A DNA stretch of 64,000 nt from an uncultured Verrucomicrobiae bacterium. Lineage in GTDB: Bacteria > Verrucomicrobiota > Verrucomicrobiia > Limisphaerales > Palsa-1400. The notes beneath the pieces are model-generated. The model saw nothing but the letters and a program-made list of their open reading frames with translations. It had not been told where the DNA came from and did no database searches. Numbering within the stretch: the stretch's first letter is position 1; each line of letters opens with the position of its first letter. Below are positions 1 through 64,000 of this stretch, piece after piece. The translations under genes were made by a program, and so were the position numbers. The stretch spans positions 96,001-160,000 of the forward strand of contig CAVPOM010000009.1 in the NCBI GenBank assembly GCA_963707025.1. Reading direction: 5' to 3'.

Positions 1-98
1 CCGGCGAACCCAGCCCGGCGTTCAAACCGGCCACTACGACTCCGCGCCCGCGCATCTTCAGGGTGGTGCCGAAGGCCACAGTTCCAAACGCCCATTAG

Positions 99-1541
99 AT
101 GAACCTGAATTTAATCATCCCGGAAATGGCCGTGGTGGGACTGGCGCTGGCCGTGCTGCTCATTGATCTGTGGACGCCGCCGGCGTCCAAGCACCGGCTG
201 GGCTATCTGACGGCGATGGGGCTGGTCGTCATCCTGGTCATGAGTTTTGCCGGTAAAATCGGCGACAACCCCATGGTGGGGTTTGGCGGACTTTTTATTT
301 GCGACGGCCTGGGCCTTTACTTCAAACGCTTTTTCATCGGCGCTGCCATTCTGGTGGTGCTCATGGGAATTGAGTACGCGGATCGCATCCCGGTGGGCAT
401 CGGGGAATTTCAGGTGTTGCTGCTGCTGGCGCTGGCCGGGATGATGTTCGCCGCGTCGGCCAACGATTTCATCCTGGTGTTTGTCGCCTTGGAATTGATC
501 ACCGTGACCTTTTATGTGCTGGTCAGCTTCCAGCGGGGGCGGCTGGCATCGCTGGAAGCGGGCGTGAAATACCTGGTGATGGGCGCGCTATCCGCCGCCT
601 TTCTGGTTTTCGGCATCGCCCTGCTCTTCGCGGCCGCCAACAGCACCAATTTCTCCGCCTTGAACGCCGCCTCCGCCGCGCTGGCCAACAACCGGCTTTT
701 CTGGCTCGGCCTGTTGCTCATTTTGGTCGGGCTGGCCTTCAAGACCGCCGTTTTCCCCATGCAAATGTGGGCGCCGGACGTTTACCAGGGAGCGCCCACC
801 CCTGTGACCGCCTTCCTGGCCATTGCTTCCAAGGGCGCCGGCTTCGTCCTCCTCCTGCGAGTGTTGTTTATGGCCGTGCCCTTTGTTTCGCGCCACTGGG
901 CAACCTTGTTCCTGATCGTGGCCGCCATCACCATTCTTTACGGCAACCTCTGCGCCCTGCCGCAACGCAGCTTGAAGCGGCTCCTGGGCTACTCCAGCAT
1001 CGCCCATGCGGGTTATTTGATGCTCGGCGTGGCCGCCCTTAACAGCACCGGTTCCGCCGCCGTGCTCTATTATCTCCTGGGCTACTTGTTTACCCTGGGC
1101 GCCGCCTTCGTCGTCATTTGTCTGGTCTGCCGCCAATCCGACGACATCGGCACGCTGGCGGGATTAAACCAGCGTTCGCCCGTCCTGGCCGCGGCGATGG
1201 CCATGGCCATGATTTCGCTGGCCGGCATTCCGCCGCTGGCCGGTTTTGCCGGCAAACTTTTTCTGCTCCAGTCCGTCGTGGAACAGGCCGCCCGCAACCC
1301 GGCCTTTTATGGGCTGGCCATGGTGGCGGTGGTCGGCGTGGTCATCTCGATGGCCTACTATATGGGCGTGGTTCGGGCCATCTATTGGTCAAAAGACTGC
1401 CCCGACACCGCGCCCATCCCCATCGCGCCGACCATGAAAGTTTCCCTGGCCGTTTGCATGGCGGGCATGCTGTATCTGGGTCTTTTCCCCAACGCGGTGG
1501 TGCAGGCGGCGGCCGAAGCGGCCAGGGCGCTGAAGTTTTAG
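99..1541 (+). CDS. nuoN: NADH-quinone oxidoreductase subunit N
   Basis: 480 aa multi-TM protein with SLEAGVKY, FKTAVFPMQMWAPDVYQGAPTP, KRLLGYSSIAHAGY and SLAGIPPLAGF motifs. Confidence 0.95.
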   Translation: MNLNLIIPEMAVVGLALAVLLIDLWTPPASKHRLGYLTAMGLVVILVMSFAGKIGDNPMVGFGGLFICDGLGLYFKRFFIGAAILVVLMGIEYADRIPVGIGEFQVLLLLALAGMMFAASANDFILVFVALELITVTFYVLVSFQRGRLASLEAGVKYLVMGALSAAFLVFGIALLFAAANSTNFSALNAASAALANNRLFWLGLLLILVGLAFKTAVFPMQMWAPDVYQGAPTPVTAFLAIASKGAGFVLLLRVLFMAVPFVSRHWATLFLIVAAITILYGNLCALPQRSLKRLLGYSSIAHAGYLMLGVAALNSTGSAAVLYYLLGYLFTLGAAFVVICLVCRQSDDIGTLAGLNQRSPVLAAAMAMAMISLAGIPPLAGFAGKLFLLQSVVEQAARNPAFYGLAMVAVVGVVISMAYYMGVVRAIYWSKDCPDTAPIPIAPTMKVSLAVCMAGMLYLGLFPNAVVQAAAEAARALKF

Positions 1542-1612
1542 CAAAAAGGAAAACCCCTAAAACAGTCTTGCCATCAGCGCCCTCCAGCGCCTATATTGGC
1601 CTTCTAAATTTT

Positions 1613-1843
1613 ATGGCTGACATAGCGAACAAATATCCCGACAACGTGGCGGGCAAGTATTACGTGGATAACCAGTGCATTGACTGCGACCTGTGCCGCG
1701 AAACCGCCCCCAACAATTTCAAGCGCAACGACGACGGCGGCTTTTCTTTTGTGTTCAAGCAACCCGGCACGCCGGAGGAGGAAGCTCAGTGCAAGGAGGC
1801 GCAGGAGGGTTGCCCCGTTGAAGCCATTGGCGACAACGGCTGA
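1613..1843 (+). CDS. Ferredoxin (single Fe-S cluster, Fer4_13-like)
   Basis: ATG at 1613; YYVDNQCIDCDLC...GCPVEAIG; TTGCCA(1568)-18-TATATT promoter-like sequence upstream. Confidence 0.92.
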   Translation: MADIANKYPDNVAGKYYVDNQCIDCDLCRETAPNNFKRNDDGGFSFVFKQPGTPEEEAQCKEAQEGCPVEAIGDNG

Positions 1844-1963
1844 GCGGGAGCGGGGCCGGGCGGAGCCAGGCCGGCACGGAGCAGGCTGGGTGGCCAGGGC
1901 CGCCATCGGGCCGGAAGGGCGCCTTTTCCGGCGGCGGCGAGAGTGAACCGTTGAAGTTTCATT

Positions 1964-2851
1964 ATGACAACGACCTTCAAGAAGCTGGAAATCCCCGGCC
2001 GGGTCATGTTCACCGAGGGCAAAGGCGAACTGCTCATGCTGGAGGTCAACACCGCCTGGAGCCGCGCCGAATTATACCTGCACGGCGCCCACCTCACTCA
2101 CTTCCAGATCAAGGACCAGCCGCCCCTGCTTTTCATGAGCCAGTTCAGCCGCTTCAAGGAAGGCGCTCCCATCCGCGGCGGCATCCCCGTCATTTTTCCC
2201 TGGTTCGGCGCGCGCGAAGGCGAACCGGCCCACGGCTTTGCCCGCACCCAGCTCTGGGAATTGCGCGAGATTTCCCAGTTGACCGATGGCGGCCTGAGCC
2301 TGCGCCTGGGCCTGCCCGATTCCCCCGCCGCCGCCTTGTTCCCCAAATTCACCCTGGAATACCGCCTGACCCTCGGCCGGACCCTGGCCGCCGAACTGAT
2401 CGTCACCAACGACTCGGAAGACCAGGAGTTCACTTTTGAAAACTGCCTGCACGCCTATTTCCAGATCGGCGACATCACCGCCGTTTCCGTCACCGGACTC
2501 AAAGGCACCGATTACCTGGACAAGGTGGATGGCTTTTCCCGCAAAACGGAACGGGCCGAGCATTTGCAATTCTCGCGGGAAACGGACTCCGTTTATCTCA
2601 ACACCCCGCACCCGGTGGAGATTCACGACTCCAAATTGCAGCGGCGCATCCGCATCGAAAAATCCGGCTCCCTTTCCACCGTGGTCTGGAATCCGTGGGC
2701 GGACAAGGCCCAGCAGATGCCCGATTTGGGCAATGAAGAGTACAAGGAAATGCTCTGCGTGGAACCGGGCAATGTCGGCGAAAACAAAATCACCCTCCCC
2801 GCCGGAAAAAGCGCCAGCTTCAAAATTGTCGTCAGCACCCTGCCGCTCTGA
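1964..2851 (+). CDS. D-hexose-6-phosphate mutarotase (aldose 1-epimerase family, YeaD-like)
   Basis: IRGGIPVIFPW, HGFAR, LHAYF, VVWNPW and MLCVE motifs. Confidence 0.9.
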   Translation: MTTTFKKLEIPGRVMFTEGKGELLMLEVNTAWSRAELYLHGAHLTHFQIKDQPPLLFMSQFSRFKEGAPIRGGIPVIFPWFGAREGEPAHGFARTQLWELREISQLTDGGLSLRLGLPDSPAAALFPKFTLEYRLTLGRTLAAELIVTNDSEDQEFTFENCLHAYFQIGDITAVSVTGLKGTDYLDKVDGFSRKTERAEHLQFSRETDSVYLNTPHPVEIHDSKLQRRIRIEKSGSLSTVVWNPWADKAQQMPDLGNEEYKEMLCVEPGNVGENKITLPAGKSASFKIVVSTLPL

Positions 2852-2892
2852 GCCAAGACAGACTGTGGTTGGTTGCTGAAAGTCGTTGTCTT

Positions 2893-3774
2893 ATGGATTC
2901 ATTCACCTTAATCGTCCTTGGGATTTTTGTCGGAGGGGCGGTCTTGGTCGCATTGGCGTGGCGCCTTACTCGCGGCCTGCCGACATGCGTGAGGTTGCTG
3001 CCAACAACATTCATTGTGGCGCTTGCGATTGCCCCTGGCGTTATCGGTGGGGAAGGTGGCATGGCCATTGTTCCTGCCGTTCTCGTCCTTTTCAGCGCGC
3101 CGCAGGTGGTCTTGGGCCCGATAGGCATGGAGTGGGCGGCATTTTATATTGTCTCGGTCGTAGTGCATCTTTTCAATCGTTTGGTAGCCCGAAGATACAA
3201 ATCCCCGTGGCAGGTGATGTTGCTGGCCGGAATTGCAGCCGTAGTGACTGTAATCGCGGCTGGTCATTGTAAGGTCGGCCAGCGGGTGGCATCCATAGAT
3301 TTCAAAGCGGTCTATCCAAACATTCAACCTTACGGTGGCGGCTCTGGCTCCTGCGAAATGGCCGCGGGAGTCTATCCGAATCTACAAGGCACCAGTGCGT
3401 TTGCTTTCAAAACTCCACATGGCGGAATCGCACTGGACTGCACTTTCAGAGATGAAGTTTATGGCGCAGCTTACTTCCGGGATGCCACAGCCTCGCCAAC
3501 CTCCCAACCGATTGGAAGCGAGTCATTTTTCGATGTCTTGGCCGGGACGCGAATCCGGCTCAATTATCGCCGCCACAACCTTGGCGTAATTTTTAGCGGA
3601 ACAGACAAGGCGGAGATGGAAGAAGCGGCGAGGAACCTGGACGCCGCGATTATGAAGGGAAACCCGAAAATTCGAATGCAGGACATTGAGCTTCGCCAGG
3701 TAACGGGCTTCAAGTTATCGGTTTACTTCGCGCCGCTTTCTTGGATTCTTTATATCTGTCCCGGCGCACCGTAG
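2893..3774 (+). CDS. Hypothetical membrane protein
   Basis: N-terminal TM helices, visibly lower GC than flanks, no recognised motif; start uncertain (2869 or 2893). Confidence 0.55.
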   Translation: MDSFTLIVLGIFVGGAVLVALAWRLTRGLPTCVRLLPTTFIVALAIAPGVIGGEGGMAIVPAVLVLFSAPQVVLGPIGMEWAAFYIVSVVVHLFNRLVARRYKSPWQVMLLAGIAAVVTVIAAGHCKVGQRVASIDFKAVYPNIQPYGGGSGSCEMAAGVYPNLQGTSAFAFKTPHGGIALDCTFRDEVYGAAYFRDATASPTSQPIGSESFFDVLAGTRIRLNYRRHNLGVIFSGTDKAEMEEAARNLDAAIMKGNPKIRMQDIELRQVTGFKLSVYFAPLSWILYICPGAP

Positions 3775-3883
3775 GGCGGCAGCGCCTTCCGCCTTGGATC
3801 TCGCCAACCGGAACATTGAGTCAACTCAACGTCTGCCCCGAGTCTGCGAGGGGCCACCTGCGGGGTAACGACCCGATAATTCT

Positions 3884-3969
3884 TCTCCCTCTCCTCCTCG
3901 GAGCAGGGCCGTGGAGAGGAGGCCGTTTGGTCCGCTTCCGTGCGGCTATAGTTTTCATGAAACTGCTCT
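3884..3969. repeat. Partial copy of the MITE-like repeat at 7623-7750
   Basis: ctccctctcctcctcgg...gagaggaggcc...cttccgtgcggcta.agttttcatgaaa.tgctct is shared with 7662-7749. Confidence 0.8.
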
Positions 3970-3981
3970 GACGATAAGCTC

Positions 3982-5370
3982 TTATTTGGGCCTTCCCGCC
4001 CTGCCCTGGAGCAGGGCGTCGGCCCGGTTCTTCCATTTAATCGCCTCCTCCGTTTTGTCCTCCTCCAGAAGAACCACGCTGAGATTCATGCATACCTTCC
4101 ACGAGTTGGGATTTTTCGCGTAATTGTCCTCCCAGAGCGTCCGCCCATCGGCCAGCACCTTTTCATGCTGGCAGGTCAGCAACGCCAGGACCGCCGCGGC
4201 CAGGCCGGCGGCCAGCGCCGGCGTGACCAGCCCCTGATGCCGCGTCCAGACGGCGATCAAGGCGGCGATCAAGGCGAGGATGGCCGGAAGGGCCAGATAT
4301 TGAAAATGATCCGCCACCCGCGAATTGGAAAAAAAGGCGAGGTCCACCATCCCCAGCGCCGGAGCCAGCGCCACCCCGAAATAACCCAAGGCAAACAACC
4401 ACGGCCGCCCCCAGCTTTTCCGGCGGCGCCAGAGAAGAAAAAACAAACCGGCCAGCAGCAGCGCCGGCAGGTAGGAAACCGCCGCGCGCGGATCAATTTC
4501 CCAGCGCGGATAGATCATCGTCAGGCCGGCGGGCGCCAGGACTTTTCCGAGATAAAACCAGACCGCCCAGGAGCCGCCGATCAACCGCACCCAGAGACTG
4601 TCGTGGATGACGCCGACGCCGCCATGCACCGCCTTGGATTGGACGGCCACGGCCACCAGCGCCATGAGCACGGCCAGCACAAAAAAAGGAATGCAGCGGT
4701 CCAGGTCCCGCCGCGTGACCCGCCCGCGCCGCCACCAGACAAAAAGCAACAGCACCACCGGCAACACCGCCACGGAACTTTTCGCCAGCAGCGCCAGAAA
4801 AAACGCCGCCAGGGATAAGCCGGGCAACCGCCTGGAACTTCCGCTTTGCACCGGCGAACGAACGAGGTCATCGAAGCGCAGGAACCACCACAGGCTCAGC
4901 AGGTAGAAGAACATGGAGAGGGTGTTCTTGCGCTCGGCAATCCACGCCACCGAGGCCGCGCAGACCGGATGCACCGCAAAGAGCAGGGCCGCCAGCCAGC
5001 TTCCGGGAACGCCCAGGCATTTCAAGACGCGCCAGAGCAGGATGGCGTTGCCGGCGTGCAGCAGGATGTTGACGATATGGTATCCCGCCGCGTGCAGGCC
5101 CCAGAGATGCCACTCCAGCCAGAAGGAGGAAAGGGTCAGCGGGATGTAATCCTCCGGCCAGTTGCCAAACCAGATGGAGTAAAGGCCGTCAACCGTTTTG
5201 ACGGCCGGGTTTTCCGTCAGCAGTTTGTCGTCGTCCCAAATGAAGCCGCCCCGCATGGCCGGCACATAAATGAGCACGGTGACCAGCGCCAGCAGCGCCG
5301 CCGCCAGCCACGGTGGCGGGGCCGCGCGCTCAGGGTTGCTCGCTGGCGGCGCCATGATCCAGAAAAACAA
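3982..5370 (-). CDS. TMTC-like/GT-C membrane glycosyltransferase with short C-terminal TPR
   Basis: FIWDDD, YIPLT..S, GYH..NILLH, LFAVHP....VAWIAERK, ALLAK and VADHFQYL motifs. Confidence 0.8.
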   Translation of the reverse strand: MFFWIMAPPASNPERAAPPPWLAAALLALVTVLIYVPAMRGGFIWDDDKLLTENPAVKTVDGLYSIWFGNWPEDYIPLTLSSFWLEWHLWGLHAAGYHIVNILLHAGNAILLWRVLKCLGVPGSWLAALLFAVHPVCAASVAWIAERKNTLSMFFYLLSLWWFLRFDDLVRSPVQSGSSRRLPGLSLAAFFLALLAKSSVAVLPVVLLLFVWWRRGRVTRRDLDRCIPFFVLAVLMALVAVAVQSKAVHGGVGVIHDSLWVRLIGGSWAVWFYLGKVLAPAGLTMIYPRWEIDPRAAVSYLPALLLAGLFFLLWRRRKSWGRPWLFALGYFGVALAPALGMVDLAFFSNSRVADHFQYLALPAILALIAALIAVWTRHQGLVTPALAAGLAAAVLALLTCQHEKVLADGRTLWEDNYAKNPNSWKVCMNLSVVLLEEDKTEEAIKWKNRADALLQGRAGRPK

Positions 5371-5713
5371 GTTGCTGCTGCCCCGGCCTGCCGATCAACG
5401 CCATGGCGCGATTGGGAAAAAGCGCGAAAAGTTCTTCATCCGTGATGATTTTGACTTTGGCCGTCTCCGTGCGCAGGACCACCAGCGGGCCGGAGGCCGG
5501 CGGCGCGGGGGACGAGCCGTGCAGGAGCGCCACCAAAATCAAGAACAGCAGAAAGACGGGCAAGCCGGTGGCACAGGCGCGTAAAACACGCTGGCGCCGC
5601 CGGCGCCGTTGCAGGAAATCCACCCCGCCCGCCAGCGAGGCCGCCCGCAAATTCGCCGCCTCCCCGTCCTCGAGGATTTCGCGCAATAGCCGGTCTTGTT
5701 CGGAGCGTTTCAT
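5330..5713 (-). CDS. Hypothetical single-TM protein (possible anti-sigma factor)
   Basis: 127 aa, Arg cluster followed by one TM helix, directly downstream of an ECF sigma gene. Confidence 0.6.
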   Translation of the reverse strand: MKRSEQDRLLREILEDGEAANLRAASLAGGVDFLQRRRRRQRVLRACATGLPVFLLFLILVALLHGSSPAPPASGPLVVLRTETAKVKIITDEELFALFPNRAMALIGRPGQQQLVFLDHGAASEQP

Positions 5714-5745
5714 GGCAACCGTTCAGTTTTTGATGGGCAGGGCAA

Positions 5746-5800
5746 GGTAGGGCGGGCAGTCCCCTGCCCGCCGCGGCGCGCACGGAGTGCGCGCCCTACC
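5746..5800. repeat. GTAG-type REP palindrome
   Basis: ggtagggcgggcagtcccctgcccgcc...cgccctacc; related copies at 16510-16535, 17859-17885 and 58525-58552. Confidence 0.8.
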
Positions 5801-5823
5801 CGCCAAGATTGAGGCATGTCGTT

Positions 5824-6459
5824 TCATGGCATTCGCAACTTTTCCATGATACGCGCGCGCAGATGCCGCCGCAACCGCAGAAGCCGCGATTCCACCGCCT
5901 TCTCGCTCAACCCGCCCAGCGCGGAAAGTTCGCGCACGGTTTCGCCGGCCAGGTACTTGTTTTCAATGAGCAGGCGGTCCTCCGGCTCCAGTTCGTCCAG
6001 GCTTTCCTCCAGCAGCGCGCCGAGCCGGCCGTCGTCCCCGGCGGCGGGTTCGCGCGGATAAGCTCTGCGGCCCAGGGCAAAGTTCTGCAGCAGGGCAAAG
6101 TAGCGGCGGTGTTTGCGGTGGCCGTCGCGGGCGGCGTTGCGCGCCACCGCCTTGAGCCAGCACCAAAAAGCATGCTCCTCCGCAAAGACCCGGCGATGGC
6201 GCAGGAGGCGAAGGAGCGTTTCCTGCAACGCATCCTGCGCCTCCTGCTCCTGTCCGCGCGTGACCGCCAGGAGGAAATGATACAGGCGGTCAAAGTAAAG
6301 CCGGTGAAATTCGCGGAAGGCCTCCTCCTCGCCCGCCGCCAGCCGCCGTGTCAACAACGCAACGGCGCCGCTGGCCGCGCCGCTGGTTGGAGGGTTCCCC
6401 ACAAGGGTGAGCTTGTTGAGTCGAATCGGGAGCAGATTGTTGGCGGCGGTATCGGGCAC
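5824..6459 (-). CDS. ECF-type RNA polymerase sigma factor
   Basis: AQDALQET, WL..VARN region 2; L..EDRLL...Y.G....EL...SEKAVESRL region 4; start uncertain. Confidence 0.9.
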   Translation of the reverse strand: MPDTAANNLLPIRLNKLTLVGNPPTSGAASGAVALLTRRLAAGEEEAFREFHRLYFDRLYHFLLAVTRGQEQEAQDALQETLLRLLRHRRVFAEEHAFWCWLKAVARNAARDGHRKHRRYFALLQNFALGRRAYPREPAAGDDGRLGALLEESLDELEPEDRLLIENKYLAGETVRELSALGGLSEKAVESRLLRLRRHLRARIMEKLRMP

Positions 6460-6465
6460 CTGGAA

Positions 6466-7491
6466 TTATTGGTTTGGTCGGATTGGTTGGCTTGGGATGG
6501 GGATTGCTCCGGCGGGAACTGGCTGGGTGGCGGGGCCATTCCCATAATGATAAGTCGTGATTCCTCCTTGCTGGTTTGTTTGGATTTGGATGCCGAGGGC
6601 TTTCTTCAACAACGTCATTTCCTGCTGGAGTTCAGCAGTCTGGCGAGCCTGAATGGCGGCGGCGGAATCCGAATTGCCCATTGGTTGCTCAATCATGGCG
6701 TTGATGACTTTTCTGGCGACGTTGATGGCATCCTGCCTGCCCGTGGCCACCAGCAAGTTGGCCCCTGGATGAAATTGGAACTGGACCACTATGCCCGGAC
6801 CGTAAACCGATCTGACAGTCTTGCCAACGATTTCCCTCGTGGTCTCAATTGTTTGTTCCTTAAATGCCTGGAACTTGGTGTCCTCCATCTTCTCGGAATC
6901 TCGCTGTTGATTAAAATAGGAAGAGAAATTGAAGACTTCGACTTCGTTTTGTGGTGGCGCGCCAGACGCTCTTTCTTTAAAGAACTGGTCGCTGGCCTCA
7001 AGGGTGTACAACGACGGCGACCCGGCGCCCCCGACCAAACCGCCCTTCCAGTTGAACTTCCCTCCACTGGCGACGCGGAGGGCCGCCAATTCCTCTTCCA
7101 AGTCAGCACCGTGAAGTTTCAGATCGGAAATCTCGACATCCCCCAGTTCCGGCGCCACGGCAATGTTGGCTTCAGGGTGCTTGTCGCGCAGGAGTTTCAC
7201 AATCCTACCAAGCAGGGGGGCTTCCTGGGCATACTCTCCCTTTTGATTGCCCGGTTGGCGCAGCCGTAGCGCGCCGTTCTCGATCTCAAGATCGTATTGC
7301 ATCGGCGCGGGGGACTGCGATGGCTCCGCACGTCGGAGTTCTCTTCTGGGTTGTGGCGCGTCATTGCTTTGCGCCTGGGCCGGCCCAGGCGCCAGGGCCA
7401 GGACGGCGGCAAAGGCCAGGGCGGTGAGGACGCGGCGGAACATAAGGTGTGTTTTCATAGAATCATTAGCATGAACCGGTTCACTTTGCAT
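6466..7491 (-). CDS. Secreted hypothetical protein
   Basis: Signal peptide ending AQAQ; start 7491 or 7458; FHPGANLLVATG resembles secretin N-domain repeats. Confidence 0.7.
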   Translation of the reverse strand: MQSEPVHANDSMKTHLMFRRVLTALAFAAVLALAPGPAQAQSNDAPQPRRELRRAEPSQSPAPMQYDLEIENGALRLRQPGNQKGEYAQEAPLLGRIVKLLRDKHPEANIAVAPELGDVEISDLKLHGADLEEELAALRVASGGKFNWKGGLVGGAGSPSLYTLEASDQFFKERASGAPPQNEVEVFNFSSYFNQQRDSEKMEDTKFQAFKEQTIETTREIVGKTVRSVYGPGIVVQFQFHPGANLLVATGRQDAINVARKVINAMIEQPMGNSDSAAAIQARQTAELQQEMTLLKKALGIQIQTNQQGGITTYHYGNGPATQPVPAGAIPIPSQPIRPNQ

Positions 7492-7622
7492 GCTTCTTTT
7501 CTCACTACACGCCCGCCGGCCCTGAAATCCTTCAACAAAAACACCTCCCCGCCAGGGCGAGGCTCCGCCGAGCCGTGAATAATTCCCAAGAAATCAAGTC
7601 ACGGCTCGACGGAGTCCCGCCC

Positions 7623-7750
7623 TAGAGCGGATTAAAAAATGATGTAGCCAAAACGAAGCTCCTCCCTCTCCTCCTCGGGAGGAGAGGGCCGGGGAGAGGA
7701 GGCCTTTCGGTCGGCTTCCGTGCGGCTACAGTTTTCATGAAATTGCTCTA
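7623..7750. mobile_element. MITE-like palindromic element
   Basis: Terminal inverted repeats TAGAGC...GCTCTA, nested TGTAGCC/GGCTACA, internal hairpin; non-coding. Confidence 0.6.
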
Positions 7751-7803
7751 GCGGGCTGGAATCCGGCTTGATCTCAGCGGGGTCTGGCTGCTAATTTCCC
7801 CCC

Positions 7804-8289
7804 ATGCGACGCGCCTGTTTTTGCCTGGCCATGCTGTGCCTGATGACCATGACGGCCCGGCCCGCTGCCGCGGCGCAGGGCAAAGTCATCAAGGCCCTGC
7901 CCGAGTTTCTTGACAAGCAGGGCCAAGCCTCGCTTTCCCCCAGTTTATATGAGCGCGACGCCTACCAGGCGTATTTGCGCAAACATCCCGGCGAGCGGAC
8001 GGCGCTGCGCCTGGCCGTGCAGTGGAAGGCCGGCGGGGTGGATTGGGGCCGGGTGAAATTGCGCGCCGAACTGCGCGGCGTGCTGGGCAACGCCCTTCAC
8101 ACCACCACCCTGGAAACGCCCGTCAAGAAGAACGGCCATTTCAGCCAGTGGACCGATTTCACCATTGCCGGGGACGATTTCAAAAAATTCGGCCAACTCG
8201 CGGCCTGGCGCGTGACGTTGTGGGAGGGTGAAAAGCAACTCGGCTCCCAGCAGTCCTTCCTGTGGTCCCCCGTGGGCGATGAAAATTAA
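7804..8289 (+). CDS. Hypothetical secreted protein
   Basis: Signal peptide, SLSPSLYERDAYQAYLR segment, host-like codon usage. Confidence 0.75.
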   Translation: MRRACFCLAMLCLMTMTARPAAAAQGKVIKALPEFLDKQGQASLSPSLYERDAYQAYLRKHPGERTALRLAVQWKAGGVDWGRVKLRAELRGVLGNALHTTTLETPVKKNGHFSQWTDFTIAGDDFKKFGQLAAWRVTLWEGEKQLGSQQSFLWSPVGDEN

Positions 8290-8345
8290 GCCCCTCCCTC
8301 CTCCTCTCCATCTTAATCCTAATCTTAATCTTAATCCCAATCCGG

Positions 8346-8744
8346 ATGCCAAAGATTCCACCAACCGCATTTGAACCCATCTTCCTCCGCTTGCGGGCCA
8401 TCCTTCTGCAACAGGCCGGAGCGCTGGCCGTGAAGACCGACGCGCCCGACTGCTATAGCCTGCAGGCCCCTGCCGGCCCCGCCGCCGTCCAGGCCTGGGG
8501 CGGCAAGGTGAGGAGGCCGGTGATTCCCGTGGCCTGGGTCCAGATTGGCAAGGCCTATGTGAGCTATCATCTCATGGGCGCTGATGGAGGCAAGACGATC
8601 CCGCCCGCGCTGCAGGCGCGCATGCAAGGCAAGACCTGCTTCAACTTCAAGAACATGGACGAACCGCTCTTCAGGGAGCTTGAGCAATTGACCGCTCAGG
8701 CCATCGCCCGCATGAGAACGGCCGGATTCATCAGCGCCAAATAA
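8346..8744 (+). CDS. Hypothetical protein (DUF1801-like)
   Basis: IGKAYVSYHLM and RMQGKTCFNFK motifs. Confidence 0.65.
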   Translation: MPKIPPTAFEPIFLRLRAILLQQAGALAVKTDAPDCYSLQAPAGPAAVQAWGGKVRRPVIPVAWVQIGKAYVSYHLMGADGGKTIPPALQARMQGKTCFNFKNMDEPLFRELEQLTAQAIARMRTAGFISAK

Positions 8745-8745
8745 A

Positions 8746-9471
8746 TCAGCCGTCTTCGGCCTTCTTGCTTTTGCCTTCCGCCTTTTCCGTCTTTTCCGTC
8801 TTGTCCCCCTTCTCGTGTTTCTCGTGTTTTTCCGCCTTGGGCGCGCGCGGTTTCTTTTCAGGGCGGGCGGCGGTCCCGGCGGATTCAGGGGCGGCGCTTT
8901 CTTCGGCGCGGGCGGTTTCGGCGCGGCGATGACCGCGGGATTCGGTCCGGGCGCGCCCTTCCCTGGCTTCCCTGCCTTCGGCGGGCGCGGCCTGGGGTGC
9001 GGGCGCGGGCGGCGGCGTGGTGCTTTCAATGCGCACTTTCAAGGGCGCAGTCACATCGGTATGGAGGCGAAGCTCGACGACGTGTTCGCCCAGGGTCTTG
9101 ATGGGGTGTTCCAGATAAATTTTCCTTTTTTCCAGCACGATGTCGAACTGGGTCTTCAACTGGTCGGCAATCATCCCCGCCGTGATGGCGCCAAACATTT
9201 TGCCGTCCTCGCCGGTCTTGACCGCGATGACGGCGATGAGATTGGACACGCTCTTGGCCAACTCGGACATGCTGCTGAATTCATGGGCCTCGCGTTCGCC
9301 CCGGCGTTTTTTGAGGGCTTCGATGCGCTTCCTGTTGGTGGCCGTCAGCGGCACGGCCAGGCCCTGGGGAAACAAGTAATTGCGGGCGTAGCCGGCGGCG
9401 ACTCTGACTTGGTCGGATTCTCCGCCCAAGCCAACGATGTTCTGGATGAGGATGACTTCGGTTTTTGCCAT
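8746..9471 (-). CDS. rplI: 50S ribosomal protein L9 with long charged C-terminal extension
   Basis: ATG at 9471; VILIQ..GLG..D.V.V.AGYARNYLFP, GKMFGAIT and PIKTLGEH motifs. Confidence 0.95.
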   Translation of the reverse strand: MAKTEVILIQNIVGLGGESDQVRVAAGYARNYLFPQGLAVPLTATNRKRIEALKKRRGEREAHEFSSMSELAKSVSNLIAVIAVKTGEDGKMFGAITAGMIADQLKTQFDIVLEKRKIYLEHPIKTLGEHVVELRLHTDVTAPLKVRIESTTPPPAPAPQAAPAEGREAREGRARTESRGHRRAETARAEESAAPESAGTAARPEKKPRAPKAEKHEKHEKGDKTEKTEKAEGKSKKAEDG

Positions 9472-9532
9472 AAAATTCAGGGGTTCAGGGCCGGAAGCAA
9501 GGCCTGCGGCCGGTGATTCCGGGGAAAAGGGG

Positions 9533-10006
9533 TTAAAAGGGAACGTCGTCTTCTTCGGGCGGCGCCTCGCCCTCCGGCGGGCCGCCGGCGGCAGCGGGTT
9601 TGTCCGGGGCGGCGGGGCGGCGGGGCGGTTCGCCGGAAGGCACTGCGCCTCCACCGGCGCCGCCCTCGGCGGCTTTGGAATCAAGGAAGGAAAAGGATTC
9701 CAAAACGACCTTGAGTTTGGATTGTTTTTGATGGGTGTTTTTGTCTTCCCAGGTGTCCAGTCTGAGCCGGCCCTCCACCAAAAGGGGCCGGCCTTTGCGC
9801 ATGTATTGGGCGATGACTTCGGCCTGGCGACCCCAGACGTCAACATCCACAAAGGTGACCTCCTCCTTGGCTTCGCCGCTTTCGGATTTCCAAGTGCGGT
9901 TGATGGCCATGCCCATCTTCACCACCGCCGTGCCCTTGGGAGTGTAACGCAGTTCCGGGTCGCGGGTCAGGTTCCCGGCGAGGATGACTTTGTTGAAATT
10001 GGCCAT
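9533..10006 (-). CDS. ssb: Single-stranded DNA-binding protein
   Basis: NKVILAGNLTRDPELRYT at the N-terminus; ends in DDVPF. Confidence 0.97.
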   Translation of the reverse strand: MANFNKVILAGNLTRDPELRYTPKGTAVVKMGMAINRTWKSESGEAKEEVTFVDVDVWGRQAEVIAQYMRKGRPLLVEGRLRLDTWEDKNTHQKQSKLKVVLESFSFLDSKAAEGGAGGGAVPSGEPPRRPAAPDKPAAAGGPPEGEAPPEEDDVPF

Positions 10007-10033
10007 AGATCACCTTTAGCGGTTTGCCTCGGC

Positions 10034-10354
10034 TTAGGCCGCGACCGGGATGGCCGCCGGCTTGGGCGCGGCGGCCAGGGTAAAGAGGACGCGAAAAACC
10101 TCGGCGTGGTTGACGAAGCGGTGGCGCAGATTGGCCACGGCGGCCGGTTCGCTCTCGAACAAAATGTTGACGTAGTAGCCGGAGCTGTACTTGCGGTCGG
10201 CGACGCGGGAGAAGGCTTTTTTGTCCATCTTTTGAATGGTTTCAACCTTGCCGCCCGCCGCCGCGATCTCGGCGGAGATTTTATCAATGGTGTCCTTCAG
10301 CGCTTCTTCGCGGGCGGCGCTGCTTAAGATGAACAGACCTTCGTAACGTTTCAC
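10034..10354 (-). CDS. rpsF: 30S ribosomal protein S6
   Basis: MKRYEGLFIL...GYY...; position directly upstream of ssb. Confidence 0.9.
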   Translation of the reverse strand: MKRYEGLFILSSAAREEALKDTIDKISAEIAAAGGKVETIQKMDKKAFSRVADRKYSSGYYVNILFESEPAAVANLRHRFVNHAEVFRVLFTLAAAPKPAAIPVAA

Positions 10355-10959
10355 AGTTTTCCTTTTGGCAACGGGGCCGGGGCGGCCCCGTTAAATTGGT
10401 TCATTGCTTGTTTCATACCCGCACGCAGCCAGCATTCCACCTGCTGGCCGGCGCGGCTCAATACTTCATCCACGGCCGGGCGTTCGCCCGGGGCAAACCG
10501 GCCCAGCACATAATGGCTGATCTGCCGGCCATCGTCTTCCCGCCGCCCGATGCCCAGGCGCAAACGCGGATACTCCCGCGTGCCCAACTGCTGCTCGACC
10601 GATTCCAATCCATGATGCCCGCCGCTGCTGCCTTCGGCCCGCAGGCGAATCAGCCCCAGGGGCAAATCCGCGTCATCCACCACCACGAGCAATTGCGCGG
10701 GCGGCAGGCGGTAAAATCCGCGCAAGGCCGCCACTGCCTGGCCGCTGGCGTTCATGAACGTCTGCGGCTGGCACAAAATGATCCGTTTTCCATCCCGTTC
10801 CAGCCGCGCCAGACGGGAACTGAACTTTTTCTCGCGCACCCACGGCGCGCGCCAGCGGGCGGCCAATTGTGCCACCAGCATAAACCCGATATTATGCCGG
10901 GTGCCGGCGTATTCCCGGCCGGGATTGCCCAATCCCGCAATAAGATATAAATTGTCCAT
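10351..10959 (-). CDS. pth: Peptidyl-tRNA hydrolase
   Basis: GLGNPG.EY..TRHNIGF, TFMN.SG and GSSGGHHGL motifs. Confidence 0.96.
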   Translation of the reverse strand: MDNLYLIAGLGNPGREYAGTRHNIGFMLVAQLAARWRAPWVREKKFSSRLARLERDGKRIILCQPQTFMNASGQAVAALRGFYRLPPAQLLVVVDDADLPLGLIRLRAEGSSGGHHGLESVEQQLGTREYPRLRLGIGRREDDGRQISHYVLGRFAPGERPAVDEVLSRAGQQVECWLRAGMKQAMNQFNGAAPAPLPKGKL

Positions 10960-11016
10960 GCGGCGCGCGCTGGCTGCCTGGCAACCCCAGCCCGGGGTGT
11001 TGCGCCACCGATAAAA

Positions 11017-11894
11017 TTATCTCCTTCTCTCGGGCCTTTTCTCGGGCCTCTTCTCGCCCCGCTTGTCCGCGGGCTTTTCCGCGACGGGGGGGGAGCGGCC
11101 TTGTCGCCCGGCTTGAGGGCGACTTTCTCGCCCGGCTTGAGAGCCGCTTTCTCGCCTGGTTTGAGGGCCGCCTTCTCGCCCGGTTTGAGGGGGGCCTGCT
11201 CCCCGGGCTTGAGGGCGGCTTCCGGCTTGGCTTCCCCTTCGGCGCCCTCTTCCTTTTTCTCTTTGATCATCTCCACTTCGCCAACGGCGGCGGTGGCGGC
11301 TTCGAGGACGGCGGCTTCCTGGGCCTCGGAGATCGGGGCGGCGACGGCCAGGACGGAAATGTGTTTGTCGCCCAAGATTTCCACCCCCGGCGGGGCTTTG
11401 ATGTCGCCGATGTGAATGGCCTGGCCGATTTCCAGGTGGCTGACATCCAGGACGAGGGACTCCGGCAAATCTTTGGGCAGGGCGCGCACTTTCAATTTGA
11501 AAAGAACGTGTTCCAGCGTGCCGCCGCCGGTTTTGACGCCCAAGGCTTCGCCCACGCTGTCCACGGGCACGGTGAGGATGACTTTTTCGTTCTCGGCGAC
11601 TTCGTGCAAATCAAGGTGCAGCACCTGGTTGGAGAGGACATGGTGCTGGATTTCCTGGATGATGGCCAAGCGGTTGGGCTGGGCGTCGCCCTGCACGGTG
11701 AGGTTGAGCAGGACGTTTTCCGAGGCGGCGCCGTGGACGACATCGCGGATGTCCTGGAGATTGATTTCAAGGTTTTGGGGCTGGTTCAGTTTCCCGTAAA
11801 TGACGGCGGGAACGCGGCCGGCGGCGCGAAGGGTTCTGCAACCGGCCCGCCGGCCCAAAGTGCGCGGAAAGGCTTTCAAAGCAATAGATTTCAT
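11017..11894 (-). CDS. rplY: 50S ribosomal protein L25 (Ctc/TL5 type); apparent 1-bp frameshift at the G8 run 11086-11093
   Basis: LRAAGRVPAVIYG, HLDL, GVKTGGG; adding one C restores ...PPPVAEKPADKRGEKRPEKRPERRR* ending at 11017. Confidence 0.9.
11101..11220 (-). repeat. About 5x 24-bp coding tandem repeat (AALKPGEK-like) in the rplY tail
   Basis: AALKPGEQ APLKPGEK AALKPGEK AALKPGEK VALKPGDK. Confidence 0.9.
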
Positions 11895-11939
11895 CTGTTC
11901 AGCATTTTATAATAATTGGCCGGCCAGCGCCAGCATAAC

Positions 11940-12884
11940 CTAACTGGTCCGGCCGCCCTTAAACTCAAATAACGAAGTGATCGACGAATTGCAATTAATT
12001 CGCTTGATCGCTTCGCCCAACAGGCCGGCGACGGACAGACAGGTAATTTTCAAGCCGTCAATCGCCGGGCGGAGGACGGTATCAGTCGTGACCAATTCGT
12101 CAATGCAAGATTTTCGGAGCCTTTGGATGCCGATTTCGTTCAAAATGGCGTGGGAGACGCAGGCGATGATTTTTTTGGCCCCCTTGCGCTTGAGCAGGGT
12201 GGCGGCGTTGACGAGGGTTCCGGCCGTTTCGGTCAGGTCGTCCACCAGGAGAACGTTGCGGCCGCGGATTTCGCCGATGACGGCCATGGCTTCAGTTTCG
12301 GTGGCATTTTTGCGGCGTTTGGCCACGATGGCCAGGCCGGCTTCCAGGACCTGGGAATAGGCATGGGCCATTTTCAGGCCGCCGACATCGGGGCTGACAA
12401 CCACCAAATCAGGGACGTGCATGGGTTTGAGATACTCGTACATGACGGGGGCGGCATAAAGATGATCCACCGGGATGTCGAAAAAGCCCTGAATTTGCTG
12501 GGCGTGCAGGTCCATGGTCAAGATGCGGCTGGCCCCGGCGGCGACCAGCAGATTGGCCACCAGCTTGGCCGTGATGGGCACGCGGGGCTGGTCCTTGCGG
12601 TCCTGCCGGGCGTAACCGTAAAAGGGAAGAACGGCGGTGATGCGCGAAGCGCTGGCCCGGCGCACCGCGTCCATCATTATGAACAGCTCCATCAAGTAAT
12701 GGTTGGTGGGGGGGCTGGTGGACTGGACGATGAAGACATCCTCGCCGCGGATATTTTCCTCGATTTTGACGAACGTTTCGCCATCGGGAAAGGCGCTGAC
12801 GGTGCATTTGCCCAACTCCATGCTGATGGAGGCGGCGATGCTTTTGGCCAGCGGGAGATTGGACGTGCCGCTAAAAATTTTCAC
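11940..12884 (-). CDS. prs: Ribose-phosphate pyrophosphokinase
   Basis: GTG at 12884; YARQDRK, MDLHAQQIQGFF, VVSPDVGG and VDDLTETAGTL motifs. Confidence 0.96.
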   Translation of the reverse strand: MKIFSGTSNLPLAKSIAASISMELGKCTVSAFPDGETFVKIEENIRGEDVFIVQSTSPPTNHYLMELFIMMDAVRRASASRITAVLPFYGYARQDRKDQPRVPITAKLVANLLVAAGASRILTMDLHAQQIQGFFDIPVDHLYAAPVMYEYLKPMHVPDLVVVSPDVGGLKMAHAYSQVLEAGLAIVAKRRKNATETEAMAVIGEIRGRNVLLVDDLTETAGTLVNAATLLKRKGAKKIIACVSHAILNEIGIQRLRKSCIDELVTTDTVLRPAIDGLKITCLSVAGLLGEAIKRINCNSSITSLFEFKGGRTS

Positions 12885-13109
12885 AGATTTGGCTTTGCTC
12901 AAAAAATGAAACCACCGCAATGGTGGCTCGAATGTGGCGGCAATGTAACAACTGCCCCGCGCGATGCAAGCACGAAACACCGCCAGCGGAGATGGGAGGG
13001 CGGCGGCTCTGAAACCCAAACCACCAGGTTAAAACCGGGCAATGAAATCAGGGCGAAATTGGAAATCACCGGTTACCGCACCAACTCCAGTGTTGTATTC
13101 GAACCTTGG

Positions 13110-13185
13110 TGGTGACCCCACCAGGAATTGAACCTGGATCACAAGTTTAGGAAACTCGTGCTCTATCCGTTTGAGCTATGGGGCC
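13110..13185 (-). tRNA. tRNA-Arg(CCT)
   Basis: GGCCCCATAGCTCAAACGGATAGAGCACGAGTTTCCTAAACTTGTGATCCAGGTTCAATTCCTGGTGGGGTCACCA: 76-nt cloverleaf, anticodon CCT, encoded CCA. Confidence 0.96.
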
Positions 13186-13237
13186 GGCCCGCATCCAGTT
13201 TACCTCCGCCCGCCGGCGCGGCAAGAAGGAAGGTTGG

Positions 13238-13270
13238 AAATGCAAAATGCAGAATGCAAAATGCAAAATG
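13238..13270. repeat. Heptamer tandem repeat (AAAATGC)n
   Basis: aaatgc aaaatgc agaatgc aaaatgc aaaatg; similar tract near 55607-55630. Confidence 0.8.
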
Positions 13271-13520
13271 GGGAGGGGAGCCACGGCTCAACGGAATCGC
13301 GCCCTGGCGGGGGATGGGCGCATCCGGGCCGATTAGGCGTGGGGCGAGGGAAATGTTAAATCGCTTGGAGGGGCAAGGCGGGGTTGCTTTCGTGATTCCA
13401 TTCCGGCATGTTGGCGGCGGCTCCAAGGCAGAGGGCCGTGGTTTTGGGCGTGCCAGGCGGCACATTAAAAAATAAAGATTTGAGTGTGCCAGCAAAGAAT
13501 ACCCCGCATGTAACAACCCG

Positions 13521-14306
13521 ATGATTCGCGCTCACCATCTGACCAAGATGTTCGGTTCGCTGGCCGCGGTGCGGGACATTTCCTTCGACATCAAGGCAGG
13601 GGAAATCGTGGCCTTTCTGGGGCCAAACGGCGCCGGCAAAACGACCACGATCAAAATGCTCACGACGCTGTTGAAACCGACCAGCGGCCAGATCGAATTG
13701 GATGGGCTGGACCCGGCCAGCCAGCCCAATGAAGTGCGCCGGCGCTTTGGCATCGTATTTCAAGACCCCAGCTTGGACGATGAGTTGACGGCGCAGGAGA
13801 ATATGGAGATTCACGGCGCCCTCTACAAGGTGGCGCGGCCGCTGCGCGCCGAACGCATTGAAAAACTGCTCAAACTGTTTGAGTTGTGGGATCGGCGGCA
13901 GGAACCGGCGAAACGCTTTTCCGGCGGAATGCGCCGCCGGCTGGAAATCGCGCGCAGCCTGCTGCACACCCCCCGGATACTGTTCCTGGATGAGCCGACC
14001 CTCGGACTGGATCCGCAAACCCGCAATCAGCTCTGGACGCAAGTCAAGAAACTCAACGAAGAGGAGAGCGTCACCGTTTTCCTGACCACGCATTACATGG
14101 AGGAGGCGGAACGGGTGGCGCGGCGGGTCTTCATCATTGATGGCGGGCGCATCATCGCGCAGGGATCGCCGCAGGAACTGAAACAGCAGACCGGCGCGGA
14201 AACCTTGGAACAGGCTTTTCTCGCCCTGACCGGCTCGACCATTCGCGAGGAGGAGGCCAACCCGACCGACCAAATGCGCCGTCTGGCCAGGGCTTGGAGG
14301 CGGTAA
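13521..14306 (+). CDS. ABC transporter ATP-binding protein (DrrA-like)
   Basis: GPNGAGKTT, FSGGMRRRL, LFLDEPT and TTHYMEEAE motifs. Confidence 0.93.
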   Translation: MIRAHHLTKMFGSLAAVRDISFDIKAGEIVAFLGPNGAGKTTTIKMLTTLLKPTSGQIELDGLDPASQPNEVRRRFGIVFQDPSLDDELTAQENMEIHGALYKVARPLRAERIEKLLKLFELWDRRQEPAKRFSGGMRRRLEIARSLLHTPRILFLDEPTLGLDPQTRNQLWTQVKKLNEEESVTVFLTTHYMEEAERVARRVFIIDGGRIIAQGSPQELKQQTGAETLEQAFLALTGSTIREEEANPTDQMRRLARAWRR

Positions 14307-14316
14307 GGATCAATTT

Positions 14317-15063
14317 ATGAATGTCATCTACATCCTCTGGCTGCGGCAAATGAAACGGTACGTGCGTTCCCGGTCGCGGGTGGTGGGCTCCCTGGCCCAA
14401 CCGCTCTTATACCTGCTGGGGATGGGCTACGGCCTGGGCCCGGTCTTTCAACGGGCCGGCATGGGCAGCTACGTCCAGTTTATCGCGCCGGGTTTGATTG
14501 CCATGACCATCCAATTTACCTCGGTGTTCTCGGGGATCGAGTTGCTCATGGACCGGCAGTTTGGTTTCTTGAAGGAAACCCTGGTGGCGCCGGTGCCCCG
14601 GCTTTGGATCATATTGGGCCGGATTTTGGGCGGCGCCACCGTGGCCTTCCTGCAAGGATTGATTTTCCTGGGCGTTTGCCTGCTGGCGGGATTTCGCTGG
14701 CACGACATCGGCGCACTGCCCCTGGCCTTCCTTTTTATGGCGCTGATTGGGATGGTCTTCACCGCGGTGGGGTCGGCCATTGGATCGGCCATGCGCGATT
14801 TTCAAGGTTTTCAGTTCGTCGTCGGTTTCTTCATCATGCCGGTTTTTTTTCTTTCGGGCGCCATGTTTCCGCTCACCAACCTGCCGCCGGTTCTGACCCT
14901 CCTCACCCGGCTGGATCCGCTTTCCTACGGCGTGGATGGCCTGCGCCATGCGCTCAACGGCGTGGTTCACTTCGGACTGGCCTCGGATGTAGCCGTGCTG
15001 GCCGCGGTCGCGGCGCTGATGCTCGTCTTGAGCAGCTATCTGTTCTCAAAGATAGAGCCTTGA
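14317..15063 (+). CDS. ABC-2 type permease (DrrB-like)
   Basis: About 6 TM; DRQFGFLKETLVAPV, FFLSGAMFP and DPLSYGVDGLR motifs. Confidence 0.9.
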   Translation: MNVIYILWLRQMKRYVRSRSRVVGSLAQPLLYLLGMGYGLGPVFQRAGMGSYVQFIAPGLIAMTIQFTSVFSGIELLMDRQFGFLKETLVAPVPRLWIILGRILGGATVAFLQGLIFLGVCLLAGFRWHDIGALPLAFLFMALIGMVFTAVGSAIGSAMRDFQGFQFVVGFFIMPVFFLSGAMFPLTNLPPVLTLLTRLDPLSYGVDGLRHALNGVVHFGLASDVAVLAAVAALMLVLSSYLFSKIEP

Positions 15064-15268
15064 CTTGCGGCCGGAAGACAGCCTTCCGGGGTTTGCGCGC
15101 GCCTCTTGACGCTGCTACCGGGCTGCGCCGCAAGAATGCCACGGAGTGCGCCCTTCCCCCGGCGCCGCAGCGTGCAAAACACGGCGCGCCGGGGATCTTC
15201 CCGCGCTCCTCCTCCCAAATAGTCCTGCTCGTCATGGGGCTGGTTTGGCCTTAAGATGGACGGCGCGC

Positions 15269-16485
15269 ATGAACATACCAAAGCTGCAAACGATTGACCG
15301 CGTGGTGGGAGTTCCGCTCTGTTTCTTGTTGACGGGAGTGCGCCGGGTCCTGCCCCGGCGCCTGCCGCCGGGGCCGGCCCGCGTGCGCAATCTCCTCTTC
15401 GTCAAACTGGCCGAGCAAGGCTCCACCGTGCTGGCCATCGCCGCCATCCAGCGCGCCGTGCAGATGGTCGGGCGCGAGCACGTCTATTTCATCGCCTTTG
15501 AGGAAAACCGCTTCATCCTGGATCTGCTGGAACTGATCCCGGAAAAGAACGTCCTCACGCTCAACTCGCAAACGCTGACCGGCCTGGCCTTTTCCACCTT
15601 GCGGGCGATGCGGCGGATGTGGGCCTTGAAACTGGACGCGGCCATTGACATGGAATTCTTCGCCCGCGGCTCGGCCATCATGACCCTGCTGAGCGGGGCG
15701 CGGGCGCGGGTGGGGTTTCACACCTGGTATGCGGCCGGGCCTTATCGGGGCGACTTGTTTACCCACCGGCTGTTGTACAATCCGCACCTGCACACCGCCA
15801 GCATCTTCCAGGTGCTGGTGGAAGCGTTGCGGAGCGATCCGGCCGATTTGCCGACGCTGGCCCTGGCGCCGCCCTCGGCGGAAAACACCTTCGCCCACTT
15901 TGTGCCCCGGCCCGGCGAGGTGGAGCCGGTGGAGGCGCTCTTGCCGCACCCCAACGGGAAGCGTCCGCCCATCATCCTGCTCAATCCCAACGCCAGCGAC
16001 CTGGTGCCCCTGCGCCAATGGCCGGCCGCTATGTGGAACTGGCCCGCCGCCTGCTCGCCCAGTTTCCCGAGCTTCACATCAGCTTCACCGGCGGGCCGCG
16101 CGAAGTGGGGCCCATCGAGCGCCTGACGGGCGAGGTCAATTCCCCGCGCTGCACCTGCCTGGCGGGCAAGACCACGCTGCGGCAGTTGATGGTGCTCTAC
16201 GCGCTGTGCGAAGTGCTGGTGACCAACGACAGCGGCCCGGCCCATTTCGCCTCGCTCACCTCCATCCATGTCATCACCCTGTTCGGGCCGGAAACGCCGG
16301 CCTTGTTTGCGGCGCGCACGCCGCGCAACCTGGCCATCTGGGCCGGTCTTTCGTGCAGCCCGTGTGTCAACGCCAACAACAACCGGCAATCCCCCTGCCG
16401 CAACAACCTGTGCATGCAACAGATCACCGTGGACCAGGTTTTCACCGAAGTCTGCCGCGTTTACCGGGCACGGGCCAAAAAGTGA
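15269..16485 (+). pseudogene. Glycosyltransferase family 9 (heptosyltransferase-like), frameshifted near 16025
   Basis: N-half ends LLNPNASDLVPLRQWP; the other frame continues RYVELARRL...GKTTL..LVTNDSGPAHFA...LFGP; may be an assembly error. Confidence 0.8.
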
Positions 16486-16562
16486 GGTCATGGCTTGGGG
16501 TGCGCCGCCGCGGACAGGGGACTGCCCGCCCTGCCAGGCCCGGTCCGCCCAACACCGGGCGG

Positions 16563-17792
16563 TTATAAAATGGCGGCTGTTTCTTCCTGACGGGTGGCGA
16601 GGTCCTTGCGTTTCTCCGCCAGTTTGCCGTCGGGGGCGCGCTCCAGTTTCAGGATGAAACGGGCCTTCAGTTCCTGGGCGCGCTTGAATTGTTTGTCCGG
16701 CTTGGCCGGGGTCAAGGGATACTCCACGGCGCGGCCCTGGTCGCGCCAGTGTTGCACCCGCCGCAGGGAATCCTGGCGCAAGGCCTCGTCTTCGATGACA
16801 TAGAAAAACTCGATGGGCGCGTCAAACTTGGGGAGCAATCCCCGCGCCTTGAGCAATTCGAGCAAGACGACATCGCCCATGCCAAACCCCAGCGCCGGCA
16901 GGGCGACCTTGCCGCCGCTGATCAGCTCAATCAGATTGTCATAGCGCCCGCCGCCGGCAATGGCGCGCAACTCGCCCTTTTTGTCGAAGGCTTCGAAGAC
17001 GGCGCCGGTGTAGTAGGCCAGCCCGCGGATGACGTGATAATCAATTCTGACAAACGCCCCCAGGCCGCGCGCCTCCAGATTCTTGACAATGAATTCCAAT
17101 TCGGGCGTGGGGCTTCCCTGGGCGATGAACTGGTTGACTTCCTCCAGCTTGAAACCGAGCGCGGCCGCGGCCTGTTCGTTTTCTTCCTGTGAATGGCGCT
17201 CCAGTTTGTCAATGACCTGGTAGAACGAGAGGGCCTTTTCCGGCTGGGCGCAGCGCGCCTGGAAAAACTGCTGCCAGGCGTTGCGGCTGCTCAGGCGGAT
17301 GACAAAATCTTCCGCCGTCAATCCGCAGGCCCGCAACGAATCAATCAGCAGCGCCAAAAGTTCGGACTCCGCCGCCGGGCCGGCTTCGCCGATAATATCG
17401 GCATTGAATTGGAAATGTTCGCGCAGCCGTCCTTTTTGCTGGCGTTCGTAACGGAAAAGCTGCGGGATGGCGAACCACTTGACCGGCTTTTTGTAATGCC
17501 GTTCGTGCGCCGCCACCATGCGCGCCAGGCTGGGCGTCATTTCCGGGCGGAGGGCGACGGGGCGTCCGCCCTTGTCAACGAAGTTGTAGAGCTGTCCGAC
17601 GATTTCCTCCCCGCTTTTGAGCGTGAACAACTCCAGCGGTTCCAGGGGCGGCCCGTCATATTCGCGGAAGCCATAGCGGCGCGCGGTGGCGCGCCAGCGC
17701 TCGAAAACAAACTGGCGGGCGTCCGCGCTCCACAGATCGGAGTGCGGCACCGGTTCCGGGTAAAAGTCGCGAAAGCCAGGCAAACGTTCCAT
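16563..17792 (-). CDS. hisS: Histidine--tRNA ligase
   Basis: LPGFRDFYP, ALRPEMT, FRYERQQKGRLREHFQ, RGLAYYTG and GGGRYD motifs. Confidence 0.95.
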   Translation of the reverse strand: MERLPGFRDFYPEPVPHSDLWSADARQFVFERWRATARRYGFREYDGPPLEPLELFTLKSGEEIVGQLYNFVDKGGRPVALRPEMTPSLARMVAAHERHYKKPVKWFAIPQLFRYERQQKGRLREHFQFNADIIGEAGPAAESELLALLIDSLRACGLTAEDFVIRLSSRNAWQQFFQARCAQPEKALSFYQVIDKLERHSQEENEQAAAALGFKLEEVNQFIAQGSPTPELEFIVKNLEARGLGAFVRIDYHVIRGLAYYTGAVFEAFDKKGELRAIAGGGRYDNLIELISGGKVALPALGFGMGDVVLLELLKARGLLPKFDAPIEFFYVIEDEALRQDSLRRVQHWRDQGRAVEYPLTPAKPDKQFKRAQELKARFILKLERAPDGKLAEKRKDLATRQEETAAIL

Positions 17793-18002
17793 AAAACAAC
17801 CGGACGACAAGGAGCCACAAAACTGGCCCAATGAGAATCAAAATCGGCGGCTGGAAAAGGCGGGGCGGGCGCGCCCCTACCCGCCTGCAGGCCGTGGCAT
17901 TGGCGGCAACGCCACACTACCGTCGTCGGCGGGTCCCGATATTTCGGGACCAGCCCTGCCACCCAGGACGGACACGGTGCGGGACGGCGTTTTCCAGCGC
18001 CA

Positions 18003-19607
18003 TCACCGGGCCTTTTCGACGACGAGCATTTCGATGGGCAAGTTGGTCGGCGTCAATTCCAGGCCGGCTTGGTCAATGAGGGCCTGGTTCAACAGCTCGA
18101 ACTGTTCGCGCGCGGTGGCGTTCCATCTCAGATCAATGGCAAAGAAGGCCGCGTCGGGAAGGCCGGTTTGGTTAATGACTGGCAGGTGTAAATACTGGTT
18201 CTGGATGGATTGCGCCAACTGGTTAATGGCACCCCGTCCTTGGCCCCAAAAATGACCTTGCCCGGAATTGAAAGCACCCTCCCTTGTCGTGGGTTGCAAT
18301 GCCGCGGCGCTTGGATTGCGGACAGAAAGGATTAAAACATCCGTGTCGCGCATTTGGCGGCTGATGGCAAGGCCAAATTTCGCCGAGATCACCTCACGCA
18401 AGGCGTCCACCGCCCCGTCGGGGAGGTTGGCAATAAAGTCGTATCGCTGTTGCGGGAGAGGCGCGGCATATAACGTCCAGGTCGGAGGCGTGGAATAGAC
18501 CATCCCAATGATACTTTTGACAGTCATATCAAGCCCCATCACTTGTGCTGTTCTCAGCCAATTGGCATTAGGCCGGCTATTGTAAGTGACAAATTCGTGC
18601 CAGGAGGAGTTTTCTGAAGCCTGCGATTCTGATTGCCATGCTCCTTGTCCTTGCTCGTTTTGATTATATGAGGAAAGATAACCGATTTTCCGCTTGAATT
18701 TTGCGGGGAGAATTGTGACTTGGGGCCGCGCCCGGCCCATGGTGGAATAGGCGTGGTTCGTGAAGTTTACGACTGGTTTTTCGACCTGCCATGAGTAATC
18801 ATGGCCTGGGTCATCCTGCCTTTGCCGGATCGCGTGAAGAGTAAGAGTGGCGGTTCCGACGGCGAGCAAGGCGCCGGCCACAAGGACGACGGTGGTTTTC
18901 AATTTTGTCCAGGCCATAAGTCTTAAAATTCCTTTCGCGATGGTGAGGGTTGGGGTGATGACGGAGGAGTTGGCGGCGGCAGCGGTCGCCACGGAGGAAG
19001 CCAAACCGGCCGGCGCGGCTTGGGCGCCGCCAGCGGTGAAGGCGGCGGCCAGGACTGCCACCGGAGCCACGATGCCGCGCCGGGCGAAAATCAGGCGCAG
19101 CTTTTCCACGGCACGGGCGACGCGGCGCTTGGCGGCTTCTTCGCTCACGCCGAGGGCCTGGCCGACTTCCTTGTGGCTCTTGCTCTCGAAGAAGCGGATG
19201 GCCACGGCATCGCGATCGGTTTTGGAGAGGCGGTGGAGGGCCTCGTCGAGATGGGGTGAGATCTGGTCCCAGACGACCCCGGCGTCGCTGGATTCGGGGC
19301 TGGTTTGCATGGCGAAAGCTTCCTGTTCGTGACGGCGGCGGCGAGTTTCCTGGCGGGAAAGGTTCAGGACGGCGAAACGGGTGGCCCGAAGCAGCCAACC
19401 GGACAGCACGACGCTGTTGGAGAGGCCAGGCGCCTTGTGCGTCAAAGCGATGAAGACGGCCTGGGTGACATCCTGCGCCAGATGCGGATCCCTGACCTGG
19501 CGCAAGGCGGCATGATAAACCATGCCGCCATATCGGACGGCCAGGGCGCGGAATGCCTCTTCGGAATTCCGGGTCCTGTATTCATTTAGCAATTGCCAGT
19601 CGTCCAT
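18003..19607 (-). CDS. ECF sigma factor fused to a C-terminal TIGR03435-like domain
   Basis: Sigma regions 2 and 4 at the N-terminus, one TM helix, YDFIA...PVINQTGL...GLEL...IEMLVVEK C-terminus. Confidence 0.85.
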   Translation of the reverse strand: MDDWQLLNEYRTRNSEEAFRALAVRYGGMVYHAALRQVRDPHLAQDVTQAVFIALTHKAPGLSNSVVLSGWLLRATRFAVLNLSRQETRRRRHEQEAFAMQTSPESSDAGVVWDQISPHLDEALHRLSKTDRDAVAIRFFESKSHKEVGQALGVSEEAAKRRVARAVEKLRLIFARRGIVAPVAVLAAAFTAGGAQAAPAGLASSVATAAAANSSVITPTLTIAKGILRLMAWTKLKTTVVLVAGALLAVGTATLTLHAIRQRQDDPGHDYSWQVEKPVVNFTNHAYSTMGRARPQVTILPAKFKRKIGYLSSYNQNEQGQGAWQSESQASENSSWHEFVTYNSRPNANWLRTAQVMGLDMTVKSIIGMVYSTPPTWTLYAAPLPQQRYDFIANLPDGAVDALREVISAKFGLAISRQMRDTDVLILSVRNPSAAALQPTTREGAFNSGQGHFWGQGRGAINQLAQSIQNQYLHLPVINQTGLPDAAFFAIDLRWNATAREQFELLNQALIDQAGLELTPTNLPIEMLVVEKAR

Positions 19608-19726
19608 AACCTAATCGGTACTCTGCTAATAGACAGCCGCCCGAAGAAAAAAGGGACAAATTTTCGGCGGGAAAAGGCATCGCTCATCCTGTGGGAGGTC
19701 CCGAACAAGCCGCCAGCGGCGTGCTT

Positions 19727-20567
19727 TCAGGCGGCGTGGAGCAGGGCGCGATAGGCGGCGCGGAGTCGGCCGGTCAGGGGCGAACGGCGCGTCTTTTTTC
19801 CGTCGAGTGATTCCACTTCGACAATGCCAAAGGAGGCTCAGGGTAAGGAAAACGCCGTCGGCCCGGAGGAGCGCGCCGGGCCGGGCGAGGGTTTCGCGGG
19901 CGGGGATTTTCATTTTTTGGCAGAGTTCCAGGACCAGGCGGCGCGTCACGCCGGGCAACGGACCGGCGGCCAGCGGCGGAGTATGGACAACTTTGTTCTT
20001 GACCCAGAAGAGGTTGGCGGAAGCCGCCTCGGCGAGGTGGCCGTTGCTGTTGAGGAGGAGGGCGTCCCCGGCCCCGGCCTCGTCGGCCTCGGCGCGGGCC
20101 AGGACGTGGCGCAGTTTGTTGGCGGTCTTGAAGCGCGCCAGCGGGTCGTTGGCGGGAAGCCGCAGGGAGGAGGTGATGAGGCGCCAGCGGGGCGGCTTGG
20201 CGGGAGGCACGGCCGGGGCGGGAAGGAGCGTCATGACGACGGCGGGATGGGTGGCGTGGCGCGGCGAATAGCCGCGCGCGGCCACGCCGCGCGAAAGGGT
20301 CAGGCGCAGCATGGCCTCGGGCATCTGATTGCGCCGGATCAATTGCGCGGCGAAGGCGCGCAGTTCATCGTGGGAGTAGGGCAGGGAAAGTTTGAGGGCA
20401 TCCACGCCGTGCTGCAGACGCCGCAGGTGCTCCGGCCAGCGGAACGGACGCCCGCCGGTCACGAGCATGGTTTCCCATAAAGCGTCGCCATAAAGAAATC
20501 CGCGGTCAAAGACAGACACCACCGCCTTGGCCGGGGGGACGAATTTGCCATTGAGAAAAACCATCAT
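19727..20567 (-). CDS. Aminotransferase class IV (BCAT/aminodeoxychorismate lyase-like); apparent +1 indel near 19835
   Basis: DRGFLYGD..ET, KTAN, AE...ANLF, LPGVTR; removing one C gives TLSSFGIVEVESLDG...* ending at 19727. Confidence 0.85.
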
Positions 20568-20580
20568 GCCAGGGGCCTTG

Positions 20581-22281
20581 TCATCCGCCGCCGGTTTTGG
20601 AGATGTAATTGGGCGGGTGGTCGTCAATGATATTGGGGTAAATTCCCTTGATCCGGGCGGGGTTGAAATAGAGGAAGCCGGCGTAGAAATAGAGGGGGAC
20701 GATGGGCAGTTCGTCCCGCACCAGAATGGTTTCGGCCTGTTGCAACAGGGCGGTGCGGGTGGCGGCGTCGGTTTGCCGGTTGGCCTGGCTGATCAGGTTG
20801 TCGTAACGGTCGTTTTTCCAGCCGGTTCTGTTGTTGCCGTTGTTGCTGCGGAATAAATCCAGGAACGTGTTGGGGTCATTGTAATCACCGATCCAAGTGG
20901 AGCGGGCCAGGTCGTAATCCAGCCGGTTTTGGGCGGCGAGATAGACTTTTTTCTCCATTTGCACCAGCTCCACGTGGACGCCCAGTTGCGCTTCCCACAT
21001 GTGCTGCAGTTCCACGGCGAGCTGCTCGTGAATCCTTCCGCCGCCCCCCGAGGCGTCAATCAGATAGTGGAACCGGGGAAATCCCTGGCCGCCCGGAAAA
21101 CCGGCCTCGGCCAGGAGCCGCCGGGCCAGCGGGGGGTCGTAGCCCAGGCCGGCGACGGGCTGGTAATTGGCGGCGCCGTCGGGCACGAGGTGGCTGGCCA
21201 CCGTTTCGCCGTTGTGCAGGAATCTGGCGACGAGGCGTTGCTTGTCAATGGCCAGGGCGAGCGCGCGGCGGACGCGGGCATCGTGGAAGGGTTTCTGGGT
21301 GGTGTTGAAGCGGAAGAAATAGGTGCCCAGAGTAGGGAAGGTGTGGTAATCGGCCCGTTTTTTGAGTTCGGGCAGCAATTCGTTGGGAATGGTGGCCACG
21401 TCCCAGATCACGTCGGCCTGGCCGGCCTGGTAAAGATTAAGCGCGGTGTTGGGGGCGCTGACCGACAGGTAATCAATCACTTCGGACTTGGTGTTGGCGG
21501 CGTCCCAGTAAAAGGGATTTTTGCGCAGGCGAATTTTGTAGTTCAGGCGCCAGGAATCCAGCAAATACGGGCCGCTGGTGGGCAGGGGGCTGGCCCGCAT
21601 CCATTGCCCGCCATACCGGGCAATGACCTGGCGCGGCACGACCGCCAGAGTTTGGAAGGCGCACAGGTCCAGGAAAAATGGAGTCGGGTTGTTCAACTCG
21701 ACCCGGACGGTGCGGGCATCCAGCGCGTGAACGCCCACTTGGGCAGGATCTTTGAGGCTGCCATTGTTATAGGACTCGGCATTTTTCAGGTAGTAAAGCT
21801 GGCCGGCGTATTCGGAGGCGGTGCTGGGATCGAGCACGCGCCGCCACGAATAAACCACGTCCTCCGCCGTGATCGGCTGGCCGGGGGACCAGAACAGTTT
21901 GTCCCGCAGATGGAAGGTATAGACGCGGCCATCGGCGGAGATTTCCCATTTTTCCGCCAGGCCGGCAATGGCGCGTCCGCTGGCAGGGTCGTAGCGGGCC
22001 AGGCCTTCAAACAGGCCGGGGAGGACGCGCAGGTCCTCTACCCCGGTGGCCAGGGCCGGATCCAACGTTTCCGGGTCCGGCCCGTTGATGAACACCAAGT
22101 CCGCTTTCGGTTCGGAAACGGAGCACGCGGCCAAGAGGCAAAGAGTGAGCGCCGTCAAGCGGCGAAGAGAGCAGCCAGGATTACGATTGAGATTAAGATC
22201 AGGATGAAGAAATGGGACTGGGAATAGGAAGCGGGCTGCGACAGCCGGGAGAGGTCCAAGCGCGCGGAGCCGGAAGTGCAT
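20581..22281 (-). CDS. Oligopeptide ABC transporter substrate-binding protein (OppA family)
   Basis: PETLDPA, LFEGL, ITAEDVVYSW, GPY.L, DARVRRAL.LAID and W.GDYNDP motifs; lipobox LAAC; true start uncertain. Confidence 0.9.
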   Translation of the reverse strand: MHFRLRALGPLPAVAARFLFPVPFLHPDLNLNRNPGCSLRRLTALTLCLLAACSVSEPKADLVFINGPDPETLDPALATGVEDLRVLPGLFEGLARYDPASGRAIAGLAEKWEISADGRVYTFHLRDKLFWSPGQPITAEDVVYSWRRVLDPSTASEYAGQLYYLKNAESYNNGSLKDPAQVGVHALDARTVRVELNNPTPFFLDLCAFQTLAVVPRQVIARYGGQWMRASPLPTSGPYLLDSWRLNYKIRLRKNPFYWDAANTKSEVIDYLSVSAPNTALNLYQAGQADVIWDVATIPNELLPELKKRADYHTFPTLGTYFFRFNTTQKPFHDARVRRALALAIDKQRLVARFLHNGETVASHLVPDGAANYQPVAGLGYDPPLARRLLAEAGFPGGQGFPRFHYLIDASGGGGRIHEQLAVELQHMWEAQLGVHVELVQMEKKVYLAAQNRLDYDLARSTWIGDYNDPNTFLDLFRSNNGNNRTGWKNDRYDNLISQANRQTDAATRTALLQQAETILVRDELPIVPLYFYAGFLYFNPARIKGIYPNIIDDHPPNYISKTGGG

Positions 22282-22287
22282 GAGAGA

Positions 22288-22758
22288 TTACTTGTTTGTC
22301 GCCGGGTGGGGGGCCGGCACCGGCGCGACCGGCGCCAGGGTTGAATTGGAAGGCGCCGCCGGGAGGACTGAATTGGACGGGGCCGGGCTGGTCAACGGGG
22401 GCATCTGAAGAGAATTGAAGTTGGTGGGGGTGGCGGGCGGGGGGAGCGTGGCCGGCTGGCGCGCGCCGGCGCCGGGCTTGGTCAGCGCAGCCTCAAAGGC
22501 GCTGCCGCCGCTGGCTCCGCGATGGGTGGTGAGGAAGGCCATGAGAAAGGCCACGCCGAAAAATATGCCGGCCGAATACTTGGTGATGGTGGTGAGGGCG
22601 TTGCCCGAACCGGCGCCGAAAAGGGCGTCAGTGGCCGATCCACCAAAGGCCATGCCGGCGCCCGCCTCCTTCTTGGGCAATTGCAGCAACACCAAAAAGA
22701 TCAGCACGATGCAGTCCAAAAACAGGATCACTCCCAAAAAAGCGAATAATATATCCAT
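22288..22758 (-). CDS. secG: Preprotein translocase subunit SecG
   Basis: VLLQ..K.AG.GMAFGG....LFG...NALT.IT; located downstream of tpiA. Confidence 0.93.
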   Translation of the reverse strand: MDILFAFLGVILFLDCIVLIFLVLLQLPKKEAGAGMAFGGSATDALFGAGSGNALTTITKYSAGIFFGVAFLMAFLTTHRGASGGSAFEAALTKPGAGARQPATLPPPATPTNFNSLQMPPLTSPAPSNSVLPAAPSNSTLAPVAPVPAPHPATNK

Positions 22759-22844
22759 AATCTGTTTATTTTATATCACAGGAGGTTCGAAATTGCACCA
22801 TATTCCTTCGGCGGGCACCCGACAGGCCCGCCCCGCCTTGCCGG

Positions 22845-23609
22845 TTAAATGGAATTTTTGATAATATCGGAAAAACTGCGGTCGTCCAGCGAGGCACCGC
22901 CCACCAAGGCTCCGTCCACGTCCGGTTGGGACATTAATTCGCGGGCGTTGGAGGGCTTGACGCTGCCGCCGTATTGGATGCGGACGCGCCGGGCCACATT
23001 GTCGTCGTAGATGGAGGCGAGGAGATGGCGGATAAAAGCGTGGGCTTGCTGGGCCTGGGTGGTGGTGGCGTTTTTGCCGGTGCCAATGGCCCAGATCGGT
23101 TCGTAGGCGATGATGGTTTCCTCAATTTGCGCCGCCGTCAAACCGGCCAGGCTGCCGCGCACCTGCGAGTCGAGCACGCGCTCGGTCAGGCCGGCTTCGC
23201 GTTCCTGCAAGGATTCGCCCACGCAGACAATGGGTTTGAGGGAGGCGGCGTGGGCCGCGCGCGTTTTTTGGTCCACCAGCTCGGTGGATTCCTTGTAGAG
23301 CTGGCGCCGCTCGGAGTGGCCCAAAATGACATAGCGGACGGAGAATTCCTTGAGCATGCCGGCGGCGATTTCGCCGGTGTAAGCCCCGAAATTGTGCTCG
23401 CTCATGTTTTGCGCGCCCAGGCGCAAGTTGGAATCCATGATGGCCTTTGACACCTCGGCCAGCGCGGTGAAAGGCGGGCAGATGACGATGTCCACCTCTT
23501 TGACCGCGCCGAGCTCGATTTTGAGGCCGCGCACCAGATCGAGCGCTTCGGCCACCGTCTTGTTCATCTTCCAATTGCCGGCGATGATTAATTTGCGTTC
23601 TTTGTTCAT
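22845..23609 (-). CDS. tpiA: Triosephosphate isomerase
   Basis: AGNWKMNK, GHSERR, AYEPIWAIGTG and YGGSVK motifs. Confidence 0.98.
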   Translation of the reverse strand: MNKERKLIIAGNWKMNKTVAEALDLVRGLKIELGAVKEVDIVICPPFTALAEVSKAIMDSNLRLGAQNMSEHNFGAYTGEIAAGMLKEFSVRYVILGHSERRQLYKESTELVDQKTRAAHAASLKPIVCVGESLQEREAGLTERVLDSQVRGSLAGLTAAQIEETIIAYEPIWAIGTGKNATTTQAQQAHAFIRHLLASIYDDNVARRVRIQYGGSVKPSNARELMSQPDVDGALVGGASLDDRSFSDIIKNSI

Positions 23610-23656
23610 GTTGATGGCGCCAGCGGCCAGCGGCGGGCGCTGGCGCCGGCATCTTC

Positions 23657-24913
23657 TTATTGGCCGCTCAGGGCCGCGACCCCGGGAAGAACCTGGCCTT
23701 CCAAAAATTCCAGGCTGGCCCCGCCGCCGGTGCTCATAAAAGTCACTTTGTCCCCCAAGCCGGCTTGATTGAGGGCTTTGACGCTGTCGCCGCCGCCGAT
23801 GATGCTTTTGGCGCCGTGCTGTGCCGTGGCCTCGGCCACCGCCTGGGCGACGGCCAGCGTGCCCGCCGCGAAGCGCTTGTCCTCGAACATCCCCATCGGC
23901 CCGTTCCAGAGAATGGTCCTGGCCTGGCGAATGATTTCCCCATAGCGCTGCGCGGTGGCCGGGCCGATGTCCAACCCCTGCTGGTGGTCGGGAAAGTCTC
24001 CCGCCGCTTGCAAGCGGACATTCTGGAATTCCAGCACCGGTTTGCCTTTTTTGTTCAACTTGCCGGTGGCCACGGCGCTGGCGAGAATGTGGTCGCTGGG
24101 GAGCAGGAATTGAATGTGGCGGGCCTTGGCCTTGGCCAGCGCGGCCAGGGCCAGGTCCTTTTTATCCGGCTCGGACAAGGACTGGCCGACTTTTTGACCG
24201 AGGGCCAATTGGAAAGTGTAAGCCATGGCCCCGCCGATCAAGATGGTGTCGGCCTTCTCCAACAAACGGTCAATCACCTTGATTTTGTCGGAAACTTTGG
24301 CCCCGCCCAGAATGACGACAAAAGGGCGGGCGGGATTTTCCAATTCCTTGCCCAGGTATTGCAACTCGCGTTCCATGAGCAGGCCGGCGGCGCAGGGGCC
24401 GCCCTGGCGGGCGATGACGCGGGCGACCCCTTCGGTGGAGGCATGGGCGCGATGGGCCGAGCCGAAGGCGTCGTTGACATAAACGTCGGCCACCGCCGCG
24501 AGTTTTTCGGCGAAGGCGGGATCATTGGCCTCTTCTTCGTTGTAGTAGCGGACGTTTTCCAAAAGGAGCAGATCGCCGGGCCGGAGGGCGGCCACGGCGG
24601 CGGCCACTTCGGGTCCGATGCAATCGTCCACAAAGGCCACGGGGCGTCCCAGCATTTGGGCCAGGAGCGTGGCCACAGGCTGGAGGGACATGGAGGGTTC
24701 GCGTTTGCCTTTGGGACGGCCCAGATGGGCGGCGAGGATGATTTTGGCGCCGCGGCTGACGAGGAGGCGAAGGGTGGGCAGAGTTTCCTTGATGCGGGTG
24801 CTGTCGTTGATCAACATTTTGCCGTCCCGCTCTTCCATCGGGACATTGTAATCCACGCGGACAAACACCCGCTTGCCGGCCACATCCAGTTCATTGACAG
24901 TCAATTTTGCCAT
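23657..24913 (-). CDS. pgk: Phosphoglycerate kinase
   Basis: [27 protein letters not shown] and [13 protein letters not shown] motifs. Confidence 0.98.
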
Positions 24914-25154
24914 AGCGACGGAGAGGATAACGCCACAAGGCCGTGAGTCAAACGGAATGAGCGGAGCGGCGCTTGTTCAAACCTGCCAATCTGGCGCCGC
25001 TTCAAGCTCGCTGCGCAGCCGGTTGGCTGAGGAGGTGAGGTGCGAGTTTCAGCCGCCCAAGGAAAAGCTGACCGAGCAAGGCCGGCAGTCCACCATGAAC
25101 TTTCAATGAGTTTTCAATTTCTGGCGGAGTTGATCCGATCCCCATCCCCATAAA

Positions 25155-25307
25155 TCACAACAATGGTCTGCGACCGGAAATGAGATTGACGAGGATCATG
25201 ATAACTGCAATGACCAGCAGGACATGAATGAACCCGCCGATGACGTAACCGCTGACCAGGCCGAGCAGCCACAGAATGATCAAGACCAAGGCAATTGTGT
25301 ATAACAT
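25155..25307 (-). CDS. lmo0937-family small membrane protein
   Basis: 50 aa, below the ORF-track cutoff: MLYTIALVLIILWLLGLVSGYVIGGFIHVLLVIAVIMILVNLISGRRPLL. Confidence 0.85.
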   Translation of the reverse strand: MLYTIALVLIILWLLGLVSGYVIGGFIHVLLVIAVIMILVNLISGRRPLL

Positions 25308-25355
25308 ATTTTTCCGCTTTCGATTATTTTTGTTTTTGTTTCCAACCTGCCCGTC

Positions 25356-25400
25356 ACACTAAGTGATGTGCCGGTTCACCGCCATGGGGTGCAACCCTGC
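25356..25400 (-). promoter_or_regulatory. Promoter, CCCCAT-N22-TAGTGT architecture (copy 1)
   Basis: Minus strand GCAGGGTTGCACCCCAT-22 nt-TAGTGT upstream of the lmo0937-like gene. Confidence 0.6.
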
Positions 25401-25470
25401 CGCGGATATGTGTGGCTTTCACAGTCAGGCTTCCCTCTTTTTGACGTTAATGCGCCGGGGCAGGTTCTCC

Positions 25471-25926
25471 TTAAGGCGCGATTTTATCGCTCGCCCACTG
25501 GCGCGCCTGCTGGAAGTCGTCCTTCAAGGCGGCGTAATCCTTCTTGGCACCGGCTTTGACTTTGTCCCAGATGGACTCCGTCGCGCTCCTGGCCTCATCC
25601 AATTGTTGGTTCATTTGGGCCGCTTCGTCGCGCAACGCCTGGAGTTTGGGCTTGGCCTCCGCCTTGGCCGCATCGCTGGACTTTTCGATTTTGGCGGAGA
25701 GCGCGTCCAGGTCCTTGTTGAGGGCGTCCACCTGGGCCTGCATGTCCGCCACGAACTCCGCCTTTTGCGCGAAGGCATAGTCCTTCATCGCCTGCGCGTC
25801 CGCCTTCGTTTCGGATTTAACCTTGTCAAGCTGCTGGGCGGTGGTGGAATTGTCCTCCGATTGCTTGCACCCCACCGTGAAGGCGGTGACCGCAAAAAAA
25901 GTGATGGCTAACAACGTGTTTTTCAT
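25471..25926 (-). CDS. Hypothetical coiled-coil lipoprotein
   Basis: Lipobox TVGC; amphipathic helical body. Confidence 0.8.
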   Translation of the reverse strand: MKNTLLAITFFAVTAFTVGCKQSEDNSTTAQQLDKVKSETKADAQAMKDYAFAQKAEFVADMQAQVDALNKDLDALSAKIEKSSDAAKAEAKPKLQALRDEAAQMNQQLDEARSATESIWDKVKAGAKKDYAALKDDFQQARQWASDKIAP

Positions 25927-25970
25927 AATAGTATCTATTGTTTGAGCTAATGATTCTTGTCAACTTGGGC

Positions 25971-26015
25971 ACACTACACGCCAGCCTGACCGGTTGCTAT
26001 GGGGTGTAACCCTAC
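25971..26015 (-). promoter_or_regulatory. Promoter, CCCCAT-N22-TAGTGT architecture (copy 2)
   Basis: Minus strand GTAGGGTTACACCCCAT-22 nt-TAGTGT upstream of the lipoprotein gene. Confidence 0.6.
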
Positions 26016-26031
26016 CGGCGTTGGGGAGGAG

Positions 26032-26400
26032 CTACTCATAAATGGGTTCGTTTCGTGGCATGTTAGAATCAATGAAACTTCCATAAGAGACTGAGTTTGA
26101 ACTACTTGGGACTAATGCCATTTGGGTTCGTTTGGCAAAAAAGCTGTTTTCCGATGATGGTCTTTGCGACACCTCCCTCGTCAGTGGCGGCGGGACGGCC
26201 TCGCCCAGCCGCATCGGCTGGAAACGCGCCAACCGATTCATGGCGCGGCACAACTTCCGCGGCAGCATCCCCTCGCATCGCATGATTTTGTCCAGCACTT
26301 CCGGCGATGGCAGCACTGCCGCCATATCCCGCCTCAAGGGCGGACAGCGCGGCTTGCATCCTCAGTTTTGAAGGCGACAGGCCGTTCCTTCCGCGCATAA
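26032..26400 (-). pseudogene. Degenerate C-terminal remnant of a hypothetical protein with two GGGTTCGTTT motifs
   Basis: LPSPEVLDKIMR.E..L.RKL.RAMNRL.R.Q.MR.GEAVPPPL; motif copies near 26044 and 26124. Confidence 0.4.
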
Positions 26401-26590
26401 TCCGGATATTTCCTGCAATCATGCCTGCAGAATATACCTCTGAGAATAATATGTCAATAGATTAATATGCCAACAGACGTGTTTTCTTCGCGAGGGCGGG
26501 AGGCCTTGGATAAAGCAGCCTTGACCCAAGCAAAAGACCCCATATACGCCGCGGAGAACCTGGAATAGATTTCCATAGTTGGCCAATGCG

Positions 26591-26705
26591 CTTGTGGCAG
26601 GTGATGACCGGCTGAACCATGGTGCGCGAGGGATTTCGCATGATGCTCGAACTGGATCCCGATCTGGAAGTCGTTGGCGAAGCGCAAGACGGCCGCCAGG
26701 CGGCA
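26591..26705 (+). pseudogene. NarL/LuxR-type response regulator receiver fragment
   Basis: DD..MVREGFRMMLELDPDLEVVGEAQDGRQA; short, with no continuation. Confidence 0.55.
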
Positions 26706-27016
26706 GCGCGGCCCCCGCGAAGCCACGACCGCCGATGAGCCGCCGGAGGCCGCTTCCAAGGACACGCCGGCTGCGGAGGGGGCCTGACTTCGCCAAGCGG
26801 CCATCAGCCGGCACCGCTGCCCGGGTTGAAAAGAAAGTTGCCGATAGTTGTTGCAATCCCGCAGGAACGTGTCATGTTGTGTGTGTCCGTTAGATAGCTT
26901 GTCTCTTTCAAGGCATGGGGAATCTTCAAGTGAACCTCGTTCAGTGATGATTTTAGATCCGGCGATCGGAAACAGTCTGTGGAAAGCAACGGTTTGTCGG
27001 ACAACAAAATAGCATT

Positions 27017-27334
27017 ATGAACAATAAATTATTTGTCGGGAACCTTTCCTTCGACACCACTGAAAATGACCTGCGCGACACCTTCGCCGCGCATGGCACG
27101 GTCACGGATGCCTGCCTGATTATGGATCGCATGACCAATCGTCCCCGCGGCTTTGGTTTCGTGACCATGAGCACCGACGAGGAAGCGAAGAAGGCCACGG
27201 ATGCCCTGAATGGCAAGGATATGGGCGGACGCGCCCTCACCGTCAATGTGGCCAAGCCGCGCGAAGAGCGAGCGCCCTCCGGCGGCGGTGGCCGTCGCGA
27301 ATACAGCGGGGCCGGCGGTGGCGGCCGCTATTAA
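27017..27334 (+). CDS. RRM-domain RNA-binding protein
   Basis: RNP2 LFVGNL, RNP1 RGFGFVTM, Gly-rich tail. Confidence 0.95.
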
Positions 27335-27351
27335 ACGACTTGGTATTTCCA

Positions 27352-27386
27352 GCGGGGTTCGGTGAAAACCGGACTCCGCCTTTTTT
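27352..27386 (+). terminator. Rho-independent terminator
   Basis: GCGGGGTTCGGT-GAAA-ACCGGACTCCGC followed by a T6 tract. Confidence 0.8.
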
Positions 27387-27508
27387 GCGTCTTTTGGTCC
27401 GTCCCAAGTGCCGGTCTGCCGGAAATTAACGAACCAGACCTTGCAGTCGAAGGCAAGGTCGCATGCCCGGCTTGGAAAGGAGAACGATGACCGGACTGGC
27501 GGGCCCCA

Positions 27509-27724
27509 TCAAGCACCGTGGCCGCACCCGCAATCCAAATTGAAGAATTGTTCAAACCGGTCAAATTGGCCAACAATATTAAACTTGCCGATGGGTTCTT
27601 TTTTGGCTGCGGCTTGGGCGGCTCGCGTGGTGGCAAAACTCGCGCCCTGGCCCGACTTTTTTGTCCAACGACCGTCGCTGGCCAGGAATTCCCGGGTTTC
27701 CGCGTTTTCGATGAGGATGTTCAT
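27509..27724 (-). CDS. Small hypothetical protein (probably leaderless)
   Basis: 71 aa MNILIENAETREFLASDGRW...; TAATTT -10 box ends 6 nt upstream of the ATG. Confidence 0.6.
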   Translation of the reverse strand: MNILIENAETREFLASDGRWTKKSGQGASFATTRAAQAAAKKEPIGKFNIVGQFDRFEQFFNLDCGCGHGA

Positions 27725-27730
27725 ACCGAC

Positions 27731-27770
27731 AAATTACGCCAGGGTCGGGTGAAACGCTATGGGGTAACAG
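27731..27770 (-). promoter_or_regulatory. Promoter, CCCCAT-N22-TAATTT architecture (copy 3)
   Basis: Minus strand GTTACCCCAT-22 nt-TAATTT, same spacing as copies 1 and 2. Confidence 0.55.
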
Positions 27771-27828
27771 ACTCGCACAGACTGGAGAGCAGGCCGCTGC
27801 ACTCCTGCAATGCCAAACCGGTCCGCCC

Positions 27829-28010
27829 CACCGCATTCTCGTGGTGGAAGACGATGCTGCCATCCGCCACCTCAATGCCGAAATGTTGCTGCAATCCGGT
27901 TACCATGTGGACGCCGCCGAAGATAGGGCTGCCGCCTGGGAGACGCTGCAACGCAACCGCTATGATCTGGTGGTGACGGACAACGAAATGCCGAAGGTAT
28001 CTCCTTATGA
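27829..28010 (+). pseudogene. Response regulator receiver fragment
   Basis: HRILVVEDDAAIR...GYHVDAAED...YDLVVTDNEMPKVS, then similarity is lost. Confidence 0.65.
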
Positions 28011-28380
28011 AGGCCCAGCCACAAAAAAAGCCGTTGACCTTCGGTGCTTTCGTCGCAGGCAGTTACGGCGCGTGGGGCAAACGCCGGGCCAACGGAATCA
28101 TCCGGCTCGCCATAAAAGCGCACGTGATCGAGTTTCGCGGCCAACAACGTTACGAGATTGCTTGAAGGCCGAAAACCTTTGATGGGGTGAACACCCCAAA
28201 GCGCCCGCAAGGTTTTCCAGCCTGTTATCCTTGCATGAAAGATGACGAATTCCGCCCAACAACTCAGCCGGCCGGATGATTTCGGACGCAGGCTGTTTTT
28301 CCTTTCACAGAACGTTTGACAAGGCGCCTTGTTTTCGGCCAATTTAGATAAGATTGTGTGGATTCACTCCGCACCAAAGT

Positions 28381-28659
28381 ATGAAGATGAAATTCCCGAG
28401 GACCCTGGCCGCCTTGCCCGGCTTAGAGGTGCTTGCCGGAGCCGCCAAGGGGCAAACCAACCTGGACAGTGTTATGCCGATTGGCGGGTTTTGTATTTCT
28501 GCACCGCGGCCCAAGGACCTGGACGGGTTTATTGCCTTTATCGGCGGCGCACTCGTGCCGCGGCATGTCAATACTCTGGTTTTGATGGTGAACTATAATT
28601 ATCGGCACAGAATGACGATGGATGAAATCATGAAGGCAGGCGCGGTAAAAGGGAGATGA
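28381..28659 (+). pseudogene. N-terminal remnant of a putative GH20-like glycoside hydrolase
   Basis: PIGGFCISAPRP...FI...LVPRHVNTLVLMVNYNY resembles such N-termini; ends just before the IS4. Confidence 0.45.
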
Positions 28660-28675
28660 TCTTCAACGTCGAATT

Positions 28676-30127
28676 CACACCCGTCTCATAAGGGGAAAAG
28701 TCTGGTGCTGACCTGTTCATTTGCAAGGGTTTAATTGGTCTTCGGGGTAAAATGAGATTTTGATTTTTCCGAGTTTGGCTTTTGGGTTTGGTATGCGCCT
28801 GTTTGGGCGCGTGTGCTGTCCCATAGCTTTATTGGAAGCCGGGGAAATACGCCTGCCTCGGGCCGCGCCAAGTGGCGAAAGCTGCCGCCTGCTGTCCCAT
28901 AGCACGCCAGCAAATTGAGCAGATCATATTTCTCCCAGAGCGCCGCCCGCAAAATCGTGAACAGCCGGGTGAAGCTGTGCGCCCAGTTGGAGAGGTGACT
29001 GAGGTAGCGCAACAGCACGTAGGTCAACAGCGCCGTCCACACCTGCCAGCGCACGGCGTTGGCGTTGTGGCCCAGAAAATCCGCCAACTGCAAGGTCTGC
29101 TTGATTTGTTTGAAGAAGACTTCGATCTGCCAGCGGCAGCGGTAAAGGTCGGCCACGCTGCGCGGACTCCACTCCAGGTTGTTGGTCAGGAAGGTCATTT
29201 CCCGTTCCTCTCCATCAATCTCGACCAGCGCCACCACCCGGCGCATCAACTCCGGCGCGGGTTTGTTCTCGTTGCTCAGGACGATCACTTCGTCGCGCAA
29301 AATCTTCGGGTCTCTGGAGGCGGGCATTTTCCGCACCACCTCATAGCCCATGTTCTCCTTGGCCCGCGTCACCCAAAAGACCCCGCGCCCGTCCAAATCC
29401 CGCAAGTGGCCGAAGTCCACATAACCCTTGTCGAACAAGGCGATTTCGCCGCTCTTCAAGTCGGCGCACAGTTCCCGCGCCCGTCGGTTGTCGTGCTCGG
29501 CGGCAGTGTCCACAATGACAAAACCGGGCAAAAGATTCTGCAGATTCAACCGCATATGGGTTTTGGCGGCGGCCTTGCGCCGGCGGTGCTTGGCCCAGTC
29601 CAGGCAGTTGGCCACCAGTTCCATGGTCGTGCTATCAATCACATGGATGGGCATCTTGAAACGGAAGGCGGGGCCACGGCGCTGGCCCGCGGCAAAGCCG
29701 GGCGTCTGTGCTTTCAAATGCTCCAGGACCCGCCAGAAGAGTTGTTCGGCCATCTGGGCCGGACGCTCCCGGTTGGCGTGGGAGAGGCCGTTGCGGCTGG
29801 GGGCGCTGGCGCCGCGCAAAGTGGACAGCGGCCCGGAATGCAATTGCAGCGAGTCGCACAGATCGTTGAGTCCGATGCAATGGGTGAGTTGCGCGTCCAG
29901 CAAACTGACCGTGTGACTCCACGGACTGAAGGTGCGCGACTTATCCAGAGCCCCGGTCTCCCGCGCTATTTTGGAGACTTCATGCGCAGGAATGAGATTG
30001 CAAATCTGGCGCAAAACGTTAAACCGGGACCGTGTTGGTTTGATTTTTTTGTTTTTCATGCCTGCCTTGTGGCAGGTTCAAATGGTCAAGCCAACACTTT
30101 TTTCCAATTTCCTGTGGGATGGCTGTG
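28676..30127 (-). mobile_element. IS4-family insertion sequence, 1452 bp, 9-bp TSD CGTCGAATT
   Basis: Imperfect IRs CACACCCGTCTCATAAG / CACAGCCATCCCACAGG; TSD at 28667-28675 and 30128-30136. Confidence 0.93.
28731..30059 (-). CDS. IS4-family DDE transposase (DUF4372 + DDE_Tnp_1)
   Basis: IDST, FDKGYVD, FLTN and LYRCRWQIEVFFKQIKQ motifs; possible extra G near 28858 extends the C-terminus. Confidence 0.93.
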   Translation of the reverse strand: MKNKKIKPTRSRFNVLRQICNLIPAHEVSKIARETGALDKSRTFSPWSHTVSLLDAQLTHCIGLNDLCDSLQLHSGPLSTLRGASAPSRNGLSHANRERPAQMAEQLFWRVLEHLKAQTPGFAAGQRRGPAFRFKMPIHVIDSTTMELVANCLDWAKHRRRKAAAKTHMRLNLQNLLPGFVIVDTAAEHDNRRARELCADLKSGEIALFDKGYVDFGHLRDLDGRGVFWVTRAKENMGYEVVRKMPASRDPKILRDEVIVLSNENKPAPELMRRVVALVEIDGEEREMTFLTNNLEWSPRSVADLYRCRWQIEVFFKQIKQTLQLADFLGHNANAVRWQVWTALLTYVLLRYLSHLSNWAHSFTRLFTILRAALWEKYDLLNLLACYGTAGGSFRHLARPEAGVFPRLPIKLWDSTRAQTGAYQTQKPNSEKSKSHFTPKTN

Positions 30128-30138
30128 CGTCGAATTTT

Positions 30139-33066
30139 ATGTTGAAGAGATTCTCCTGTCTTTGCTTCGCGGTGTTATTCGCAACCCGTCTTTACAGCGC
30201 GTCGTCTTACACCGCCCGCCCGGAAGACGCCGCGGCGATCGCCCTTACTAAAGAGGCCTTCCCCGAATTGCATGCGGACGGGATTGGGGATGACACCGGC
30301 CCGATTGAAGGAGCGATTAATAAAGTCACGCAGACCCCATTGGGCCGAGGGGTGGTGTTGGTTCCGCAAGGGCGCTATCGTCTTTCGCGCACGATTCAGA
30401 TTCCAGCGGGAGTTCGGTTGATTGGCTATGGCGCGAGCCGTCCGGTTTTGGTGCTCGGCCCCAACACGCCCGGTTTTCAGGAAGGGGATGGCAAGTATAT
30501 GGTTTGGTTCACCGGTGGCGGAGGAGGGCGCGCGGGCAGGGCAGGGGGGGCGGCGCGCGACGCCAACCCGGGCACTTTTTACAGCGCCCTGGCCAACATT
30601 GATTTTGAAATCCAGGACGGCAATGCCGCCGCCATCGCCATCCGAGCCTACTACGCCCAACATTGTTATCTGGCGCACATTGACTTTCACATCGGCTCGG
30701 GCCGGGCAGGCCTCGGCCAGGCAGACAATGAAGCCGAGGATCTTCGTTTTTACGGCGGCGATTATGGGATCATCACCAAGAGACCGTCGCCGAGCTGGCA
30801 GTTCACCCTTTTGGACTCGGGGTTCGAGGGACAACGGAAGGCGGCCATCGAAAGCCAGGAGGCCGGGTTGACGCTGGTGCGCAATCAGTTTAGAAATGTT
30901 CCCACGGCCATTTCCATAGATGAAGACCACGCGGAGGAATTATGGATGAAAGACTGCCGGCTGGAGAATATCAGCGGCCCGGCGTTGATCATCAGCAATG
31001 AAAAAAACGCCCAAACGGAGATCAATTTGGAGAATATCGTCTGTGCGCGAGTGCCGGTTCTGGCCCGTTTTCGCGAAAGCGGAAAAACGGTGGCGGGTCC
31101 AAGCCCCAACTACGTCGTGAGGGAGTTTTCGCACGGCCTGCAGATCGCCGATCTCAGAAGCACGCCTGAAGTGAAGACTGTGTATGATGCTGTGTCCGTC
31201 GCTTCTCCCCCGGCGGCGGTTGCCTCGGATCTCCCGGCCCTGCCTCCCGTGGAGCAGTGGTCAGACCTCAAGAAGTTCGGTGCGAAAGGAGACGGCCAGA
31301 CGGATGACCTGGCGGCCTTCAAGGCCGCCATTGCCCAGGCCAAAGTGATTTTCCTCCCGTCCGGCTGGTATCGGGTGAGCGATTCCATTCAACTCAAGGC
31401 TGACACCATTCTGGTGGGTCTTCATCCGCTCACCACCCAGATTTCCATCTGGGACGACGCGACAAATTTCACGGGGGAGGGCGAATTCAAAGGCGTCGTC
31501 GAATCTTCCGTGGGTGGAAACAATATCATTCAAGGCATCGGCCTTGACAGCGGAGCCAACAACCGCCGCGCCGTCGGACTGAAATGGATGGCCGGGCCGG
31601 GTTCGATGGTCAATGACGTGAAGTTCATGGGAGGGCATGGCACGTCCCGTCCTGATGGCACGGGTGCGTCTCCCTACAACAGTGGGCACACGGGCGACTC
31701 CAATCCGAAGCGCCTCTGGGATTCGGAAGGGCCGGGACTGCTAGTGACCCGCAACGGCGGCGGCACTTTTGCCGATCTCTGGACGGCGAGCACCTTTTGC
31801 TCTTGCGGCATGATGATCGAGGACACGACGAATTCCGGCCGGGTTTATGAATTGTCAAGCGAACATCATGTTCGCAATGAAATAAGATTGCGCAACGTTT
31901 CCCACTGGCGACTCTACGCGGTGCAGACGGAAGAGGAATGGGGCGAGGGTCCCCGATGCCTGCCGGTGGAGATCAAGAATGGCGCCGACCTCGCGTTCGC
32001 CAATCTTTATCTGTTCCGCGTGGTCGGAATGACGGTGCCGTATCCGTATGGAGTAAGAATTGATTCCTCGCGCGACATTCGGTTCCGCAACGTCCATGTT
32101 TACAGCCAGAGCAAGTTTTCTTTCGACAATCCAGTTTGGGTTTCGGACGACGGCCTGGCCATCCGCCAGCGGGAGATTGGCTCGTTAAATATCTCAGGCC
32201 GTCCCTCCAAAACCAGCCAGCGCCCCCCGCCGGTGCTCCCGTCCGGGGCGAAGGTCGAGAAGCAGGTGGACGGATTCGAGAGCATTGACAACGCAGTGGC
32301 GGACCCGGCGGGGAACGTTTGTTTTGTTGACAACCATGTGCAACACATTTACTGCTGGTATTCGGAAATCCGCAAGCTGACGCTGCTGCCCAACCCCCGG
32401 CTGGAGGCGGCTGCGCTGGCGATGGATCGAGCCGGCCATCTCCTCGTGGTGTCACGCCGCGGCAATGTGTATGCCTTGAACCTGAAGGACACGAACGAAC
32501 CTCCGGCGACGCTCCAACCCGCCGCCGCGTCGGCATGTCCGGGAATGACCGTGGTTGTGCCCGGCAACCGCTGGTATGACTGGCATACATTCGTCGAGGA
32601 CAACCTGCGGAAAATGCCGAACCATTTTGTCTCGCCGGACGGAACGACCTTCATTGCCGCGCCCGACAACTTCCTGAGCAACAACGGACGGCCCCCCGGC
32701 ATTCCGCCGATTGACCTGCTGCGAACCTACGGACTGACGACCGGTGACGCGGCGCATCCCGTTTACGTGGCGGATGAACACATGCACAAAACGTGGTCGT
32801 TCACCGTCGGGCCGGACGGGACGCTTTCCCATCCCAAGCTTTTTGCCGAAGAAGGAGAGGCTGGCGCGGTGGTGGACGTGCGCGGGAATGTTTATGTCGC
32901 GGCGGGAAATGTTTTTGTTTATGACGCCACCGGCAAGCAGATCGGATTGATCGAGGTGCCCGAGCGCCCAACGAGCCTTGTTTTCGGCGGGAAAGACCGC
33001 CAGACCCTTTTCATCGCCGCACGCAGTTCGCTTTACGCCATTCGCACCAAATTCAAGGGACTTTAA
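30139..33066 (+). CDS. Secreted beta-helix (Pectate_lyase_3/GH55-like) protein with C-terminal SMP-30/gluconolactonase domain
   Basis: ATG at 30139 with signal peptide; two A.GDG..DD / P.G.Y repeats; VPERPTSLVFGGKDRQTLFI propeller tail. Confidence 0.85.
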   Translation: MLKRFSCLCFAVLFATRLYSASSYTARPEDAAAIALTKEAFPELHADGIGDDTGPIEGAINKVTQTPLGRGVVLVPQGRYRLSRTIQIPAGVRLIGYGASRPVLVLGPNTPGFQEGDGKYMVWFTGGGGGRAGRAGGAARDANPGTFYSALANIDFEIQDGNAAAIAIRAYYAQHCYLAHIDFHIGSGRAGLGQADNEAEDLRFYGGDYGIITKRPSPSWQFTLLDSGFEGQRKAAIESQEAGLTLVRNQFRNVPTAISIDEDHAEELWMKDCRLENISGPALIISNEKNAQTEINLENIVCARVPVLARFRESGKTVAGPSPNYVVREFSHGLQIADLRSTPEVKTVYDAVSVASPPAAVASDLPALPPVEQWSDLKKFGAKGDGQTDDLAAFKAAIAQAKVIFLPSGWYRVSDSIQLKADTILVGLHPLTTQISIWDDATNFTGEGEFKGVVESSVGGNNIIQGIGLDSGANNRRAVGLKWMAGPGSMVNDVKFMGGHGTSRPDGTGASPYNSGHTGDSNPKRLWDSEGPGLLVTRNGGGTFADLWTASTFCSCGMMIEDTTNSGRVYELSSEHHVRNEIRLRNVSHWRLYAVQTEEEWGEGPRCLPVEIKNGADLAFANLYLFRVVGMTVPYPYGVRIDSSRDIRFRNVHVYSQSKFSFDNPVWVSDDGLAIRQREIGSLNISGRPSKTSQRPPPVLPSGAKVEKQVDGFESIDNAVADPAGNVCFVDNHVQHIYCWYSEIRKLTLLPNPRLEAAALAMDRAGHLLVVSRRGNVYALNLKDTNEPPATLQPAAASACPGMTVVVPGNRWYDWHTFVEDNLRKMPNHFVSPDGTTFIAAPDNFLSNNGRPPGIPPIDLLRTYGLTTGDAAHPVYVADEHMHKTWSFTVGPDGTLSHPKLFAEEGEAGAVVDVRGNVYVAAGNVFVYDATGKQIGLIEVPERPTSLVFGGKDRQTLFIAARSSLYAIRTKFKGL

Positions 33067-33093
33067 TCGTATCAGTCAATAATTAGAAAACCC

Positions 33094-34533
33094 ATGCAAC
33101 CAAACCCAAAGAAATCCGCGGCAGTCATGTTTTTGACGCTGACATTGCTGTTCCGGACTGTGACGCTACCGGCTCAAATCAGTGTGTGGCTGACCGATCC
33201 GGACAAATCAATTCTGTTTCAGAATCAACCAGCCGGCCTGACCTTTGGCAAGGCGGCCGCTGTCATCCAGACCAACAGCAACAGTATGACCAACGCGAAT
33301 CAGACCATCGAAGTGGATGACTCCCAAACCTACCAAACCATGGATGGTTTTGGATGTTGCCTGACTGGAGGCAGTGCCTGGCACCTGATCCGGATGGACG
33401 GCCCCAGCCGCGCCGCCCTGTTGCAGGAAATGTTCGCGGCAGACAGCACCAATATCGGCATCAGCTATCTGCGGGTCAGCATCGGAGCCTCCGATCTGAA
33501 CGACCATGTATTCTCGTACGACGATTTGCCCGCTGGAGCAACGGATCCCGAGATGCGGAAATTCAGCCTGGGGCCAGACCGGGCCGATGTCATTCCTGTT
33601 CTAAGGGAAATTCTAGCCATCAATCCTGATATTAAAATTCTTGGCTCGCCCTGGTCACCGCCACCTTGGATGAAGGACACCAACGATACCCGGGGCGGCA
33701 GCTTGCAACCTCGATTCTATGACGCTTACGCCAAGTATTTCGTGAAGTATATCGAAGGAATGGAGGCCGAAGGAATCAGAATTGACGCGATCACCGTCCA
33801 AAATGAACCTTTGAATCCGAAGAACAATCCGAGCCTGTTGATGCCGGCGCAGGAACAAGCGGCCTTTATCAAGAATCATCTGGGTCCTGCCTTCAGGGCA
33901 GCCAAGATTACTGCCAAAATCATCTTATACGACCACAACTGCGACCATCCAGAATACCCCATTTCCATCCTAAACGACCCTGAAGCGGCAAAATATGTGG
34001 ACGGCTCGGCTTTTCATCTGTACGCGGGCAGTATTCAAGTTTTGTCAGACGTTCACAACGCGCATCCGGACAAGAACCTCTATTTCACGGAGCAGTGGAC
34101 AGGCGCCTCCGATACAATAAAGAGGGCGTTTGACAATCATGTCAGGAATTTGATCATCGGCGCGACACGCAACTGGAGCCGCAACGTGCTCGAATGGAAT
34201 CTGGCGGCGGATGCCAATTACCAGCCGCATACCGACCGAGGCGGATGCAGCCAATGCCAGGGCGCCATTACCATCGAAGGAAACAAGGTTTCCCGCAACG
34301 CGGCCTACTACATCCTGGCGCATGGGGCAAAGTTTATCCGGCCGGGTTCGGTTCGGATCAGCTCCAACAACCTGGATACTCTTGCCAACGTGGCTTTCAG
34401 GACACCTGACGGCAAAAAGGTTTTGGTGGTGCTCAATGGCAGCCGGTCTCCCCAAGCTTTCAAGATTCGTTTCGGAAGCCAGGTTGCTGAGGCCACGTTG
34501 AATGGCGGAGCCGTGGCAACCTGTGTTTGGTAG
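33094..34533 (+). CDS. Glycoside hydrolase family 30 (glucosylceramidase/beta-1,6-glucanase-like)
   Basis: YQTMDGFG, SPWSPPPWMK, TVQNEP, AFHLY, YFTEQW and LEWNL motifs. Confidence 0.92.
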   Translation: MQPNPKKSAAVMFLTLTLLFRTVTLPAQISVWLTDPDKSILFQNQPAGLTFGKAAAVIQTNSNSMTNANQTIEVDDSQTYQTMDGFGCCLTGGSAWHLIRMDGPSRAALLQEMFAADSTNIGISYLRVSIGASDLNDHVFSYDDLPAGATDPEMRKFSLGPDRADVIPVLREILAINPDIKILGSPWSPPPWMKDTNDTRGGSLQPRFYDAYAKYFVKYIEGMEAEGIRIDAITVQNEPLNPKNNPSLLMPAQEQAAFIKNHLGPAFRAAKITAKIILYDHNCDHPEYPISILNDPEAAKYVDGSAFHLYAGSIQVLSDVHNAHPDKNLYFTEQWTGASDTIKRAFDNHVRNLIIGATRNWSRNVLEWNLAADANYQPHTDRGGCSQCQGAITIEGNKVSRNAAYYILAHGAKFIRPGSVRISSNNLDTLANVAFRTPDGKKVLVVLNGSRSPQAFKIRFGSQVAEATLNGGAVATCVW

Positions 34534-34897
34534 TGCATCACTTGGTTTGCTCTCTCGAGCTCTTCTTTAGCAGCGGAACTTCATCCGGGCTGGCCAGGCT
34601 TCTGCCCTTGCTCGGCAGCGCAGAGCTCTCGCGCTCCCAAGTCGAGGAGTTCGTGGCGGAGCTCTCGTGCGCCTACGACGTTGCGGTCGAGGTCCGGCGA
34701 ACGCCCGTGGTCGCGGACTGGAACGTCTCCCGTGAGGCCCGGGAGTTGGAGCGCGCCGGCGTCCGCGAACTCCTCGACGGCCACCACCGCGAAGCCCTTT
34801 ACCAAGTGATGCCCCTGCGGACGGTCGTGCAGGGGACCCGCAACCCGCATCACTGTAATGATGCCGGACGAGGATTGACCCTGCCCCAATAAATCGC

Positions 34898-34925
34898 GCC
34901 CCGCTCTTACGCGGGGCATTTTGTT
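34898..34925 (+). terminator. Putative Rho-independent terminator
   Basis: GCCCCGC-tcttac-GCGGGGC followed by ATTTTGTTTT. Confidence 0.5.
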
Positions 34926-35227
34926 TTCTTGGGGACTTGCGCCGTCCCCAAACCCCGGCGCCGGGCCTCACGCCGGCCCAGACCCGCGCCAGAGGTCAAG
35001 ACCTCATGGACTCCATGTCCGCTCGCGCTGGCTTTCACGCTCCGCGCCCTTTCCTTTCAACGGAAAGGAAATGGTCAAATTGAGCGCCACCTAATGAACC
35101 AACCAGTTTCGCCTCCGCTGCATTTGTGGATATTTGTCAAAAACCACACCTCGATAGTGTTCGCGGTCCACATACCGCGCATGGTATAGTCACCTCCAAA
35201 ATGCAACGCACCTCCAAAGTCCCGTTC

Positions 35228-35522
35228 ATGCGATCGGCGGCTTTCCAGGAATTCATGGCCGAAAGCACCCGACGGCACAAGCTTTCGCCAGAAATATCAT
35301 CCGAAGATTATCTTGCCGCGAAACGAACCCAACTCGAACTCGAAATTGCTGGCAAGACGCTGATCTATTTCGACACCAATCATTTGGTGAACCTGCGGCA
35401 CGTCACGCTCAAAAATCGAAACGCTCTGCCAGCCTATGCAACCATGTTGGAACGATTAAAGGAGCTTCGCCGCGGCGGGAAAATTATCTGTCCTCTCAAC
35501 GGGACTTTATATGAGGAGTTGA
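35228..35522 (+). pseudogene. Truncated PIN-like protein
   Basis: LIYFDTNHL...KIICPLN..LYEEL, then runs into the antisense of the integrase fragment. Confidence 0.45.
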
Positions 35523-35826
35523 GGTCAAACGCCTTGTCCTTCATCGCCCGCTGGCAACGGATCAACGTCGGCCCGGTCTTGGTTCGTGTCATCTCGTCCA
35601 TTGGCGCCTGCCAGGTGCGCTTGGCAATTTCCGGGTCGGTCGCGGTCAGGTACGTCCGGGCGATATGCAGATTGAGGATGGGCTGCCGGTGGGCCTCGTT
35701 TTTGGAATGCAGAAGGGTGAGGGCCTCGGCTTCGTCCTTGGTGCGGAGACTGGTTTGTTGGCGGGTGGTCGTGTCCTCGCTATAGTAAATTCCCGCTCGC
35801 CGGAACATGATGAATTTTTGTTTCAT
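35520..35826 (-). pseudogene. N-terminal fragment of a tyrosine recombinase/integrase
   Basis: MKQKFIMFRR.GIYY.ED..T.QQTSLRTKD...PILNLHIARTYL..TDP...RTWQ resembles integrase N-termini; no catalytic domain. Confidence 0.65.
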
Positions 35827-36006
35827 ATCTGATTCACTGAATCGTGAACCAGTCCAGGCACTTCGCGTTAGCGAGTAGTGGGCGAGTTTCAGCGGAGTAC
35901 TGGCGAATTGTGGCGAATTGTTCTGCCGCGCCTCAATTCACTGACACTTTCACTGACAGTGGCCGTTCCAACTTTCGCAACTCCTTGATGCTCCCACAGT
36001 TGGGAG

Positions 36007-36027
36007 TGGAGGCGGGGGTCGGAATTG
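36007..36027 (-). other. att core: isolated tRNA 3' end (tRNA-Cys-like)
   Basis: Minus strand CAATTCCGACCCCCGCCTCCA (T-arm remainder, acceptor strand, U73, CCA); the 5' part of the tRNA is absent. Confidence 0.65.
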
Positions 36028-36623
36028 CTCTGCGAAACCCGCTATTTAGGCATAAAATAGCATGTTCTTCCGAGGAATCAAGCAGAATCCGGTCGTATCC
36101 GTTTTTAATCCGTTCTAATCATTTTGGTGCATGTTTTGGTGCATATATTTACGCTAACTTTTCTCAGGTTTTGCGCGAGAAACCGTAGATTCTTGGGGAG
36201 TTCCCTGAAGCCGCGCCAGCAGCCCCAAAAATCTGTTCTTGGTCCTGTTGTTCACTGACCGCCATCCCCAATGCTTTCCTCTGCCCGATGAGCACCGCTG
36301 GCTTTTTTCCCATGTGCCCCCCTCCTTCCAATTTGAATGCTTTCGCGGAACGCTTTGTCAGGGCAAGCACGGTATTTCTAACAAATCCCTTGTCAGGGGA
36401 TTTGTTCTATAATAGAACGCCGCCATGAAACAAAACCTCGGGAGGTTGGAAGCGCAGTTTTTCGCGTACGTCCACCGTCGGACAGGTTTTCAAAAATGCT
36501 CTCCTGCCGCAGCGTCCCGACCCGTACTGGTCGTAATAAATAACCGTGTCACCCTCAATGGCGTCAATCTGTCGGATGAAGAGTTGATTTATGTGAAGAT
36601 AGCCGGAGGCGGTCGTTGGTTTT

Positions 36624-37712
36624 TCAGGCATGGCCTTCCTTTCTTAATACTTTTGCACGCAATTGTTCAGCCGCTTCGGCGGATCGCTCGGGCTGATCCT
36701 TCAAATCCATGTACAACTGCACCGGGTGAACACAGCGGATGCCGCCGCGCTCTGCTGCGCCATCGAAAACGCCTTCGTCGTTCGGCACCATCAGCCAGAC
36801 ATTCTCGCCTTTTTGCTCGTCGTGAAAGCCCATTTCCTGCCTCGCCTCCGCGGACGGCATTTGGCCCACATAGAAAACCACCAGCCGAAAGCCGGCAAAC
36901 TGGTTAAGCAACCACGCCCCCGCCAACCCAGTGACCGCGTGGTTCAGCTTGTCGCGTTTCAATTGATCCGACACCCGGCGCAGAATCTCATCACCCGACC
37001 GGGCAGCGACATGACCCCGCACGATGTGGTGCTTGGAGAAATCGTAAGCCTCGCGCCAGGCATCCAACAGCGCATCGTAATCGGCGACCTTCAGTTCACC
37101 GGCGGCATCACGCGCCACCAGGTGCTGTTCTTCCAGATGCCGGACGATGCGGCTCGTAAACCCCTCATCCAATCCGGTCGCCTTTGCCAATGCCCGCTGG
37201 CTGAACCTGCTCTCTGGTTCGATCAAAAACCGGCGCACAATCCGCGCGCTCTTGGGCGCGAAAACACTACGGGGCCGGCCAGGTCGCTTGAATTGGTTTG
37301 GCTTGCCTTCGATGGTCACCCGCAACCCTGGCGCGACCAAATATGCATTGCCTGACAAATCCAGCCAGCAAACCTCCGCTTCCTTGCAAAACCGCTGCCC
37401 CACTTCACCCATGTAGGGCACGGCAACCAACGGAATGCTTTTCTTTTTCCATCGCGCCGCGAACTGCTGCGCCGCGCGCGCTGCCATCGCGACCGCCGCC
37501 GCCTGGCCGGTAGTTTTCCATTCCACAATGAATTTGAATTCCCCCACCGCGACCAGTAAATCCGCCTGCACCGGCTTTCCGCGACCGGCGGCGGGCTGCC
37601 GGTGAACCTTGATACGGTTCAGCGGCACGGCAAGCAGTTCCGCCAGCCGTTTCGGCACATCTTCCTCCAGCCGTTGACTCAATGCTCGATTCACATTGTT
37701 CAAATACCACAA
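36624..37712 (-). CDS. Type IV TA antitoxin, AbiEi-like transcriptional regulator
   Basis: WLDLSGNA.L, wHTH (SQRALAKATGLDEG), LLDAW, GENV.L..PND.GV and VHPVQLYMDL...ER..EAAE motifs. Confidence 0.8.
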   Translation of the reverse strand: MWYLNNVNRALSQRLEEDVPKRLAELLAVPLNRIKVHRQPAAGRGKPVQADLLVAVGEFKFIVEWKTTGQAAAVAMAARAAQQFAARWKKKSIPLVAVPYMGEVGQRFCKEAEVCWLDLSGNAYLVAPGLRVTIEGKPNQFKRPGRPRSVFAPKSARIVRRFLIEPESRFSQRALAKATGLDEGFTSRIVRHLEEQHLVARDAAGELKVADYDALLDAWREAYDFSKHHIVRGHVAARSGDEILRRVSDQLKRDKLNHAVTGLAGAWLLNQFAGFRLVVFYVGQMPSAEARQEMGFHDEQKGENVWLMVPNDEGVFDGAAERGGIRCVHPVQLYMDLKDQPERSAEAAEQLRAKVLRKEGHA

Positions 37713-38433
37713 CTTGATCCAATGGTCAAGCTAGCCAATTTAAGCAAGTTCCTCACTACTCCTGGCGGAAGCTTGCCAAGGCGCTCGTTTGGTGCAATCA
37801 CATGAATTCAAAAAATGAACGCCGACAAAAGATCAATGGCCGGAACTGAAGTCCGGGAAAAGCTGCTGAAAATCGCTGCTGAGATCGCGGAGCGCGGCAA
37901 CGCAAACCTTACCAGGCTGACGGTCCTGAAGAAGTGGTTTGGTCACGCGGGGAGACTGCCTCCGTTCGCCATCTGGGTGGCAAGTCGGGCCATCTCGGGC
38001 AAGGGCAAAACCGGGGTTGAAGCGACCGAGCTTTTCCGCCAGGCGCGAGCACTGCTGGCCAAGGTGAATCCATATGCCCCCAAAGTGGATCGTAAATCGG
38101 CAAAGGTGCTGCACGATCGGCTTCAGACGTTCCAAAATGAATACAAAAACCAGGAATGGGGCCCGGTGCGCATCATCCACAACTGGGACCTCCTGCTCGT
38201 GGAGCAGGCGCTGACCATCTGCGTCTGGTATTCTGACTCGCCCGCCCACGGCTACAAACTGGCGGCGGATTATTGCCAGCATTACGATTCCCGCCACGGC
38301 AACGGTCTGAACGGACCCAGCCGCACGAAAATCGAAGAGATGGCCCGCTTCGTGTGGGCGGCGGCGAGGACGGGATGCAAAACGGGCGGTTGACAACGGA
38401 TCGGTTGTTGCATGATTAAAAGGGTAACATTAT

Positions 38434-38748
38434 ATGCTCACGTTTGCTCAAGCGTTGGAGTTGGCCGAGACCTGGATTAGGATCGTCACGGGAGATCAGG
38501 CTATTGTGGTCAAAGAGGACACGCTCAAACGACCCTACGGGTGGGTTTTCTTTTACCAGAGTCGTAAATACTTGGCCTCTGGCGAGACGCGGGATAGGCT
38601 GGCAGGGAACGCGCCCATTTTAATTGATCGAGTGAACGCCGAGCTTCGAGTCACTGGCACGGCGCACTCGATTGAGAAGTATTTGGCGGACTACGAAGCG
38701 ACGATCCCGGCGGCGCGGAAGCAAATGAGCCCACCGAAAGAGCCGTGA
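38434..38748 (+). CDS. YrhB/Imm35-domain immunity protein (IS21 passenger)
   Basis: YGWVFFYQS..YL.SG...D.LAGNAPILIDR motif. Confidence 0.8.
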   Translation: MLTFAQALELAETWIRIVTGDQAIVVKEDTLKRPYGWVFFYQSRKYLASGETRDRLAGNAPILIDRVNAELRVTGTAHSIEKYLADYEATIPAARKQMSPPKEP

Positions 38749-38758
38749 GTGCGGGATG

Positions 38759-39502
38759 TTAGGGTGTTTCGATCTGATCCTTCATACGGTAACTCCGGCC
38801 TTCCACGATCACCGTTTCGGCGTGGTGCAGGAGCCGGTCCAGCACGGCGCTGGTCAGGGTGCTGTCGTTGTTGAAGATTTTGGGCCAGTTTTTATAGGGC
38901 TGGTTGGTCGTGACGATGGTCGAACCGGTCTCGTAACGCTGGCTGAAGACTTGGAAGAGCAAATCGGCGCCGGTTTTATCGATCGGCAAATATCCAAGCT
39001 CGTCAATACAAATTATGCTGGGGCTCATGTATTTCTTGAGTTCGGCTTTGAGGCGGTGGGTGGATTGGGCCGCCGCCAGAGTGTTGACGATGTCGATGGC
39101 GGTGGTGAACAGCACCGTGTGGCCGGCCAGACAGCCCTCATAGGCCAGCGCGGTCGCCAAGTGGCTCTTTCCGAGGCCGGCGCCGCCCATGAAAATGACA
39201 TTGGCCTTGGCCTTGAGGAAGGAGAGGCGGAAGAGATTTTGCACTTGGGTTCGATTGATTTTCTTGGGCCAAGTCCAGTTGAACTGTTCGAGGGTTTTAA
39301 TGACCGGAAAGCGCGCCGCCTGGATGCGGCGCTGGGTCGCCCGGTCCTTCCGCCGGAGGGCTTCGCCTTCGGCCAGGCGGCTTAGAAAGTCCAGTTGCGT
39401 CCAGTTTTTCTCCGCCGCCTCTTGGGCCAGGGCTTGGTGGTGCTCCTGAAAATAGGAGAGTTTGAGGTAAAACAAATGCGTCACAAGTTGATCGTCGTTC
39501 AT
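38759..39502 (-). CDS. istB: IS21 helper ATPase IstB
   Basis: G.AGLGKSHLA, IDELGYLP, RYE.GS...TTN and LDRLLHH motifs. Confidence 0.95.
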   Translation of the reverse strand: MNDDQLVTHLFYLKLSYFQEHHQALAQEAAEKNWTQLDFLSRLAEGEALRRKDRATQRRIQAARFPVIKTLEQFNWTWPKKINRTQVQNLFRLSFLKAKANVIFMGGAGLGKSHLATALAYEGCLAGHTVLFTTAIDIVNTLAAAQSTHRLKAELKKYMSPSIICIDELGYLPIDKTGADLLFQVFSQRYETGSTIVTTNQPYKNWPKIFNNDSTLTSAVLDRLLHHAETVIVEGRSYRMKDQIETP

Positions 39503-40977
39503 GGGTTGGGTGGAGAGTCGGGTTGGTTCTTGGAGTCGTAAAGAGAGAGGTCTGGCGCGGGCAGATCCAACTCCAGCAGGTCTTGTTGCCGAGTCAGGTG
39601 CAACGCGCCGGGTTCCTCGGGCGGATGCTGGCGTTGCTGTAAAAGGTTGGCGATGTATTCGCAGGAAAAAGCCTGATAGGTGAAGGCGTCTTCCATGGCG
39701 CGAGCGACCGCTTCGACGCCATAAAGCTCGCTCAAGGCGACGATCTTCTGGACGTGATGTTTGGGATTGAGACGCCGCTGTTCCAGTTGCTGATAGTAAT
39801 CGTCGGCCTTGGGGCACAGGGCCAAAAAGCGCAGGTAGAGCTTTTGCTCGCGTGCCTTTTTACGGTGCAAGAGCAAGGGCGCCACATGGTCGGGCAACTC
39901 GTAGTCCTGGTTGCGGTCGTAACGGCGCACATGTTCGGCCACCAGCTTCTCCTGGTCATAAACCAGGAGCCGGTCGGCGAACCGTTTCAAGGTGAGCTGG
40001 CTCGACGCATACTGGCAGGGGACCGAATAACGGTTGCCATCAACGATGATGCGGAACTGACTGTTGACCCGGACGGGGCCTACGACGGCCGCCTCATAAG
40101 GCAGCGGATGGAGGGGCTTGAGGTTTTCCTGGGTGAAGAGTTCCTGGGGCGTTTTTTGGGTCTGACCGTGAACCCGGATATTGGCCACCGTGTCCAACCA
40201 ATAGCGCGCCGCCGGATTAACGGCTTGAAAATCCGAGAGTTGCAGACCGTTGAGGAAGTTCTTTTTGACATATCCCACGCCATTCTCGACGCGCCCTTTT
40301 TCCTGGGGCTGAGATGGGCCACAGGCTCTGATTTGAAAACCGTGATGGTTGGCAAAATCCAAGTAACGCGGGTTGAACGTGATCGAGGTGCCGACCCGGC
40401 TCAAGACGGCGACCTTGCAGTTATCGACCCAAACCTGGCACACCACCCCACCGAAGTATTCCAGGGCGTGCTGGTGGCAGGCCAGAAAATGCTCCATCGT
40501 TTCGGCCAGCGTGAACTCCAGATACATTTTGCGGCTGAAGGCCAGCACCATGATAAAAAAGGACAGGCGGCGCTGGGTGGATCCCACCGGGACCGAACCG
40601 GCGCATCCCCAGTCCACTTGGGCGCACTCTCCGGGTTCAAAGTGGAGCGTCAGGAAAGCCGGCCGCGGTTTGGGGCGCACCTGGCGCACGAACTCCTTGA
40701 GGATGGTGTAGCGTCCCTGGAAGCCCCGCTCCTTGAGTTGCTGGAAAATCTGCTGGGCCGAGTAAGCATGTTGTTCCAACAGGCGGACGATGTTGCCCTT
40801 GAACGGATCAAGTTTGCTGGGGCGCTGAGGGATGGCGGCGGGCTTAAAACTCTCCCGCCCGGCCCATTTGCGGACGGTGTTCAAACCCAGTTTGAGTTCG
40901 CGGGCGATCTGCCGCAGGCCCAGCTTCTTTTCGGTGAACAACTGCCGAATCTGGCAATAGGTTTGATAATCGATCAT
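39499..40977 (-). CDS. istA: IS21 transposase IstA
   Basis: N-terminal HTH; PGECAQVDWG, VDNCK, EKGRVE and DGNRYSVP motifs. Confidence 0.95.
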   Translation of the reverse strand: MIDYQTYCQIRQLFTEKKLGLRQIARELKLGLNTVRKWAGRESFKPAAIPQRPSKLDPFKGNIVRLLEQHAYSAQQIFQQLKERGFQGRYTILKEFVRQVRPKPRPAFLTLHFEPGECAQVDWGCAGSVPVGSTQRRLSFFIMVLAFSRKMYLEFTLAETMEHFLACHQHALEYFGGVVCQVWVDNCKVAVLSRVGTSITFNPRYLDFANHHGFQIRACGPSQPQEKGRVENGVGYVKKNFLNGLQLSDFQAVNPAARYWLDTVANIRVHGQTQKTPQELFTQENLKPLHPLPYEAAVVGPVRVNSQFRIIVDGNRYSVPCQYASSQLTLKRFADRLLVYDQEKLVAEHVRRYDRNQDYELPDHVAPLLLHRKKAREQKLYLRFLALCPKADDYYQQLEQRRLNPKHHVQKIVALSELYGVEAVARAMEDAFTYQAFSCEYIANLLQQRQHPPEEPGALHLTRQQDLLELDLPAPDLSLYDSKNQPDSPPNP

Positions 40978-41345
40978 GCCGCACCTCCCAGCGCCTTGCG
41001 CAAAATGTCCCCCACGCTGACCGGGCCCGACCGGTCTCCGCTGACGGGTTCCAAGCTCAGGACCTGGTAAAGAGGTTTTTCATAGGCAATCAGCCCGGCT
41101 TGGACCAATTGCTGGCGGCTGGCCGAAAGACCCACCTGATCTATTTTCAAGCGCCGCATCAGCGAGGCGTCGGAGTAGTAGCTCAGTCCCTCGACGTCGG
41201 CCACGCTGGTCAGGAACAGGTAGAGCGCCCAAGCCGCGTGATCACACCGGAGGAAGTAGTTTTCCCGCACCAGCCGGTGATCGATCCAGCTGAACTGGGG
41301 CGGGACTTTCCGGAGCCGCTCCGGATTGAGGACACGTTTTTTCAT
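40974..41345 (-). CDS. IS21-associated small wHTH-like protein
   Basis: FSWIDHRL...ALYLFL..VAD.EGLSYYSD...L...GLIAY...YQVL; 4-bp overlap with istA. Confidence 0.75.
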   Translation of the reverse strand: MKKRVLNPERLRKVPPQFSWIDHRLVRENYFLRCDHAAWALYLFLTSVADVEGLSYYSDASLMRRLKIDQVGLSASRQQLVQAGLIAYEKPLYQVLSLEPVSGDRSGPVSVGDILRKALGGAA

Positions 41346-41841
41346 GCAATAATCTTTCAAGGTTCATGCCGGGCACCATGCCCAGAATGTCGTGTCCCTT
41401 GCTTACCAAGCGCCGGGCACTGGTGGCGATGTCGTCTTGCAAGGTACTGCCGACGAACATGGAGATAAGCCCCACAAACAGAGGCACTTGCATCGAACAG
41501 AGGTCTTGTAAGGTACAGTCGGGAGCATTTTTCGCAACTTCTTGTGGCGCAGGAACTTGCTGCGAACAGCCGTCTTGTAAGGTACGGCACCGGTAGCGAG
41601 CGGTGTTTTTCCAGTAGCCCGGGTGCTCCTTCTGCCAGTCGCGGGCTCGCTGGGCGTTCTCCTCATCCCGGAAGTAATTTTCGTTCTCCGGCTTGGCCAG
41701 CCATGCCCGCATGAGCTCGCGTTTTCTGGCCTTGCGGCAGTCGGGTTTGAGGCAATAGCACTGGCGTTGTCCACCCCGGTAATCGGGAAGAAAAAGTTCG
41801 TTGCAGTGCAAGCACTTGCGTCGGGGTTGCGGCGGCTTCAT
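41242..41841 (-). CDS. IS21-associated Cys-motif hypothetical protein
   Basis: CLHC...QCYCLKPDC, W...HPGYW and three TLQD repeats; first ORF inside the IS end. Confidence 0.7.
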   Translation of the reverse strand: MKPPQPRRKCLHCNELFLPDYRGGQRQCYCLKPDCRKARKRELMRAWLAKPENENYFRDEENAQRARDWQKEHPGYWKNTARYRCRTLQDGCSQQVPAPQEVAKNAPDCTLQDLCSMQVPLFVGLISMFVGSTLQDDIATSARRLVSKGHDILGMVPGMNLERLLHEKTCPQSGAAPESPAPVQLDRSPAGAGKLLPPV

Positions 41842-42072
41842 CGGTTCCAAAATCAAAAGGAACCAGTATCGGAAAACGGAGCCGAAGAACGGAAGAAAAT
41901 CCAGCCGCAAGAAAAATCAAAGGGGAGAAGAAGGAAGAAGATTTTTCAGCGAATCCTCCGAAGAAAATCCACAGGAAGAAGATCCCATTCTAAACCGCCC
42001 GTTTTGCATCCATTCGACTTCGCCCTTGGCACGCTTCGTGAACAAGCTGGAAGAAATGCAAGAGAAGCGCCG

Positions 42073-42861
42073 ATGAGCAGCCCAAGAATGGCCAAAAGAA
42101 CCGCCACAGCCAAAGCAACCAGCCACACGACGCAATGCTTCGCCGAGCTGCTGTCCCACGACCCGGAACTTTCAGCCCTCCGAGCCGACTACACGCAAAA
42201 GTCCGCGACGAAGCGCCGGGCGGCGGCGGAGTGGGTTTATGACGAAAGCATCAGCAACAGCCTGTTTGGGGCAGCACTGGCGCGCCTTCAGGGCGAGCGA
42301 TTGCCTGCGCCCGGGTGGCCCCCGGGATTTGCCGCCTTGGCCATTGACCCGGAATATGCTCCCGCTTTGCTGACGGTTGGCTGTTATGAACATGGCTGCG
42401 GCCGGAAGGCGGAAGGCATGCGGTTGCTGCTCCAATTGACGCAGCTTCCACCAAATACCGCAGACTGGATTGAAATCATCGACAAAGCTGGCCAGTCACT
42501 GATGGACGCGGGCGATGCCGCCGGAACCTGCCGCTTGTATGAGGCCGCCTTGGCAGCCAGTCCTTGCGAGCAGGAGTTCATTATTGGCCTGGGTTGGGCG
42601 TTGTGCCGCGCCGGCAAACAACAGGAAGCCCTCCCGTGGCTGGAAAGGGCCGTCGCCAATACCCCCAACAATTATTCGGTGCTCAATGACTATGGCTGGG
42701 GGCTGGCGGAATTGGGGCGATTCGACGAGGCACAGAAAGCCTTGGAGAGAGCGGTCCAGCTTGCCCCTGCGACTTACGACCTGCCTGCCAACAATCTGAA
42801 ACGCTTGCAGCAGTTGCGGGAAAACGCGCAACCGCGGAAAGGGACGCGGCAGATCCAATGA
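42073..42861 (+). CDS. Tetratricopeptide repeat protein
   Basis: TPR-like helices (LGWAL..AG..QEA..WLERAV; YGWGLAELGRFDEA..ALERAV). Confidence 0.8.
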   Translation: MSSPRMAKRTATAKATSHTTQCFAELLSHDPELSALRADYTQKSATKRRAAAEWVYDESISNSLFGAALARLQGERLPAPGWPPGFAALAIDPEYAPALLTVGCYEHGCGRKAEGMRLLLQLTQLPPNTADWIEIIDKAGQSLMDAGDAAGTCRLYEAALAASPCEQEFIIGLGWALCRAGKQQEALPWLERAVANTPNNYSVLNDYGWGLAELGRFDEAQKALERAVQLAPATYDLPANNLKRLQQLRENAQPRKGTRQIQ

Positions 42862-43461
42862 AACCACCCTACACCCCCCCGGCAAGGCCAGTTCTTGGCC
42901 TACATAAACCACTACATTACCCTGCACGGACGTCCGCCGGCGGAGGCGGAGATGATGCAATTCTTTCAGGTCACACCTCCGAGCGTCCATCAAATGATTC
43001 TGACCCTGGAGCGTCGCGGGCTAATTTCCCGCGTGCCGGGCCAGGCGCGAAGCATCACGCTGCGCCTTCCCGCCGAAGAACTGCCGCCTTTGCAGGGCGC
43101 CACGGCAACTGCCACCATCCACCCTCCTCCGCCCAAGACCGATGACCACCCTGCCATCGACATGGAAACCACTTTGCTGCGTTTCGGAAAAATCCAACTC
43201 GATCACTGGTTCAACTTCAACGACCAAAAGCCACTCGACGACTCCGAGTTCGTCCCGTTGTTGGATATGCTCATTGACTCCTTCGCCCACGCAGGTTTGA
43301 GCGCCGCGCACGTCCAACAACTGCGCCGTCATGCCTGCGAGCTGTACCACCGCTATTGCCATCAATCCGAACCTCAGAGCACCTTCAAAGAAGACATCGA
43401 GCTCATGCTCAACTACTTGCCTCCTCCCCTGAAGTCTCGCTGGCAGGAGGCTCTCACCTGA
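42858..43461 (+). CDS. LexA/MarR-like wHTH regulator; apparent +1 indel in the C7 run 42874-42880
   Basis: Removing one C gives MKPPYTPRQGQFLAYI..Y..LHGRPPAEAEM..FF.VTPPSVHQMI.TLERRGLISR.PG.ARSI. Confidence 0.75.
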
Positions 43462-43516
43462 TTTGCCTTTTGCCGAGACGCAGAAGAAATATGGTCGTAT
43501 GCAATTGACCATTTCA

Positions 43517-44237
43517 TCATCCCTGGATGCCGCGGATGGCCGATTGTGGTTCAACAGGTAAATCGGTCAATGGGGTGGCTCGTGGTCGTCGCCTGCGGTT
43601 GCCACGGCTTTCCGCGAAGGCGTGAATGTCCTTTTCCCCGGAACGGAGGAAATCCAGAAAGTCCACGCCCATGTATTTGCAGGTTTCACAAAGGCTCAAC
43701 AGAACCAAGTAGTCTCGGAGCCCCTTTTCGGTGGTGATTCCACCAATGATCTGACGAAGCGCCGCGAACGCTTTGACAGCGTGTTCAGCGTTGTTGTTGT
43801 TCCAAGGTACCCCGTCAAAGCTCAGAAACGTAAAGAGCTTGTCCCGGTTTTTCTCCAACCGCTCTTTTAACTTCACCGCTGATTCGCTTTGAAGGATCAG
43901 TTCGGAAATCCGCCGGTAGAATCCTTCCACAGCCGCCAAGTGCTTCCTCAAGAAGCGGCTCTTCAAGCCGTGCCGATCAATGCTCTCGACCATTGGCTTA
44001 AGCAAGAGCGCAAAAGCCAGTGCGATCTTTTTTAATTCCTCGTCGTAGGGGTGCTTCAAAACATCGTCGTTCAAGTCCCGTATCAGGTGGATCAGGCACT
44101 TTTGCTGAGGGCAGTGGATTGAATCGTAAGCCGCGTAAAAGTCAGACACCAAAACGCCCTTGAAGTCGTTCAGCATGGTATTAAGAAGTTCGCCCTCTCG
44201 TGTCTCCGCATATACGTAGGCCACTTCCTCCATATTC
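43517..44237 (-). pseudogene. IS66-family transposase C-terminal fragment, cut by IS3
   Basis: GVLVSDFYAAY, QKCLIHLIRD and PWNNNNAEHAVK motifs; 5' part missing at the IS3 junction. Confidence 0.85.
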
Positions 44238-45731
44238 TGAGGTGGACCCCATCCTTTAGACCACGGAGCGCATGAAATAAGCGCGACTTTTGCCGATTGC
44301 TGTCATTACTAATTGTAGTTGACTACTGTTCATTCCGTGTTTCAAAACCCTTTCGAAAAGAGAGAACGAGCGATGCGGAGCACTGCCCGTCCTCCCTCTC
44401 CGTTTTCTTAGGGTTCTCAACTCTACCGCCGCAGGCGGTCTGATTTCAAGCCTTTTCCTGCCGCCTGCCTCTCTGTCAAGTGCTGCGATCGCTCCTGCCT
44501 CTGGCAGGTTGCATCGCTTCCCATTTGGCCGGTTGGGCTCCATGCGTGCCGGGATCAAAATACGCGTCCGCCGGCGTCGCATAGCCCAACGCCTGGTGCG
44601 GTCGTTCCCGGTTGTAGCCGTCAAACCACCGGCCCAGTCCGCGCCCTGCCGCCAACCCGTCGCCATAGTCTTGCAAATAAATGTCCTCATACTTGGCGCT
44701 CCGCCACAGCCGCTCGATAAACCGGTTGTCCATCCAGCGACCCCGTCCGTCCATGCTCACGTCCACCCCCGCCGATTCCACCGCATCGATAAACATCGGG
44801 GAGGTGAACTGCGATCCCTGGTCGGTATTGGAAATCAACGGCGCCTGACGCCCCGCCCGCAACGCCGCCTCCCAAGCGTCCACACAAAAGTCCGCCTCCA
44901 ACGTGTTGCTCAAGCGCCATCCCAGCACGTAACGACTCCACCAATCCATCACCGCCACCAAATACATAAACCCAGTTGCCATAGGCACATACGTAATGTC
45001 CGAACACCAAACCTGATCCGGTCCCGTCACTGCCAAATTGCGTAACAGATACGGATAAATCTGGTGCCCCATCTCCCGCAGACTCGTCTTGGGCTTGGCG
45101 TAAATCGCCTCGATCCCCATCAACCGCAGCAGCCGCACCACCCGTTTGCGATTGATGGTCAAACCCTCCCGGCGCAACAGCACGGTCAGTTTGCGGCTGC
45201 CATAAACCGGGTGGTCCAAATGCATCTGGTCCAACCGCCGCATCAGCGCCAGGTTCTCCTCTGTCTCCGGACAGCACTGGTAATAATAACTGCCACGGCA
45301 CACCGCCAGCAGCTCGCACTGGCGCCGCACGCTGAGCTGCGGATCGGGAGCGATTAAACATGTTAAAGCCCCAGTTGCCTGGACTTTTTTTTAAGCCAGT
45401 CCAAGTCCACCGTCAGTTGGCCAATCTTCTCATGCAGTTGGGCAATCAACTGTTCCTGATCCTCCGTGCGGGGTTGCCCGGGCTCAAACAATTCGGGCAT
45501 GTGATCCCGAATCGTCGCCCGCCACTGCGTGACCTGCGCCGGATGCACCGCATACTCTCGCGCCAATTGCGCGACCGTCTTCAGCCCCACCAGGGCTTCG
45601 AATCCCACTTTGGCCTTGAAGGCCGCACTGTGTCTTTTCCGTTTTGCTTTCATAAGTCTGCTCTTTCTTATCTACAGCAAACCGGCAAAAATCGAAACTT
45701 ACCTGTGGTCTAAAAATAGGGGTCCAGCTCA
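44238..45731 (-). mobile_element. IS3-family element, copy 1 (no TSD)
   Basis: IRs TGAGGTGGACCCCATCCTTTAGACCAC / TGAGCTGGACCCCTATTTTTAGACCAC; flanks ttc and gtc differ. Confidence 0.95.
44476..45653 (-). CDS. IS3 transposase OrfA/OrfB (programmed -1 frameshift)
   Basis: OrfA 45363-45653 (HTH); OrfB with W.SDITY, TDQGSQFT, DNRFIERLWR; A8G slippery site at 45384-45392. Confidence 0.93.
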
Positions 45732-46204
45732 GTCTTGTTGTCAATCAACCAGGCGTGATACTAATTGATGAGCTGGAAGCTCACCTTCACCCCTCGTGGC
45801 AAAGAACAATATGTGAATGGCTCAAAGCACGGTTCCCGCTCGTTCAGTTCTTTATTACTACACACAGCCCATTGATCCTTCAAGCCGCTGACCCAGGAGG
45901 CATCTTTGTGTTACCGTTGCCCAATGAAATAGACGCAGGAAAGACAGTTCGCCGCCTGACCCCACAAGAACAGCAACGGATTGTTTTGGGGCGTGCAGAG
46001 AAGGTGCTTTTGGGCGAAGCTTTTGGCCTAAAACGAACTTGGAGTGTGAAAACGGACAATCTTGTGCTTGAGTGGGAAGCCCTATCGGCAAAGCGAGAAG
46101 CCACGGGTTCTTTAGCACCACCAGAGCAGCGGAACTTTGAGCGGCTTACCGACCAGATGAAATTCGTTTTCGACGAGAATCCTTCGGAGATGACACATGC
46201 GTAG
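45732..46204 (+). pseudogene. C-terminal part of an AAA/ABC ATPase (PtuA-like), 5' truncated by IS3
   Basis: Walker B/D-loop VILIDELEAHLHPSWQR and H-loop QFFITTHSP. Confidence 0.85.
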
Positions 46205-46550
46205 GTTTCTCCAGCGTCCGGCAATTCCCGACGCCGTACAGATGAAACTGAGGGAGAAGACGGAGGAAATTGTTCGAGTTCCTGTTGGCGTTGCTCGCAA
46301 ACAGAAAGCACGACAAATCTATGAGGCGTGTCGAAAGGCACAATGGTTCGAACCCGTTGTGGCCGCGCTGCGTGGCCTATGTGGACAGGGCGAACTCTGC
46401 ATGTATTGCAGTTCGAACGAGCCGTCACAGGTGGAACATTTCCGACCGCTTGCTGTCTTTCCTGAAAGGGCTTTGGAATATCAGAATTACCTTTGGTCTT
46501 GTGATATATGCAACCGAGCGCACAAAGGAGACCGATTCCCACCAGATACC

Positions 46551-48043
46551 TGAGGTGGACCCCATCCTTTAGACCACGGAGCGCATGAAATAAGCGCGAC
46601 TTTTGCCGATTGCTGTCATTACTAATTGTAGTTGACTACTGTTCATTCCGTGTTTCAAAACCCTTTCGAAAGAGAGAACGAGCGATGCGGAGCACTGCCC
46701 GTCCTCCCTCTCCGTTTTCTTAGGGTTCTCAACTCTACCGCCGCAGGCGGTCTGATTTCAAGCCTTTTCCTGCCGCCTGCCTCTCTGTCAAGTGCTGCGA
46801 TCGCTCCTGCCTCTGGCAGGTTGCATCGCTTCCCATTTGGCCGGTTGGGCTCCATGCGTGCCGGGATCAAAATACGCGTCCGCCGGCGTCGCATAGCCCA
46901 ACGCCTGGTGCGGTCGTTCCCGGTTGTAGCCGTCAAACCACCGGCCCAGTCCGCGCCCTGCCGCCAACCCGTCGCCATAGTCTTGCAAATAAATGTCCTC
47001 ATACTTGGCGCTCCGCCACAGCCGCTCGATAAACCGGTTGTCCATCCAGCGACCCCGTCCGTCCATGCTCACGTCCACCCCCGCCGATTCCACCGCATCG
47101 ATAAACATCGGGGAGGTGAACTGCGATCCCTGGTCGGTATTGGAAATCAACGGCGCCTGACGCCCCGCCCGCAACGCCGCCTCCCAAGCGTCCACACAAA
47201 AGTCCGCCTCCAACGTGTTGCTCAAGCGCCATCCCAGCACGTAACGACTCCACCAATCCATCACCGCCACCAAATACATAAACCCAGTTGCCATAGGCAC
47301 ATACGTAATGTCCGAACACCAAACCTGATCCGGTCCCGTCACTGCCAAATTGCGTAACAGATACGGATAAATCTGGTGCCCCATCTCCCGCAGACTCGTC
47401 TTGGGCTTGGCGTAAATCGCCTCGATCCCCATCAACCGCAGCAGCCGCACCACCCGTTTGCGATTGATGGTCAAACCCTCCCGGCGCAACAGCACGGTCA
47501 GTTTGCGGCTGCCATAAACCGGGTGGTCCAAATGCATCTGGTCCAACCGCCGCATCAGCGCCAGGTTCTCCTCTGTCTCCGGACAGCACTGGTAATAATA
47601 ACTGCCACGGCACACCGCCAGCAGCTCGCACTGGCGCCGCACGCTGAGCTGCGGATCGGGAGCGATTAAACATGTTAAAGCCCCAGTTGCCTGGACTTTT
47701 TTTTAAGCCAGTCCAAGTCCACCGTCAGTTGGCCAATCTTCTCATGCAGTTGGGCAATCAACTGTTCCTGATCCTCCGTGCGGGGTTGCCCGGGCTCAAA
47801 CAATTCGGGCATGTGATCCCGAATCGTCGCCCGCCACTGCGTGACCTGCGCCGGATGCACCGCATACTCTCGCGCCAATTGCGCGACCGTCTTCAGCCCC
47901 ACCAGGGCTTCGAATCCCACTTTGGCCTTGAAGGCCGCACTGTGTCTTTTCCGTTTTGCTTTCATAAGTCTGCTCTTTCTTATCTACAGCAAACCGGCAA
48001 AAATCGAAACTTACCTGTGGTCTAAAAATAGGGGTCCAGCTCA
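46551..48043 (-). mobile_element. IS3-family element, copy 2, 3-bp TSD ACC
   Basis: Near-identical to copy 1 (one A shorter near 46668); ACC at 46548-46550 and 48044-48046. Confidence 0.95.
46788..47965 (-). CDS. IS3 transposase OrfA/OrfB (copy 2)
   Basis: Translations identical to copy 1. Confidence 0.93.
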
Positions 48044-48811
48044 ACCGAACCCGGAGAGAATATACTGAACCCACTGGAGGACGACGTTTGGGAGTATTTT
48101 TTTATCGAAGAACAATTCGGCAGATTGCTCTGTCGTGTTGACCCAGTAACAACCGCACGGTTGCCACGGGCGGTTAGCACTTGCAACGTGGTTGGCATTG
48201 ACCGCGAAATTGTTCAGCATAAGAGGGTCAGTCGTTACCGCAATCTGCGGCGCGACGCCCAACGAAATCTTCTTGAATTGCGAGCGGGAACTCTGAATGC
48301 TCATACTTTAAGGGCTGAGATCTCCGTTTGGCGATCCGAGCCTTTCCAGGAAGATGTCGCAGATTATTTTCTAAATGGTCCTGGCCGCTCAAAAGAACCA
48401 TTCAAATCGCTGTTAATTGCTGCCGGAGAGGCAGTGCCGTGAAAAGGCCTCGGGTACCATCAGTTTGCGATAATTCCGGGAACTCAAGTATTTGCATTGC
48501 AGTTGCAAGGATGACGTGTTTTGGGATCGGTAACCCAGGGCGGCGCTCGCAGACTCGCTTTGCCCCGGGCTGTTCTCGTTCGTGCCGTTGGGGCGGAAAG
48601 ATGTCGCGGCGGCGTGGTTTGTGCGGCAGATCGGGCAACTTTACCCAGTGGAAAAGGAGTCGCGCAGGCTTGATGATTCATCACTCGTCTCCTCCTCAAC
48701 TTCCGTCGCGGTTTGGATCGTGGCCCTGGAGCGGGAAATGAAGGATGCGCTCCTTGTTGCCGTTTTTATCCCGCATTTTTCGGGAGTCGGCTTTGGGGCC
48801 ATTTTTGGCGC

Positions 48812-48840
48812 TTGACATACATAGCGATGCCATGTATTGT
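48812..48840 (+). promoter_or_regulatory. Sigma70 promoter with palindromic operator; leaderless padR transcript
   Basis: TTGACA-17-TATTGT, ATG 6 nt after the -10 box; palindrome TACATaGC-gat-GCcATGTA at 48818-48836. Confidence 0.7.
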
Positions 48841-48846
48841 GGCACT

Positions 48847-49179
48847 ATGTTGAGCAAAGAACTTGTGCCGGCTTCGACCGAGCCGGTGATCTTGTCGCTC
48901 CTGTCCAGGGGTGAGAGCTACGGGTACGCCTTGATCCAGGAAGTGAAACGGCTTTCCGGGGACAAGATCGAATGGACTGATGGGATGATTTATCCTGTGC
49001 TGCACCGCATGGAAGACGAAGGCTGGATTGCGTCGCGTTGGGGCCAGGCGGAGAATGGACGCAAGCGCAAATATTATTCGCTCAAAAAGGACGGCAAAAA
49101 AGCATTGCAGAGCCAGCGCGAACAGTGGGTTACCGTTTCAGGGGTGTTCAAGCAATTATGGAAGGAACAATATGTTTAA
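48847..49179 (+). CDS. PadR-family transcriptional regulator
   Basis: ILSLL...ESYGY.LI, GMIYPVLHRME..GWI and RKRKYY motifs. Confidence 0.93.
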   Translation: MLSKELVPASTEPVILSLLSRGESYGYALIQEVKRLSGDKIEWTDGMIYPVLHRMEDEGWIASRWGQAENGRKRKYYSLKKDGKKALQSQREQWVTVSGVFKQLWKEQYV

Positions 49180-49852
49180 TCTCGACCAGGCAATTGCGGA
49201 ATGGCGCCGGCAGATGCTGTCGGCGGGCATCAAAAGCCCAGTGCCGCTGGAGGAACTGGAAATTCACTTGCGCGAGGATGTGGAGCAGGGGATGCGGTCA
49301 GGATTAGCCGCGCAAGCAGCATTTGAAACGGTCGTGCAACGGATGGGACAAGCTGACGGGCTCAAAGCGGAGTTCAAAAAGGCGGGCAAAACCAACGGAT
49401 ACAGCCGGATCAACCACAATCGCGTCTATGTGACCGCCCTCATCTCCTTCCTCATCATCTGGCAGTTCCTTAATCTGGCTCCGACGCCCGGGCTGGATAG
49501 CCGGGCGCTGGTGGCCTATTTCCAGACGGGAGGCGGAAAGAATTCGGGCGCAGGCCTAATGGGCATGCACAGGATGTTCACCGGCGGCGGTTTTGAAAGG
49601 TGCTCGGTGGGCAGCCTGGCCATACTGCCCGTGTATCTCAGACCTTGGGAGGCTGCACTTTGCCTATTCTATTCTTTGGCTGCCGGTCTGGCGCTGGGCG
49701 CACGCATCCTGCACCCATACACGGGCCGCCGGCTGACTCGCTTCTTGAACCTGGCACTTCTGCCGGCTTTTCCGATTGGGACAGCCATCGGCCTTTACGG
49801 TTTAGCCAAGGTGGATCGGCAACGGAAAGAACAGGAAACTAACCTCGCTTAA
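49172..49852 (+). CDS. Permease-prefix-domain membrane protein with an internal SecY plug-like segment
   Basis: MFNLDQAIAEWR...ELE.HLRE...AF..V.RMG....L..EF prefix; PTPGLD...LMGM..MFTGG..ERCSVGSLAILP; FPIGTAIGLYG tail. Confidence 0.8.
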   Translation: MFNLDQAIAEWRRQMLSAGIKSPVPLEELEIHLREDVEQGMRSGLAAQAAFETVVQRMGQADGLKAEFKKAGKTNGYSRINHNRVYVTALISFLIIWQFLNLAPTPGLDSRALVAYFQTGGGKNSGAGLMGMHRMFTGGGFERCSVGSLAILPVYLRPWEAALCLFYSLAAGLALGARILHPYTGRRLTRFLNLALLPAFPIGTAIGLYGLAKVDRQRKEQETNLA

Positions 49853-50118
49853 GGTTCAGAACCTGTACCCTGTACTCTACAGACCCGGCCTGTGGCCGAG
49901 GCAGCCAACAGAAACCCCCGGTGAGAGGGCCAGCCACACCTTCGAGCCGCTGATGGCCCTGGCCGCGATGGCGGGCGACGGCATGGAGGTGAGCCGAGGG
50001 CTGAACTGGAGGCCGGGCAGCACGAGCGCCGCATAGCCGTCATCATGGAAACGCCAGCGCTGGAAGGGGTTACCGATAATATTGTGCAAAGCCTGGGGTC
50101 TTTTAACACCTCCGAAGA

Positions 50119-50286
50119 TGTAACGGCATGTAACGGGGGTGTAACGGCTCTAAAATGCGTAAGTGCTTGTGGTGCAATAGGTGTAACGTTGTAACGGCTG
50201 TAACGGAGCAATGGTCCCCTTCCGCTTGACTTCACCGTCATACCCAATGTGTGTAACGATGTAACGGGTTTTTCGGAGCAATGGTC
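50119..50286. repeat. Iteron-like array, 8x TGTAACG
   Basis: Copies at 50119, 50129, 50140, 50182, 50190, 50199, 50252 and 50260; also 2x CGGAGCAATGGTC. Confidence 0.85.
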
Positions 50287-50423
50287 GGGAGCGGACCCCC
50301 TGCGCTACTTCCAGCGGTTGTCCTGGCGGAACAAATCCACTTGAAACAGCGAAGAACCGGAGTGGCGATTTCCGCAGTCGTCCCTCGGCGGGACTCTGGC
50401 GGACAGGGCAGATGGGGGATGGG

Positions 50424-50849
50424 TCATTGTTTGACGATCAAGACGCTGCAATGGGCGTGATCGCTGATCCGGTCCGCCGTGTCGCCGAGCAGCCGTCCCC
50501 AAAGTTCGGAGTGGTCGCTGTGGCCAATCACCACCAGATCGTAGTGACCCTCGTCGGCCAACTTGACGATGCTTTTGGCCGGATGTCCGCGGCGCGTCTC
50601 GCAGAGGATGGGGATGCCGTGTTGGGCCGCGGCGGCCGCCACTTCCTTTTGCCGCTCCTTGAAGTATTCATCCGCCGCCTCCGCTTCTTCCTCGTATTCG
50701 CCGGGCAGGTCGGAGTGGCGCGGGAGCGGTTCGCGCACCCAGATGGCGGTCAGCTCCGCCCCGGTTAGTTTGGCCGTGACGGCGGCCCGGTGCAGGGCCG
50801 CTTTGCCGCCTTTGGAGCCGTCGTAGCCCACCATGATTTTCTTGAACAT
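50424..50849 (-). CDS. Universal stress protein
   Basis: MFKKIMVGYDGS, GHPA..I, DLVVIG and LLGDTADRI..HAHCSVLIV motifs. Confidence 0.93.
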   Translation of the reverse strand: MFKKIMVGYDGSKGGKAALHRAAVTAKLTGAELTAIWVREPLPRHSDLPGEYEEEAEAADEYFKERQKEVAAAAAQHGIPILCETRRGHPAKSIVKLADEGHYDLVVIGHSDHSELWGRLLGDTADRISDHAHCSVLIVKQ

Positions 50850-50852
50850 AAT

Positions 50853-52070
50853 TCAGCCTTTCGTTGGAACCAGTGGAGCGCCAGCCCTGCCCTTGAGCTT
50901 GCGCTGGTAGAGCCGTCCCCACGCCTGCATGGTCCGCCGGGATGGCTCGCAGAATTTCTGGGCAATCAGCGTCGGCACAAACGCGCTCAGGATCACGACC
51001 GTGACCAGAATGGAATACTGTTTCTGATCAATGATCTTGTTTTGCAGGCCGAAGAGCGCGGAGATCGTGCCGAAGGTCAGCCCGGTGGACATGAGCAAGG
51101 TGGTGTAATTGGCCTCGCGCTTGCGCAGGAAGAACATGCGCGAAAGAGGCAACACGCCCACGAATTTGGTGATCATCTTCAGCGCCAGCAATACCACGAT
51201 CACGCCCAGCGCCGCCCAGAGCGCCGGCAGCGACACGAACGAGCCGGCGCGGATGAAGTAGAACGGCGTGAACACCGCGAAGGCGATGCTTCGCATCCGA
51301 TGCACCAGCGTTTTGTCCCGCAGGAACACCCCGGCCACAACCAGCCCGATCAGATAAGCCGGCAGCACCGCCTCGCTTTTGGCCGTGGAGGCCAGTCCGC
51401 CCAAGAAGAAGAGGACGAAGAAAATAAACTTGATTTCCGGTTCGCTCACCCGGGTCGCCCCCATGCGGACGACGATGAATTGCGTCCACCGGGGCATGAA
51501 CCAGAGCGTCAGGCCCGTGACGAGGACAAACACCAGCAGCCAGATGTTGAAGCTGGCGAAGATGAAACCCAGAGCCAGCACCGTCCCCAGGTCGTTGATG
51601 AAACAGGCCGCCAGAATCATCTTGCCCAGCGCCGTTTCGTTTTGCCGGGTCTCGATCATCACGGCATAGACCACGGCGACCGAAGTAGTGGAGAGGGCGA
51701 TCCCGGCGATTTGGGCTTGATGGAGCGGCCAGCCGAGAACCAATTGCGCAAAGGCCCACACCCCCGCGAACGGCAGCACAAAGGCCGCCGTGCCGATGGC
51801 CATGCTCGCCCGGAAATTGGCCCGCAGCGATACCGGATCAATCTCCGCCCCGGCCAGAAAGGTCAGCACCCCGCTGCCCAGCATGGCGAGAAAGTTGGTC
51901 CAGTCGGTCGAACGCAGGATTTGCTGGCCATCGCCAAAGTGGATGTTGCCGGCGGCCACCCCAACGACGATTTCAATCAGCGCCACGGAGAGGCCGACGC
52001 GAATGGAAACCAGGCTCGCCACCAAAGCCAGTCCCATCCAGATCGCCGCGATGAACCAGATATTGTCCAT
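50853..52070 (-). CDS. Cation:proton antiporter (CPA2 / Na_H_Exchanger)
   Basis: About 12 TM; FLAGAEID, ALSTTSVAVV and ILAACFINDL motifs. Confidence 0.9.
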   Translation of the reverse strand: MDNIWFIAAIWMGLALVASLVSIRVGLSVALIEIVVGVAAGNIHFGDGQQILRSTDWTNFLAMLGSGVLTFLAGAEIDPVSLRANFRASMAIGTAAFVLPFAGVWAFAQLVLGWPLHQAQIAGIALSTTSVAVVYAVMIETRQNETALGKMILAACFINDLGTVLALGFIFASFNIWLLVFVLVTGLTLWFMPRWTQFIVVRMGATRVSEPEIKFIFFVLFFLGGLASTAKSEAVLPAYLIGLVVAGVFLRDKTLVHRMRSIAFAVFTPFYFIRAGSFVSLPALWAALGVIVVLLALKMITKFVGVLPLSRMFFLRKREANYTTLLMSTGLTFGTISALFGLQNKIIDQKQYSILVTVVILSAFVPTLIAQKFCEPSRRTMQAWGRLYQRKLKGRAGAPLVPTKG

Positions 52071-52159
52071 TTTGCCTTTCGTTCAGTTCAGGTGGCGGGC
52101 AGGCCCGTGGTCCAGCCGCCCATTCAGCCTGCAATGACTCCGCCCGCCATGATGGCGCT

Positions 52160-52231
52160 GTCAGGAGTCATCAGCACTGAAACGATCAGGCGGTTTTCCC
52201 GCCACTCGGCGGGTTGGCAAACCCCATTGCC
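52160..52231 (-). ncRNA. Fluoride (crcB) riboswitch
   Basis: Minus strand GGCAATGGGGTTTGCC...AAACCGC...GCTGATGACTCCT matches the fluoride aptamer consensus; about 90 nt upstream of the antiporter ATG. Confidence 0.88.
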
Positions 52232-52594
52232 AAAAGCTTTATCGCACAAACCGCCTGGCCTGGGAAGCCCTTTTTTTCAAGGCCAACATGGCCGCTTTTG
52301 GCGCTGTTTGGGCTGCTCCATGCTCCATCCCCGCTTGTCCGCCCTGGCTTGAGCGACGGCGGAATCCTGGCTTTGGCTGCGGCTCTGGCACGCTGTGGAT
52401 CTGGGCTTGGCAGGATGGGGCCGGCAAACTACGCATGTGACCAATCGCGAAGCCAGACCCACCGTTTTCAAGCCCGCGCCCGTCCATCCCCAGCGAGGTC
52501 CAGGAAGGTTGTCAATCGCAAATCCACAATTTACACTTCTCATTTGACGTTCCAGCATTAGGTGTTATACTAATCTCACGACGACATAAAACAC

Positions 52595-52900
52595 ATGAGT
52601 GCCCGAAAAACTACCTCCCCTGATCTCCTTGCTTTTGCCCCAACCACCACCCAATGCCTGACCCTGCCCGCCGAGGCCGTGCGCGTCCGCAAGAATGGCA
52701 TCGAATTCCGCAGCAAGGATGCCTTCCAGCCCTGGACGGAAATGACGCTGAGTTTGCAGCGCCCGGACGGGAGCAAAAAGATCCACTGCACCGGGGTCAT
52801 CGTGGCCTGCGATGGCAATCGGCATCAGGGCTACACCATTTCCATGCTCTTCACCAACCTGTCCCGGCAATCCCAGGCCCGTTGGCTCACTTATTCCTGA
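52595..52900 (+). CDS. PilZ-like small protein
   Basis: GIEF......W.E..L.L......I.CTGVIVAC pattern; TTGACG/TATACT promoter at 52544-52571. Confidence 0.6.
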   Translation: MSARKTTSPDLLAFAPTTTQCLTLPAEAVRVRKNGIEFRSKDAFQPWTEMTLSLQRPDGSKKIHCTGVIVACDGNRHQGYTISMLFTNLSRQSQARWLTYS

Positions 52901-52953
52901 ACCCGGTTAATTGCTGACTGGCTTTTGCCCCGGCCAACCCGTAGCCTGCGGGC

Positions 52954-54042
52954 ATGGAAACTTTCCGTAAAATTCTCTCCACGGCCGTCGAGGGCGGCGC
53001 CTCCGATGTCCACCTGAAAATCGGCGCCCCCATAGTCTTTCGCATCAACCGGCGCCTGGTGGTGGTGGACGGGCCCTGTCCGACCGAAGAATGGATGGAG
53101 ATGGTGGTGGGAAATATCCTGCCGCGCCATCACAAGGCCCACATCGAAGAGACGCGGGAGGTGGATTTTTCCTATTTTATGCCCGGGGTCGGGCGGTTCC
53201 GCACCAACTGCTTCCACCAGCGCGGGCAGTTTTGTCTGGCCCTGCGCTATGTCAAAACCCAGGTCCCGTCCTTCGAGGAGTTGGGCTTGCTCCCGCAGTT
53301 GCGGCAAATCGCCGAAAGCCCGCGCGGCATTGTCCTGCTCGCCGGCTCCACCGGCTGCGGCAAATCCACCACCCTGGCCGCCATGGTCGAACACATCAAC
53401 GCCAACGGCCGCAAACACATCATCACCCTGGAGGACCCCATCGAGTACGTGTTTGAAGACAACCAATCGGTCATCGAACAGCGGGAAATCGGCCTGGACA
53501 CCCTCTCCTTCGAAGAAGGACTCAAGCACGTCCTGCGCCAGGACCCGGACGTGATCATGATCGGGGAAATGCGCGACGCCACCAGCTTCACCGCCGCCAT
53601 GGCCGCCGCCGACACCGGGCACCTGGTCCTTTCCACCTTGCACACCACCAACGCCGCCCAGTCCATCAGCCGCATCCTGGACTTCTTCAGAGCGGACGAA
53701 CGGGACCAAATCCGGCGCCAGATTGCCGGCACGCTTCAGGCCGTGGTCTGCCAGCGCATGGTGCCCACCATCACCGGGGGCATGACTCCCGCCCAGGAGA
53801 TCATGATCAACTCCGGCACCGTGCGCAAACTCATCGAGGAAAACCGCCTGGAGCGCCTCGGCGCGGCCATCGAAACCGGCAGCGAAGAAGGCATGCTCAA
53901 CTTCAACCAGTCCCTCTTCACCCTGGTCAAGGACGGCAAAGTCAGCCAGGCGGACGCCCTGGCCAAGGCGACCAACGCCCAAGCCCTGGAAATGAACTTC
54001 CAGGGCATCTTCCTGACAGAAGGCAAGCGCATTCTGGGCTGA
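52954..54042 (+). CDS. pilT: Type IV pilus retraction ATPase PilT/PilU family
   Basis: ASDVHL, GSTGCGKSTT, LEDPIEY, LRQDPDVIMIGEMRD and TGHLVLSTLHT motifs. Confidence 0.92.
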   Translation: METFRKILSTAVEGGASDVHLKIGAPIVFRINRRLVVVDGPCPTEEWMEMVVGNILPRHHKAHIEETREVDFSYFMPGVGRFRTNCFHQRGQFCLALRYVKTQVPSFEELGLLPQLRQIAESPRGIVLLAGSTGCGKSTTLAAMVEHINANGRKHIITLEDPIEYVFEDNQSVIEQREIGLDTLSFEEGLKHVLRQDPDVIMIGEMRDATSFTAAMAAADTGHLVLSTLHTTNAAQSISRILDFFRADERDQIRRQIAGTLQAVVCQRMVPTITGGMTPAQEIMINSGTVRKLIEENRLERLGAAIETGSEEGMLNFNQSLFTLVKDGKVSQADALAKATNAQALEMNFQGIFLTEGKRILG

Positions 54043-54074
54043 ACGGTCCTCCGTGCGGGGCCGGGGCTAAACAT

Positions 54075-55559
54075 CTACTTGACGCCAGTCATCAGGCGCT
54101 GGATCGGCCTGGCCAGGAGCAGCACCACCACCCCCGTCCCGCCCGCCGTCAGCACAATTTGAAAAAAGCCCCAGGGCAGGGTTTCCACCTTGGTGGGGTC
54201 AAAGGAGCCGGCGATTTGGCCGGCGATGAGATTGCCCAGCGAGGTGGCCAGAAACCAGATTCCCATCATCTGCCCAACCAGCCGTTTTGGCGCCAGCTTG
54301 GTCATCGAACTCAATCCAACCGGACTAACACACAACTCGCCGAAAGTATGCAGCAGATACATCGCAATCAGCCAGGTCGGCAGCACCTTGCCGCCGTGTT
54401 TCACGAATGTGGCCGCCCAGGCGATCACCCCGAAACCCGCCGCCAGCAGCAGCAGCCCGACGCCGAATTTCACCGGCAGCGACGGCTCCCGCTTCCGGCG
54501 CGCCAAGGCCAGCCACAAAGCCGCCATGACCGGCGCCAGGACAATGACAAACAAGGGCCCCAGCATTTGAAACACGCCCGCCGGAATGACATGCCCGAAA
54601 AAGCCCCGATCCGTGTGCCGCTCCGCGAAAAGATTGAGCGACGAACCCGCCTGTTCGAATCCCGACCAGAACATCACCGAGGCAAGAAAAAGCACCAGGC
54701 TAACTCCCACCCGCTTTTTCTCCACCGCGTCGAGGTCCAAAAAGAAAAACGCCACGATGAAAAACAAAGCCCCAATTCCGACAATCACGTATTTTGTGTT
54801 TTCCGCCAGGCTGATGGGATTCAAGTGGAGCACCCCGGCCCACGTCAGCCCAATCGTCAAAAGCAGCGCGCCGAGAATAGAGAAGAGAACTGCCAAATCC
54901 TTCTTCCGCACCCCTTCCTGATGGCCGGGCTGCGCCCCGGCCTTGCCCAGGCTCTTGATGAAAAACCGGTATTGGAGCAGGCCGAAAAACATGCCCACCC
55001 CCGGGGCCGCAAACCCGTAGCGCCAGTTCTGCTCCGCCAGCGGGCTGCAAATGAGCGGGCCGATAAAAGCGCCCAGGTTGATCCCCATGTAAAAAATGCT
55101 GAAGCCCGCATCCCGCCGCGCCCCGCCTTCCGGGTAAAGCTCCCCGACAATCGCGCTCACGTTCGGCTTGAGCATCCCCGTCCCCAGCACCAGCAGGCAC
55201 AACCCAAGGTAAAACGTGTCCGTTCGCGGAATGGCCAGCGTAAAATCCCCCAGCATGATGATAATTCCGCCGTACCAGACGGCCCGTTGCGCGCCGAGAA
55301 ACCGGTCCGCCATCCAGCCGCCGAACAAGGCCGCCAGATAGACTCCCGCCGTATAAAGCCCGTAAATCGCCCCGGCCATTTTGTCCGTCAGCCCAAACCC
55401 GCCATGCACCTTGTCCACCAGAAACAAAATCAGAAACGCCCGCATCCCGTAGTAACTGAACCGCTCCCACATCTCCGTGAAAAACAGCGTGGCCAAGCCG
55501 CGCGGCTGCCCTCGCGGCACGGACTCGGCGGCATCTGTGGCGGCGGGTGAATCAGGCAT
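54075..55559 (-). CDS. POT/PTR family peptide MFS transporter
   Basis: EMWERFSYYGMR, GTGMLKPN, FSIFYMGINLGA and GELCVSPVG motifs; ATG at 55559. Confidence 0.94.
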   Translation of the reverse strand: MPDSPAATDAAESVPRGQPRGLATLFFTEMWERFSYYGMRAFLILFLVDKVHGGFGLTDKMAGAIYGLYTAGVYLAALFGGWMADRFLGAQRAVWYGGIIIMLGDFTLAIPRTDTFYLGLCLLVLGTGMLKPNVSAIVGELYPEGGARRDAGFSIFYMGINLGAFIGPLICSPLAEQNWRYGFAAPGVGMFFGLLQYRFFIKSLGKAGAQPGHQEGVRKKDLAVLFSILGALLLTIGLTWAGVLHLNPISLAENTKYVIVGIGALFFIVAFFFLDLDAVEKKRVGVSLVLFLASVMFWSGFEQAGSSLNLFAERHTDRGFFGHVIPAGVFQMLGPLFVIVLAPVMAALWLALARRKREPSLPVKFGVGLLLLAAGFGVIAWAATFVKHGGKVLPTWLIAMYLLHTFGELCVSPVGLSSMTKLAPKRLVGQMMGIWFLATSLGNLIAGQIAGSFDPTKVETLPWGFFQIVLTAGGTGVVVLLLARPIQRLMTGVK

Positions 55560-55803
55560 GAACTGTGGGCGTCGGTTTGATGGCCACGAAAATGACCGCC
55601 CGGCGCTGAAAATGCAAAATGAAAAATGCCACCTCAAATCCCCGCCAGGGTGGCGGGACTCCCCGAGCCGTGACCCGACGGCCAATCCGCCATCCGCCAT
55701 TGTAAAATCCGCAATCGGTTGACGTGCCTCCGCAACCACGGCAGACTGCCTGGGCAACGATGTCCGCGCTCGAACCCGCGGCAAGAGATAACCGGACCAC
55801 AAC

Positions 55804-57192
55804 ATGAACAACGAACCGACGCCACCGGCGAAACCCGCCCTAAACAAGGAGGGCCGCAAAATAACTTTGGGCCGGCTGCTCGCGCCCTCCATGGATGCGC
55901 TGGGCCTGAGTCGCGGCGCCGCCCTGACCACTTTTTTGTTCATCGGCGCCGCTCTCCTCCTGGCTGTTTTCTGGTTCTTTCAATCCGCCCCCCCAAAAAC
56001 CATCACCATCACCAGCGGCGCCGCCGGCAGCACCTTCCAGACCAATGCCGAAAAATACCGCGCCATCCTCGCCAGCAACGGCGTGACCTTGAAAATCCTG
56101 CCCTCGGAAGGCTCTCCGGAGAACCTCCAGCGGCTCAAGGACACTTCGTTTCCGGTGGACGTTGGTTTTGTGCAAGGCGGCATGACCAATGCCGCAGGGG
56201 GCGAGCGGCTCTTTTCCCTTGGGAGCATCGCCTATGAACCGCTTTTTGTCTTTTATCGCGGGTCCAACTCCCTGTCCATCCTGTCCGAGCTGGCCGGCCG
56301 GCGGCTGGCCATTGGCGAACCGGGCAGCGGAACGCGCGCCCTGGCTTTATCACTCCTGCATCTCAACGAGATTGAACCCGGCGGCCCGACTCAATTGTTG
56401 GATTTGGCTGCGGCCGACGCCGCCGGGGCTTTGCTGGCGGGCAAAGTGGATGCGGTCTTCCTGATGGGCGATTCGGCTTCGACCAACCTGATTCACCAAC
56501 TCCTCCACTCGCCGGAAATACACCTCCTTGATTTTGCGCAGGCCGATGGCTATACCCGCCGCATCAGCTACCTCAACAACCTGGTCCTTCCCCAAGGTTG
56601 CCTTGATTTTGGGAAAAACCTGCCGGCGCATGACATCCATCTCATCGGTCCCACCGTCGAACTCCTGGTCCGCCCCAATTTACACCCCGCCCTGTCGGAT
56701 TTGTTGCTGGAGGCGGCCCAATCCGTCCATGGCAGAGCCACCATCCTGCAACGCCGCGGCGAGTTCCCTGCCCCGCTCGAACACGACTTTCCCATCAGCC
56801 CCGACGCCAGCCGCTTCTACAAGTCGGGCAAAAGTTTTCTTTATCGTGCCCTGCCCTTTTGGCTGGCGGGCGTGGTGCGGCGCGCCCTGCTGGCCTTTGT
56901 CCCCGCCATTATCGTGCTCATTCCCGGACTGCGCGTCCTGCCGGCGCTTTACAGATTGCGGATGAGGCTGCGCCTCTACCGCTGGTACCGCGCCTTGCTG
57001 GCCTTGGAACGCGCCTCTCCGGCGGCTTCCACTCCGGACGCGCGCCGCCAATCCCTCGCCAAACTCGATCACATCGAAAACGAAGTCAACCGGCTGAAAG
57101 TGCCGGCCTCCTTCGCCGACCAGTTCTACGGTCTGCGCGAGCACATCCAATTTGTGCGCGGCCGCCTGACGGACAGCGCGGACTCTGCATGA
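55804..57192 (+). CDS. TAXI-family TRAP solute-binding subunit (membrane-anchored)
   Basis: GS.ENL..L, YEPL.VFYR, GRRLAIGEPGSGT and YRALPFWLA motifs. Confidence 0.85.
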   Translation: MNNEPTPPAKPALNKEGRKITLGRLLAPSMDALGLSRGAALTTFLFIGAALLLAVFWFFQSAPPKTITITSGAAGSTFQTNAEKYRAILASNGVTLKILPSEGSPENLQRLKDTSFPVDVGFVQGGMTNAAGGERLFSLGSIAYEPLFVFYRGSNSLSILSELAGRRLAIGEPGSGTRALALSLLHLNEIEPGGPTQLLDLAAADAAGALLAGKVDAVFLMGDSASTNLIHQLLHSPEIHLLDFAQADGYTRRISYLNNLVLPQGCLDFGKNLPAHDIHLIGPTVELLVRPNLHPALSDLLLEAAQSVHGRATILQRRGEFPAPLEHDFPISPDASRFYKSGKSFLYRALPFWLAGVVRRALLAFVPAIIVLIPGLRVLPALYRLRMRLRLYRWYRALLALERASPAASTPDARRQSLAKLDHIENEVNRLKVPASFADQFYGLREHIQFVRGRLTDSADSA

Positions 57193-57225
57193 GATGAGGT
57201 GCGTTTCACATTCTTGAGTTTTCTT

Positions 57226-57307
57226 TCTTAATCGTAATCTTAATCTTGCTCTTAATCCGAATGCGGGAGGGCTGCGATTAACATTAAGATTAGGAGCAAG
57301 ATTAAGA
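57226..57307. repeat. Inverted pair of (TCTTAA)n-like hexamer tracts
   Basis: tcttaatcgtaatcttaatcttgctcttaatc / gattaacattaagattaggagcaagattaaga; similar tracts at 8310-8342 and 22179-22228. Confidence 0.75.
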
Positions 57308-57398
57308 GGGGAACCCAAAAATCTGAAATGCACCCCGTGAGATGGGGAGGCAGAAATGGAACTTGAAGTTTCCCCCCGCCCGGATTAGGGTGTCAACC

Positions 57399-58499
57399 AT
57401 GAGTGCCAGCTTGGTTGACGCAACCGTTTCCGAACAGATTTCCCACCTCACCCGCCGTGTGCTGCACGGCGGCGCCATCACCCGCGGCGAGGCCGCCTGG
57501 CTTTTCAGCCTGGAAAGCTCGGCCGACATTTTTGATCTCATGGCCGGGGCCAACCGCCTGCGCGAACATTTCAAGGGCAACAAGATCCATCTCTGCTCCA
57601 TCGTCAACGCCAAGGCCGGCGCCTGCTCCGAGAATTGCAGCTTCTGCGCCCAATCCTCCTTTCACCAGACCGATTCGCCCAAATATGGATTTGTGGATCC
57701 GGAACCCGTCGAGCAGGCCGCCGACGAGGCCCGCCGCAACCACGTTACCGCCGTCGGCCTGGTCGCCGCCTGGCGCGGCCTGAAAGAAGGGCCCATGCTC
57801 GACGAAGTTTGCGAGCGGATTCGCGAACTGGCCAAAAGCGGCAAGACCCGCGCCGACGCCTCTCTGGGCATCATCGAAAGCCAGGCCGTGGCCGACCGGC
57901 TGAAGGCGGCGGGATTGGAATGTTACGGCCACAACCTGGAAAGCTCGCGCCGGTTTTTCCCCAAACATTGCACCACCCACACCTACGAACACCGCCTCAA
58001 TACCCTCCGCCACCTCAAAAACGCCGGCCTCAAAATCTGTTCCGGCGGCATCATCGGCATGGGGGAGACCCGCGAGGACCGCTGCGAACTGGCTTTTGCG
58101 CTTAAGGAGGTCGGCGCCAACGTCGTGCCCATCAACATCCTCAACCCCATCCAAGGCACGCCCTTTGAGGCCAACCCGCCGCTGCCGCCCCTGGAGATTT
58201 TGAAAACCATCGCCTGTTTCCGTTTCATCCTGCCGCGCCGGGAAATCATGATCGCCGGCGGCCGCACCGTGAATTTGCGCGACATGCAAAGCCTGGTTTT
58301 CGCCGCCGGCGCCAGCGCGCTCATGGTGGGCAACTACCTCACCACCCTCAACCAGCCCGTGGAAAAAGACCTGCAAATGCTCAAAGACCTCGGCCTGGAC
58401 CCCAACTGGGACAAACACGATTTCCGCGACCAGGAAGCAATCCCGGCGCACAGGGACAGCACCAGAGAAAGTTGCGAGACGGAGCCTGCGTTAATTTGA
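57399..58499 (+). CDS. bioB: Biotin synthase
   Basis: CSENCSFCAQS, YGHNLE, CSGGIIGMGE, VPIN.L.P..GT, AGGR and GNYLTT motifs. Confidence 0.96.
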   Translation: MSASLVDATVSEQISHLTRRVLHGGAITRGEAAWLFSLESSADIFDLMAGANRLREHFKGNKIHLCSIVNAKAGACSENCSFCAQSSFHQTDSPKYGFVDPEPVEQAADEARRNHVTAVGLVAAWRGLKEGPMLDEVCERIRELAKSGKTRADASLGIIESQAVADRLKAAGLECYGHNLESSRRFFPKHCTTHTYEHRLNTLRHLKNAGLKICSGGIIGMGETREDRCELAFALKEVGANVVPINILNPIQGTPFEANPPLPPLEILKTIACFRFILPRREIMIAGGRTVNLRDMQSLVFAAGASALMVGNYLTTLNQPVEKDLQMLKDLGLDPNWDKHDFRDQEAIPAHRDSTRESCETEPALI

Positions 58500-58645
58500 A
58501 ACTGATAATGTGCCAATCTTGTTTGGTAGGGCGGGCAGTCCCCTGCCCGCCGAACGCCGGCAGTGCGGCGTGGGCTCCACTGCCAATGCCCAACGCGCTG
58601 AAACGCGCCCTCGACGAGCGGCTGCTGATTGATTAACATTTCCGC

Positions 58646-58861
58646 ATGAGACGTTCGGAATCCACCTCACGCCTTTCCACGCCGGCGGCAAAGCGGTGGG
58701 GGAAAAAGCTCGCCGCCGACATTGCCGCTGTGATGTCCCGCCATCCCGATGCCGATCCCGAAGATGTCCGCCTCACACTGATTTCACTGCAATCACCGCC
58801 GCTCGCGCGGCTCAACCGGAGTTTGCGCCGTGGCCGAGGTTTTGCCGCTTTCAGAAAGTGA
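58646..58861 (+). CDS. Small hypothetical protein
   Basis: 71 aa; D...VR.TL..L..PPL.RL.R pattern; its stop overlaps a GTG. Confidence 0.55.
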   Translation: MRRSESTSRLSTPAAKRWGKKLAADIAAVMSRHPDADPEDVRLTLISLQSPPLARLNRSLRRGRGFAAFRK

Positions 58862-58998
58862 GCCAGACCGTGGAAAAAGACCTGCAAATGCTCAAAGAGG
58901 CCGGCCTGGACCCGAACTGGGACAAACACGATTTCAGTGACCAGGAAGAAACGGCCTGCGGTAAAGCAAGCTGCGAAACCAAAACGGCCTTGGCATAA
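58858..58998 (+). repeat. Diverged duplicate of the bioB 3' end (46-aa ORF)
   Basis: SQTVEKDLQMLKEAGLDPNWDKHDFSDQE..SCETKTALA versus bioB NQPVEKDLQMLKDLGLDPNWDKHDFRDQE..SCETEPALI. Confidence 0.9.
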
Positions 58999-59016
58999 AG
59001 AATTAAGCCGTGACCA

Positions 59017-59730
59017 ATGGCAAATCTGCTCGTAAAAACTTATGTAGATGAATCACTCGCACAATTGAGGCGGCTTGGGCAAATGCGGTGGCCCGGCAAG
59101 CTGCCTGATTCAATGCGAGATGCTTCAATTCCAGCGTCCAAAGATTGGATCGGTTGGAAGCCGGTCGCTAGCACGGTGACTGACGCTGAACTTGATACTC
59201 TCGAAAAAGAAACCAAGTTGGCATTTCCTCCGGCATATCGGGATTTCTTGAAGTATTTGCACTTCGTTGGCCTTACTGAAATAGGGATTCGTTTTGAAAG
59301 GCATTTGTGTAGTGACTGGCGTGATAAACTTCAACGTGCATATTTCCAATCTTGGCCGCGCGAGCGGATACTGGATATTGGCCTGTTGCCATTCGGTGAC
59401 GAAAGCCAAATGGATGCCGGACCAGTTTGCTTTGACACTCGCTCCCGTTTCCAAGATGGAGATTGCCCTGTTGTGTTCTGGGATCACGAATGGATAGGCT
59501 CAGATCAGGAAATACGCCCGATGTTTTCTTCCAGCGTAAAAATGTTCGAGTGCCTCACTCTTGTCGCGCAGACGGATTTCAATTTTATCTATCACGACTT
59601 GGATGACGAACTGACTTCTTTGCCGAAGCGGCAGCAAGCATTAGCCCAATTTCTAGCCATTGATCCAACAGGCGCGGGTGGAGTGGCCAAGGATTACTGG
59701 ACGTGCTGGGGTGTCCGTCCTGCTGTCTAA
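59017..59730 (+). CDS. SMI1/KNR4 (SUKH) family protein
   Basis: LEKETKLAFPPAYRDFL, LLPFGD..., CFD...PVVFWDHE motifs; lower GC. Confidence 0.8.
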   Translation: MANLLVKTYVDESLAQLRRLGQMRWPGKLPDSMRDASIPASKDWIGWKPVASTVTDAELDTLEKETKLAFPPAYRDFLKYLHFVGLTEIGIRFERHLCSDWRDKLQRAYFQSWPRERILDIGLLPFGDESQMDAGPVCFDTRSRFQDGDCPVVFWDHEWIGSDQEIRPMFSSSVKMFECLTLVAQTDFNFIYHDLDDELTSLPKRQQALAQFLAIDPTGAGGVAKDYWTCWGVRPAV

Positions 59731-59823
59731 TTACGTCGTGCCCAAAGAGGAATCTGTTACCACGCATTCCCGAGGGCCGGAGGCGCAACTTCCTTGCAGA
59801 AGCACAAACCAAAAAAAATCGTT

Positions 59824-59930
59824 AGCCCCGTCGGGGCGGCATATTCAGGCCATTTCCAGAAGATTTCGCTCCTACGGAGCTTTGGCCGTTTTTGATGGTC
59901 CAACTACAAAGATGGCAGCCCTACGGGCTT
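59824..59930. repeat. Cluster of short REP-like palindromes
   Basis: gccccgtcggggc, gctcctacggagc, gccctacgggc. Confidence 0.6.
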
Positions 59931-60109
59931 GGCAGCCATGCGTCCACCAGCTTGCGGGCGTCTTCCGCTGGGATTCCCTCGCCTCGGCGCGCCTGCTCGC
60001 GGGCGGTCTGGATGCCCGCCAGCAGTTCAATTTCGCGCGCAATTTCCGCCAGAGACATTTCTTCCGGCAGTTTGCGGACAAATTCGATGACGGTTTCCCG
60101 GCTGCTCAT
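59921..60109 (-). CDS. Small antitoxin-like protein without an adjacent toxin
   Basis: MSSRETVIEFVRKLPEEMSLAEI.REIE.LA.I..A.EQ..RGEGIP.ED..KL...W pattern, recalled from genes upstream of RelE/ParE toxins. Confidence 0.6.
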   Translation of the reverse strand: MSSRETVIEFVRKLPEEMSLAEIAREIELLAGIQTAREQARRGEGIPAEDARKLVDAWLPSP

Positions 60110-60195
60110 GGCTATATTATCCTCTATTGCCAAAAAAATGCAAGCTGAACAGTTTTTCTTTGCGTTCCTGGCGTCCCTTGCGCGAAGCTTTCCCG

Positions 60196-60960
60196 GTGCA
60201 GCGACTCGGCAAAAACGTGGGCGGCTATCACGGCGAGACCATCGAAATCCAAAAAGTTCTCCAGGAAATCGAGCAGGCCGCGGCGGGAAAAAACTGGACG
60301 CGCGATCCTGTTTCCGCCCCGGTTGAATTCATCGCCTGGCGCCGCGCCGTTCCATCGCCGCGCCGCCGCGTCTATATTTCCGCCGGCATCCACGGCGACG
60401 AACCCGCCGGGCCGCTCGCCGCCCTGCAATTGTTGCGCGAAAATCATTGGCCCGCCGATGCCTCCCTCTGGCTTTGCCCCTGTCTCAACCCCTCCGGCTT
60501 TGCGCTCAACCGCCGCGAAAACAGCGGGGGGATTGATCTGAACCGCGACTACCGCCACCTGCAAAGCGCCGAAGTCCGCGCCCATGTCCAGTGGCTCGGG
60601 CAGCAGCCGGATTTCGACCTGGTGCTCTGCCTGCACGAGGATTGGGAAGCGCACGGCTTTTATCTCTATGAACTGAATCCCGATCACCGTCCTTCCCTGG
60701 CAGAAGGCATCATTGAGGCGGTGGCGGCGGTGTGCCCGGTTGATCCGTCGCCCGTGATTGAAGACCGGCCCGCCCAAAACGGCGTCATCCGCCCCGTTTT
60801 CAACCTAATGGATCGTCCGCAGTGGCCGGAAGCCCTTTATTTGGCCGGCCAAAACAAAACCCGCCTCAGCTACACCTTCGAAGCCCCCTCTGATTTCCCG
60901 ATGGCCACGCGCGTCGCCGCGCTCGCCACCGCCGTGCGCACCGCTCTTCAGTCGCTTTGA
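60196..60960 (+). CDS. M14-family metallocarboxypeptidase / succinylglutamate desuccinylase-like
   Basis: SAGIHGDEPAG, NP.G...NRREN..GIDLNR, LHED and TFEAPS motifs. Confidence 0.88.
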   Translation: MQRLGKNVGGYHGETIEIQKVLQEIEQAAAGKNWTRDPVSAPVEFIAWRRAVPSPRRRVYISAGIHGDEPAGPLAALQLLRENHWPADASLWLCPCLNPSGFALNRRENSGGIDLNRDYRHLQSAEVRAHVQWLGQQPDFDLVLCLHEDWEAHGFYLYELNPDHRPSLAEGIIEAVAAVCPVDPSPVIEDRPAQNGVIRPVFNLMDRPQWPEALYLAGQNKTRLSYTFEAPSDFPMATRVAALATAVRTALQSL

Positions 60961-61029
60961 GATGAGGGATGCTCCCGGCGGTTGACTCCGGGGGAGGATT
61001 GTGCTCATGATCCCTCTTGCTGGAATTTC

Positions 61030-63147
61030 ATGAATATGACTTCTGCTCTTTTGTTGGTGGCAACATCTGTCCACAGCCGGCTGTGCCAAGCTGTTGCCGC
61101 GGCCAAGGACCGCCGCGGCCGCGTGGCGCTGTGGGCGGCACTGATTCTGCCCTCTTTTTCCGGCCAGGGCGGGACCGTGCTGCCAACCATCGCCCAGCAG
61201 CCGGCGTCTCCGGTGGGCCTTCTGGTGGGTGAGGCGCTGAATTTGAAAGTCGAGTCCGCCGGTGCCGCCCCCCTCACCTATCAATGGCGCACCAATAACG
61301 TCAATCTGGCCGATGGCGGCACCATTTCCGGTTCCGCCACCAGCAACCTGGTCATCCGCCCGGCGTTCACCAACAACAGCGGCAGTTACACCGTGGTCGT
61401 GGCCAATGCCTCCGGCGTTGTCACCAGCAGAGTTTCGGTGGTCACCGTGTCGCTGGACAAGACCCCGCCGAAAGTGGCGATCACCTTTCCCGCGCCCGGA
61501 ACGCGCACCAACGCCGGAGTGACCGTGACGTTCGGTGGAACCGCCTCGGACAACGTGCTGGTGACCAATGTCAGCTATTGGGTTACCAACCTGAACGGTT
61601 TGGACAGCGCGTCTCCCGCGCAGGGCCAGGCGGTGTTGACCGCCGGATCCGGCCCGGTTTCAAATTGGACGGCCAGCGTTGTTGCGCCCGCGGGCGGCTC
61701 CAATATTCTCGTGGTGCAGAGCCAGGATTTTTCGGGCAATCCGTCGTCACTTGAAACCTTGAAATTCTTTGTGAAAACTCCAACCCTGTTGGCGCTCGCC
61801 ACCAACGGATATGGCAAGGTGAAGGGAACGTCTTCCATCAGAGGGGATGCGCCCCCCACCAATGGCGCGTTGCTCAACGTGGGGGAGGCCTATGCCCTGA
61901 CGGCCACGCCGGCGCTCAACAACTACCTTGCCGGATGGTCCGGGACGTCGTTGACCGCTTTTGGGGCGAGCAACGGCCTGACGCTGAACTTTATCATGGA
62001 GAGCAACACCGCCATCACCGCCAACTTCATCACCAATAGATTTGTGGGGATGGCGGGGATTTACAACGGGCTGTTTTCTTCCGCCGAAATTGGCACGAAC
62101 ACCGAGGAAACCGCCGGGATGATCAGCGGCTTGACTTTAAACACACGCGGGGTCTATAGCGCCACCGTGTTACTGGGAGGGGAGGGCCGGGGCATCTCGG
62201 GAACCTTTACGCCCGAGGGCTATGCGACCAACACGCTGCTTGTCAGCAACGTGCCGGACGGGAACGTGACGGTGGAGTTGTCGTGCGATGGGACCAACAC
62301 TCCGCGCACCATCCACGGCTGGGTGATCGGAACCAACACCATCCTCCTGCCCAATGGCACCGAACAAGCAGGATGGCAATCCGAAGCGGCCCTGGTGGCC
62401 AGTCTGACCAACACCAGTAATTTTCCCGGCGCCTACACCCTGCTGATTCCGCCCGCCAGCAACGCCATCGGCACAAACGTTCCCACCGGCTGTGGCTACG
62501 TGGCGCTGACCAATACTTTGCGGGCAGGCGGGGTTCCGGCCGCCGTCAGGCTCACGGGTTTGCTGCCGGACTGGGCCAGCATTGTGACGGTGATTCCGAT
62601 TGGGGAAGACAACGCGATGCCGATTTATCTAAATTATTACAACACCCCCCAGCCCGGCATGTTGTTTGGGATGCTCACCCTTGCTTCCAACGCGCCCTAC
62701 GTCCCCTCGGGTTATTTGACCTGGATCAGGAAGGCATCGTCCATCGGTTTGTTCACGAATGGATTCACCAATAATTACCCTTTCGTGGAAGTATCGCCGT
62801 GGTCAAACGCGGTGCGCCTCAGCAATATTATCACCACCCATCAACTGGTTCTGGCGGACGGCGGACTCACGGCGCCTCTGACCTATGCAGTCACGGTGAG
62901 CGGAACCAACCTGGTGCTGGCCCAGTCCGGCGCCTCCACAAATCATGCCTCCGGCTCCGTCAATACGAACACCGGCAAACTGACCATCACCTTCACCAAT
63001 GACCTCAAGGTAAAGGTGATCGGGCAGGGAGCCCTCCTGCAAAATACCAATGGCAGCGCCAATTTGGGGGGCGGGTTTTTCATCGTGGGACCCGCCGCCA
63101 CTCCCACCAACAGCGGCTCCATCTCCTGGCAGTTGCCGTCACCCTGA
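61030..63147 (+). CDS. Secreted Ig-like domain protein
   Basis: PTIAQQP...PLTYQW...SGATSNL..NSGSYTVVV.N Ig repeat, DKTPPKVAIT Big domain; Thr/Asn/Gly-rich. Confidence 0.8.
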   Translation: MNMTSALLLVATSVHSRLCQAVAAAKDRRGRVALWAALILPSFSGQGGTVLPTIAQQPASPVGLLVGEALNLKVESAGAAPLTYQWRTNNVNLADGGTISGSATSNLVIRPAFTNNSGSYTVVVANASGVVTSRVSVVTVSLDKTPPKVAITFPAPGTRTNAGVTVTFGGTASDNVLVTNVSYWVTNLNGLDSASPAQGQAVLTAGSGPVSNWTASVVAPAGGSNILVVQSQDFSGNPSSLETLKFFVKTPTLLALATNGYGKVKGTSSIRGDAPPTNGALLNVGEAYALTATPALNNYLAGWSGTSLTAFGASNGLTLNFIMESNTAITANFITNRFVGMAGIYNGLFSSAEIGTNTEETAGMISGLTLNTRGVYSATVLLGGEGRGISGTFTPEGYATNTLLVSNVPDGNVTVELSCDGTNTPRTIHGWVIGTNTILLPNGTEQAGWQSEAALVASLTNTSNFPGAYTLLIPPASNAIGTNVPTGCGYVALTNTLRAGGVPAAVRLTGLLPDWASIVTVIPIGEDNAMPIYLNYYNTPQPGMLFGMLTLASNAPYVPSGYLTWIRKASSIGLFTNGFTNNYPFVEVSPWSNAVRLSNIITTHQLVLADGGLTAPLTYAVTVSGTNLVLAQSGASTNHASGSVNTNTGKLTITFTNDLKVKVIGQGALLQNTNGSANLGGGFFIVGPAATPTNSGSISWQLPSP

Positions 63148-63418
63148 TCCGGGGTTTTGCCATCCCGGGCCGCGGTGAACAGGTTGGGAACAAGCCGTTA
63201 GCCATCTGTCAAAAAGCCGCGGCCCCATCCGCTCCGGGTGAACAAAATTGTGAAAATCCGGGGAATCCTCGTGGGGGCCGGTGAAAAATCACAGTTTGAG
63301 GTTGACATTACCTTTAACCAAGAGGTATCATCCGTCCGGCATGGTGAATAAGCTGGCAGCATCTTTTAATAATCGGAGCGTGACGCGCAGGCGCAGAAGT
63401 TGTTTTGTTGTTCTTCCC

Positions 63419-64000
63419 ATGAGTGAAGCCATTCTCGAACAGGAACCGGACCCGGCGGATTTGCAAAAATCCCGCCGCCGCCATCCCGGCAATTCCGCCA
63501 CTGCCAACACCCCTGCCCTGGACCGCCTGCCGCCCAGTTCCACCGAGGCCGAACAGGGCGTGCTGGGCTGCGTCCTGCTCTCCCCCAACGATTGCCTGGG
63601 CGAGTGCATCGAAAAACTCAAGCCCGGTCCGGAGGTCTTTTACGACCTGCGCCATCAGACCATATTCCAAACCCTGGTGGAAATGTACGACCAGCGGGCC
63701 GGCATTGACCTGATCACCCTCCAGCAACGCCTCAAGGACCGCCAGCAATTGGAGGGCGTGGGCGGCCTGGCCTACCTGGCCTCACTGCCCGACGCCGTGC
63801 CTTCCGCCGCCGGCCTGGGCTACTACCTGGACATCGTCCTCGAAAAATACCTCCTGCGCAAGATGATCCAGACCTGCACCTCCATTGTCGGCCGGGTGTT
63901 TGAGCACGAAGGCGAGGTGGACGCCCTGCTGGATGAAGTCGAGCGCGACATTTTCCGCATCTGCGAAGAACGGGTGACCGGCGCCAACCCCAGCGTGCGC
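63419..64000 (+). CDS. dnaB: Replicative DNA helicase DnaB (runs off the window end)
   Basis: DRLPPSSTEAEQGVLGCVLL, FYDLRHQTIF, IDLITL and VGGLAYLASL motifs; TTGACA-18-TATCAT at 63302-63331. Confidence 0.93.
   Translation, partial: MSEAILEQEPDPADLQKSRRRHPGNSATANTPALDRLPPSSTEAEQGVLGCVLLSPNDCLGECIEKLKPGPEVFYDLRHQTIFQTLVEMYDQRAGIDLITLQQRLKDRQQLEGVGGLAYLASLPDAVPSAAGLGYYLDIVLEKYLLRKMIQTCTSIVGRVFEHEGEVDALLDEVERDIFRICEERVTGANPSVR

Follow-up and report, generated by a model that had tools for sequence, protein, structure and literature searches.

Analysis of the window, the whole stretch of 64,000 nucleotides under study, revealed a gene for a PadR-family repressor followed by a gene for a chimeric membrane protein (Table 1). 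The 3' end of padR and the start of the second gene share eight bases in a stop-start overlap. The genome of the window (G000) retains an intact single-copy secY elsewhere (G000:C6); the chimera locus is distant from this gene and lies in an insertion-sequence-rich region. Just upstream of the PadR operon, a transposase pair, which we take to be IS3-like by its appearance, is present in two copies with identical translations (44476-45653 and 46788-47965), and another transposase, presumably IS21-like, was found at 39499-40977. Genes of universal-stress type and cation/proton antiporter type, judged by appearance, converge on the locus at 50424-52070 on the minus strand.

Table 1. Features of the PadR/chimera locus and positions of related prefix-domain genes carrying TatC tails.
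Feature	Position	Strand	Evidence or remark
Sigma-70-type promoter-like site, TTGACA, 17 nt, TATTGT	48812..48840	+	10/12 matches
Palindrome TACAT-N9-ATGTA, probable PadR operator	48818..48836	.	between the -35 and -10 boxes
PadR-family repressor, 110 aa	48847..49179	+	PF03551, 80 bits (cut-off 27); TIGR03433, 94.1 bits (cut-off 101.8)
Chimeric membrane protein, 226 aa, uninterrupted frame	49172..49852	+	
Permease-prefix (HAAS-like) cytoplasmic helical domain, aa 1-72	49172..49387	+	NF038403; predicted helices; dN/dS 0.18
First transmembrane helix (TM1)	49424..49480	+	hydropathy; codons compared with those of 4 parents and 4 secY genes
SecY-derived graft, aa 102-153: TM1 end, periplasmic loop, plug (~49559-49588), first half of TM2	49475..49630	+	DNA, protein and profile matches
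Two further hydrophobic helices (49655-49711 and 49742-49807)	49655..49807	+	common to insert-free parents
Piece of a multi-copy non-coding element	49839..50364	.	gives the chimera its last codons and stop in G000
TatC-tail prefix-domain genes	L014:1501-2091, L204, L100:1455-2117, L145:865-1272; P0143, P0165, P0217		three start points

The multi-copy element behind the chimera contains many TGTAACGG words and has more than 15 other matching places in G000 at 79-95% identity. Relatives of the chimera end earlier and have a different tail from that of the G000 copy. The start of the element abuts the chimera; in two other copies of the element, this end is preceded by a sequence that is absent here. 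This suggests a deletion, which may also have taken downstream cassettes.

The promoter scan alone was weak, with shuffled sequences averaging 0.8 sites, and most of 116 related padR upstream regions have the same promoter layout as the one at the locus. Since the padR start codon lies 6 nt after the promoter-like site, the padR mRNA is probably leaderless. A relaxed form of the palindrome occurs in 107 of the 116 padR upstream regions (duplicates included). The strict form, searched on one strand, was found at four places in G000, three of them before PadR and prefix-domain genes and one before no clear gene. This arrangement suggests an autoregulated leaderless operon with the cassette proteins as its main product.

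The earlier note on this DNA had reported that positions 49481-49630 encode, in frame and without stops, a peptide resembling the TM1-plug-TM2 region of SecY. Exact translation agreed with the quoted peptide, and the resemblance proved to be genuine. By blastn, the segment 49480-49630 matched the host secY (G000:C6:419808-419961) with 76.9% DNA identity over 156 columns (E 2e-26), and by tblastn against the own genome, host secY was matched with 54% identity over 61 aa (E 6e-11). The local DNA alignment score against host secY was 188.5, compared to at most 73 for 1000 random genome windows. Alignment of a 13-member family of chimeras with host SecY by hhalign gave a probability of 99.4 (E 5.6e-21), with the match confined to SecY residues 33-91. 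In a PDB sequence search, SecY chains were the 10 best of 11 matches, all at residues 88-155, with a best E of 0.0012.

The chimera thus shares with SecY (TIGR00967, PF00344) a segment of the N-terminal region that is homologous at the DNA level. About 55 to 65 of the 467 SecY residues, or ~12% of the length, are present. Outside the graft, DNA alignment and hhalign revealed no SecY match in the chimera, as had been stated for the remainder of the protein. TIGR00967 gave 11 bits against a cut-off of 253.6, with weak matches at E 0.15 and 0.033. The proposed Pfam search for the Plug_translocon and SecY families was negative: no family was found at E up to 10 with either the whole protein or a 72-aa piece, in scans that included no host SecY as a positive control. 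Pfam scans of two other chimeras matched neither the SecY nor the plug family. The protein is not a SecY and, with the pore absent, cannot be a channel.

To check the junctions, four sequencing runs were compared with the window. In run X2, the left junction was bridged by a 502-base contig with 24 differences (49070-49571) and the right junction by a contig with 20 differences (49552-49833). Run X1, possibly derived from the source sample, yielded a contig with 0 differences over 49572-49722. The earlier note had named a chimeric assembly as the case that would overturn it; the independent contigs across both junctions and a total of 14 in-frame chimeric proteins exclude this explanation. With regard to expression, two RNA runs contained only short contigs of relatives, about 85-95% alike.

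The 14 in-frame chimeras also answer the question of whether further fusions of a permease-prefix domain and a plug exist. A protein search retrieved 11 full-length relatives with 67-89% identity, all of which kept the frame. P0013 ends early, after TM2, and P0014 has a frameshift inside the graft. P0121, a strongly decayed member, was added by a library-wide profile search, which counted 3476 representatives of the family at E up to 0.001. Several dozen chimera alleles are represented by P0002-P0013. A SecY profile made from related genomes was run against 261 proteins and 306 cassette genes and matched P0001-P0013 (E 1e-24 to 9e-16) and P0121 (E 1e-7), plus the locus copies; a weak match in L081 (E 0.002) sits inside the prefix region and was dropped. 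A search of 124-396 aa proteins that used just the graft returned only the query itself, five chimeras already known and one truncated SecY (7 of 14 candidates). Four short SecY-like frames were seen in relatives. Two of these, G025:C102 and G009:C1, were rejected as fusions because they represent frame-broken secY genes. Within the family, the chimera was found in 2 of 31 genomes, G000 and G001, which belong to one genus; five genomes of other species of that genus had a completeness of 64-92%. Related loci are labelled Verrucomicrobiota, Pedosphaera and Limisphaerales.

The origin of the graft was studied with a DNA tree of the segment from 6 chimeras and 21 secY genes, from which one locus with a duplicate protein was omitted. 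Five of the six chimera DNAs formed one clade (bootstrap 86) among the secY genes of this genus. In the free tree, the sixth (L020) was placed with a secY from a different genus (bootstrap 62). Because of this placement, repeated capture was considered. A single clade for all six chimeras was not rejected (AU p 0.39). The window graft showed 78% identity and a synonymous difference of 0.24 to the secY of G003, versus 73% and 0.45 to its own secY, which argues that the graft came by inheritance or transfer and is no fresh copy. Repeated capture or gene conversion from the secY of each host was rejected on these two grounds, since one origin is enough. The data fit a single capture from a secY of this genus, followed by long branches of the chimeras, so that the chimeric gene with an acquired translocon plug described in the earlier note can be assigned a donor.

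The nearest relatives that lack the insert (P0015-P0023, 35-47% identity) have the prefix domain, the TM1 start and the two C-terminal helices in common with the chimera. The loop between these common parts is short and variable, with a wide range of length and sequence among the parents, which indicates that the graft replaced an outer loop. TM1 has a parent-type start and a SecY TM1-type end; the left junction falls inside this helix and its position is only approximate. The right junction is sharp at 49630, and the contig there continues into secY-type sequence. Positively charged residues are found before TM1 and after TM2. From hydropathy and charge, we infer that the prefix domain lies inside and the loop outside, which would probably be the plug's own side of the membrane, as the SecY plug is placed on the periplasmic side in the available text of PMC8082313. 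At the captured TM2 start, the membrane-helix score has been lost.

Structure prediction, also proposed earlier, supported the prefix domain and left the graft poorly defined. AlphaFold2 with a 23-row alignment gave a mean pLDDT of 60 and a pTM of 0.31. N-terminal helices were predicted at residues 4-17, 23-42, 47-58 and 61-75, interrupted at the invariant G59, and the pLDDT was about 76-86 over aa 1-60. The graft, with predicted helices at 110-123 and 128-137, mostly had a pLDDT of <50. At the position of the GxP kink motif, this copy reads GQA and some relatives read GQP. Foldseek with the model returned 0 matches at E up to 0.001, and a wide structural search gave none at Z 8 or more. Complex prediction of a PadR dimer with two prefix domains scored 0.25, against a mark of 0.32.

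The match of NF038403 to the chimera was borderline (28.1 and 30.7 bits against a cut-off of 30; residues 27-68), and all 60 aligned relatives matched this model at E up to 0.01. The Pfam HAAS family PF22564 matched 2 of the 60 relatives with a best E of 0.028. In the Atlas cluster, HAAS is assigned to 13% of members with a score of 0.89, and the DUF1048 structure 2o4t was found at rank 48 (Z 5.0, rmsd 4.9, 80 aligned residues). The assignment of the prefix domain to HAAS proper is therefore weakly supported.

Selection on the parts of the protein was analyzed with a codon model of six chimera DNAs and compared with the same segment of six secY genes of the genus. Beside the prefix domain, which is the most constrained part of the chimera (Table 1), the linker and TM1 had a dN/dS of 0.81, the graft one of 0.55 and the C-terminal helices one of 0.50. 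Counting estimates for the four parts in the same order were 0.14, 0.59, 0.49 and 0.47. The value for the graft is four times that of the equivalent secY segment (0.13) and does not fall below the value of the flanking helices. A dN/dS of 1 was rejected for the graft (LRT about 7.6, p about 0.006, from a small sample) over synonymous distances of about 0.4-1.2 and for the C-terminal helices (p about 0.002); the value for TM1 was indistinguishable from 1. These rates indicate that the graft is retained under moderate purifying selection, as loosely as the other membrane parts. Of the possibilities raised in the earlier note, a purely neutral fusion is thereby disfavoured; the graft may still have a generic role as a loop.

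At the residue level, the plug core mostly persists, with F136, F141, G128 and L113 present in 14 of 14 chimeras. At the TM2-start positions 145, 150 and 152, the SecY-invariant residue was kept in 4, 3 and 0 of the 14 chimeras, respectively. Two SecY-invariant plug residues are changed in the window copy, which is the only one of the 14 that has no plug tyrosine, a residue invariant in SecY. In P0121 the graft is nearly erased, as reflected by its weaker SecY profile match. Column conservation in 21 SecYs correlated with conservation in the 14 chimeras (Spearman 0.48, p 2e-4), a correlation that can be explained by shared ancestry together with ordinary constraints on glycine and hydrophobic residues.

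The related loci contained 306 prefix-domain genes, which encode 286 distinct proteins. Many of these genes form tandem arrays of 2-5 per locus with similar stop-start overlaps. Clustering of 285 complete tails yielded 43 clusters, 11 of which trace to host export, assembly or proteostasis machines: SecY (1), TatC (3), PilD (1), CcsA (1), ClpC-N (4) and, weakly, PilC/GspF-like (1). The other 32 clusters had no clear donor. One of them has an equally weak match to an AcrB-type transporter (E 3e-4), and P0099 lies near the MFS_1 cut-off; these two signals imply that the donors may not all be export machines. Conserved genes are also the donors that are easiest to detect. By a rough count, G000 has about 354 open frames with at least three strongly hydrophobic stretches.

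The PilC/GspF-like cluster is large. It comprises L092:274-960 and 21 related genes with a weak likeness to a helix-loop-helix membrane segment (E 3e-4 to 0.04 in a search of 41,598 frames, where all three matches of this kind are to PF00482). In the PilD-tail cassettes (L115:4001-5071, L006, L114, P0043 and relatives), the N-terminal part of PilD is missing and identity to the G000 gene is about 50%. A second PadR array in G000 (G000:C12:117035-119000, minus strand) has the same operator and carries a CcsA-tail cassette split over two frames, followed by a prefix-domain/ClpC-N fusion. A clpC-like frame at G000:C4:836294-836917 (minus strand) stops after 207 aa, possibly through a frameshift or an assembly error. 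The CcsA, PilD and ClpC fusions are more diverged, with about 30-50% protein identity to the G000 genes, and may represent old domain fusions.

The TatC pieces (Table 1) start near TatC residues 196, 250 and 278. Over 275 bases, one of them had 81-83% DNA identity to two tatC genes of the genus; for a third tatC the value was 73%. When 7 fusions were placed in a tree with 32 TatCs, three of them joined the TatC of the genus on starred branches and four fell outside, so that at least two changes were forced. A single clade for all TatC fusions was not rejected (AU p 0.078). From this topology, TatC was probably captured at least twice by the prefix-domain family. All seven fusions keep TM5-6 with a T and a Q spaced seven residues apart. 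This equals the spacing of T208 and Q215, which the available text of PMC5201420 places in the TatA/TatB docking site; the comparison is one of spacing. The second genome with the chimera, G001, has both a SecY chimera and a TatC chimera.

The scaffold itself is already known. A HAAS-PadR dyad has been proposed as an alternative to two-component systems (bioRxiv 10.1101/2020.09.24.301986, also PMC11237479). As in the locus described here, a separate PadR gene directly precedes a gene for a membrane protein that begins with a small helical domain and has varied membrane tails, and the two are a proposed signalling pair. The fusions given in the available parts of that work are PspC, Toastrack, FtsX, FtsW/RodA, VanZ and uncharacterised multi-TM domains; internal secY grafts and host-derived TatC or PilD pieces are not among them. 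A search of open full-text literature found no SecY-plug or TatC graft in a PadR-coupled protein. The internal host-secY graft and the pattern of captured export-machine pieces were not found in the literature searched. In Listeria, the PadR repressor LftR is encoded in one operon with the DUF1048 (HAAS superfamily) partner LftS, and the two are functionally linked by genetics (PMC4517056). According to the sections available of this paper, repression of lieAB by LftR is independent of LftS, which calls for caution about a relay from the prefix domain to PadR.

Another related case is mycobacterial ClpC2, described in the available text of PMC10030653 as a partial copy of ClpC1 that represses itself and acts as a sponge for cyclomarin. 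Both systems involve a partial homologue of an essential machine; the self-repression of ClpC2 is predicted for the chimera operon, and sister cassettes carry the ClpC N-domain. ClpC2 differs in being a soluble protein that binds to its own promoter, with a demonstrated ligand and protective effect. In the chimera, repressor and putative bait are in separate genes, and the putative bait is in the membrane. An analogy may also be drawn to the integrated decoys of plant and animal NLRs, in which a copy of a host target is built into a receptor scaffold. Those are unrelated proteins, and the output of the chimera would be transcription rather than immune cell death.

By analogy with ClpC2, it is tentatively proposed, at somewhat less than an even chance, that the chimera is a self-inducing sensor or sponge with a SecY-like surface as bait. 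The outer loop of a PadR/permease-prefix (HAAS-like) cassette has been exchanged for about 50-65 secY codons. In the proposed mechanism, PadR would bind the palindrome and repress its own leaderless promoter. A fixed output module acting on PadR would be formed by the cytoplasmic prefix domain, with the membrane part as the exchangeable input. The graft would most likely display a SecY-like surface in the periplasm, where it could be engaged by whatever normally binds the periplasmic face of SecY, be it a toxin or peptide entering the cell, a partner of the translocon or a factor of quality control. Engagement of the bait would relieve PadR repression, and more bait would be made to act as a sponge or status reporter, since the operon seems to hold little besides such cassettes. 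The logic of ClpC2 would thus be divided between a bait in the membrane and a repressor encoded by another gene. Indirect support for this reading comes from the kinds of donor and from the probable repeated capture of TatC. The TM5-6 pieces with the docking-site T/Q spacing also count in its favour, as do the maintained frame, the dN/dS below 1, the SecY-like conservation, the topology and the conserved operator. Against it stand the dN/dS of the graft, the erosion of residues, the low pLDDT, the presence in 2 of 31 genomes and the untraced tails. In the available text of PMC7858069, SecY is the entry route of two CDI toxins, a precedent in favour of the bait; the determinants given there, S281 in TM7 and G313, lie outside the plug, a word absent from that text, and count against it. 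For the decoy suggested in the earlier note, the repeated capture of other export-machine pieces is indirect support, and the relaxed evolution of the graft does not agree with strict mimicry.

A close rival, only slightly less likely, is that the graft is an exapted filler, i.e., that random in-frame recombination brought in secY DNA that fitted the topology of a hypervariable loop and now drifts towards a specificity unrelated to SecY. The protein would still be a PadR-coupled membrane sensor. Such an origin would account for a graft dN/dS (0.55) equal to that of the flanking helices (0.50), for the loss of SecY-invariant residues along long post-capture branches, for the captured TM2 start without a membrane-helix score and for parent loops that differ widely in length and sequence. 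It does not readily explain why the donors concentrate in export and assembly machines when G000 has roughly 354 hydrophobic-rich open frames, or why TatC was probably captured more than once, each time with TM5-6. An improbable explanation is that the graft is tolerated in a functionless gene on its way out, with the prefix domain alone maintained. The frameshift inside the graft of P0014, the short P0013, the TM1 dN/dS of 0.81 (not different from 1), the replacement of the 3' end by a repeat element in G000, the two changed plug residues and the patchy distribution all point in this direction. The intact frame of 11 full-length relatives at 67-89% identity speaks against such decay, as does the rejection of dN/dS = 1 for both the graft (over the synonymous distances given above) and the C-terminal helices. 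The earlier note had also considered a translocon modulator, for which no support was found. In this scenario, judged quite improbable, the TM1-plug piece would dock on SecYEG or free SecE and tune or block export under stress. The native sidedness and the TM1 end kept in the graft would suit such docking, and the TatC fusions retain the TatA/TatB docking helices in parallel. Only about 55 of 467 SecY residues are available for this role, however; these residues are eroding, and the gene lies far from secY in an insertion-sequence-rich region. An assembly artefact or a chance resemblance has a negligible probability: the Pfam scans without a match are outweighed by the contigs that bridge both junctions, the occurrence of the chimera in other assemblies and a second genome, and the DNA match at E 2e-26.

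Whichever reading applies, the chimera is a clear, datable new gene in which part of an essential single-copy translocon was grafted into an accessory sensor, and its donor clade, the parent form that has no insert and both junctions are all available. Since parent and chimera differ mainly in one loop, they offer a direct test of the proposed HAAS-PadR signalling model. If the graft is a filler, it illustrates well how a sensor family can draw its variable loops from core genes. Grafts that serve as baits would point to natural agents or stress signals directed at the SecY periplasmic face and the TatC docking site. On a broader and rather unlikely view, the PadR/prefix-domain arrays might form a bacterial integrated-decoy receptor repertoire in this Verrucomicrobiota lineage. 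Its surfaces, with the same reservation, might have been copied repeatedly from the SecY plug loop, the TatC TM5-6 docking site, PilD, CcsA, the ClpC N-domain and perhaps PilC onto one constant signalling scaffold. If so, attack on or overload of essential machines would switch on its own sponge.
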